Position numbers and translations under genes: made by a program | Sequence record: SRR31156797_5420 | DNA length: 42,042 nucleotides | Direction: 5' to 3' (one strand) | In this document: piece after piece, positions 1 to 42,042 of the stretch | Layout: each line of letters opens with the position of its first letter | How positions within the stretch are numbered: the stretch's first letter is position 1 | Notes under the pieces: generated by a model | Database searches by the model: none | What the model was told of the DNA's origin: nothing | What the model saw: only the letters and a program-made list of their open reading frames with translations

Positions 1-138
1 TAGCTAGGCTACGCCTCCGGTTAAACTGCGCCCGAGAAAATGCACATCTACACCACTCTCCCAAGCCTCATGGTGTCAGGGGGGGGAGTTTGGACGAGAG
101 AAGTAAAGACGTTTTTAGTTTGATGATATATTTATGAT

Positions 139-164
139 GACCACCTTTGGGTGGTCTTTTTTTT
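139..164 (+). terminator. Rho-independent terminator of an upstream transcript
   Basis: GACCACC-tttg-GGTGGTC stem-loop followed by T8. Confidence 0.7.
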
Positions 165-206
165 GTGGTTTTAAAGAATGATAATCAAGGTTGTTCCATG
201 GTTATT

Positions 207-235
207 TGTCACAGATTTGCCATTCCTCGGTGACA
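207..235 (+). promoter_or_regulatory. PHO-box-like direct repeats upstream of alkaline phosphatase
   Basis: GTCACA (208), GCCATT (219), GTGACA (230) at 11-bp periodicity, resembling PhoB half-sites (GTCA(T/C)); lies upstream of phoA. Confidence 0.5.
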
Positions 236-325
236 AGGTCTCCTTAATGCAACACGGATTCGTAACCTTTTGAGGGTAGGTATGGATCGAACATAAAAAC
301 AACGCGTCCTTGAGGAGGTCGAACA

Positions 326-1816
326 ATGATTATTTGGGGAAAAAATTTTGTAAAATGTGCACTGGTGTTCATTTTTGCTGTGTCGTTCATGGTTGGTGGG
401 CAGGTCAAGTCTGCTGATGCGAAAGCGAAAACCGCTAAATATGTATTTCTTTTTGTTGGTGACGGCATGGGCCTGCCCCAACGTGCCGCGACTGCCGCTT
501 ATACGGGAAAAAAACTCGCTATTGATGCAATGCCTGCGCAGGGGATCACCACTACTTTTGCTGCCAACCGTTTCATTACCGGTTCCGCTGCCTCGGCCAC
601 GTCTTTGGCGTCCGGTATCAAGACAAATATCAACTACATCGGCGTTGACCCGGAGTTCAAGGCGGTTAAGACCATTGCTGAAATGGCCAAGGAGCAGGGC
701 AAGAAGGTCGGCATCGTTTCTTCCGTGTCTATCGATCACGCTACCCCGGCCGCTTTCTATGCTCACGTCAAGACCCGTAAAATGTACCATGAAATCGATG
801 TGGCCCTTGCCAAGTCCGGCTTCGATTTTTTTGCTGGTGGTGGTTTGAAAGACCCCGCAGGGAAGAAGTCCAAGGCTCCGCAGGGTGATGCCCTCAAGAT
901 TGCCAAAGATAATGGGTACACCATCATCAATAACAAGAAAGACTTCATGGCCATCAAGCCCGGTGACGGTAAAATTCTGGCTTGGAACGAATGGCTGCAG
1001 GACGGCAAGGCGCTTCCGTATGTCATGGATATGACCGAGAAGGATATTACCCTGCCTGAGTTTACGTCCAAGGCCATTGAAATGCTCGACAATGACAAGG
1101 GCTTTTTCTTGATGGTTGAAGGCGGAAAAATTGACTGGGCGTGTCATGCAAACGACGCCACCGCATCCATTTTGAACACCATCTCCTTTGACGAATCCGT
1201 ACAAAAGGCACTGGCTTTCTATAAAAAACACCCGAAAGACACCTTGATTGTTGTGACCGGTGACCATGAGTGCGGCGGGCTGACCCTCGGCTTTGCCGGA
1301 ACCAAGTACGGTTCCCATTTTGAAATTCTGGGTCAGCAGAAAGTCTCCTTCCAGAAATTCACAGACGAAATCTTTGCTGATTTCAAAAAGAAGGGTGGCA
1401 ATTTCGAAGCCATGAAGCCTGTTATCACCAAAAACTTTGGTTTGAAGTTCTCCGGCGATCCCAAGAAGGACGCTTTGGCTTTGGCAGATTTTCAGATTGC
1501 CGAGATCAAGACCGCTTTTGATCGTTCAATGGCAGGCAAGGAAAAGGCCAGTGGTTCGGAATATATTATGTACGGCGAATATGAGCCTATTGCTGTAGCT
1601 ATTACCCATGTGCTCAACCAGAAAGCTGGCCTTGGCTGGACTTCCTACAAGCATACAGGTGTGCCGGTTTCCACCTCCGCCATCGGTGTTGGTTCTGCCT
1701 CCTTTAACGGAAGCTATGACAACGTTGATATCGCCACTAAGATCATGTCTCTTATGGGCCTGAAGGCCAAGCCGCAGTATGTAAACTCCGGCAAGATGCA
1801 GATGGCTGCCAACTAG
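326..1816 (+). CDS. phoA: Alkaline phosphatase (PhoA family), exported
   Basis: GAGGAGG RBS; signal peptide; motifs GDGMG, TGSAAS (catalytic Ser), HATPA, EGGKIDWACH, GDHE, HTG. Confidence 0.93.
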   Translation: MIIWGKNFVKCALVFIFAVSFMVGGQVKSADAKAKTAKYVFLFVGDGMGLPQRAATAAYTGKKLAIDAMPAQGITTTFAANRFITGSAASATSLASGIKTNINYIGVDPEFKAVKTIAEMAKEQGKKVGIVSSVSIDHATPAAFYAHVKTRKMYHEIDVALAKSGFDFFAGGGLKDPAGKKSKAPQGDALKIAKDNGYTIINNKKDFMAIKPGDGKILAWNEWLQDGKALPYVMDMTEKDITLPEFTSKAIEMLDNDKGFFLMVEGGKIDWACHANDATASILNTISFDESVQKALAFYKKHPKDTLIVVTGDHECGGLTLGFAGTKYGSHFEILGQQKVSFQKFTDEIFADFKKKGGNFEAMKPVITKNFGLKFSGDPKKDALALADFQIAEIKTAFDRSMAGKEKASGSEYIMYGEYEPIAVAITHVLNQKAGLGWTSYKHTGVPVSTSAIGVGSASFNGSYDNVDIATKIMSLMGLKAKPQYVNSGKMQMAAN

Positions 1817-1835
1817 ATCGAACAACCGACATTCG

Positions 1836-1870
1836 CGGGCGGGTCGACGAGTTCGATCCGCCCGTTTCTT
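1836..1870 (+). terminator. Intergenic stem-loop (terminator or mRNA-stabilising hairpin)
   Basis: CGGGCGGGTCGA...TCGATCCGCCCG followed by TTTCTTT. Confidence 0.5.
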
Positions 1871-1881
1871 TCAAGGACATC

Positions 1882-3030
1882 ATGTATTCTCTCAGCAAAA
1901 AATCTCGTGATTGGTTACTTATTATCATTTTTACCATCCTTGCCACGGCGTTGTATTTCGTCCCGACGGGTTTCGAGAAAAACAAGGACGATGACGCTGT
2001 TCGATGTACCGCCGAAGTCATAGCCGTTGACAACGAGAACATTCAGGAACTCGGCATGATTCTTACAGGCGAGCAGAGTGTCAGTCTGCGTATGCTTGAT
2101 GGCCCGTATTCGGGACAGGAGTTTGACGGGTTGAATCAGCTTCTTGGTCAGATGGATCGGGATAAAGAGTTCCGGGTCGGTGACACTGCCTATGTCGTTC
2201 TGACCATTGGCGAGGACGGCGAAGTCATCTTTGTCAATCCGCAAGCACATTATCGATTGGGTCTGGAACTGCTCCTGCTTGGCTTGTTTGCCGGATTATT
2301 GATACTTTTTGGTGGAATGACAGGCCTGAAAGCACTGCTTTCATTTATCTTTACAGGCATGACCATCTGGAAAGTACTCGTGCCGCTTTTGCTCAAGGGA
2401 ACTGATCCGGTTTGGCTCGCTCTGTGCGTAGTAGCCCTGCTCAGTGGCGTGATCATTTTTATGGTAGCGGGTATCAATCGTACAGGATTGACCGCGTTTA
2501 TCGGGACGCTTCTTGGTGTGGTCTCCAGTTGTGCGTTGGCTGCCTATTTTACGAGTAAACTTCATGTGCACGGGGCCGTGATGCCCTTTGCCGAAACCCT
2601 ACTCTATGCAGGGTATGGTCATTTGGACCTGACACGAATTTTTATGGCCGGGGTGTTTTTGGCATCAAGTGGTGCGGTCATGGATCTTGCTATGGATGTG
2701 GCCGCCTCCATGGGGGAGGTCGTATCCAAGAAGCCCGGAATTTCGCGGGTGGAGGCTGTCTGGTCCGGTATCCGCGTGGGACGGGCTGTTGTCGGCACCA
2801 TGACGACCACGTTGTTGCTTGCCTATTCCGGTGGATATGTGACTTTGCTCATGGCTTTTATGGCCCAAGGCATCCCGTTGGGGTCCACGTTTAATTTTAT
2901 TTATGTAGCGGCAGAAGTGCTCAAGACCTTGGTGGGTAGCTTCGGATTGGTTACGGTAGCTCCGTTCACGGCTGTCGTGGGCGGTATGCTTTTAGTGGGT
3001 AAAGGAGATCGAGGTGGATTGAACCATTGA
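1882..3030 (+). CDS. YibE/F family membrane protein
   Basis: N-terminal TM plus small soluble domain, then multiple TMs; motifs GAVMDLAMDVA and GTMTTTLLLAYSG typical of YibE/F. Confidence 0.85.
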   Translation: MYSLSKKSRDWLLIIIFTILATALYFVPTGFEKNKDDDAVRCTAEVIAVDNENIQELGMILTGEQSVSLRMLDGPYSGQEFDGLNQLLGQMDRDKEFRVGDTAYVVLTIGEDGEVIFVNPQAHYRLGLELLLLGLFAGLLILFGGMTGLKALLSFIFTGMTIWKVLVPLLLKGTDPVWLALCVVALLSGVIIFMVAGINRTGLTAFIGTLLGVVSSCALAAYFTSKLHVHGAVMPFAETLLYAGYGHLDLTRIFMAGVFLASSGAVMDLAMDVAASMGEVVSKKPGISRVEAVWSGIRVGRAVVGTMTTTLLLAYSGGYVTLLMAFMAQGIPLGSTFNFIYVAAEVLKTLVGSFGLVTVAPFTAVVGGMLLVGKGDRGGLNH

Positions 3031-3087
3031 CGAATGCGTTTGTATAGGCGACACCATGGGTGAATATTAATCGCGCAAGGAGTCTCA

Positions 3088-3519
3088 ATGCTTTCAGTTC
3101 TCGGTAATATCATCTGGTGGGTCATCGGTGGCCTTTTCATGGCTTTGGGCTGGTTTCTGGCCGGATGTCTGATGGCCATTTCCATTATCGGACTGCCTTG
3201 GGCGCGGTCTGCTTTTGTTATCGCCAAATTTGCTTTGATCCCCTTTGGACGGACGCTTATTCGGCGCGATATCGTGACCGGTGAAAAGGATGTGGGCACC
3301 TCGGATTGGGGAATGCTCGGCAACATTATCTGGTTCATTTTTGCTGGTTGGTGGTTGTGCATCGGTCATATCATGGCCTCGCTTGGTTGTTTTATCACCA
3401 TTATCGGTATCCCGTGGGGATGGCAGCACCTCAAGCTGGCCGGGGCTACGTTGGCTCCCATTGGTATGACATCCGTGACTGTGGAAGATGCGGAACGGTT
3501 GTACGGCGTCAGAAAGTAA
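3088..3519 (+). CDS. YccF-domain inner membrane protein
   Basis: Duplicated LGNIIW...GW...ITIIGIPW...P(F/I)G repeat; AGGAG RBS. Confidence 0.88.
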   Translation: MLSVLGNIIWWVIGGLFMALGWFLAGCLMAISIIGLPWARSAFVIAKFALIPFGRTLIRRDIVTGEKDVGTSDWGMLGNIIWFIFAGWWLCIGHIMASLGCFITIIGIPWGWQHLKLAGATLAPIGMTSVTVEDAERLYGVRK

Positions 3520-3639
3520 TCAAAAACGTTTGTGCAAAGTGGTGCACCCCTCTTGCCAGAGGGGAAAAACCTGCTTACATATGCACCAGTCGCCGGGATG
3601 ATCCCGGCTATTATCTGATATCAATTCGGAGGAATTTCA

Positions 3640-4371
3640 ATGGCTCAATATCCCAGCATGCAACAGACCGGCTCCCGTACCGAAGTTGTTAATGCCTTTA
3701 TGCGTGGTGTCTACGGCTGGATGAGCGCAGGCCTTGGCCTGACCGCTTTGGTCGCCTTTGCCGTTACTCAGTCTCAGACCCTTATGCAGATGTTTTTCGT
3801 TGTTGACCCGGCCACCGGTGCCGTGGGCATGTCGACTTTAGTTTTTATCCTGCTTTTTGCTGAACTGGGCATTGTCTTTTATCTGGGTGCAAAAATCAGG
3901 ACCATGGCTCCGGCTACAGCTACTGCTCTGTTTATGCTTTACTCCGGCCTGAACGGGTTGACCCTGACTCCGATTTTGCTGGCGTACACCGCTGAATCCG
4001 TGGCTTCCACGTTTGTCATTACTGCTGGCATGTTCGGTACCATGTCCATCTATGGACTTGTGACCAAAAAGGACCTGACCAGTTGGGGTAGCCTGTTGTT
4101 CATGGGGCTGATCGGAATCGTTATCGCCATGATTGTGAATATGTTTCTGCAGAGTTCCGCCATGGCGTTCGCCATTTCGGTTGTCGGTGTGATCATCTTC
4201 CTTGGCCTGACCGCTTACGATACGCAGAAGCTTAAGACCATGGGTGAAACTGTCCCGATGAATGATTCCGCAGCCATCCGGCGTGGCACCATCCTCGGTG
4301 CTTTGACTTTGTATCTGGACTTCATCAACCTGTTCCTGATGTTGCTCAGACTTCTGGGGAATCGCGAGTAA
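3640..4371 (+). CDS. Bax inhibitor-1/YccA family membrane protein
   Basis: About 7 TMs; FMRGVYGWM, TAYDTQKLK, GALTLYLDFINLF motifs; GGAGG RBS. Confidence 0.9.
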   Translation: MAQYPSMQQTGSRTEVVNAFMRGVYGWMSAGLGLTALVAFAVTQSQTLMQMFFVVDPATGAVGMSTLVFILLFAELGIVFYLGAKIRTMAPATATALFMLYSGLNGLTLTPILLAYTAESVASTFVITAGMFGTMSIYGLVTKKDLTSWGSLLFMGLIGIVIAMIVNMFLQSSAMAFAISVVGVIIFLGLTAYDTQKLKTMGETVPMNDSAAIRRGTILGALTLYLDFINLFLMLLRLLGNRE

Positions 4372-4399
4372 TTTTATACAGTCTTTTTGAAAAATAAAT

Positions 4400-4434
4400 A
4401 AGGCCGCATCCGTTTAATCGGGGGCGGCCTTTTC
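4400..4434. terminator. Bidirectional terminator between convergent genes
   Basis: AAGGCCGC...GCGGCCTT stem flanked by A- and T-rich tracts. Confidence 0.7.
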
Positions 4435-4448
4435 TTATTGTCGTATGG

Positions 4449-5444
4449 TTATTCGACGTGTCGTATGGTGATGGATGGAACGGTCAGGTGAACTGGCTTG
4501 CTGAGGTTCCATCTTTTCAACTCGTAGTCGCTGAATATGAATCGACTTGTTTCCGCAATAACAGGTTCTATTTCAGAGGCTTTTTCCCCTGACAGGATGC
4601 GTTTAACCAGCTTTGCCGCTTCCCATCCCTGTGGTTCGGCAGCAAGGACCAGTCCGCCTATAGCCTTTCCCTTACCGATGGAGAAATTCCAGAACCCAAA
4701 GAGCGGGATAGAACTGTTGACGGAGGTCCAACGGATAATTTCTTCCTCGGGTATGTGGTTTCCGTCCTTGTCACAAATAGTGTGGTACAGTCCGACAATG
4801 ATGGCGTTGTATCCTTTTTGGGGGGCGGAAAGCACGGCTTGACGCCATTCTTTTAGTGTGCCGATGAGCCGTATATCGGTTTCTGTGCCAGCAAATTTGA
4901 GATGGCGGTGATTATTGAATACTGAGTCAAGAGACATTTGTGCTGTCGTGCTTTTGTCGTAAAGAACCAGACACTTTTTTAGGTCCTCATGAAGTATGTC
5001 TTGAATAAAGGCGATGGAACGTTTGAATAAGGGACGTTCCAACACCCCTGTTGCCTGGTGTTTAAACATATTGTAATCGCGTGGATTTGCATTGATTCCG
5101 AGATAAACAATCGGGATATGCATGTCTGCGATGCTTTTCCCCAAAAGTTTGAGGGCGTCATCATCGGTTAAAACAACGACTTTGGGATTGATGGTTTCAA
5201 GCGTTTGGATGGCGCGGTCTGTGGCTGTTTTGAATTCGCTTCGAGGAATTCTTTTGGTGTCCATGTCGAAGAAAGAGAGAGAAGCCACATTTTCAAGCCC
5301 TCGCTTAAGTGAGGCGTTGTGTTCTTTAACCCATTGGAAACTCGTGCTATAACTGTTAATAACGAGAACGTGAGGCATGTCTGCAATGGCTGTTGTCGCC
5401 ATGAAAAGTAAGGCTGTGAAGTGTATGCAAAATATTCTGAGCAT
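4449..5444 (-). CDS. Periplasmic ABC-type substrate-binding protein (ABC_sub_bind-like), orphan
   Basis: Signal peptide; VLVINSYS, MDTKR, DDDAL, PIVYLGIN, GGLVL...QG..AA motifs. Confidence 0.75.
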   Translation of the reverse strand: MLRIFCIHFTALLFMATTAIADMPHVLVINSYSTSFQWVKEHNASLKRGLENVASLSFFDMDTKRIPRSEFKTATDRAIQTLETINPKVVVLTDDDALKLLGKSIADMHIPIVYLGINANPRDYNMFKHQATGVLERPLFKRSIAFIQDILHEDLKKCLVLYDKSTTAQMSLDSVFNNHRHLKFAGTETDIRLIGTLKEWRQAVLSAPQKGYNAIIVGLYHTICDKDGNHIPEEEIIRWTSVNSSIPLFGFWNFSIGKGKAIGGLVLAAEPQGWEAAKLVKRILSGEKASEIEPVIAETSRFIFSDYELKRWNLSKPVHLTVPSITIRHVE

Positions 5445-5625
5445 GCGGGGCCTTTGTTTCCTTTAGGTCATCATTTGGGAAGTTTGTTACTTTATACGGA
5501 ATATGTTTTTTTTCTCATAGTATAATTTGCCCCAGAGTCTTTTCTATGAGGGTATTTGCGTCTTGCCACTGGTAACAGAGGGACGTATGATTCACCCTGT
5601 GCTTTTCTAATTTTCATGGAGTATC

Positions 5626-6720
5626 ATGTCTGAATCAGTAACTGAATTACAGAATATCCTTGCTCCCGTACTCAAACCATTGGGTTGGGTGTACGGCAGA
5701 GTTATGCGTATACGTGAAACGTTGTTTCAGCGTGGCCTTATGCGGGGCTGGGAGCCTCCAGTTCCTACTGTTTCTGTAGGCAATATAGGCTGGGGAGGCA
5801 CAGGCAAAACTCCTGTGGCTGATTGGCTTCTTGGCTGGGCAGAACGTCAGGGGTTGCAAAGCGTTTTGCTTACGAGAGGCTATGGAGCGCGTCCGACGTC
5901 GTTGCCATATCACGTGCAGTCTGGGGCTTTGGCCGAGGAATCGGGTGATGAACCGCTTATGTTGGCTCGCTCTAATGAGAAGGCATGTGTTATGGTGGAC
6001 CCTAATCGTACCCGAGCCGGGAAGGTCGCCATGGAACGATTTAACCCGAATTTCGTCATTTTGGATGACGGGTTTCAACACATGGCGGTTAAGCGGCATT
6101 GCAATCTTGTGTTGCTCAAACCAGAAGACCTGATGGAAGGTTGGAATCGTGTCATCCCTGCCGGATCGTGGCGCGAGTCGGAGTCTGCTCTTGCTCGAGC
6201 TGATGCGTTTATGGTCAAGATTGGTCCGTTGGGGTTCGAAGCGCTCATGCCGTTTATTGATCGACATCTGAGTCAGTTCCTAAAACCGGTTTTCAGCTTT
6301 CAGATCATGCCTACGGGTGTCCGTCGTCTATTGGGCGGAGAATCAGCGCGGGATTTCGACAAAGGGCAGTATTTGCTTGTGTCCGGTGTGGGCGATCCTG
6401 AACAGGTTAAGCATACGGCGACGGGATACTTTGGATATCCGCCGTTGCAGCATATGATTTTTAAAGATCACCATCCATACTCGAAGAAAGATGCACTTGA
6501 AATCTCCACCAAGGCGCGGCAGGCAGGGTGCAAGGCTGTTTTGTGTACGCCCAAGGACGCGGTAAAGCTTGGGCCGTTGTGTACCGAGGAGTTCTGGGAG
6601 TTTGATCTCCGATTAGATTTTGGGCCGTCCACTCTTGGCGATGAAACCGATTTTGAATCCTGGTGGAATCGACGTTTCGAAATTATTGACGCGCGACTCA
6701 AAGAGAAGAGCCGCGCATAG
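5626..6720 (+). CDS. lpxK: Tetraacyldisaccharide 4'-kinase
   Basis: SVGNIGWGGTGKTP P-loop, LTRGYG, GDEP, ILDDGFQH, FKDHH, CTPKDAVKL. Confidence 0.95.
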   Translation: MSESVTELQNILAPVLKPLGWVYGRVMRIRETLFQRGLMRGWEPPVPTVSVGNIGWGGTGKTPVADWLLGWAERQGLQSVLLTRGYGARPTSLPYHVQSGALAEESGDEPLMLARSNEKACVMVDPNRTRAGKVAMERFNPNFVILDDGFQHMAVKRHCNLVLLKPEDLMEGWNRVIPAGSWRESESALARADAFMVKIGPLGFEALMPFIDRHLSQFLKPVFSFQIMPTGVRRLLGGESARDFDKGQYLLVSGVGDPEQVKHTATGYFGYPPLQHMIFKDHHPYSKKDALEISTKARQAGCKAVLCTPKDAVKLGPLCTEEFWEFDLRLDFGPSTLGDETDFESWWNRRFEIIDARLKEKSRA

Positions 6721-6729
6721 GAGGCTGTC

Positions 6730-8928
6730 ATGCCTAAGAAAAAACGCAATCAGCCTCGTCCGAGCACACCGCCTTTGTATGCGGGTGTCATCCTCAAGCT
6801 GTTTAAAGAGGTGCAACGTCCCATGTCGAGGGCTGAAGTTATTCGTCAGCTCAGGCTTAAGAAGAGGGATAAGCATATCATTAAAGATTTGCTTAAGGAT
6901 CTTGTACGGCAGGGCAAGCTTATTCGTATTCGTCGCGGATACGGGTTGGCTGAGTCTATGCATTGCATTACCGGGCGGTTGGAAATCCAGCGGCAGGGTT
7001 TTGGTTTTGTGATACCGGAAGACTCCCGACGTAAGGACGTTTTTATCAATCAGCGAGATATTGGTGAGGCGTGGCATGGTGATCGCGTTGTCGTTTCTGT
7101 GCTGGGAGAGCCAAAGAAAGGTCGCAATGCCGAGGGCCGGATCGTTCGTATATTGGAGCGAGGCCGTAAAACCCTGCCTGCAAAAGTCATCAAGAAGATG
7201 GGGGGAGAGTGGTTGTGTCGGCCAAGTGATCCTAAATTGGCGTTCGGTATCATTTGCACTCTCAAGGATGAATCCCTCGAATTGAAACCGGGTGACATTG
7301 TTATTTGTATCCCCGGCGAAAAGATGGATCCGACAATGTGGCAAGGCGAAATCACGGAGCTTCTTGGATCGGAAGTCGATATTGCCGTGCAGGAGGCGTT
7401 GGTCAAATCCAATCATAATATTCGCACCCGGTTCCCCTCTGGCTCAGAGAGTCAGGCAGAGGGCTTGCCGCGTGAGCCATCTGAAAAGGATTTCGTCGGT
7501 CGTCGCGATCTGACAGAGAAACAGTTTGTGACCATTGATGGAGCCACGGCCCGTGATTTTGATGATGCCGTTCTGGTGGAGCGGTTGGACAAGGGCTATC
7601 GTTTGTGGGTCGCCATCGCTGATGTGGCCCATTATGTGGCTGAAGGAACGCCTTTAGACAAGGAAGCGCTTGAGCGTGGTAATTCCTATTATTTTCCTCG
7701 GTCTGTTGTGCCAATGTTTCCTGAGCGATTGTCCAATGGCCTTTGTTCGCTGAATCCCGATGTAAAGCGACTGACCATGGTCGTGTGTATGGATACAGAT
7801 GAAACCGGTAGAACCCGATCTGCTTCGTTTTATCAGGCTGTCATCAAGAGTCATGCACGACTGACATACACGCAGGTAAAACAGGCAATTCTTGATCGTG
7901 ATGAAGAGGTCCGACAGGAAATTAAATCGGTTGTCCCCATGTTGGAATTGGCCGAAGAGCTGGCCCGGAAGATCAATAAATTGAGAAGTCGGCGCGGTTC
8001 TCTTGATTTCGATCTGCCAGAACCGGAAGTGTTTTTTGATGCCGATGGTGAAGTGTCTGAAATTCGGCCTAAACAAAGGTCTTTTGCCAATCAGCTTATT
8101 GAGGAGTTCATGGTCGCGGCGAACGAAGCTGTAGCGCATTATCTCATAGAGCAGGATTTGCCGTGCCTGTTTCGTATTCACCCTCAAGCTGACGAAGGGA
8201 AATTGCAGAATCTGTTCCGCATGCTTTCTCGTACAGATAAGAGTGTTGTCATGCCCAAGGAGATAACGCCTAAAAAGCTTCAGATGCTCGTGGCATCCAT
8301 GCGGGGCACGGACAAGGAATATGTGGTTAACCGCATGTTGCTTCGTTCGATGAAACAGGCCAAGTATTCTCCAGAAAATGAAGGCCATTTTGGTTTGGCA
8401 AGTGAGGAATATGCCCATTTTACCTCACCTATTCGTCGGTATGCGGATTTGGTTGTCCATCGGTTGCTGAAAACAGCTATAGACCTCAACAGCGATGCTG
8501 CAGTCCGGATTCCTCTCCCTGGCCAGAAAAAGTTGCAAAATACCGCGAATCATATCTCCAGTCGGGAACGAGTCGCCATGGATGCCGAGCGAGAAATTCT
8601 CAAACGGGTGACCGTGTTGTTTATGCGCGATAAGGTTGGGCAATCCTTTAACGGGGTTGTTTCGCATATCACTGACTTCGGATTTTATGTTGAATTGAAG
8701 GATGTTATGGCCGAAGGCCTGATTCGCCTTTCGTCCATGGATGACGATTACTACACCTACTGGCCTCAGCGCGAAATGTTGGTTGGCGAGCATACTGGCC
8801 GAGCCTTCGCTCTGGGACAAGCCGTAGAGGTTGTGCTCGACGAAGTTAATTTGGAACGTCTGGAATTGAATTTCAGCCTGAAATCCGTGGAAGCCGCTGC
8901 AATGGATTACAAGGATTTGATCGAATAG
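6730..8928 (+). CDS. rnr: Ribonuclease R
   Basis: N-terminal HTH and cold-shock domains; RNB motifs TIDGATARDFDDA and HFTSPIRRYADL; C-terminal S1 domain. Confidence 0.95.
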   Translation: MPKKKRNQPRPSTPPLYAGVILKLFKEVQRPMSRAEVIRQLRLKKRDKHIIKDLLKDLVRQGKLIRIRRGYGLAESMHCITGRLEIQRQGFGFVIPEDSRRKDVFINQRDIGEAWHGDRVVVSVLGEPKKGRNAEGRIVRILERGRKTLPAKVIKKMGGEWLCRPSDPKLAFGIICTLKDESLELKPGDIVICIPGEKMDPTMWQGEITELLGSEVDIAVQEALVKSNHNIRTRFPSGSESQAEGLPREPSEKDFVGRRDLTEKQFVTIDGATARDFDDAVLVERLDKGYRLWVAIADVAHYVAEGTPLDKEALERGNSYYFPRSVVPMFPERLSNGLCSLNPDVKRLTMVVCMDTDETGRTRSASFYQAVIKSHARLTYTQVKQAILDRDEEVRQEIKSVVPMLELAEELARKINKLRSRRGSLDFDLPEPEVFFDADGEVSEIRPKQRSFANQLIEEFMVAANEAVAHYLIEQDLPCLFRIHPQADEGKLQNLFRMLSRTDKSVVMPKEITPKKLQMLVASMRGTDKEYVVNRMLLRSMKQAKYSPENEGHFGLASEEYAHFTSPIRRYADLVVHRLLKTAIDLNSDAAVRIPLPGQKKLQNTANHISSRERVAMDAEREILKRVTVLFMRDKVGQSFNGVVSHITDFGFYVELKDVMAEGLIRLSSMDDDYYTYWPQREMLVGEHTGRAFALGQAVEVVLDEVNLERLELNFSLKSVEAAAMDYKDLIE

Positions 8929-9039
8929 AGGCTTTACTCGGCTCACAGTGTGCGGATTATGTTTTTAGTTGACGGATAAGTTTATTTTGACTAAACATAT
9001 TTTCATAGAGCAACACTATATATTAACTAAGGCGCAACA

Positions 9040-9702
9040 ATGAGTAACGGATTCGAAGCTTTTTTCAAGAGGCTGTGTTCGGAAACAGAAGTCAAAAATC
9101 AATCGCAACTTGCCCGGGAATTGGACGTTGGGCGAGCAGCGGTCTCCCTTGCCAAAAAAAAGGAATCCGTCCCTGCACGGTGGATACTTGATCTGTCGGC
9201 CCGGTTCGGATTGAATCCGCTCTGGCTGGAAAAAGGTAAGGGTTTTCCCCGTTCAGAGGCTGTCGTGGCGGCAGTTGAAGAGGACGGCGCATCATATGAG
9301 GAAGTGCCCAAAGTGCGCGCTCGACTCTGTGCCGGAGGGGGGTCGTTTGAGACCGATGGAATGGTGGAGGGATATTATTCTTTTCGCTCTGATTGGTTGA
9401 AGAGCCGAGGTAATCCGGCCAATATGGTGCTTATGGAAGTTATCGGTAACTCTATGGAGCCGGAGATTAAGGAAGGGGATATGGTCCTTATTGATCAGGC
9501 TCGGTCAGATGTACTTTCCGGTGGCATCTATGCCGTGGGAGTCGAAGATACCGTCATGGTCAAACGGGTGGAGCGACTGCCCGGTACCCTGGTTCTCAGA
9601 AGTGATAACGTGGATTATTCTCCTATCCATTTGTCCGGTGACGAGTTGAATAATGTTCGTGTTATCGGTCAAGTCCTGTGGGCATCCAGAGAATATCGCT
9701 AG
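9040..9702 (+). CDS. CI/LexA-like repressor (phage CI-type HTH plus S24 peptidase)
   Basis: N-terminal HTH (SQLARELDVGRAAVS, LNPLWLEKGKG); CAGGG cleavage site; catalytic GNSMEP Ser and VKR Lys. Confidence 0.88.
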   Translation: MSNGFEAFFKRLCSETEVKNQSQLARELDVGRAAVSLAKKKESVPARWILDLSARFGLNPLWLEKGKGFPRSEAVVAAVEEDGASYEEVPKVRARLCAGGGSFETDGMVEGYYSFRSDWLKSRGNPANMVLMEVIGNSMEPEIKEGDMVLIDQARSDVLSGGIYAVGVEDTVMVKRVERLPGTLVLRSDNVDYSPIHLSGDELNNVRVIGQVLWASREYR

Positions 9703-9727
9703 TCCTGATTTTATTCGAAAAAATATT

Positions 9728-9765
9728 AAAAGCCCTGCAACGAAAAATCGTTGCAGGGCTTTTTT
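9728..9765 (+). terminator. Rho-independent terminator
   Basis: Perfect 16-bp inverted repeat AAAAGCCCTGCAACGA/TCGTTGCAGGGCTTTT plus T-run. Confidence 0.85.
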
Positions 9766-9842
9766 ATTTATTTGAAATTATTGATTAAAATGTTTTATCG
9801 AGGTAGATGTCATGTAAATGAAAACAAAATGTAAAATTATAG

Positions 9843-9872
9843 TTGACAAAATGGAGGGGCGTTGTTTATTAA
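9843..9872 (+). promoter_or_regulatory. Sigma-70 promoter for the small zinc-ribbon ORF
   Basis: TTGACA-N18-TATTAA with an AT-rich upstream region. Confidence 0.55.
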
Positions 9873-9936
9873 AGAGTCACGTTGAGTCGAAAAGAACAAC
9901 AAACGCGTTACAGCGCGATGGAGAAAGGAGAGAGTC

Positions 9937-10101
9937 ATGCAGGAACGTTTTTGCAAGTGCGGTCACAGGCTGATGGTTCAATATACTCTTGATGGTTTTA
10001 TTCCCTGGGAAGCGGTTATCGTGGAAGATGACGCAATCGTTTCTCCGGTCAAGGTCTGCCCGTGCTGCGGAAGTTATCTCTCCATTCATTTCCTTCGATA
10101 A
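9937..10101 (+). CDS. Small putative zinc-ribbon protein (54 aa), not in the ORF track
   Basis: AAGGAG RBS; MQERFCKCGHRLMVQYTLDGFIPWEAVIVEDDAIVSPVKVCPCCGSYLSIHFLR with CxC and CPCCG; own promoter and downstream hairpin. Confidence 0.75.
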   Translation: MQERFCKCGHRLMVQYTLDGFIPWEAVIVEDDAIVSPVKVCPCCGSYLSIHFLR

Positions 10102-10162
10102 TTTTTGATATTTCCGACAAACTCCCGAACCCTGCGGGCTTGTTTGTCCATCCCTGTTGAAT

Positions 10163-10209
10163 GAGGGCCATGCGTATCTCCCCGGAGCGCGTGGTCCTCG
10201 TTTCTTTTG
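10163..10209 (+). terminator. Terminator after the small ORF
   Basis: GAGGGCCATGCG/CGCGTGGTCCTC 12-bp stem followed by GTTTCTTTT. Confidence 0.55.
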
Positions 10210-10248
10210 GAAGAAGGAAATATTGTTGCAGGGATGTTTTGTGAGGTC

Positions 10249-11229
10249 TTATTGCCGGAGAGAGTCCGGGCCGGGAAGGTTGATGACTTCGGTTCTGTTA
10301 CGGCCAGATTCTTTGGCTTGATAAAGGGCATTGTCGGCAGCCTGAAGAAGATGCTCGGGCGAAGATTCACAGGTTGGGATGCCGGAAGCAACACCTATTG
10401 AAACGGTAACGTTGGCGCCGACAGTGGAGTCTGGATGACCAAGGGCTAGTTGGGAGAGGTTTTCGTGGATGTTGTCAGCCACGGCTTTGGCGCCTTTATA
10501 GCCAGTGTTGGGAAGAATTATGGCAAATTCTTCACCGCCGTATCGGGCTACCAAATCGCCGGGACGATGCACAGATTCACGAAGAGCCTTGGCTACGGCG
10601 TAAAGACAGCCATCGCCATTCACATGACCGAGAGCATCGTTGTATTGCTTAAAATGATCAATATCGATCATGAGAAGGCCAAGAGGCTGATCTTCGCGTC
10701 CATTACGAACCCATTCGCAAACAAGAGTATCGTCGAAGCATCGTCGGTTTGCCAGTCCCGTCAATCCATCCTGATTAGACATGCGCTCCAGTTTGCGAGC
10801 CAGCTGTTCGAGTTCGCGTTCGCGCTTCATGCGTTTGATCATTTCTCGTCGCAATTGCAAAGCGGATCGGACTCGTGCCCGAAGTTCTGTTTTGCCCAGT
10901 GGCTTAACTATATAATCGGAAGCTCCGGCTGCAAAAGCTCGATCAAGGTTCGCCTTTCCGTCATCTTTTGTGATTGCAATGATAGGAATGTCTTGAAATT
11001 CATTATGGGATTTAATGGATAGAATTGCGGCAATGCCATCGGTGTCGGCAATATCTAGGTCGAGTAGGACAAGGTCGATAGGGGCATCAATCTTGGCGGC
11101 TAAAGAAAGTGAGCCAAGAGCCTCTTCCAAGGTCATGACTGCGGAAAGAGAGGTGTACCCTGCACTGTGAAGGATTACAGTCAGTTGGTCCACCGTGGAC
11201 GTGGAATCGTCGACAATGAGAATTTTCAT
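10249..11229 (-). CDS. Response-regulator diguanylate cyclase (REC-GGDEF)
   Basis: KILIVDD, LLD phospho-Asp, KP; DGLTGLANRR; RPGD I-site; GGEEF. Confidence 0.93.
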   Translation of the reverse strand: MKILIVDDSTSTVDQLTVILHSAGYTSLSAVMTLEEALGSLSLAAKIDAPIDLVLLDLDIADTDGIAAILSIKSHNEFQDIPIIAITKDDGKANLDRAFAAGASDYIVKPLGKTELRARVRSALQLRREMIKRMKRERELEQLARKLERMSNQDGLTGLANRRCFDDTLVCEWVRNGREDQPLGLLMIDIDHFKQYNDALGHVNGDGCLYAVAKALRESVHRPGDLVARYGGEEFAIILPNTGYKGAKAVADNIHENLSQLALGHPDSTVGANVTVSIGVASGIPTCESSPEHLLQAADNALYQAKESGRNRTEVINLPGPDSLRQ

Positions 11230-11480
11230 AGCTAATTTTGTCTAGCAAATATCCAGACTTTTGGCGAGTTACTAAATGTGACATGAATACGAAGAGTTGG
11301 TAGGCTTAAAAGCAGGCAGAGGTTCAAAGGGATGTTTAATCCTTTACTGTCACTGGTGTTGTTTTCAGTGATGATAATCTTTGTTATTATTTTGCAAAAA
11401 AGAATTGTGCAGTGTATCTTCTTCGGTAATGAGGATATTACTGTTACCTGAAGTCTTGACCATTTACATCCGGAGGCTCG

Positions 11481-12890
11481 ATGACTCGGCTTAAATCTGG
11501 TGTTCTCATTATTATTTTCTTGTTCACACTTTCCCTTTTCCCGTGCATTGCCCATGCGAATGGCAGTGGTGCGTTTGTCGCTGTTTACAATTCTGGTCGG
11601 GCTCTCGTTCGAGAGACGCGCGTTGTAACTCTTCCTGAAGGTCCTGCCGCCGTGGTCTTTACCGATATTCCTACCACCTTGGAACCAGCATCGGTGCGTG
11701 CAGCGGCGGAAGGGATGACGGTTAATGATGTTGAATACAGCTATCATCCCATCACCGCAGGCAATCTCCTTGATGCCTATGTCGGTAAGGAGTTGTCTGT
11801 AATTCTCCCTGATCCATCAGATGCAAATGCACGAATTTTACGACAGGCTACGTTGCTTTCCAATAAAGGACAGCCCGTCTTTTCTGTGGGGAACGAAGTC
11901 TATGTAGGGAATTTTGAGGCAGTGCTTTTGCCTAAACTGCCTAAAGATTTTGATAAGGAACCGACTTTGACCCTGACTACGCAGAGTGTAGCCGAAGGAA
12001 AGAAGAATGTTTCCCTGAGTTATCTTATGGGTGGAGTGAATTGGCGTGCTGATTATACCATGACATTGAGTAAGTCTGGCGCAATGGCTGATCTTGATGC
12101 CTGGGCCACAGTGACAAACAGCTCGGGGCGTGCGTTCAAAAGCGCTGATGTTCGGTTGGTTGCTGGCGATGTCCAACGTGCCCCTGCTCCCAGAATGGCA
12201 CGAAACAAAGGTGTTATGGTCATGGAGTCTGCATCTATGGATAGCGCGGGCGGCTATGCGTCTGAAGAATCTTTTTCTCAATATCACGTATACTCGGTTG
12301 GGCGGTATATCTCTTTGCCAGCCCAAGGATCCAAGCAGGTAGGTTTGTTTTCTGCGGTTGATTTTCCTGTAGAGCAGAAGTTAACAAGCCGTTTTCATAG
12401 TGGTCCCGGGAAGCGCACCGGCACAGTCTCTCAGCCGGTCGAGTTGGCATTGTCCTTTGAAAATACTGAACTTGGCAAACTTGGTCGTCCCATGCCTGAT
12501 GGTGTGGTGCGAGTTTTCATGCCCACTACGGATGGCACACAGCTGTTGGCGGGAGAGACGCGTATCAAACACACGGCAGTCGGGAGTGAAGTCCGTCTGG
12601 TGCTTGGTCGTTCATTTGATGTGACGGTTGAGCGCACGCAGACACATTTCAAGAAAGTGGGGAAAAATTCATTTGAAATAGGCTGGAAGATTACAGCAAG
12701 AAACGGCAAACAAGCGCCGCAGAATCTGACTCTTCAAGAATCATTTCCCGGCTCATGGAAAATTTTGTCTACTGATGCCGAATACACCGAGGCTGATTCA
12801 GGAACTATTGAGTTTGCACTCACGTCGTTGTTACCTTCCAAGGGAACGGAAGGTAAATCCATCAATTACATGGTAAGGATCGATTATTAG
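11481..12890 (+). CDS. DUF4139 domain exported protein
   Basis: Signal peptide; VAVYNSGRALVRE, SYLMGGVNWRADY, LVAGDV, PMPDGVVRVF motifs; GGAGG RBS. Confidence 0.75.
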   Translation: MTRLKSGVLIIIFLFTLSLFPCIAHANGSGAFVAVYNSGRALVRETRVVTLPEGPAAVVFTDIPTTLEPASVRAAAEGMTVNDVEYSYHPITAGNLLDAYVGKELSVILPDPSDANARILRQATLLSNKGQPVFSVGNEVYVGNFEAVLLPKLPKDFDKEPTLTLTTQSVAEGKKNVSLSYLMGGVNWRADYTMTLSKSGAMADLDAWATVTNSSGRAFKSADVRLVAGDVQRAPAPRMARNKGVMVMESASMDSAGGYASEESFSQYHVYSVGRYISLPAQGSKQVGLFSAVDFPVEQKLTSRFHSGPGKRTGTVSQPVELALSFENTELGKLGRPMPDGVVRVFMPTTDGTQLLAGETRIKHTAVGSEVRLVLGRSFDVTVERTQTHFKKVGKNSFEIGWKITARNGKQAPQNLTLQESFPGSWKILSTDAEYTEADSGTIEFALTSLLPSKGTEGKSINYMVRIDY

Positions 12891-12902
12891 AGGGGATGGC
12901 AT

Positions 12903-14114
12903 ATGCCGGATATCACACCTGTTACATTGAAGACGCTTAAGGATTTCTATGATCTCATGGCCGCGACTCGGACGGTGCGGTTCAATACTGTAGCATCGCT
13001 TCTAGAGGGTAACGGTGTGGTGGATGACGCCGTGGCATCTTTGACTCATGCTTTGGAGTCTCTGGAAGCTGTGCCTGAAGAGGACGGGAAGAAGATTCTG
13101 TCTTTGGATGGAGAACGAACCATTGCGCTCGACATGGAGTATGAAATCAATGAAACTCGAAAAGATATCTTTTATCTTGAAGAGGGTGAGGAAACTTTTT
13201 TGGAGTTTCTCGCTGATTTCCATTCTGGATTCGACGAGTTCGTGCGGGCCGGACATGAGTTGATCGAAGGTATTGATTTTAACACCTTTATTACTGATCG
13301 TGACGGGACTATCAACAATTATTGTGCTCGGTATCTTACCTCTATCCAATCCATTTACAATTCTGTTTTTTTGACACGGTTTGCGCAAAACAACGCTCGC
13401 AGGCCGGTTATTTTAACCTCAGCTCCGCTTGATGGGCTCATTGAAATCAGTGTCAATCCGGAAAGTGAGATGTATTATGCTGCGTCCAAGGGGCGTGAAT
13501 GCCTGGACTTGGAGGGGCGTATTCGCCGTTTGCCTATTCCCAAAGACAAACAAGAGGCTATGGATTGTCTGAATGCACGTTTGACTGAGTTGACGGGTCG
13601 GCCTGAATACCAAAAATTTACTTTTATCGGCTCTGGACTACAATTTAAATTCGGTCAATCCACTGTAGCGCGGCAGGATATAGGCTCATCAATTGACACA
13701 GCCGCCTCAGACGGTTTTCTCAAGACTCTTGAAGATCTGGTCACTGAGCTTGATCCTGAATCGAAAAACTTTCGTATCGAGGACACCGGTTTGGACGTGG
13801 AGATTATTCTCACGGTGGAGACCTCTGGTGATGGTCTTAAGGATTTTGATAAAGGGGACGGCGTCAAGTTCCTTAATTCCGAGTTGGATCTTCAGATGTT
13901 CCGTGGACCACATCTTATTTGTGGGGACACTGGTTCGGATGTCCCAATGCTGGAAGCTGCATTGGAACTGACTTCGGATGTGCGAGCAATTTATGTGACA
14001 CAGAATGAGGAATTGGCAAAGCGTGTAACCGGGCTGACGAGCAAGGCTTTGATCGTACCCGAACCGGATATGTTGGTCACTATTTTGGGCACGATGAGCC
14101 CTGCTATGCGATAA
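12903..14114 (+). CDS. HAD-family trehalose-6-phosphate phosphatase, nematode Gob-1/T6PP type with N-terminal helical domain
   Basis: HAD motif I FITDRDGT followed by NYCARYLTSIQS; ILTSAPL; FIGSGLQFK; DKGDGV; LICGDTGSDVPM; colinear with recalled Brugia/C. elegans T6PP motifs. Confidence 0.75.
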   Translation: MPDITPVTLKTLKDFYDLMAATRTVRFNTVASLLEGNGVVDDAVASLTHALESLEAVPEEDGKKILSLDGERTIALDMEYEINETRKDIFYLEEGEETFLEFLADFHSGFDEFVRAGHELIEGIDFNTFITDRDGTINNYCARYLTSIQSIYNSVFLTRFAQNNARRPVILTSAPLDGLIEISVNPESEMYYAASKGRECLDLEGRIRRLPIPKDKQEAMDCLNARLTELTGRPEYQKFTFIGSGLQFKFGQSTVARQDIGSSIDTAASDGFLKTLEDLVTELDPESKNFRIEDTGLDVEIILTVETSGDGLKDFDKGDGVKFLNSELDLQMFRGPHLICGDTGSDVPMLEAALELTSDVRAIYVTQNEELAKRVTGLTSKALIVPEPDMLVTILGTMSPAMR

Positions 14115-14140
14115 ACAACTCAGCTTTGAAGGAGCGATCC

Positions 14141-17100
14141 GTGTCTGCAATCACTCTTAAAGGTGTCGTCTTTGACTTGGACGGGGTTATCACCCGGACT
14201 GCACGAATTCATGGCGAGGCGTGGGAAACTGCATTTAATGAGTTTTTGAAGCATAACGCCGAGCAAACCAATATTCCTTTTGAGCCGTTTGATCGGACAG
14301 GGGATTATCATAATTATGTTGATGGCAAACCCCGATTTGAGGGGGTGCTGAGTTTTCTCAAGTCCCGTAACATTCGGTTGGCTCCCGGGACTCCTGAAGA
14401 TTCGCCGAGCCTGGATTCTGTGTGCGGAATCGGTAACCGAAAGAACGAGCTGTTTCAAAAAATCCTTAAGGATCAAGGACCGGAAGTTTTTCAAACGTCT
14501 GTCGACCTTATCGAGAATCTCAAGCAACAAGGTGTTCGGGTAGGGCTTGCCACATCCAGTCGGAATGGCAAGCTTGTGCTTGGACTGGCTGGTTTGGAAG
14601 ATGTTTTTGAAACGGTTGTGGATGGTGTGGTTTCGGCAGATGAAGGCCTGAAAGGTAAGCCTGAACCGGATATTTTTGTCACTGCCGCCCAAAATATGGG
14701 GCTGCATCCGGGTGAATGCGTGGTGGTAGAAGATGCCATTTCCGGTGTGCAGGCTGGATGCAAAGGGAATTTTGGCATGACGCTTGGGGTAGCCCGGAAT
14801 GTTCAGGGTGAGATGCTCAAGCGGTTTGGTGCCGACTGGGTCGTTTCAGACCTTGGTGAGATCACCGTGGACGATCTCATGGATTGGTTTGAAAGCGGGA
14901 TGGCTACTGATGAATGGTATCTCAGTTATCATGGTTTCGATCCGGGTGACGAAAAGTTGCGTGAGACTCTGACTGCCGTGGGTAACGGCTACCTCGGGAC
15001 ACGTGGAGCCTATGAGTGTGAGTGCGCGTCCTATTATTTTTATCCCGGTACATATATTTCCGGTGTATTCAACAAGACTCCAAGCGAAGTTCAGGGCCGC
15101 GAAATTTGGAACAATGATTTCGTTAATTGTCCGAATTGGTTGCCCGTATCCTTTAAAATCGGTTCCGGAGAATTTGTCAGCCCGTTGTCGATGGAGATTT
15201 TGAGTTACGCGCACCGGCTGAACATGCGTGAAGGGGTCATGGAACGGCATCTGGTGGTGAAAGATCAGGTGGGACGTATCTCTCGTATTTCCTCGCGGCG
15301 AGTGGCTTCCATGGCTGATCCGCATTTGCTGGCATTGAAGTTTGACTTTACGCCGCTCAACTATTCGGCAAAAGCCACGGTTCGTTGCTCTTTGGATGGC
15401 AATGTGAAAAACGATGGCGTGGCTCGATATTCCAGCCTCAACACCCTCCACTTAAATCGTGTGGGTGGTGGTAAGGCCGGTGACGGTATCTTCCTGCATA
15501 CAGAGACCTCTCACTCGCGATACCAAATTGTTATGGCGGCCAAGTCGCGGGTCATGGAAGATGGCAAACCGTTGGATGTCCGTAAGGATGTTCTTCAGGA
15601 TCGGTCAAAAATATCCGAGGAGATGCAAGTTTTCGTCCATGAAAACCACCGGTATTCATTGGAAAAATTCGTATACGTACGAACTTCACTTGATCGTGAG
15701 CCAGGTAATCTCAAGGAGATGTGCCTTGACGGGTTGAAGGGAGCCAAGACTTTTAAAGGTGTTTTTGGTCCTCATGCCAAGAGTTGGAAGGCTTTGTGGC
15801 AGAAAGCAGATATACGCGTAACCGGTGATCGGTTTGTTCAGCGAGTGCTCAGGCTGCACATTTTTCATCTTTTGGTCACCGCCAGCCCACATAACGTCAA
15901 TCGCGACGCGGGTATGCCTGCCCGGGGGCTGCACGGTGAAGCGTATCGAGGTCATATCTTTTGGGATGAAGTGTATATTCAACCATTTTATGATGCGAAT
16001 TTCCCGGAGATATCCAAGGCACTTCTTTTGTATCGCTACAACCGACTGGATGCGGCCCGTGAATACGCCAAGGAAAACGGATATGTCGGTGCGATGTACC
16101 CATGGCAGACCGCAGACGATGGTTCCGAGGAAACGCAGGAAGTTCATTACAATCCAGAATCCAAGGACTGGGGACCAGACCTTTCGCGACGTCAGCGGCA
16201 TGTTTCAATCGCTGTTTTCGTCAATACATGGCGATATGTTTCTTGTACGAGTGACAAGCGCTTTTTGACGGATTATGGCGCTGAAATGATGCTTGATATC
16301 GCTCGGTTCTGGGGCGGTATTGCTACTTTTGAAAAAAGTACAGGCAAGTATCACATAGAAGGGATCATGGGGCCTGATGAGTTCCATGAGGCCTTGCCCG
16401 GAAGTGATGAACCGGGTGTGCGTGACAATGCGTACACAAATATTATGGTCGTTTGGCTTTTGGAAAAATCACTTGAAATATTGGATCAACTGCCTTCCAA
16501 GGTGAGGGAGAAGATGGTTGCCAAGATTGGCTTGACCGACGAGGACATTGCCAAGTGGCAGGCCATGACCACACAACTCAATGTTATCATGACTGAGGAT
16601 GGCATTATCAGCCAGTTTGATGGCTATATGGGATTGGATGAGCTGGACTGGGAAGGGTATCGGAAACGCTTTTATTCCATCCATCGAATGGACCGCATTC
16701 TTAAGGCGGAGGGTGATAACCCGGATCATTACAAGGTTGCCAAGCAGGCTGATACGTTAATGACGTGGTACATCCTTGAGCCTGAGGAAGTGGCGCGAAT
16801 TCTTAATCAGCTTGGACACAAGGTGGACGACCCGCTTAAATTGCTCAAAGATAATTATGACTTTTATGAGCAACGTACGAGTCACGGTTCAACCTTGTCC
16901 AAAGTGGTGCACGCGGTTATTTCTCGATATATCTATTCCAGTGAAATATCATGGGATTGGTTCATGGAGGCTATGGAAAGCGATATTCGTGATACTCAGG
17001 GTGGAACGACTATTGAGGGTGTGCATACTGGTGTAATGGCCGGAACTTTGGAAGTGTTGAAACAGGATTTCGCCGGATTGAATATGTCGTGTTCACCTAT

Positions 17101-17314
17101 GCGGGTGGATCCTGAATTGCCTGCGCATTGGGGGGAAATGCGATTCAGTTTCATTTGGCAATCCATTTGGTTTGATCTTGTGATTGAGCCGGATCGTGTG
17201 AATATGACCGCTTACCACAAGGGAGACAAGGTCGTTCCCGTGGAAATCTTTGGCAAACCGTATAATCTCAAGCCCGGTATGACAGTGGAGGCCCGGCGGT
17301 CTCGTTCTGCATAA
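14141..17314 (+). CDS. Beta-phosphoglucomutase-like HAD domain fused to a GH65 disaccharide(-phosphate) phosphorylase
   Basis: GTG start at 14141 after AAGGAG; FDLDGVIT, GKPEPDIF, VVEDA; GH65 motifs GNGYLGTRG, RGLHGEAYRGHIFWDE, GPDEFHE (catalytic Glu), KQAD, HGSTLS. Confidence 0.9.
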   Translation: MSAITLKGVVFDLDGVITRTARIHGEAWETAFNEFLKHNAEQTNIPFEPFDRTGDYHNYVDGKPRFEGVLSFLKSRNIRLAPGTPEDSPSLDSVCGIGNRKNELFQKILKDQGPEVFQTSVDLIENLKQQGVRVGLATSSRNGKLVLGLAGLEDVFETVVDGVVSADEGLKGKPEPDIFVTAAQNMGLHPGECVVVEDAISGVQAGCKGNFGMTLGVARNVQGEMLKRFGADWVVSDLGEITVDDLMDWFESGMATDEWYLSYHGFDPGDEKLRETLTAVGNGYLGTRGAYECECASYYFYPGTYISGVFNKTPSEVQGREIWNNDFVNCPNWLPVSFKIGSGEFVSPLSMEILSYAHRLNMREGVMERHLVVKDQVGRISRISSRRVASMADPHLLALKFDFTPLNYSAKATVRCSLDGNVKNDGVARYSSLNTLHLNRVGGGKAGDGIFLHTETSHSRYQIVMAAKSRVMEDGKPLDVRKDVLQDRSKISEEMQVFVHENHRYSLEKFVYVRTSLDREPGNLKEMCLDGLKGAKTFKGVFGPHAKSWKALWQKADIRVTGDRFVQRVLRLHIFHLLVTASPHNVNRDAGMPARGLHGEAYRGHIFWDEVYIQPFYDANFPEISKALLLYRYNRLDAAREYAKENGYVGAMYPWQTADDGSEETQEVHYNPESKDWGPDLSRRQRHVSIAVFVNTWRYVSCTSDKRFLTDYGAEMMLDIARFWGGIATFEKSTGKYHIEGIMGPDEFHEALPGSDEPGVRDNAYTNIMVVWLLEKSLEILDQLPSKVREKMVAKIGLTDEDIAKWQAMTTQLNVIMTEDGIISQFDGYMGLDELDWEGYRKRFYSIHRMDRILKAEGDNPDHYKVAKQADTLMTWYILEPEEVARILNQLGHKVDDPLKLLKDNYDFYEQRTSHGSTLSKVVHAVISRYIYSSEISWDWFMEAMESDIRDTQGGTTIEGVHTGVMAGTLEVLKQDFAGLNMSCSPMRVDPELPAHWGEMRFSFIWQSIWFDLVIEPDRVNMTAYHKGDKVVPVEIFGKPYNLKPGMTVEARRSRSA

Positions 17315-17328
17315 TACGGATTTTAGGG

Positions 17329-17357
17329 AGCCCGCTGTTGAGCGGGTTTCTTTTTTG
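17329..17357 (+). terminator. Rho-independent terminator
   Basis: AGCCCGCT-gttg-AGCGGGTT followed by a T-tract. Confidence 0.6.
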
Positions 17358-17471
17358 TGATGTGGTTTTTTATGGATGACACATGAATAAGCTTGCATCC
17401 TGAAGGGAAGGAAGGTACTGAGTCGCCTCGCCGAAGTAAAATTTCGGCAATTCTTTTTTTCAGGAGTTTCC

Positions 17472-18569
17472 ATGTCACTCAGTATTGGTATCGTCGGCCT
17501 GCCCAATGTCGGCAAATCTACCCTGTTTAACGCACTCACCAAAGCACAGAATGCTGAAAGCGCAAACTACGCTTTTTGTACCATCGAACCGAACAAGGCC
17601 GTGGTGCCGGTCCCGGACAGCCGCCTTGATGTTTTATCCGATTTGGTCAAGCCGCAACGAGTCCAGAGTTCTACTGTGGATTTCGTAGATATCGCCGGTT
17701 TGGTGGCTGGTGCCAGTAAGGGCGAGGGTCTTGGGAATAAATTTCTTGGCAACATTCGTGAGACACAGGCCATTTTGCATGTGGTTCGGTGTTTTGATGA
17801 TGACGATGTCATCCATGTCGCCAATTCAGTTGACCCACTGCGTGATATAGACGTCATTGAAACCGAGCTGATTCTGGCCGACGTTCAGGTCTTGGAAAGT
17901 AGGCTAGAGCGCATGGAAAAACAACTCAAGGGTGACAAAACATTGGCCCCGAAGATTGAGGTCGCCAAAAAGTTGTTGGCCCATATGGACGAAGGGCAAC
18001 CTGTCAGTACTTTCGATAGCGAAAGCAAGGCTTTGGAAGAGTTGTTGGTGGAGCTTCGGTTGATCACAGCCAAGAACGTCATTTATTGTGCTAATGTAGA
18101 TGAAGAAGGCGTTGTCGAGGATAATGATTATGTGAAGGCTGTCCGTGCATTATCTGAAGAGCGTGGCGCCGAATTTGTCAAAATTTCTGCTCGGATGGAA
18201 GAGGAATTAGTTGGCCTTGAAGATGAAGATTATCAAGAGTTTCTTGAGTCCTACGGCATTGAAGAATCCGGCCTGCACCAGATCATTCGTACAGGTTTTC
18301 ATTCACTTGGGTTGATTAGTTATTTTACAGCTGGCGTGAAGGAAGTCCGTGCCTGGACCATTCATGAGGGCGATAAAGCGCCTCAGGCTGCAGGTGTCAT
18401 TCATACCGATTTTGAGCGTGGATTTATTCGTGCCGAAATTGCTAGCTACGATCATTTTGTGGAGTACGGCTCCGAGTCAAAATGCCGCAGTGAAGGCGTG
18501 TTACGCGTTGAAGGTAAAGATTACGTGATGAAGGACGGGGACGTGACGCATTTTTTGTTTAACGTTTAG
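17472..18569 (+). CDS. ychF: Ribosome-binding ATPase YchF
   Basis: GIVGLPNVGKSTLFN, FCTIEPN, DIAGLV, GEGLGNKFL, IHTDFERGFIRAE, TGS domain. Confidence 0.97.
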   Translation: MSLSIGIVGLPNVGKSTLFNALTKAQNAESANYAFCTIEPNKAVVPVPDSRLDVLSDLVKPQRVQSSTVDFVDIAGLVAGASKGEGLGNKFLGNIRETQAILHVVRCFDDDDVIHVANSVDPLRDIDVIETELILADVQVLESRLERMEKQLKGDKTLAPKIEVAKKLLAHMDEGQPVSTFDSESKALEELLVELRLITAKNVIYCANVDEEGVVEDNDYVKAVRALSEERGAEFVKISARMEEELVGLEDEDYQEFLESYGIEESGLHQIIRTGFHSLGLISYFTAGVKEVRAWTIHEGDKAPQAAGVIHTDFERGFIRAEIASYDHFVEYGSESKCRSEGVLRVEGKDYVMKDGDVTHFLFNV

Positions 18570-18612
18570 CATTACTTTGCCTGTTATTATTACAGAAATT
18601 CCTCAATAATTG

Positions 18613-18641
18613 AGACCTCGTCGGAAACGGCGAGGTCTTTT
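18613..18641 (+). terminator. Rho-independent terminator
   Basis: AGACCTCGTCG-gaaa-CGGCGAGGTCT followed by TTT. Confidence 0.8.
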
Positions 18642-18729
18642 GTTTGTGAAAGTGATAGCTATTCTAATAGTATAATCGTCATGATTTTGTTAAAAATTAG
18701 CAAAGATTATACTTCGGGGGAGGGGGGCG

Positions 18730-19512
18730 ATGAAGGTTCTGTTTGTTCGGATTGTTTTTTTTGTGTGTTTGATGTGTCCTTCAGCATATGGTGGAGGGAG
18801 CCTCGTGTTTGGTGTGGAAGATCGTGACTGGGCAGGGCATTATCAATGGGCCAACGGAGAATTGACTGGTATTGATGCCGACGTGCTTCGTACGGTTGCG
18901 AATCGGTTGGGGTATTCTATTGTTTTCATGCCCCTGCCGTGGCCACGGGTTATGCTTATGGCAAAAGAAAAGTCGATTGACGGGGTTCTCGATTTGGCTC
19001 CAACAGCACAACGAAAAAAGTTTCTTTCCTATGCCAGTACGCCTATTTCCATGGAGTCGACAGTGTTTTGGGTGAAAAAAGGAAGTTCTTTTCACTATTC
19101 CGGTGCATTTGATTCATCCATGAGAATCGGGTTGATGCATGGTTCTGATTGGAGCGATAGGTTTGCTCGTGAAGGTATGCCTACTGTAGAGGTTTTTTAT
19201 TCCTATCAAGCTGTTTTTAACAGTTTGATTGCCGGTAGAATTGAGGCGTTTGGAGGACACCTTGCTCCGACTCGCGATCAAGCTCGTAGATTGGGTTTTG
19301 AGGATAAAATAGAACCTTCTGAGCCTATACTCCATGGTTTGTCTTACTTCATTGCCTTTACACAGAAAGGAGATCACATTCGGCTGGCTCAGACGTTTTC
19401 TGATGCTTTGAAAGTCTTTTACAAGAGTGCTGAATATGATCGTTTGTTAGAGCAATACGGTGGTGTTGATATTCGTCGTTGGCTGAAGTCAGAAGAAGGA
19501 AAAGTCCGATAA
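18730..19512 (+). CDS. Family-3 periplasmic substrate-binding protein (paralogue 1)
   Basis: Signal peptide; GIDAD, PWPR, GRIEAF motifs of SBP_bac_3-like proteins. Confidence 0.8.
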   Translation: MKVLFVRIVFFVCLMCPSAYGGGSLVFGVEDRDWAGHYQWANGELTGIDADVLRTVANRLGYSIVFMPLPWPRVMLMAKEKSIDGVLDLAPTAQRKKFLSYASTPISMESTVFWVKKGSSFHYSGAFDSSMRIGLMHGSDWSDRFAREGMPTVEVFYSYQAVFNSLIAGRIEAFGGHLAPTRDQARRLGFEDKIEPSEPILHGLSYFIAFTQKGDHIRLAQTFSDALKVFYKSAEYDRLLEQYGGVDIRRWLKSEEGKVR

Positions 19513-20288
19513 TGATGCGATTGGCGTATGTTGTCTTTTTTCTGGTATTGATGGCAGGCTCTGTTTGTGCAGAACAGGTACTTGTTATCAGCGTGGAAAA
19601 CAAAGATTGGGCCGGACATTATCGGTGGGTTAATGGTGAGTTAACGGGGATTGATGCTGACATCTTTCGTCGTGTGGCAAGTGATCTTGGATATGTCGTA
19701 GAGTTTACGCCTTTTCCCTGGAAACGCGCAACCCAGATGGCTGAAGATGCGTTGACGGATGGTGTCTTTGACTTGGCATCAACAACCCGGCGGGAATGTG
19801 TTTTGCATTTTGTGGATACGCCATTGAGTCAGGAAACAATTGTTTTTTGGGTCAAAAGCGGCAGTGATTTTTCCTATCAGGGGCGGTTTCCAAAGTCGTT
19901 ACGGTTTGGAATTATGCACGGTGAGGATTGGAGTCGATGGTTTGAAGAAAGTGGTACGCCTATAGTAACCCCTTTTACTTCATTTAGGGCGGCATTTAGC
20001 AGTCTTGCAGTTGGCCGGATTGATGTTTTTGCCAATTATCTTACTTCAACCCGTGAATTGGTTAATCAGTTTGGCTTTGAAGAAGAAATCGTTCCGTCTG
20101 TACCCATTGTTCCCAATCATTATCACGTCGCTTTGAGTCGAAAGCCTGGGTATGAAGCTTTGGCAGAAAAGTTGTCCAAGGCGTTGGCAAAGTTTTTTGA
20201 CAGTCCGGCATATGTAGATCTGCTAAAAAGTTACGGGGCGAAGAATCCTGCCAATGCGTTTCATCCTTCAAAAAGTATCAATAATTGA
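19512..20288 (+). CDS. Family-3 periplasmic substrate-binding protein (paralogue 2)
   Basis: ATG overlaps the upstream stop (TAATG); signal peptide; shares DWAGHYxWxNGELTGIDAD, VFWVK, GxMHGxDWS with paralogue 1. Confidence 0.8.
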   Translation: MMRLAYVVFFLVLMAGSVCAEQVLVISVENKDWAGHYRWVNGELTGIDADIFRRVASDLGYVVEFTPFPWKRATQMAEDALTDGVFDLASTTRRECVLHFVDTPLSQETIVFWVKSGSDFSYQGRFPKSLRFGIMHGEDWSRWFEESGTPIVTPFTSFRAAFSSLAVGRIDVFANYLTSTRELVNQFGFEEEIVPSVPIVPNHYHVALSRKPGYEALAEKLSKALAKFFDSPAYVDLLKSYGAKNPANAFHPSKSINN

Positions 20289-20303
20289 TTTGAAGACAGA
20301 GAA

Positions 20304-20335
20304 AAAGCCCGCATTGTTTAACCAATGCGGGCTTT
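20304..20335. terminator. Bidirectional terminator
   Basis: AAAGCCCGCATTG/CAATGCGGGCTTT inverted repeat between convergent genes. Confidence 0.8.
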
Positions 20336-20357
20336 GTATCGTGATGCTTTGATACGT

Positions 20358-21623
20358 TTAGTCGTCGAAGTCGCCTTCAGGCCCCTTATCGGTGTCGATC
20401 TCGGCAGCCATTGCCTTGATCTTATCCTCAGTCCATTCAGCGGGATTTTCAAACTGTTCGACTTTGGGCCCGAGATCATATGAACCGGCCTCAAGGATCA
20501 GGTCGTACGCAATGGGTGCGGTGTCTTGTGCGTTGAAAACATTGACCAGAAGGTCGTAGACGAAGCCTTCCACATTGTCTGCCATGCGTTGACGGATTGC
20601 CTGATTCTGTCCCTGCCAACGGCGTTCGAAGACGAGGTTAAGTTTCTTGTAGTTGCCGCCTGATATGCCGTTTTCATCAGCGTACGCGACCATTTCATCC
20701 CACAATGCATCGTCTACGCCTGTGCCGGCCACTTTGGCAAAGTGGTCGCCGTCCATGATGGCATTACCGAATTCGTTGACCTTGACTCCCCATCCGATCA
20801 TCTGAAGAGCTGTGGCTACGTTGGCTTTGGTAGTCGCTGTCTGTGCTGCGATTTCGCGCAGACGGGCAGAGTCATTGCCGGAAGTGCCGTGCTGTGCACC
20901 GGAAGTGCCATACGGTTTGAGCGTGTCATGGATTTCAGCGGTCAGATCAACTTGAATACCTTCGCCAGATGCTTCAATGCCGTGGGTGGTGCCATTGTTA
21001 AGAGCGATCCAATCAGGGCAGAGGTTGTGGGCGTTGAGACCTTGGCACAAGAACTTGGCTTCTACCGGGCTGGACAGACCAAATTCACCTTTGATTTCAC
21101 CAATCTCTGTTTCGTAACCGGCCCATGTCGGGATGGCTGGTGCAACGGCGAGGTTGGCAAGAAGATTGAGGTCATCTGTCATGTGAGAGGCGTCGATAGC
21201 GATGGAGGTGACACCCGCGTCAAAAACCGACGGAATTTCTGCTTTGGCCTCGGCCACGCCATCCCATGATTTGATGAAATAATGATCTGCATGCACGGCC
21301 ACCGGGACGGTAATGCCGAGCTTGTTACACAGATAATCGACCCTGCGAGCGATGTTCCACAGGGTAGTAGGACAATAGGTGGCTTCGGAACGTGCAATTT
21401 CAATGATGATGGCAGCGTTGGCTCGCTGGGCTGCTTTGAGAGCGCCTTCGATGATGAAGATGTTGCGACCGTTTGCTGCGATGGTCATGGCGCCGCCTTT
21501 GGCAGTCATGGCACGGTCAATAACCTTGCCGCTGACAAGCAGTGCTTGGGAACCTGGAAAATTTTGGACGACGTTCGGCGGACGACCGACGGCGAGTGCT
21601 TTTTTGAAAGTATCCTGGGACAT
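20358..21623 (-). CDS. fba: Class II fructose-bisphosphate aldolase
   Basis: HADH, IDASH, ETEIGEI, GTTHG, QHGTSG, KANVAT motifs; start at 21623 after GGAGG. Confidence 0.85.
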   Translation of the reverse strand: MSQDTFKKALAVGRPPNVVQNFPGSQALLVSGKVIDRAMTAKGGAMTIAANGRNIFIIEGALKAAQRANAAIIIEIARSEATYCPTTLWNIARRVDYLCNKLGITVPVAVHADHYFIKSWDGVAEAKAEIPSVFDAGVTSIAIDASHMTDDLNLLANLAVAPAIPTWAGYETEIGEIKGEFGLSSPVEAKFLCQGLNAHNLCPDWIALNNGTTHGIEASGEGIQVDLTAEIHDTLKPYGTSGAQHGTSGNDSARLREIAAQTATTKANVATALQMIGWGVKVNEFGNAIMDGDHFAKVAGTGVDDALWDEMVAYADENGISGGNYKKLNLVFERRWQGQNQAIRQRMADNVEGFVYDLLVNVFNAQDTAPIAYDLILEAGSYDLGPKVEQFENPAEWTEDKIKAMAAEIDTDKGPEGDFDD

Positions 21624-21782
21624 GCCCTTCCTCCTTGGATCGTTTGTGTGCAACAGACAGTAGAAACCAAACGTTTCATAAAGTCAAAATGAAACGGCAA
21701 GTTGTGAACTGGGAATGCCCATGCCGAAGCCCCGGGATGCATGAGGCTTCCCGGGACGTTCGACGTGTGGCTTGGTGGGTGG

Positions 21783-22088
21783 CTACATGGTAGCTTCCCG
21801 ACCGCGCATGAGGTTTGTTGACCGGGGCTTGCCCGTTTTCACGCCTTCAACAGGCATGAGGGTGTAACCCATTTCCCGAGCCATGAACTCAATGATGGCA
21901 ACGTTGCGTGTTACCTTCACGATTTCGAACATGGTTTCGGCGCCCAATTTGGCGTGTGTGTCAAACGGATTGAGCTCTCGAAGCAGTGTCGAATACGGCT
22001 TCTTGATGACTCGGGACACTTCCTTGGCCGGGATGCGTCCCTCCAGGACCACGTCCTGCATTTTTTTGGTCAGATTCTTCTCAAACAT
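21783..22088 (-). CDS. Phage regulatory CII-like (CP76-type) HTH protein, copy A
   Basis: KKPYSTLLRELNPFDTHAKLG motif; paralogue at 29085-29333. Confidence 0.75.
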   Translation of the reverse strand: MFEKNLTKKMQDVVLEGRIPAKEVSRVIKKPYSTLLRELNPFDTHAKLGAETMFEIVKVTRNVAIIEFMAREMGYTLMPVEGVKTGKPRSTNLMRGREATM

Positions 22089-22237
22089 GCTTTACCCCCC
22101 ACATGTTGGATTTTTCTGCCTTGTGGTGAAAGTTACTCTTTTTTTCACTTTTGTGCCAACGAAAAGTAAAAAAAGGGGAAAGTTTTTTCATTAATGGAGA
22201 AAAAAATGGCCCTTTGTGTTGAAACTGCAACAAGTTA

Positions 22238-22274
22238 CCCCTCATTCCTCTATATAGCATAGGAGAATGAGGGG
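22238..22274 (-). terminator. Hairpin after the PP2C gene
   Basis: CCCCTCATTC...GAATGAGGGG inverted repeat; weak U-tail. Confidence 0.5.
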
Positions 22275-22304
22275 CTTAAGTGTTATAATCGTGTAATTAG
22301 GTCG

Positions 22305-24239
22305 TTATTTCTCGCATTTCCCCATGAATTGCATGGCGAGCATGGTGATGTCGTCTGACTGTTCGGCTCCGAGTGTAAACTCCTTGATCGAAGTGTCGAC
22401 GTCCTTGACGACCTTAGGTGCGAAGGGCTCTTCCATGGATACAAGAAGCTCCATGAGACGGTCTTCCGAGTAGAGTTTTTTGTCCGGATTCATGGCTTCA
22501 GTTACACCATCGGTGTAGATGAACATAATATCGCCTGGTTTCATGGTCATCGTTTTCGTCGAGTATTCCATATCCTCCATGATGCCTGCTACGGGCTCAC
22601 CGAAAGGCGGAATCCATTCAGGTGCGCCTCCACATGGCATGAAAATGGGAGGATTATGGCCTGCGTTGGCGTATTTGATTTCACCGGTTTCAATATTCAT
22701 GACAGCCAGGAACAGGGTGACGAACATGCATGATTCATTGTCGGCAGAAAGGTCTGCGTTGACTTTGGTCAGGACATCGCCTGGATCAAGGCCTTTTTCA
22801 GAAACGACTTTGAGTAATGTTTTAGTCACGGCCATGAAAAAGGCAGCGGGAACGCCTTTGCCGGAAACATCTCCCACCAAAAAGCAGAAATGTTTTTCAT
22901 CCACAAAGAAAAAGTCGTAGAGATCTCCGCCAACCTCTTTGGCCGGTTCAATGGATGCGAAAACCTCGAATTCTTTGCGTTCAGGGAAGGCAGGGAAGAG
23001 CTTGGGCAGAATGCCCATTTGAATGTCACGTGCAATGCGGAGTTCGGATTCGATTCGTTCCTTGGCTGCGGTCGTGGAAGTCAGGTCATGAATAAACTCC
23101 TTGAGCGAAGTCTTCATGTATCGGAAGGAGTCAGTCAGGTCGCCCACTTCGTCGCGACTGGAATTTTTGGGAAGCATGACATCCAGATCTCCAGAAGCGA
23201 TTTCACGTGCTGCACCTGACAATTGGCGTAGAGGATGCGTGATGCGTCGAGCGATGGCCATGGTGACAAAGGCAAGAAGAGCAAAGCCTGCCAAACCTAT
23301 TAGGCCCATGGTTTTTGAAAGACTATGAACATCGGCAAGCATTTCTTCTTTGGGGAAGACGATGCCCAGAGACCAACCTCCGTATTCAAGGCCTTTAGAG
23401 TATAGGTAACATTCCTGATCGTTGATTGCTTTACCCACACCTACAAATGAGGTCACACCTGATAGCATGTCCTGCCCAAGTTTGCGGAGTCGGTCAGAGC
23501 CGAGCTCTTCAGCCAGCGAAAAAATAGTCTGATTCATGACCAATCGCCGATCGGGGTGCGTGATGAAGGTACCGTGTCTGGAAAGCAGGAAAGCATATCC
23601 GGTGTCAAAAATGCGGATTTTTGCCACTTTTTCTTGAAGTTTGCTCAGAGAAATGTCCGCTGTGACAACTCCGGCAAAGGTGGTTTTTCCATTTTGAGTT
23701 CTAAAGAAGGGGACAGCGTATGTCGCCATTACCACACCGCCGCCACCTTCGTCGAAATATGGTTCAGTCCAGACCGGGCGGCCTAGTTCTTTGGGCAACT
23801 GATACCAATCCATGTAGAAATATCTGTACTTTGCATCTCCAAGCATGGTGAAACCGATGCGGCCACCAGAACGGAAATAATATGGTGCGAAATAGAGCTT
23901 ATTTGTTTCAAGAGAATACGGCTCAAAGGCAATTGCCATACCGTAAATTTCGGGATTGTTTGCCAGCACCCGGCGATTGAGTTCCAAAATTTCCTGCGAA
24001 GTCAAAGTCGCGTCTTCAAGAGAAAATGCGATGTTTTCAGCGACTTTTTGTACGCTGTAGAGCGTTGCATCAATACTGCCTGCGGTCTCGCGAGCGAGGA
24101 GCCGGGAGTTGTCGCGTGTTTGCCGAAGAATGATATCGCGAGAATAGTAGTAGTTATATCCTACGATGGCTCCCACGATAACGAAAGCGCAGGACAGGAT
24201 GAAGAGTGTGAGTTTGAACGCAATGGGCCAACGTTTCAT
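22305..24239 (-). CDS. SpoIIE/RsbU-like PP2C phosphatase with dCache and HAMP domains
   Basis: Two TMs; dCache (WYQLPK, WTEPYFD); HAMP (DEVGDL); VGGDLYD, GDVSGKG, NAGH, YTDGVTEA, DDIT. Confidence 0.92.
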   Translation of the reverse strand: MKRWPIAFKLTLFILSCAFVIVGAIVGYNYYYSRDIILRQTRDNSRLLARETAGSIDATLYSVQKVAENIAFSLEDATLTSQEILELNRRVLANNPEIYGMAIAFEPYSLETNKLYFAPYYFRSGGRIGFTMLGDAKYRYFYMDWYQLPKELGRPVWTEPYFDEGGGGVVMATYAVPFFRTQNGKTTFAGVVTADISLSKLQEKVAKIRIFDTGYAFLLSRHGTFITHPDRRLVMNQTIFSLAEELGSDRLRKLGQDMLSGVTSFVGVGKAINDQECYLYSKGLEYGGWSLGIVFPKEEMLADVHSLSKTMGLIGLAGFALLAFVTMAIARRITHPLRQLSGAAREIASGDLDVMLPKNSSRDEVGDLTDSFRYMKTSLKEFIHDLTSTTAAKERIESELRIARDIQMGILPKLFPAFPERKEFEVFASIEPAKEVGGDLYDFFFVDEKHFCFLVGDVSGKGVPAAFFMAVTKTLLKVVSEKGLDPGDVLTKVNADLSADNESCMFVTLFLAVMNIETGEIKYANAGHNPPIFMPCGGAPEWIPPFGEPVAGIMEDMEYSTKTMTMKPGDIMFIYTDGVTEAMNPDKKLYSEDRLMELLVSMEEPFAPKVVKDVDTSIKEFTLGAEQSDDITMLAMQFMGKCEK

Positions 24240-25237
24240 TGGAGTGCCCCCTTGTAGAATTCTTCGAAAGTTGGGGCCGTATCCAAAAAGCCGGTATCCA
24301 ATAGAGTTTGACGAACCCGTTCAAAGTCGTTCTTGCGAAGGACTCCCATGGTGGCGGCTTCATCAGTCATGATGATATCTTCCATTCGTTTCAGCATCCA
24401 TCGCTGATGTGCACGGTTTGCCGGAACTCTGGCAGACTGCATTCGGTGCATGACGATATCGAGCGCTTCGTCCTGATGGGCAAATGTGTATTCCCAGCCT
24501 TTAATGGTGGCTCGTACCAGTCTTTGGCATAGGTCGGGTCGATTTGCGGCAGTCTGTTCCAGACAGTATATGCCATCCTCTGGAAAATTGAGTCCGGCAT
24601 CATTGAAGAACAGAGGTTGGAGGTCTTCTTCATCAAGGCCGTATGTGAGGAGTGTGTGATATTCATTGTACCACATACCTGAAGTCGCATGGACGCCGTC
24701 ACGCAGAAAAAGATCCAGCGAAGAGGATTGTGGGACTACAGTGACCTTGAGGTTCATTTGCCGAAAGAGGGCTCGGGCCTGAATTTGGAATTCGTTGCCC
24801 CAAAGTCCGATTTTTTTGCCGTTCAGATCCTTGAAAGAGGAGATGCATGAAGATTTTTTAGCAATGAGCATGAGCGCTGACCGTTGCACGAACTGACCTA
24901 TGTTGACGATAGGCAGAGTGGGCCTTCGTTGTAGGCCTGTTGTGAGAAACAGGGTGGCGAATTCCGCGTTTCCAGCATCAAGCTGTTCACTCGCCAGCAC
25001 ATCAGGACCACCAGGGATGAGGGTGAGATCGATGCCTTCTTCCTCATAGAAACCTTTGTCCTTGGCAACGAAATATCCGGCAAATTGGGCCTGCGGTAGC
25101 CATTGGAGGACGAGGCTCGTTTTGTCCAGAGCGTGTGCACGCGCAGGGGACATTGCGATAATCAGGGCCACAGCCAACAGCATGGCACAAGCCGCTGCTT
25201 CTGGGATTCCGGTTGATTTATTGTTGAATGGCTTCAT
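24236..25237 (-). CDS. NMT1/THI5-like periplasmic substrate-binding protein
   Basis: Signal peptide; LQWLPQAQFAGYFVAKDKGFY motif; ATGA overlap with the PP2C gene. Confidence 0.85.
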   Translation of the reverse strand: MKPFNNKSTGIPEAAACAMLLAVALIIAMSPARAHALDKTSLVLQWLPQAQFAGYFVAKDKGFYEEEGIDLTLIPGGPDVLASEQLDAGNAEFATLFLTTGLQRRPTLPIVNIGQFVQRSALMLIAKKSSCISSFKDLNGKKIGLWGNEFQIQARALFRQMNLKVTVVPQSSSLDLFLRDGVHATSGMWYNEYHTLLTYGLDEEDLQPLFFNDAGLNFPEDGIYCLEQTAANRPDLCQRLVRATIKGWEYTFAHQDEALDIVMHRMQSARVPANRAHQRWMLKRMEDIIMTDEAATMGVLRKNDFERVRQTLLDTGFLDTAPTFEEFYKGALQ

Positions 25238-26381
25238 CGAATTCCTTGACCTTGTGATTCCAGAGAGGGCTGTCGGGGTCGCCTTTCCAGGCCAGACGTG
25301 GGTCCACCTGTGCTATGAGCATCCCTTGCATTATCGCGTGTGTTGCATAACCGAAAGTGGTCAGCTTTTTCATTGAATTGGTGAGCAATGATGAGCTGAT
25401 CCCTGTATCTCGACTGACATCGTTGATGTCGATGACCACGTAGTTGTTGAATTTGATGTTGGCAAGCAGGTAGCTGATGACTTTGCGATCAGCGTTGTCC
25501 AGCCGTTGATCAGCTGTCAACTTGAGAAGCATGGATTGGCTGGTGATGACTGTCTGGTCAGTTTCTATGACGGGTTTGATCTTGGTGGGATCGTTGGCAA
25601 TGGCACGCATCCCACCTTCAAGAAATGCGTAATCAAAATAGTCATAGGCGTTGAGAAAGTATTGTAACCAACGGACTTGTTTACCGACGGCGTCAAAAAA
25701 GAGGAGTTTTTTTTCTGTCCAGATACGGGACGTCACCAAATCGAGGAGCGGATCCAGCGGGATATTGCGAACGTCGTCGATTCTGGGGCCGCAGTCACGC
25801 TGGAACGGGTCACGGATATCAATGACAACTGTATTTGGTTCTTTGGAGGCGGCTGAGAATTCGTCATAGGAAATCTGATGTCGGAGGAATTTTTCGGCAT
25901 CAATAATACGGTCTGCACGGGCTGGGGTTTCCCCCATGAGGGTTCCTTTTTCCGGGGCGGCGGTAATCCAGTCGAAAATGCCTCCATCATACACGAAAAC
26001 GTTTTCGAATCCGAGGGAAAGAGCGAGTTGGGCTGCCTGATAGCTTTTGGCGCAGGAATGACCGTTGCAATAAAAGGCCATTGGTTTTGCGCTGTGTTTT
26101 GGACGGACTTCTTCAAGTTTGTTGGAAAAATCATCCTGTGTGAGAGGGAGAAGGATCGCCTTGTTGATGCGAGCAACTTCATATTCCAGCCGAGATCGAA
26201 TGTCGACAATCACGGTGGTGTCATACTCTGCCATAAGTTTGTCCGTCGTGATGGGGGTAACTTCCGGGTAATATGGCCGCAACGGGAAATCTTCCTGAGC
26301 ATGGACCGGTGTAATTGGGCACAGGAGTGCCGCGGCCATTAAAACCGCGAGGAGTGGGAATGTGTACGAGTGCGTTTGCAT
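25218..26381 (-). CDS. Exported tandem-rhodanese protein with C-terminal RepL-like winged-helix domain
   Basis: Signal peptide (VHA/Q); rhodanese 1 VDIRS...FYCNGHSC; rhodanese 2 IDIRD...FFDAVG; C-terminal KVISYLL..IKFNNY..HTH..DPRLAWKG. Confidence 0.75.
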   Translation of the reverse strand: MQTHSYTFPLLAVLMAAALLCPITPVHAQEDFPLRPYYPEVTPITTDKLMAEYDTTVIVDIRSRLEYEVARINKAILLPLTQDDFSNKLEEVRPKHSAKPMAFYCNGHSCAKSYQAAQLALSLGFENVFVYDGGIFDWITAAPEKGTLMGETPARADRIIDAEKFLRHQISYDEFSAASKEPNTVVIDIRDPFQRDCGPRIDDVRNIPLDPLLDLVTSRIWTEKKLLFFDAVGKQVRWLQYFLNAYDYFDYAFLEGGMRAIANDPTKIKPVIETDQTVITSQSMLLKLTADQRLDNADRKVISYLLANIKFNNYVVIDINDVSRDTGISSSLLTNSMKKLTTFGYATHAIMQGMLIAQVDPRLAWKGDPDSPLWNHKVKEFDEAIQQ

Positions 26382-26396
26382 GGTGTCTTTTTAACT

Positions 26397-26903
26397 TTAA
26401 GCTATGACAGTTGTCAGGAAACGTTTGAATATAGCGCACAGTCTGTCCGTGCTGCCTTCCAACCGGTGAGTATCATTAAAGACGTGAAGATCCGCCTTGT
26501 GGGTTTTGGCAAAGCGCAAAGAATTGTCAACAGGGATAACATCATCGGCCCATCCGTGAATAACGGTAAGTTTTTTGGGCAGGTTCGTGAAGACGTGTAG
26601 AGCATATCCTTGTAGATAGAAGGCTGGGGCCAAGAGAAAAAGACCTTTGGTCTTTATTTGTTTGGCTGCTGCTGTCGCTACATATCCACCCATGCTTGAT
26701 CCAACGAGAACGGCTGGGCCATCAAGTTTTTTCATGTGCTCCACAAGGCGTTCAACTCTTTCGTCTGCATTTTCCAGGTCTTGAAAGTCCGGGGCCTCCA
26801 TGGTCAGTCCTAATTCTTTGGCTGTTTCGGCTAGAGCACTGCTTTTGGCTCCCCAGGGGTGACTGAGAGAACCATGGCACCAGATGAGGGTCGGTTTAGT
26901 CAT
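26397..26903 (-). CDS. Small alpha/beta hydrolase (YqiA/YcfP-like esterase)
   Basis: HG oxyanion motif, GSSMGG nucleophile elbow, HGWADD, C-terminal His (DTHRL). Confidence 0.85.
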   Translation of the reverse strand: MTKPTLIWCHGSLSHPWGAKSSALAETAKELGLTMEAPDFQDLENADERVERLVEHMKKLDGPAVLVGSSMGGYVATAAAKQIKTKGLFLLAPAFYLQGYALHVFTNLPKKLTVIHGWADDVIPVDNSLRFAKTHKADLHVFNDTHRLEGSTDRLCAIFKRFLTTVIA

Positions 26904-28911
26904 TGTCAGCTCCTGTGTTGTCTGTTGATTGAGTGTCTATCATTCGGCGAATGGCGTTGAAAAGCGTACTTTTTTTGACCGGTTTGGGAATATGAAGATC
27001 AGCCCCAGCGTCAAGGCATCGTTTGGCATCTTCATCCAACGCGTGCGCTGTCATTGCAGCTATGGGAATTGGGGAAGCATTTTGCGTGGCCTCCCATTCG
27101 CGGATGGCTTTTATGGTTGAATAGCCGTCCATCAAAGGCATTTGGATATCCATAAGGATAAGGTCCCAACCGCCTTGTTTGAAGACCTCGAATCCTTCCT
27201 TGCCGTTTTCTATCACGGTTAAAAGGCACTGTGTGCCTTTTAAATACGTCTGGATGACAAAAGCGTTGTATTTGGAGTCTTCCATCATGAGGATATTTGC
27301 TTCGGGTAACGGCTTTTCATCTCCTTGAATCAGTCTTTCTCCAGAGTTTGATTCAGTCTTGAAATTGGTGTTGAAACATGCCGTAAAATGGAATGTGCTT
27401 CCGCGTCCCGGCGAACTTTCTGCCCAGATGTGACCATCCATGAGTTGGGTTAGCTGTTTACTGATAGCCAACCCTAGACCGGTGCCGCCAAACTCACGGG
27501 TTGTCGAGCTGTCTGCTTGGGTAAATGAATCGAAGATTGTGGAGAGTTTATCTCCCGAGATTCCCATCCCCGTGTCGGCAATGGAGAATTGGAGGGTTGT
27601 TTTTTCTGCAGGACCGGGTGCGGTTTGAACCGAAAGATTTACGGAACCGGAATCGGTGAATTTAACGGCGTTACCAAGCAGGTTAAGCAGTATCTGTCTG
27701 AGACGTGTGGGGTCGCCTTGCAGTCGGTCGGGAATTTGTGGGGGGATAGTGCAGGTGAGCAATAATCCTTTTTGCTGCGCCTTGGTATTGATTATTGTGC
27801 ACATCTTGTCCACGGTATCTTTGAGCGAGAACCATGTGGATTCCAACTTCAAATGTCCGGCTTCAATTTTGGACAGGTCGAGAATGTCGTCAAGGATTTC
27901 AAGAAGGCTTTCTCCAGCAGTACGGAAAACGTTGACGTATTTGGCTTGATCTTCAGAGAGTTCTGTTTCCCAGAGAATGTCTGCCATGCCGAGAATTGCA
28001 TTCATTGGTGTGCGGATCTCATGACTCATGCTTGCCAAAAAACTGCTTTTTGCTCGGTTGGCGATTTCAGCAGTTTTTTTGGAATTGTATATTTCTTCAA
28101 GCGCTGCATTCAGAGAAAGGTTTTTGGCCTCAAGTTCCTCAGTACGTTCCTTAACGTTTGTTTCCAGAATGTTTTGATGATTTTGCAGTTTGGAGTTGGC
28201 TTCTTGGAGGTCGTCAATGAGGTGGCGAAGGGATTCGCGCATATCATCAATTGCCCGCGCCAGATTTCCGAGTTCATTGGGGGCGGATGTGTCGATATAG
28301 GCATCAATGTCCCCGTCTGCAATGAAGGCTGCGGATGTCTCAATGCGTTTGAGCGGCGCGAAGAATTTTTTCTTTGTGAACAAGTATGAAGTCAGAGAAA
28401 TAGCCCCGATAAGCAACATGGCAAGAATGAGAGTGGCGATGACGTAAATACCGATTTCTTGATGGTATCTTTCGGTGGAAACCGCGAGGCGGAACGAGCC
28501 GATCCAGTCTCCGTATTTTTTGATTTCTACGGAATTTGTGAGAAATTGATGGTTTTTCTGGAAAAAAGCGAAAGTTTTTTCAGCATATTGGGGACGGGTT
28601 TTGACCGCCATGACTTCTTGACCTGTGACAACCTGTGCAAACACCACTGCTTCATCCTGGAAGACTGCGTCGATAAAGTCTTTGGCTGTAGCATGATCGA
28701 CCTGCCAGACAGCGGAAGCGAGGCTTGTTCTGGCCAAATGGGAAATGTTCTGGGTTTGGTCGGCAAGGTGTAGCTTGAGTCTGTAGGCATTGAACCCAAT
28801 AATTGCGGCAGAAAAACAGAGGACAATGACGCCGATCAGGCCCATTTGCAAAATGGCGGCCCTGCGGCTGAGAGAGTGTGCTTTGATCAGCTTGCGTGTG
28901 TCCGGGGTCAT
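26896..28911 (-). CDS. Hybrid sensor histidine kinase (TM-HAMP-HisKA-HATPase-REC)
   Basis: SHEIRTPMN H-box, NLLGNAVKFT, DTGMGI, GGTGLGL, receiver LMDIQMP. Confidence 0.95.
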   Translation of the reverse strand: MTPDTRKLIKAHSLSRRAAILQMGLIGVIVLCFSAAIIGFNAYRLKLHLADQTQNISHLARTSLASAVWQVDHATAKDFIDAVFQDEAVVFAQVVTGQEVMAVKTRPQYAEKTFAFFQKNHQFLTNSVEIKKYGDWIGSFRLAVSTERYHQEIGIYVIATLILAMLLIGAISLTSYLFTKKKFFAPLKRIETSAAFIADGDIDAYIDTSAPNELGNLARAIDDMRESLRHLIDDLQEANSKLQNHQNILETNVKERTEELEAKNLSLNAALEEIYNSKKTAEIANRAKSSFLASMSHEIRTPMNAILGMADILWETELSEDQAKYVNVFRTAGESLLEILDDILDLSKIEAGHLKLESTWFSLKDTVDKMCTIINTKAQQKGLLLTCTIPPQIPDRLQGDPTRLRQILLNLLGNAVKFTDSGSVNLSVQTAPGPAEKTTLQFSIADTGMGISGDKLSTIFDSFTQADSSTTREFGGTGLGLAISKQLTQLMDGHIWAESSPGRGSTFHFTACFNTNFKTESNSGERLIQGDEKPLPEANILMMEDSKYNAFVIQTYLKGTQCLLTVIENGKEGFEVFKQGGWDLILMDIQMPLMDGYSTIKAIREWEATQNASPIPIAAMTAHALDEDAKRCLDAGADLHIPKPVKKSTLFNAIRRMIDTQSTDNTGADND

Positions 28912-29029
28912 CTGTCAGTCTCTTTCTCGTGTTTGTTTACACCACGAAACTCATATGATGTTCACAGAAATTTCGCAAGACAACAGAACGATTTATGGAT
29001 GTAATCGTTAATAAAAGACGAATAAGTTC

Positions 29030-29060
29030 AAAAAAAAGGCTGGACAAAGGGTCCAGCCTT
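29030..29060 (-). terminator. Rho-independent terminator after CII-like copy B
   Basis: AAGGCTGGAC/GTCCAGCCTT stem plus T-run on the minus strand. Confidence 0.8.
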
Positions 29061-29084
29061 GAGGTGCGTCGAGAAAATTTTGAA

Positions 29085-29333
29085 TTATGCGTTACAGCCG
29101 TCCAGATTGAAACCCATTTCCGTGGCCATATATTTCAAAGGGCGAATGTCGTGTGTTACCTTCATGATTTCCAGCAGGGTTTCTGCGCCCAGTTTGGCAC
29201 TGACATCGAAGGGGTTAATCTCACGCATGAGTGTGGAGTAAGGCTTGTTGATTTTTTTAGCCACAACTTTGGCTTGAATACCGCTGTCGAGGATGCAGTC
29301 CTGAACCACCTTGGTCACGTTCTTGTCAAACAT
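29085..29333 (-). CDS. Phage regulatory CII-like (CP76-type) HTH protein, copy B
   Basis: MFDKNVTKVVQD...KPYSTLMREINPFDVSAKLGAETL; start at 29333 after GGGAGG, matching the N-terminus of copy A. Confidence 0.75.
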   Translation of the reverse strand: MFDKNVTKVVQDCILDSGIQAKVVAKKINKPYSTLMREINPFDVSAKLGAETLLEIMKVTHDIRPLKYMATEMGFNLDGCNA

Positions 29334-29393
29334 ATCGCCCTCCCGCATGTTTTGAATGTTGTTCCTTGTCCCCCTGATCGATGAAATTATATA

Positions 29394-29409
29394 AGCAATG
29401 GCTATGCCA
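29394..29409 (-). promoter_or_regulatory. Sigma-54 (-24/-12) promoter of CII-like copy B
   Basis: Minus strand TGGCATAGCCATTGCT matches TGGCAC-N5-TTGCW with exact GG-N10-GC spacing. Confidence 0.75.
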
Positions 29410-29487
29410 GAAATGTGTTATTTTGATTATATTATATAAATACTAAGGGTTATAAAAAGTCTAAACTTCGATAGATAATCTGGAGAG

Positions 29488-29554
29488 TGTCGCATAAATG
29501 TCGTGATTGCGACATAATGCGACAAGAATGTCGCATTTGTGTCGCTTTGCGACA
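29488..29554. repeat. Array of seven TGTCGCA/TGCGACA heptamers (probable enhancer)
   Basis: TGTCGCA 29488, TGTCGTG 29499, TGCGACA 29508, TGCGACA 29518, TGTCGCA 29529, TGTCGCT 29540, TGCGACA 29548. Confidence 0.7.
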
Positions 29555-29573
29555 GGGTGAGTGTTTGAAACGC

Positions 29574-29604
29574 AAAAAAGAAGGGAGTCGCCGAGGCGAC
29601 TCCC
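29574..29604 (-). terminator. Rho-independent terminator of a minus-strand transcript
   Basis: GGGAGTCGCC/GGCGACTCCC stem followed by TTCTTTTTT on the minus strand. Confidence 0.8.
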
Positions 29605-29705
29605 AATATCTCCCGGTTTATCCGGGTGTCCGAAACGTATCTATCAGGCTTTCAGGTGTGGGTTGCGGTCCATTCCGATGCCCATAGGAGGTGATTCGTT
29701 CGGGA

Positions 29706-29828
29706 CTAAGAGTTTTGGTTGCGATTCCAATCCTGAGACCAGGACTTGAAAGAATCAATGTAGGTCAGCCAGCTTCGGCTTCCAAGAATGATTTCCATGA
29801 TTCTGGATGCAGTAAGGTTGGAAAACAT
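29706..29828 (-). CDS. Putative small protein (40 aa)
   Basis: GGAG RBS then MFSNLTASRIMEIILGSRSWLTYIDSFKSWSQDWNRNQNS; no recognised family. Confidence 0.4.
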   Translation of the reverse strand: MFSNLTASRIMEIILGSRSWLTYIDSFKSWSQDWNRNQNS

Positions 29829-29907
29829 ATTTTTATACTCCGTAATAAACAATTTCGTTCTCAGTAAATCGGACAAAGCCTTTACCGGTATTATGTCAGG
29901 TGTTTTA

Positions 29908-30501
29908 TCAACAGCCATCCTGACTGGGGCTGTTTCTCAGGCTGCGCATCACGTGTTTGATAGTTTCGGCAAAAATGTTTCCAGACTCATAGGGAGTCAG
30001 GAGACTAGTACGGACGGAGCCGACAATGTTGCCGTAGATGATCAACGCAGTTTCCTCGAGAGGAAGATCGCGGATCGATCCGTCTTTAATGCCAAGGGAT
30101 ACACAGCGTTTCAGTTCATCAATAAAGATGCTGAATTTTTCAGCCACTTTTTCGGCATCAAGGCCGGTTTCCATGTGACTGAAAGGGGAACACCGCAGAA
30201 GAATGGAGAAACGATTCCGATGCTCCTCGGTGAAATCGAAATATGCAGTCATGTACCGCTGAATGGCGTCAAGGCCGTCGGTCTCATTCGCCGTGGCTTC
30301 TGTTAGACGAGCCACCAACCTGTCAGCCATGTCAAACCCTGCGGCGAGAAAAAGCTCCTGCTTGCTGCCGAAGTAATGGGAAACCAGTCCGAAAGAGACA
30401 TCAGCACGATTCGCTACGTCTTTGACGGTGGCGCCGGTAAATCCCAGTTGAGCAAAGGCTTCCTGGGCGGCTTTGAGTATGGCTTCCTTCTTGGACATCA
30501 T
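29908..30501 (-). CDS. TetR/AcrR family transcriptional regulator
   Basis: ILKAAQEAFAQLGFTGATVKDVANRADVSFGLVSHYFGSKQEL HTH. Confidence 0.93.
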   Translation of the reverse strand: MMSKKEAILKAAQEAFAQLGFTGATVKDVANRADVSFGLVSHYFGSKQELFLAAGFDMADRLVARLTEATANETDGLDAIQRYMTAYFDFTEEHRNRFSILLRCSPFSHMETGLDAEKVAEKFSIFIDELKRCVSLGIKDGSIRDLPLEETALIIYGNIVGSVRTSLLTPYESGNIFAETIKHVMRSLRNSPSQDGC

Positions 30502-30511
30502 TTATTTCTCT

Positions 30512-30575
30512 CTATCGATTGATTGTGCAATCAGCTTGTGAAAAAGCTATAGATTGATTGTGCAATCAATGTCAA
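30512..30575 (-). promoter_or_regulatory. Two palindromic operators and sigma-70 promoter of the TetR gene
   Basis: CTAT(C/A)GATTGATTGTGCAATCA at 30512 and 30547; core ATTGATTG-TG-CAATCAAT; TTGACA at 30575-30570 on the minus strand. Confidence 0.7.
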
Positions 30576-30652
30576 GCGGATTTCATTATAATTTTGAAGC
30601 AGGAATTGAGTGTGGGATGGGGGATGGCTGAAAGAGCTTGTTATTATAAGAG

Positions 30653-30677
30653 AAAAGCCCCGATGTCGGGGCTTTTT
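30653..30677 (-). terminator. Terminator after glnS
   Basis: AAAAGCCCCGA/TCGGGGCTTTT inverted repeat. Confidence 0.75.
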
Positions 30678-30741
30678 ATACTGTGTAATACGGAATTTTT
30701 CCGTATTTTTTAAAGGGGCACGTATACTTTTTAAGTTACGA

Positions 30742-32517
30742 TTATTTTCCCATCTGTTTTTGGATTTTGGCCCAGGAATCGCGCAAGGTGGCGGTTCGGT
30801 TGAAGACCAGTTTTTCACCGGGTTTGTGGTCCTTGGCGTCAGAGCAGAAGTACCCAGTGCGTTCGAACTGGAAGTTCGTGCCCGGTTGCATTTCAGCCAA
30901 AGCTGGTTCCACATAACACTCACTCAGAATCTCAAGTGAATCCGGGTCAACGTAATCAACGAAAGTTTTGCCTTCTTCCGGTGCATTCGGATTTTCTATG
31001 CTGAACAGGTTGGAGTAGTTGCGTACCTCGGCTTTGATGCCTTTGGTAGCAGAAACCCAGTGCATTGTTCCCTTGACCTTGCGGCCTCCTTCCAACCATC
31101 CACCTTTGGTTTCGGGGTCGTAGGTGGCGCGGATTTCCGTGACATTGCCGTCTGCATCGGTGTCGTATCCTGTGCACAGGACGTAATAGGCTCCACGGAG
31201 ACGAACTTCACGATCCGGGCCCATGCGGAAGAATTTCTTCGGCGGGTCTTCCATGAAGTCGGCACGTTCAATCCACAATTCTTTGGTGAAAGGAACTTTT
31301 CGTTTCCCGTAGGATTCGTATTCCGGGTGGAGCGCTATTTCAAATTCGTCCACCTGATCTTCGGGATAATTTTCAATGACAAGTTTGACCGGATCGACAA
31401 CGCCCATATAGCGGGCTGCACGATCGTTCAGATCTTGGCGCAAGCAGTATTCCAGTAGGGCGTATTCTACCGTGGAGTCGGCTTTTGCTACGCCGATGCG
31501 TTCACAGAAGTCACGGATGGATTCCGGGGTGAAGCCGCGTCTGCGAAAACCGGAAATGGTTGGCATACGGGGGTCATCCCATCCAGAGACATGGCCTTCC
31601 TGCACGAGCTGGATGAGTTTGCGCTTGGAGAGCACTGTGCCGGTGATGTTTAAACGGGCAAACTCATACTGCCACGGGCGCTGATTGAATCCGGGCAGGG
31701 CGGCCAGTTCTTCGTAGGTGGCTGCGTTTTCACCGAACAGTTCAGGTTGTTTGAGACCTTCCATGAGGGTATTCACACACCAGTCGTATACCGGACGGTT
31801 GTTTTCGAACTCCAGCGTACAAATGGAGTGGGTGATCCCTTCGATGGCGTCGGACAGACCGTGGGTGAAGTCATACATAGGGTATATACACCACGTGTCA
31901 CCGGTGCGGTGATGGTCGGCTCGCTTGATACGGTACAGGGCTGGGTCGCGGAGCATGATATTTGCCGCACTCATGTCGATCTTGCCACGCAAAATGCATT
32001 CGCCATCCGCCAGTTCGCCTGCCTTCATGGCTCGGAACAGGGAAAGGTTCTCTTCTACGGTGCGATCACGGTATGGGGAATCGGTGCCTGGTTCTTTGAG
32101 GGTGCCTCGGTTCTCGCGAATTTCTTCAGCGGACTGATGGTCTACATATGCCTTGCCCATCTTGATGAACAGTTCGGCGATGAAATAGAGTCTTTCGAAG
32201 TAGTCAGAGGCAAACGGGTTGGCATCCCACTTGAAACCGAGCCATTCCACATCTTCGCGAATGGCATCCACATACTCCGTCTCTTCCTTAGTAGGATTGG
32301 TGTCGTCGAAACGAAGATTGCACTTGCCATCGTAGTCCCGGGCGACACCGAAGTTCAGGCAGATAGACTTGGCGTGACCTATATGCAGGTACCCATTGGG
32401 TTCCGGGGGAAACCTTGTGTGCACCCGGCTTCCGTATTTGCCGGTTTCGTTGTCTTTTTCGATGATCTGACGAATGAAGTCTTTGCCCTTTTCCGGGGCA
32501 TCGGCCTTGGTGCTCAT
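30742..32517 (-). CDS. glnS: Glutamine--tRNA ligase
   Basis: TRFPPEPNGYLHIGHAK, RFDDTNP, HSICTLEF, VLSKRKL, KVKGTMHWVS, FQFERTGYF. Confidence 0.97.
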   Translation of the reverse strand: MSTKADAPEKGKDFIRQIIEKDNETGKYGSRVHTRFPPEPNGYLHIGHAKSICLNFGVARDYDGKCNLRFDDTNPTKEETEYVDAIREDVEWLGFKWDANPFASDYFERLYFIAELFIKMGKAYVDHQSAEEIRENRGTLKEPGTDSPYRDRTVEENLSLFRAMKAGELADGECILRGKIDMSAANIMLRDPALYRIKRADHHRTGDTWCIYPMYDFTHGLSDAIEGITHSICTLEFENNRPVYDWCVNTLMEGLKQPELFGENAATYEELAALPGFNQRPWQYEFARLNITGTVLSKRKLIQLVQEGHVSGWDDPRMPTISGFRRRGFTPESIRDFCERIGVAKADSTVEYALLEYCLRQDLNDRAARYMGVVDPVKLVIENYPEDQVDEFEIALHPEYESYGKRKVPFTKELWIERADFMEDPPKKFFRMGPDREVRLRGAYYVLCTGYDTDADGNVTEIRATYDPETKGGWLEGGRKVKGTMHWVSATKGIKAEVRNYSNLFSIENPNAPEEGKTFVDYVDPDSLEILSECYVEPALAEMQPGTNFQFERTGYFCSDAKDHKPGEKLVFNRTATLRDSWAKIQKQMGK

Positions 32518-32678
32518 GAAAAACCTCGTGGTATAGAGTGATCCGTAGACGGATTATATATCGTATTTGAAACGGAAACGTCAGTGATTATCCTGACGGG
32601 TCAGGAAATACGGGAAATCGGCAGGGCGGTCAACGTGCCGAGAATTGGCCGTAGATTGGTTTTGTAAGGTTCACTGTC

Positions 32679-33455
32679 CTAGTGGGGAGTTTGCAGCTTT
32701 TTGAAGAATGAATTGATGATGTAGTCAAACTTTCCGTTTTCCTTGAGTCGTTTTGTGGCGGCCGTGAGCTCATCGGCAATGAGAGCCAGTCGGGATTTTT
32801 TGGAAATGGCGAAATATACCGGAATGGATTTATCATGGCGGAATGAGGCTTTCCTTACGGAGTTTGCCAGGTTCATTTTTGCAACAAGATAATCGCCGAT
32901 GCTTTCTGTTATAATGAGAGCATCAATTCGGCCTGTCGCAAGCTTTTTGAAGTTGAGTTCGTTGTTGTGGATGATTTGTTTGTTCAATGTGATGTCGTTG
33001 TCGAACCGTTCAAAATACTTGGCACCTCGTTGGACGCCGAGAATTTTTCCGTCGAGATCTTCATAGTTAGCTATATCCATTCCGTCCTTGTGGATGAAGA
33101 AGGCCTTGCTTGATTTTGTTTTGTATGGAGGTTCAAGAAAAGTCATGGTTTTTTCGCGGTCAGATCGTTTGAGAATGCCGCTGATAAGATCAGCCTCACC
33201 ATTTTCAAGCATTTTTATGCCGCGAATCCAGGGGCAGCCGATGAAGCGCGGCGTATATCCGACTTCAAGAAGCAAGGTCCTTGTTAATTCGATATCGATC
33301 CCCTTGAAGTTGTCTTTTTCGATGATTTTCCATGGAGGATAGTGACTCACAACAACAATGACTTCTTTTTTTTCATGAAATGTTTCATCCGCGAAACATG
33401 GCAGTGCTGAAAGGAGAAGAATGCATGTCACAATGCTACACAATAGGAATTTCAT
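32679..33455 (-). CDS. Family-3 periplasmic substrate-binding protein, orphan
   Basis: Signal peptide; YPPW, GIDIE, PWIR, GRIDA, YFAISKKS. Confidence 0.85.
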   Translation of the reverse strand: MKFLLCSIVTCILLLSALPCFADETFHEKKEVIVVVSHYPPWKIIEKDNFKGIDIELTRTLLLEVGYTPRFIGCPWIRGIKMLENGEADLISGILKRSDREKTMTFLEPPYKTKSSKAFFIHKDGMDIANYEDLDGKILGVQRGAKYFERFDNDITLNKQIIHNNELNFKKLATGRIDALIITESIGDYLVAKMNLANSVRKASFRHDKSIPVYFAISKKSRLALIADELTAATKRLKENGKFDYIINSFFKKLQTPH

Positions 33456-33613
33456 AATATTGCATTAACTGAAAAAGAGCCTTTCTGCAAAGGTGTAAGG
33501 TTTTTTTATGCAAGGAATGAGCATAGAGAGTGTGTGTTGACCCTTGTCGTTAGGTTGCGTAATTTAATTGTCTGTACAATTCATTTTCCAAATAAATAGA
33601 TACTGGAGAACCA

Positions 33614-34432
33614 ATGCCTTTGTTCACTATAAATTCTGAGAAATGTATAAAGGACGGACTCTGTGCCGCCGAATGTCCTGCCGGGTGTATTGTCTTTGAA
33701 AATGGGGCATTGCCGGTGCCGCACGAAAAGAAACAGGCATATTGTCTGGAGTGTGGGCATTGTGTTGCAGTGTGTCCTACCAGGGCGATTGTGTTGGAAA
33801 GATTTCCGACGGAAGCTGTGCGGCAGAGAAAGGATCTGCGGATATCTCAGGCGCAAGGCGAACAGTTTCTCAGGGCGCGTCGATCCGTACGCTCTTTCAA
33901 GGAGACCCCTGTGAGCCGGGCAATGCTTACATCCTTGCTTCAGACTGCTGAATACTGTCCATCAGCTCACAATGCCCGACCAACTCGGTGGGCAGTGGCG
34001 GATTCTCCTGAGAAAGTCGCATTGGTCGCCAACTCCGTGGTGGATTGGATGCGGAGAGAGGCAGAAGGGGATACTGCGGTCTCAGGCCGGTTGCATTTAC
34101 CCGGTATTGTTCGTGCGTGGGACAATGGTCTCGATCTTGTTTGTCGGAATGCCCCAGCTCTTGCCGTAGCGTATGGTCCGCAAAAGGGAATTATGCCGCG
34201 TGAGGATGCCGTCATCGCTGTTTCCTATCTGGATTTGGCAGCTTCCTCGGCCGGACTTGGTGGGTGCTGGTGTGGGTATGTGATTGCGGCAGCGATGTAT
34301 GATCAAAAAGTGACCGCCCTCCTTGGCGTGCCGGAAGAGTGTGCTGTGTATGGTGCATTGCTTCTTGGCAGACCGGTCAGAAAATCGTCGTTTGTTCCTC
34401 CAAGGCCAAAGCCTGATGTGAGCTGGCTTTAA
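33614..34432 (+). CDS. Nitroreductase family protein with N-terminal 2x[4Fe-4S] ferredoxin domain
   Basis: CIKDGLCAAECP and CLECGHCVAVCP; RRSVRSF, PSAHN, GLGGCWCG. Confidence 0.9.
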   Translation: MPLFTINSEKCIKDGLCAAECPAGCIVFENGALPVPHEKKQAYCLECGHCVAVCPTRAIVLERFPTEAVRQRKDLRISQAQGEQFLRARRSVRSFKETPVSRAMLTSLLQTAEYCPSAHNARPTRWAVADSPEKVALVANSVVDWMRREAEGDTAVSGRLHLPGIVRAWDNGLDLVCRNAPALAVAYGPQKGIMPREDAVIAVSYLDLAASSAGLGGCWCGYVIAAAMYDQKVTALLGVPEECAVYGALLLGRPVRKSSFVPPRPKPDVSWL

Positions 34433-34485
34433 TCTTTTCGTGGAATTTTGATTGACTGTTCTTTTTACTCTGTAAGGAATCATGC

Positions 34486-35271
34486 ATGCTGCACAATCGT
34501 TCGTTTTTATGGTGTATTGTTGCATTTGTTGCGGTCAATGCAATGGTTGGGATCGCGCATGCCCGTGATATTACCATTGGTATCGGGTTTTCCCTACCTC
34601 CTTATGTGATCAAAGAGGAACATGCAGGTCTGGAGGTTGATATTATTCGTGAGTCGTTTGCAGCAGTCGGTATAAATGCACAATTCATGTATTTACCGAA
34701 ATTGCGACTTCCGGTCGCCTTTGCGGATAATCTCGTTGATTGTGTGGCGGCCAATGCTACATACGATATGACCTCCGAGTCTGGGGTGGAAGCCTTTGAT
34801 TCGGCTGTGACTCTTGCCTACCAAAATTATGCAATGACCATGAAAAGTTCAGGGTTCAACATTCAATCCATTAATGATCTTAATGATAAAATTGTGTTGA
34901 GTTTCAATAATGCAATCAAATACCTTGGTCCTGAATATGCTGCCATGGCTGCCCAAAATGCGCATTATAGTGAATTAGCTGATCAATCATTGCAGGTCCG
35001 TATGTTGTATTCTGGCAGAGCTCAAGTGGTGGTGTCGGACAAACGAATATTTCTCTACTGGCGCAAAAAGTTGCTCAGTGGTCCTGCGTCTGAAGATATT
35101 GACATAAAACAGGATGTTCAATTCTTCTCGATATTTCCCCCCTCTCCACGCAACCTTTCTTTTAAGGATCGTGAACTTTGTGATGCCTTTAATCGTGGAT
35201 TAAGGTCGTTGCATAAAACCGGTGCATATGACGTGATTGTTCAACGGTATGCAGGAATTGAGTTGGATTAG
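34486..35271 (+). CDS. Family-3 periplasmic substrate-binding protein, orphan
   Basis: Signal peptide (AHA); LPPYV, GLEVDII, GRAQVVVSD, FNRGL. Confidence 0.8.
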   Translation: MLHNRSFLWCIVAFVAVNAMVGIAHARDITIGIGFSLPPYVIKEEHAGLEVDIIRESFAAVGINAQFMYLPKLRLPVAFADNLVDCVAANATYDMTSESGVEAFDSAVTLAYQNYAMTMKSSGFNIQSINDLNDKIVLSFNNAIKYLGPEYAAMAAQNAHYSELADQSLQVRMLYSGRAQVVVSDKRIFLYWRKKLLSGPASEDIDIKQDVQFFSIFPPSPRNLSFKDRELCDAFNRGLRSLHKTGAYDVIVQRYAGIELD

Positions 35272-35333
35272 GGGCGGCAAGGTACGTTTTTTTACGAGGA
35301 GAGATTCTCGTTTTTTATTTAGGGAGTTATGGA

Positions 35334-37757
35334 GTGGCAGATTCTCATTTTGCATTTGGGTCCGTGCAGGTGGCGGTGAACTATGACGCCATTAATGCGT
35401 TGTTTGAAAAGGCTCATGCCGAAGGGCGGGACAGTCTCTTTGAGTTTGAAGTGTACGACTTGCTTAAAGAGTCCGGTGCCGAAACGCCACCCGGGTGTAT
35501 GTTGTTGGAGCGAGGTGCCCGACCTGACGATGCTATCTTGTCGAGCCTGACCGGCGACAAGGTTGTCCTCAAAATTGTTTCTCCCACGATAGTACACAAG
35601 ACTGAGGTTGGTGGGGTGCGCGTCGTGGAAAACTCTCCAGATGCCATCCGTTCTGCTTGGCGGCGAATGCTGTATGAGGTCCCGGAAAACTATGCGACTT
35701 TTCTAGAACGTCAGCCTTCGGCAGCTCCTGTTCAATATCAAAGTCTTGAAGGTGAGGCGTTGATACAGGCCGTTGCCCGTGATGTGCGCGGAGTACTTAT
35801 GGTCCAGTTTATGGAACCGGACTCTAAGGAATTCGGGAATGAGTTGATCGTTGGAATTCGAAAGACGCGAGAATTTGGTACTGTTTTAGGTGCGGGGCTT
35901 GGCGGGACTGATACTGAAATTTACGCCGAGCGATTCAGGAAAGGACAGGCTGTCACCTTGTGCTCTACGGCTATGACCAATGGAGAGCAGTTTTTTCAGT
36001 TGTTTAAAAAGACTTTGTCTTACAAAAAACTGGCTGGGTTGACGCGAGGTCAACGCCGTATTGTCACCGATGAGCAGCTTATTGAATGTTTTTCATCGTT
36101 CATCAATATGGCCAATCATTATTCGCCGCAAAATTCGGACGCGCCGTTTCATATAGAGGAATTGGAGATCAATCCATTTGCTTATGCTGATTATCTCATG
36201 GTGCCGCTGGATGGTATGTGTCGCTTTTCCCGCCCCGGTTCGGTTCCGGCTCCGAGGCCAGTGGACAAGATTGCCTCGCTCTTACATCCGAAAACAATTG
36301 GTATCATTGGTGTCTCCGCTTCACGTATGAACTTCGGACGGATTATTCTTAACAATGTGCTCGAAGCCGGGTTTGAAAAGGATGATGTGCGGATTATTCG
36401 TCCGGGCGTAAAGAGCATAGACGGTATACGATGTGTGTCCGATCTCGCTTCTCTTGATCGCAAGCTTGATTTGTTCGTGGTTGCCGTGAATGCACAGCAG
36501 GTTCCGGCATTGGTCGATGAGCTTGTGGAATTAAATGCAGCCAATGGCGTGATGCTCATTCCCGGCGGTATGGGAGAAACCGAAGAGAGCAAGGAACGCG
36601 CCGCCGAAGTGATAGCAAAGATCAACGCGGCCCATGCTCAGGGAACCGGTCCCGTTTTTCTCGGTGGCAATTGCATGGGCGTGGTATCGCGTCCTGGCAA
36701 CTATGATACATGGTTCATCCCGGAAGAAAAGCTGCCTGAATTGAAAGGGTCCCCGCATAGGGCTGCGTTTATTTCCCAGTCGGGTGCATTTATGCTGACT
36801 CGGTTGTCTCAATGTCCTGAGCTCAACCCGTCATATATGATTTCCATGGGGAACCAGACAGATTTGACACTTGGCGACATGGTAGCCCACTTTGCAGACT
36901 CGGATGCCGTGGATGTAATCGCGGTTTATGCCGAAGGTTTTAACGACATGGACGGACTGGCGTTTTGTCGGTCAGTTCGTCGAGCTGTATTGGCAGGAAA
37001 GGACGTTGTCTTTTACAAGGCGGGACGTACTCCTGAGGGAAAATCCGCAACCAGTGGACATACGGCATCATTGGCAGGTGATTATCCCGTCTGTGAATCC
37101 TGTGTGCGTCAGGCCGGGGCTATTGTCGCCCAATCTTTCACTCAATTTGAGAACCTGTTTATGTTGGCGGAACGACTTCACGACAAGGTCATTCGTGGTA
37201 ATCGGCTGGCCGCTATGTCTGGCGCTGGTTTCGAGGCCGTTGGTATGGCTGATTCCATTCAGTCCGACGACTATCGTATGGAGTTGGCCCCGCTTTCAAA
37301 AAAGACCCAAGCGGCTTTGAATGAACTTTTCGTGAAAAATCGACTTGATTCGTTGGTAACAGTGACGAATCCGCTAGATATTACGCCCGGTTCCAATGAT
37401 CAGGTTCATGCTGATGCCATTCGTATTCTGGCTGAAGGCCCGAATGTTGATGCCGTGGTGGCGGGATTGGACCCGATGTCTCCGGTTATGCGGACTTTGG
37501 CTGATCCTGATACTCCGTTGACCATGGACGACGAACGGTCCATTGCTGCTTTATTGGCAGAACTTTTGCCGACACTTGATACGCCGGTTATCGGTGTCGT
37601 TGATGGTGGGCGGCAGTATGATGCGCTTGAAGATCGTCTCAAGGACGTTGGATTGTGTACTTTCCGAACTTCTGATTTGGCGGTGGCCGCGCTTGCTCAG
37701 TATATTGAGGGGCGCTTGAATGCGGAGGGCCTTCGGACTGTGGGGGTGACGGGGTAG
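35334..37757 (+). CDS. ADP-forming acyl-CoA synthetase (acetate--CoA ligase family), ATP-grasp domain N-terminal
   Basis: LKIVSPTIVHKTEVGGV and ELEINP (ATP-grasp); IGVSA, GGNCMG, SQSG, SGHTASLAG (phospho-His), NPLD. Confidence 0.88.
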   Translation: MADSHFAFGSVQVAVNYDAINALFEKAHAEGRDSLFEFEVYDLLKESGAETPPGCMLLERGARPDDAILSSLTGDKVVLKIVSPTIVHKTEVGGVRVVENSPDAIRSAWRRMLYEVPENYATFLERQPSAAPVQYQSLEGEALIQAVARDVRGVLMVQFMEPDSKEFGNELIVGIRKTREFGTVLGAGLGGTDTEIYAERFRKGQAVTLCSTAMTNGEQFFQLFKKTLSYKKLAGLTRGQRRIVTDEQLIECFSSFINMANHYSPQNSDAPFHIEELEINPFAYADYLMVPLDGMCRFSRPGSVPAPRPVDKIASLLHPKTIGIIGVSASRMNFGRIILNNVLEAGFEKDDVRIIRPGVKSIDGIRCVSDLASLDRKLDLFVVAVNAQQVPALVDELVELNAANGVMLIPGGMGETEESKERAAEVIAKINAAHAQGTGPVFLGGNCMGVVSRPGNYDTWFIPEEKLPELKGSPHRAAFISQSGAFMLTRLSQCPELNPSYMISMGNQTDLTLGDMVAHFADSDAVDVIAVYAEGFNDMDGLAFCRSVRRAVLAGKDVVFYKAGRTPEGKSATSGHTASLAGDYPVCESCVRQAGAIVAQSFTQFENLFMLAERLHDKVIRGNRLAAMSGAGFEAVGMADSIQSDDYRMELAPLSKKTQAALNELFVKNRLDSLVTVTNPLDITPGSNDQVHADAIRILAEGPNVDAVVAGLDPMSPVMRTLADPDTPLTMDDERSIAALLAELLPTLDTPVIGVVDGGRQYDALEDRLKDVGLCTFRTSDLAVAALAQYIEGRLNAEGLRTVGVTG

Positions 37758-37792
37758 GCGATTGAGTTTCTTCGAGGAGAAGAAGTAAGGAC

Positions 37793-37995
37793 GGCCGCTT
37801 TCATGCGGCCTTATCTTATTGGGAAGATGTGCCTTCGGCGATAGTCATTGCTGGGTGCTGAAGTACCCAACGTTTTCCATGTCCTGCCGGGCGGGCCCCC
37901 TTTTTTCGCCTCAAAAAAAATAGGTCGCCGTGAAGGCGAAAGCATTGTAATAATTTCGTTTGCATTTTTACTGCGAAAGCTCGCAACGCCCACAA
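37793..37995. repeat. Hairpin-rich intergenic element between convergent genes
   Basis: Successive small stem-loops: GGCCGC/GCGGCC, GCC-ttc-GGC, TGGGTGCT/AGTACCCA, CGCC-gtgaa-GGCG. Confidence 0.35.
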
Positions 37996-38002
37996 ACAAA
38001 GA

Positions 38003-39280
38003 TTATTGTGTCGGGTCGATGTAGTAGGTGATTTTCGCTCTGGGCGAGAGGTAATCGTGGGCTTCTTGTGATAGTTGAGCCAATCGGATGGATTTTTCGA
38101 CCTTGAGATCTGACTCATCCGCTAGATCAACGATGAGGGCTTCTTTCTTGGGAACATCGGGGTCGTACAACATGACACTCGGATTGAGCTGATTCTTCGG
38201 ATTTACAGCCATGACCATGCCTATGTCGCCGTTTGACAACTCGACGACTGTACCCGGTGGGTACACGCCCAGACAGCGGATGAACAGGGCCAGGTTCTCC
38301 ACATCATAAATGTGTTTTTGGTGGCCAAACATGTAGGACAGGGCAAGGTACGGAGTCATGGAGTTCATGGGATCGGCATGGTTGCAGTGGTTATCGTAAG
38401 CGTCTGCAATAGCCACAATGCGGGCAAGCCTGTTAATCTCATCCCCGTGAAGTTCCTCCGGGTATCCTGAGCCGTCCATACATTCGTGATGCTGGGCTAC
38501 GATGGTCACAACTTCTTGTGGGAAAAGATCAATATCGGCCAGTAATCCTGCGCCGAAAGCAGGGTGCTGCTCCATGATCTCCTGCTCTGGTCGAGTCAAT
38601 TCACCACGTTTTTTCAGGATTTTTTTAGGGATGCGGTCCTTGCCGATGTCGTGGAAGAGTGCGCCCAGACCGAGAGCGGTCATTTCCCTTTCGGTCAACC
38701 CGGCTTCTTTACCCACGATCATGGCGAGCACAGCGACATTCATCGGATGGGAGTAAGTAGCCTCTTCCTTACTCATGACATGCATCAAGTGCAGAGTGGA
38801 TTCTCGGTCGTTCAGGAAATAATCGGTTAACCTGTCCACAAATCCAATAGATTCCTGCAGGGATTCAATGTTGCCGCCGAGAACGCCTTTGAGGATGGAG
38901 TTGAAAGCCTTGATGCAGACAGCGAAGCGTTTTTCACACAGTGCGATGTGTTCTTTTTTCTGTCGAAGACGGACTGTCCGTTCATTTTTGATTTCCCACA
39001 GGTGGTCGATGACTTCCTGAGAGAGTTCTTTATCAATATCTGGTTGCGGAGGAGTTTTCTCAGTCGGTTTAAGGGGCAGAACGTCACTTTTTTCCGGGAT
39101 GCAGATCACATGGGAAATTCCCAGTTTTTGGATAAGCGCGACCTGTTTTTGGTCTTTGATCTTGAAGTTGCTGAACAAAAAAGGATGATCAAACCAGCTT
39201 GTTTTTTCCAGTCTGATGAAAACCCCTGGCCTTAGTTGGCTCACGGGGATTCTGTATTCTGTGTTGTTTTTGTTCACCAT
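38003..39280 (-). CDS. HD-GYP c-di-GMP phosphodiesterase with N-terminal DUF3391-like domain
   Basis: WFDHPFLFSNFKI N-domain; HDIGK, HHE, GSGYP, ADAYD, GVYPPGT; start uncertain (39280 or 39313). Confidence 0.88.
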   Translation of the reverse strand: MVNKNNTEYRIPVSQLRPGVFIRLEKTSWFDHPFLFSNFKIKDQKQVALIQKLGISHVICIPEKSDVLPLKPTEKTPPQPDIDKELSQEVIDHLWEIKNERTVRLRQKKEHIALCEKRFAVCIKAFNSILKGVLGGNIESLQESIGFVDRLTDYFLNDRESTLHLMHVMSKEEATYSHPMNVAVLAMIVGKEAGLTEREMTALGLGALFHDIGKDRIPKKILKKRGELTRPEQEIMEQHPAFGAGLLADIDLFPQEVVTIVAQHHECMDGSGYPEELHGDEINRLARIVAIADAYDNHCNHADPMNSMTPYLALSYMFGHQKHIYDVENLALFIRCLGVYPPGTVVELSNGDIGMVMAVNPKNQLNPSVMLYDPDVPKKEALIVDLADESDLKVEKSIRLAQLSQEAHDYLSPRAKITYYIDPTQ

Positions 39281-39544
39281 ATGAGTCAATTTTACCGCAT
39301 TGGACAATAACATACAATAGCTTTCACTTGGGTGCAGAGAAATGTTTTTTTAACCGTATTTCTTTGGAGTGTAAAAAATTGCTTCCCAGAAAAAATGTAA
39401 AAGTGAGCATAGGGAGTATGCTTTTCAGAAAGCGTCAGAGAGTTTATTTGCAAAGTATATTAAAATGATTTATTTAACCGTTAGTTGTAAGTGTTTTCCA
39501 CACTCTTTCTATTCGGGAACATTGGCTTTTTAGGCGGTATTGTG

Positions 39545-40033
39545 ATGACTTCCAAGAGTTCGAAGGCACGAAGTCCTTTTGTTGTTGGTTCGATCACGGT
39601 CTTTTTTGTGCTGTTGATTGGAATTGTTGTTTTCAAGGTGGGACTTCTTACCTCAATGCAGGCGGCCGGCAACGGCTTATCTGGTTTGGTTTCCGTCAGG
39701 GGGTCTGTCAGTTTGGATGATTTGCGGCTTACCAAGGCCGAAGTCTCCACAATCAACAAGGCTGTCGATTTGCATCGCAACACATTCACCCAGATTATAT
39801 TGACGTTGCATGTCAAGGGTGGAACAGAGAAAATCAAAAAAAATACAGAGATGGCTTGGTCGTTGGCATTGGAAACCAGTGGCAATTGTGAAGTTCGGTC
39901 ATGGAATCGAAAGGTCAAGCGTGATAGACTCGTGAAGCAGATGGTTTCGTATATGGAGAAGGCTGCACGTGAGTACAAGGATTTCAAAAAGTTTCCCGAT
40001 GTAGAGCAAAATTTTAAGACCTTGTATATTTAA
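39545..40033 (+). CDS. Hypothetical membrane-anchored protein
   Basis: Open frame with one N-terminal TM, ending just before a terminator; start uncertain. Confidence 0.65.
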   Translation: MTSKSSKARSPFVVGSITVFFVLLIGIVVFKVGLLTSMQAAGNGLSGLVSVRGSVSLDDLRLTKAEVSTINKAVDLHRNTFTQIILTLHVKGGTEKIKKNTEMAWSLALETSGNCEVRSWNRKVKRDRLVKQMVSYMEKAAREYKDFKKFPDVEQNFKTLYI

Positions 40034-40052
40034 CGATATTTTCATAAATTTC

Positions 40053-40084
40053 AAAGGCCTCGAAGTCACTTCGGGGCCTTTTTT
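40053..40084. terminator. Bidirectional terminator
   Basis: AAAGGCCTCGAAG/CTTCGGGGCCTTT plus T-run. Confidence 0.75.
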
Positions 40085-40089
40085 GTGCT

Positions 40090-40482
40090 CTATTCCTGTT
40101 CCATGTCCTTGAGCAAAATGTTCAATGCTTCTATGGAGATGCGGATTTCCAGGAAGGATATGACAAGTGAAATAATGAGAAAAAGTAAACTGGTGCCAAA
40201 CAAGAGTTGTCCCGCAAACATCCAGTCCTGAAAAATGGAAACCATGGAGAATATGCAGGCAAGCATGGACATGACTCCGAAGCCCTGCATATGACGAATC
40301 ATGTGAACTCGTACCCGTAAGTTCTCGATTTGTTTACGTATGGAGTCATCTTTTGAATCTCTATATTGATCATGCAGGTTGCGGATACGGCTCCCCAGCG
40401 ACAGGAAGCGGTTGGTGAAAGCGAGCATGAAAAGAGATATTGCCGGGAAGAGGAGTGCGGGTGTAGTTACGGATATTTGCAT
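40090..40482 (-). CDS. DUF2721 family membrane protein
   Basis: TTPALLFPAISLFMLAFTNRFL and EIRISIEAL motifs; 3 TMs; start at 40482 after GGAG. Confidence 0.8.
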   Translation of the reverse strand: MQISVTTPALLFPAISLFMLAFTNRFLSLGSRIRNLHDQYRDSKDDSIRKQIENLRVRVHMIRHMQGFGVMSMLACIFSMVSIFQDWMFAGQLLFGTSLLFLIISLVISFLEIRISIEALNILLKDMEQE

Positions 40483-40739
40483 AGGGGGCTCCCTGAAAGA
40501 GCGCGTAGCGCGTATAATCAAAAGACGTTTGTTTCAAGGACACAATGACTGCACCCTGTGTCATCAGTATGACTTGATTTTATCGTATTTGATTTAGAAA
40601 GTGTACCCGATTTTTTGTCCGCAAAAAAAATAACTCTCCATGATATTCAAAGGTGCAAACGAGGATTTTCCATTGTCTTGTTAGTCTTTTGGCAGTGGAA
40701 AAGGCTGTCAAGCTGTCTCCCGCTTTGCCTTTTTTTCTC

Positions 40740-40889
40740 TTAAGAAGATTCCTTGTTCTTTTTGGTCTCATCAGTATCCACGGGCAGATTTTTTTTATCT
40801 TCTTCATAGTTCGGGAACATGGATTTGAGTCCACGTTTAAGGAAATTTTTCGGATTGCTATTACTGTTGATGCTTGTTCTGAATGTCAT
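40740..40889 (-). CDS. Putative small charged protein (49 aa)
   Basis: GGAG RBS; MTFRTSINSNSNPKNFLKRGLKSMFPNYEEDKKNLPVDTDETKKNKESS. Confidence 0.4.
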   Translation of the reverse strand: MTFRTSINSNSNPKNFLKRGLKSMFPNYEEDKKNLPVDTDETKKNKESS

Positions 40890-41121
40890 GGTTTCTCCAC
40901 TTCTTTATATCGTTAAGTACGCGTTTGCCATTTCATAATTCCCTCTTTGGGAGTTTTGTGACTCGCGACACGTAATTGATATCGACTTTCATTATCAAAC
41001 GCAAGTGCTATTATGATGCGAGCAGGATATTCTGTAGATATTCTATCTTTTCAAGTTGATAGCGTACGGTTTTTTAGCATGGATGCGTTGATTTAGATTC
41101 GCTGAATTTTGATTATTAATA

Positions 41122-41179
41122 AAATAAGGCCGCTTTTTGCGAATGCACTTTACGTGAATCACCAAAAGCGGCTTTATTT
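41122..41179. terminator. Orphan terminator-like inverted repeat beside the transposon end
   Basis: AAATAAGGCCGCTTTT...AAAAGCGGCTTTATTT; no gene in the window ends here. Confidence 0.55.
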
Positions 41180-41207
41180 AAGAGTTGTATTGTCGTGCTA
41201 CAACAGG

Positions 41208-41356
41208 TGTAGGCGGACAATAAAGTTGTTAACGCCACATCCCGCAAAGCAAGGTTTCACCGTGAGGTAAATCGCGTGTCGGACAATAAAGTTGTTAACT
41301 AAGTGGCAGGTGGGGCACAAAGTTCGTTAATCTTGTGACAATAAAGTTGTTAACTA
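41208..41356 (+). mobile_element. Tn7-like transposon left end; element continues beyond the window
   Basis: Terminus TGTAGGCGGACAATAAAGT (Tn7 end recalled as TGTGGGCGGACAATAAAGT); identical GACAATAAAGTTGTTAAC at 41216, 41282, 41337; degenerate copy near 41314. Confidence 0.85.
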
Positions 41357-41641
41357 GCTGTTATGGTTTTTTCTTCGCCTTCTCGTCGTTTGGCTGTTTT
41401 CCTATGACTTTTGAGTAAAGTCCAAGAAAGCTTGTGTGCGTACCGCAGCCAGCCAGTGCTGCATGTGTTCTGAGGACTCGAAGCCAGAGGGGGCCTCTAA
41501 ATGGATCCTTATTGGAGGTTCTTTTAATCATAGAAATTTTGATGTAACTTCCTATTTTCAATTCGGTAATGGACCAAGCGACCCGTCTACGAAAGCAGAA
41601 CGCTACATAAGAATGATCAACTTACTGGTGCCAAAATTATA

Positions 41642-41908
41642 ATGAGACATTATAAACGAACGATTATGAATATATTTATTGGCTTATATTCTGTTATAGC
41701 ATTTGTTGTCGCGATGCCTATTATGACGTGTGCATCTGTCGAGTTTGGGATAAAGACTGTAATTTTTATTGTTTTTGTTTTGTTTTGTTGCTTCATGTTA
41801 GCCATTACGTTTAATAAAAAATCATTAATGATTATTTTTGGAATTGCTACGATAATGAGTTTGTGGGGGGTGGGATTTGCATATTTTATTCTCCCTCGAC
41901 TAGCTTAG
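41642..41908 (+). CDS. Small AT-rich membrane protein (transposon cargo)
   Basis: 88 aa, about 3 hydrophobic segments; TAATG overlap with the upstream frame; terminator downstream. Confidence 0.6.
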   Translation: MRHYKRTIMNIFIGLYSVIAFVVAMPIMTCASVEFGIKTVIFIVFVLFCCFMLAITFNKKSLMIIFGIATIMSLWGVGFAYFILPRLA

Positions 41909-41965
41909 TACTGTAAGAATACGTGACACGGGGACACCGTCTAATTAGCTTCCAGGAACAATAGA

Positions 41966-41999
41966 AAAGAGGCCCGACTAAGCTCGGGTCTCTTTATTT
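41966..41999 (+). terminator. Rho-independent terminator
   Basis: AAAGAGGCCCGA/TCGGGTCTCTTT followed by ATTT. Confidence 0.7.
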
Positions 42000-42042
42000 G
42001 TCCTTTGACATAGTCTGACCATCACCACCGCCGAGGGCATCC

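Follow-up and report, generated by a model that had tools for sequence, protein, structure and literature searches.

The sequence analyzed here, referred to as the window, is one 42,042-nt stretch of DNA (SRR31156797_5420), and the portion of greatest interest comprises its last 835 bases (41208-42042) together with the flank that precedes them. From 41208 onward, the window reads TGTAGGCGGACAATAAAGTTGTTAAC, opening with TGT, and the 18-mer GACAATAAAGTTGTTAAC is present in three exact plus-strand copies (41216-41233, 41282-41299, and 41337-41354), counted over the whole window. With the TGT at 41208 taken as position 1, these copies begin at element positions 9, 75, and 130, exactly as an earlier sequence-only reading of the same DNA had reported; shuffled sequences gave a mean of 0.05 matches, and three matches were reached in 0 of 100 shuffles. 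That reading had also described a degenerate fourth copy approximately 22 bp before the third site, which did not survive our analysis: it was missed at up to three mismatches, its alignment needs an indel, and the corresponding stretch of seven related left ends contains no site, leaving it without support beyond chance. No further copies with three or fewer mismatches were detected in the 42-kb window. The first 26 nt of the element are identical at 22 positions to the right-end terminus of Tn7, as that terminus appears in the tail of a primer (McKenzie & Craig 2006, PMC1475584). The three sites are identical at 18/18 positions, consistent with a left end that carries several spaced, putative TnsB-type sites, and their exactness suggests an end that is either young or still constrained and functional. 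The features of the locus are collected in Table 1.

Table 1. Features at the right-hand end of the window, with the basis on which each was assigned.
Feature	Position	Strand	Basis
Hairpin with T-run, read as the conserved Tn7-family right-end hairpin of the fossil end	41122..41179	-	Fold; alignment with 18 right ends
Fossil right-end terminus (TGTAGCAC) and one decayed TnsB-type site	41178..41202	-	18/25 to the window left terminus; aligns with family right ends
ACAGG, presumed left copy of a 5-bp target duplication	41203..41207	.	Lies between two inverted Tn7-type termini
Tn7-family left end	41208..41354	+	TGT at 41208-41210; three identical TnsB-type sites; 22/26 to the Tn7R terminus as given in the primer tail
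68-aa ORF, coding status uncertain	41436..41642	+	No family match, no longer homologue
88-aa hydrophobic ORF	41642..41908	+	Start overlaps the stop of the preceding ORF; no NCBIfam match
Terminator-like hairpin inside the element	41966..41995	+	Terminator scan; kept at 75-82% in 5 places, 4 genomes
Promoter-less frame start, LTITTAEGI...	42015..42041	+	Runs off the window

Comparison with the nearest genomes placed the boundary of the element to the base. The closest genome (G001) shares 63% of sampled 31-mers with the window and is 97% identical to it over window positions 40000-41230; the two agree up to ...ACAACAGG and then diverge, with the break falling exactly at 41207/41208. At the same spot, G001 carries a different, defective Tn7-type element of approximately 12.5 kb, with its left junction shifted by 1 nt. 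The sites of this element belong to the GAGTAATAAAGTT(C/T)TTAA type, three of them spaced on the left and three abutting on the right, and its cargo includes a ShlB/FhaC-type transporter, a 1935-aa TPS/haemagglutinin exoprotein, an ankyrin protein, and a HipB/HipA pair. This element has kept both ends, and a short tnsA remnant is all that is left of its tns set: tnsB, tnsC, tnsD, and tnsE were not found in it, nor was a cognate tnsB found elsewhere in G001, where the best match is 30% identical over 250 residues. To its right lies a minus-strand gene for a 941-aa protein, with the stop codon 7 nt from the right terminus. In a genome of the next species (G344), the 941-aa gene, a hairpin homologous to that of the window, and a DUF2721 gene are contiguous, and synteny with the window extends from 41207 down to approximately 39700, the DUF2721 protein being 96% identical in amino acid sequence. 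Comparison with the empty site in relatives, which the sequence-only reading had proposed, revealed unbroken synteny in G344 and none of the repeats there, so that repeats and unbroken synteny did not occur together. The DNA following the window left end is foreign to both G001 and G344, and the GlmS-like gene, expected directly to the right of 41207, is not there, so that something has been inserted. At the level of sequence comparison, the relatives confirm a recent, lineage-specific insertion at 41207/41208. At this point, a whole mobile element separates the strain from its nearest sequenced relative, and two Tn7 subtypes, that of the window and that of G001, alternate at one site at the strain level.

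Complete relatives of the element from the same genus, Pseudodesulfovibrio, provided the gene content that the window does not reach. An exact-match scan of genome contigs, with one genome per species, recovered the 18-mer in 37 stretches, 13 of which contain two or more related sites, and two of the matches are right ends in Pseudodesulfovibrio. In Pseudodesulfovibrio pelocollis (G002), three abutting right-end sites begin 7 nt after the stop codon of the 941-aa gene and are followed by tnsA (TnsA N and C domains), tnsB, tnsC (AAA_22, Tn7_TnsC_Int), tnsD (TniQ and TnsD), and tnsE (TnsE_C), with BREX-like cargo after tnsE; the left end of this element lies on another contig. A complete element of 23.5 kb was present in G240, with left sites at exactly 9/75/130 and tnsABCDE-sized ORFs inside the right end, and the same spacing recurs in the first element of G254. 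Altogether, tns genes accompany the same site type in the elements of G002, G003, G240, and G254. No cas genes were found among the scanned ORFs of the G002 and G240 elements, which have tnsD and tnsE instead. The TnsB of G002 is 53-57% identical to the TnsB of plasmid-borne Tn7-like elements from Shewanella, Proteus, E. coli, and Citrobacter, and all 1796 plasmid-borne records matched fall below 60% identity. A Klebsiella plasmid match (H9), whose annotation places an IS903B-family transposase gene immediately upstream of tnsA, was left out of the right-end comparison. A published alignment in PMC4678854 includes a TnsE labeled 'Desulfovibrio aespoeensis', and Tn7 was thus already on record for this group.

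The position of the insertions relative to the 941-aa gene proved to be fixed in the right ends read across the genus. A GlmS-like C-terminus was recovered in 39 of its 42 genomes; 30 attachment loci were taken, and 29 were readable after L091, whose tail was not parsed, had been dropped. At 14 of the 29 loci, at least two AATAAAGTT cores (2-3 sites), spaced by 20 nt, mark a Tn7-type right end, and in every one of the 14 the TGT follows the stop codon, by 6 nt at 8 loci and by 7 nt at 6. A single core occurs at one further locus of the 29, that of G344, and the remaining 14 have no right end by the core criterion; inspected by eye, five of these contain truncated or decayed remnants and nine contain nothing. 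Mapped through G001 and G344, the break point in the window occupies the same position as this fixed insertion site. The TnsD site of E. coli, as described in Mitra et al. (2010, PMC2918618), spans +23 to +58 from the center of the duplication and corresponds to the final 36 bp of the glmS reading frame. At the long-form site, the duplication center lies 5 nt after the stop codon, and the interval +23 to +58 encodes IRHQAKTVTVGI, its E. coli counterpart under the published footprint being PRNLAKSVTVE-stop. The DNA of this interval matches the 36 nt that end E. coli glmS at 21/36 positions at shift 0; displaced by 1 to 9 nt in either direction, it matches at 4-15/36. A C-terminal extension of seven residues therefore accounts for insertion 6-7 nt behind the stop codon, rather than approximately 20 nt as described for E. 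coli, while the distance to the AK(S/T)VTV codons is unchanged. Collectively, the register provides strong indirect evidence, drawn from sequence, for canonical TnsD targeting of the long-form glmS-type site, and TnsD was presumably the selector for the window copy as well.

The attachment gene itself encodes a divergent protein. Its 941-aa product starts with MCGIASF..., ends with ...IRHQAKTVTVGISRPQG (tail AKTVTVGISRPQG), has the N-terminal cysteine of class II amidotransferases along with GATase_6 and SIS domains, and is 80% identical between G001 and G002. It scores 194 bits against the glmS model TIGR01135, below the cut-off of 418, in a match that covers most of the model length, and its residues 263-785 can be aligned with solved GlmS structures. 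The C-terminal 200 aa taken alone gave no match to solved GlmS, and homology of the tail to GlmS is read from the short AK(S/T)VTV motif together with the comparison of DNA register. In the three genomes G001-G003, no other glmS-like gene was found. Because no gene of G001, G002, or G003 passes the glmS cut-off, while all 14 control genomes have one that does, this long-form, 941-aa protein probably serves the genus as its working GlmS. An RNA gene was also considered as the attachment site and rejected: Rfam returned two sub-threshold matches over 39000-42042, neither of them at the hairpin, and the window is without tRNA genes.

The 5 nt preceding the element are consistent with a target duplication. 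The gene-side flank in G001 ends in ...TAGCACCTGT next to the right end of its element, and the same five nucleotides as ACAGG, read as CCTGT in the orientation of the gene, adjoin that right end on the gene side; the repeated flank in G001 amounts to 6 nt (ACAGGT) rather than 5. Duplications of 5 bp were verified in relatives, with AATGT flanking both ends in G002 and GCAAC on both sides in G240. The termini of these relatives are TGT...ACA, and the terminus visible in the window is TGT. In agreement with the sequence-only reading, ACAGG may thus be taken as the 5-bp duplication of the window element, of which the left copy is visible in the window.

The flank to the left of ACAGG yielded evidence of an earlier insertion. 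Read on the minus strand, it runs through TGTAGCAC (from 41202 downwards) and GACAATACAACTCTTAA into the hairpin AAAGCCGCTTTTGG...CAAAAAGCGGCCTT with its T-run. A 25-nt stretch of this flank matches the left terminus of the element at 18 of 25 positions and is the only further match in the window; two of 30 shuffles gave one match each. The hairpin has a folding energy of -24.6 kcal/mol (z -5.1) when read on the minus strand and of -23.9 kcal/mol (z -4.3) when read on the plus strand, and none of 200 shuffles was as good on either strand. It was not flagged by a simple terminator scan, the limit of which is exceeded by its loop. When 18 right ends were aligned, the window flank lined up with the innermost site and with a conserved hairpin whose usual place in the family is the interval separating the innermost TnsB site from the start codon of tnsA. 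All 17 of the 17 sequences folded gave a hairpin, at -23.8 to -33.6 kcal/mol; among them were G240 and the element of a Citrobacter IncN plasmid, the stem of which differs by paired changes. Because the aligned right ends and all of these folds carry it, the hairpin is part of the transposon right end. On the evidence of alignment and folding, the hairpin of the window is the right-end hairpin of an older, decayed Tn7, and the flank is a fossil right end. The sequence-only reading had taken this hairpin for the terminator of the attachment gene itself; that description falls short, although the position it implied holds, as the window hairpin is orthologous to the one directly behind the GlmS-like gene at the unoccupied site of G344. 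Within a right end, such a hairpin would be placed to stop transcription from the attachment gene into tnsA. Sequestration of the tnsA ribosome-binding site by the 3' arm was considered and rejected, as AGGAG does not occur in the hairpin of the Citrobacter element.

The local order in the window is therefore the fossil right end (41202-41122, minus strand), ACAGG (41203-41207), and the new left end (41208 onward). Such stacking, in which a new element lies between the gene and an older end, occurs in three other genomes: in G240, the new element adjoins a one-site fossil right end of the other subtype; in G195, it adjoins a three-site end of the other subtype; and in G254, an element of 28.6 kb adjoins a mini-element of 2.9 kb. 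For the Tn7-like attachment sites of Acinetobacter, PMC11014353 discusses both remnants of ancestral insertions and the part that target immunity plays.

The end architecture, the synteny break, and the fossil end are observed directly in the window, and the gene content, the duplications, and the insertion register directly in its relatives. We conclude that window positions 41208-42042 very probably represent the left end and first cargo of a transposon of the prototypic Tn7 family (TnsA/TnsB/TnsC), inserted at a glmS-type site, with TnsD and TnsE as the target selectors in its relatives. The central claim of the sequence-only reading, a left end of a Tn7-type element at 41208, is borne out by the TGT, by the 22/26 match to the Tn7R primer tail, by the 9/75/130 spacing in relatives, and by a synteny break against G001 at a site that is unbroken in G344. 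In the mechanism we propose, TnsD would bind the last codons of the long-form glmS-type gene (941 aa), and TnsABC would then move the element, by cut and paste, to a point at a set distance downstream, with the center of the duplication falling 5 nt past the stop codon. The tnsA-bearing right end would face the gene, and the left end would point away from it; the left end in the window would thus abut the DNA that lay behind the gene before insertion, namely the decayed right end of the older Tn7. The right end of the window copy would lie next to the GlmS-like gene, beyond the window, and is expected to the right of 42042 as inverted GTTAACAACTTTATTGTC-type sites ending in ACA.

The odds that the window copy is autonomous are near even. 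The element runs off the end of the window, in which tblastn found neither tns genes nor the GlmS-like gene. Positions 41208-42042 had no match in the plasmid collection, and two 18-mers at the left-end spacing gave 0 matches in metagenomes. A family-wide DNA search with the element interior returned 8 of 401 genomes, with short pieces only (end sites or the last 100 nt). A full-length tnsA follows 6 of the 14 right ends in the genus and fragments follow three more, and one locus ends after 166 nt; many elements at the long-form glmS site are decayed. We give somewhat less than an even chance to an element of the same kind that is defective, having kept an intact left end and lost some or all of its tns genes; such an element could move only with cognate TnsABC and TnsD supplied in trans. 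The element at the same site in G001, with both ends and a tnsA remnant but without tnsB-E, illustrates this state, and the small share of right ends followed by a full tnsA and the 2.9-kb mini-element of G254 speak for it too. In contrast, left-end sites that are identical at 18/18 positions suggest a young or still constrained end, and elements with the same site type have tns genes in G002, G003, G240, and G254.

Further decay is improbable, in the form of a solo left-end remnant that has lost everything else, right end included, to deletion or rearrangement, leaving 41208-41354 as a scar. Truncated end remnants at this site are visible by eye elsewhere (L077, L079, and L087), whereas in the window the GlmS-like gene is absent directly to the right of 41207, so that something was inserted, the sites are undecayed, and the DNA past the end is foreign to G001 and G344. 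More improbable still is another mode of targeting, either CRISPR-guided (CAST) or through a TniQ aimed at another gene, with the place behind the GlmS-like gene being incidental. No targeting genes of the window copy are visible; however, relatives with the same type of site have tnsD and tnsE and no cas genes in the ORFs scanned, all 14 right ends sit 6-7 nt after the stop, and the register matches the published E. coli TnsD site. Finally, irregularly spaced direct repeats can be regulatory, but the chance that the 18-mers are iterons or operator sites of a chromosomal gene is negligible given the TGT terminus with its 22/26 match to the Tn7R primer tail, the exact break in synteny, and the presence of these repeats at the borders of complete elements that have target duplications.

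Returning to the Tn7-family element, we note as an observation in its own right that its cargo is toxin-related. For the 68-aa ORF, neither a family match nor a homologue among longer proteins was found; the 88-aa hydrophobic ORF had no NCBIfam match, and none of its 305 pattern matches in metagenome contigs was confirmed. The latter could possibly encode an immunity-type membrane protein. The internal hairpin at 41966-41995, along with the stretch that follows it, is conserved at 75-82% at five places in four genomes of the genus. Homology links the frame beginning LTITTAEGI... to aa 1452-1460 of the two-partner-secretion exoprotein in the G001 element, which contains a complete two-partner-secretion operon, and to orphan-like modules in other genomes. 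The start of this promoter-less, candidate toxin-tip cassette coincides exactly with the LTITTAEG homology motif of such exoproteins and is preceded by a small membrane ORF. A broader proposal, which we advance tentatively and consider unlikely, is that the glmS-type attachment site of this species serves as a swap point at which alternative Tn7-family elements deliver contact-dependent toxin modules, and that the right-end hairpin of each Tn7 wave stays behind as the working terminator of the host glmS-type gene. If this were true, the transposon would be a shuttle for toxin-tip and immunity cassettes that could recombine into a resident secretion gene.

The annotation of the locus is fixed by these results: the repeats are a transposon end, and the hairpin is transposon-derived. 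At least two Tn7 site-subtypes at a single site within one genus, together with stacking beside decayed ends, bear on the question of how target immunity is escaped. The divergent 941-aa attachment gene, with a footprint register that is exact to the base, offers a natural test case of TnsD recognition, and conservation of this register fits the view that TnsD reads the codons of the active-site tail. The known picture of Tn7 is unchanged by these findings.

Compared with prototypic Tn7 of E. coli, the window element shares the TGT terminus, with its first 26 nt 22/26 identical to Tn7R as given in the primer tail, and the three spaced left-end sites; its relatives share the abutting right-end sites, the tnsA-E gene order, the 5-bp duplication, and a right end that faces the gene. 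The differences concern the site and the sequences. The attachment gene of prototypic Tn7 is glmS, whereas here it encodes a long-form GlmS-like protein of 941 aa that falls below the cut-off of the glmS model; insertion occurs 6-7 nt after the stop, in contrast to the approximately 20 nt described for E. coli; the right ends of relatives at this site have 2-3 sites at 20-nt spacing; and the TnsB of G002 is less than 60% identical to that of every plasmid-borne relative found. The published +23 to +58 TnsD footprint nevertheless covers the homologous AK(S/T)VTV codons, with the register kept to the base.

Among gammaproteobacterial plasmid elements, those of Citrobacter freundii pRHBSTW-00302_4 and a Shewanella khirikhana plasmid (TnsB 53-57% identical to that of G002) have a right end of the same build, in which TGT, three abutting AATAAAGTT-type sites, and a hairpin with a T-run precede the ATG of tnsA. 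They differ in their site flanks and cargo (a type I restriction system), and because they are plasmid-borne, they were probably placed by the TnsE pathway. CRISPR-associated transposons (types I-F3, V-K, and I-B) have Tn7-family ends and core machinery in common with the present elements, whereas cas genes were not found in the relatives examined here, which have TnsD and TnsE. The closest parallel to the stacking is offered by the stacked and decayed Tn7-like islands of Acinetobacter baumannii, for which PMC11014353 describes repeated use of the attachment site and remnants beside newer elements and raises the question of how immunity is bypassed, all of which apply here too. Compared with the islands described there, the present site is the glmS-type site of a sulfate-reducer genus, and the older end is either reduced to one dead site and a hairpin or belongs to the other subtype.

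The window's final stretch of approximately 100 nt comprises, in order, a hairpin, TTTGACATAG and a frame reading LTITTAEGI, and it shares 75-82% identity with five places in four other genomes of the genus Pseudodesulfovibrio. This frame contains the motif ITTAEG, at which a start-less ORF of more than 500 aa opens at four of these five places (in G280, in G352 and at both places in G254); in G195, the remaining place, the frame stops after 13 codons. The motif occupies aa ~1452-1460 of the two-partner secretion (TPS) exoprotein carried by the Tn7-type element of the nearest genome, G001. Judged from sequence, the window end and its related places look like orphan toxin-tip cassettes in which the non-coding leader is conserved. 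The repeat itself may be the reason that the window ends at this point.

The cargo of the G001 element consists of a TPS operon (ShlB-type transporter and 1935-aa TPS protein), an ankyrin protein and HipB/HipA, and its tns content is limited to a tnsA stub. The mini-element of G254 carries four right-end sites together with left-end sites, all of the same subtype. This second G254 insertion took place beside like ends, a setting in which one would expect target immunity to prevent it.

Coordinates of the features discussed (L, fetched loci; G, genomes of the genus)
Feature	Location	Remark
Window's final ~100 nt and related stretches	window 41929-42042; L012 (G001 att-site locus) 9937-9962; L055, L056, L058, L059, L062	
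Defective Tn7-type element	L012 3144-15691 = G001:C1:241143-253691	nearest genome, same att site
2.9-kb mini-element	L096 = G254:C1:1781500-1785500	directly behind 28.6-kb element
Right ends examined for hairpin	L064-L089, L095, L099 11230-11360	
Two GlmS-like C-terminus matches	G352, G360, G397, G405, G406, G407, G416, G417	
348-aa SIS-only protein	G001:C1:924509-925504	
suhB/mmgR match	window 40017-40093 (+)	sub-threshold

Of 42 Pseudodesulfovibrio genomes, 8 gave two matches to the C-terminus of the GlmS-like att gene; the two scores are equal in six of these genomes and differ in G405 and G407. Such pairs could reflect duplication of the gene or an additional att site. The single second-copy locus read (L092) had no Tn7 end. 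No canonical glmS scoring above the model cut-off is present in the three genomes searched. Besides the 941-aa att gene, G001 encodes an SIS-only protein whose match to GlmS covers the isomerase half. The Rfam suhB/mmgR match in the window (24.7 bits vs 41 needed) is essentially a terminator hairpin 3' of the 180-aa ORF and is unlikely to be meaningful.

In all right ends examined, the interval from the innermost TnsB site to the tnsA ATG holds a strong hairpin with a T-run. This hairpin probably acts as an insulator that blocks read-through coming from the att gene. One of these right ends belongs to a distant Citrobacter plasmid element, where the stem differs by paired changes.
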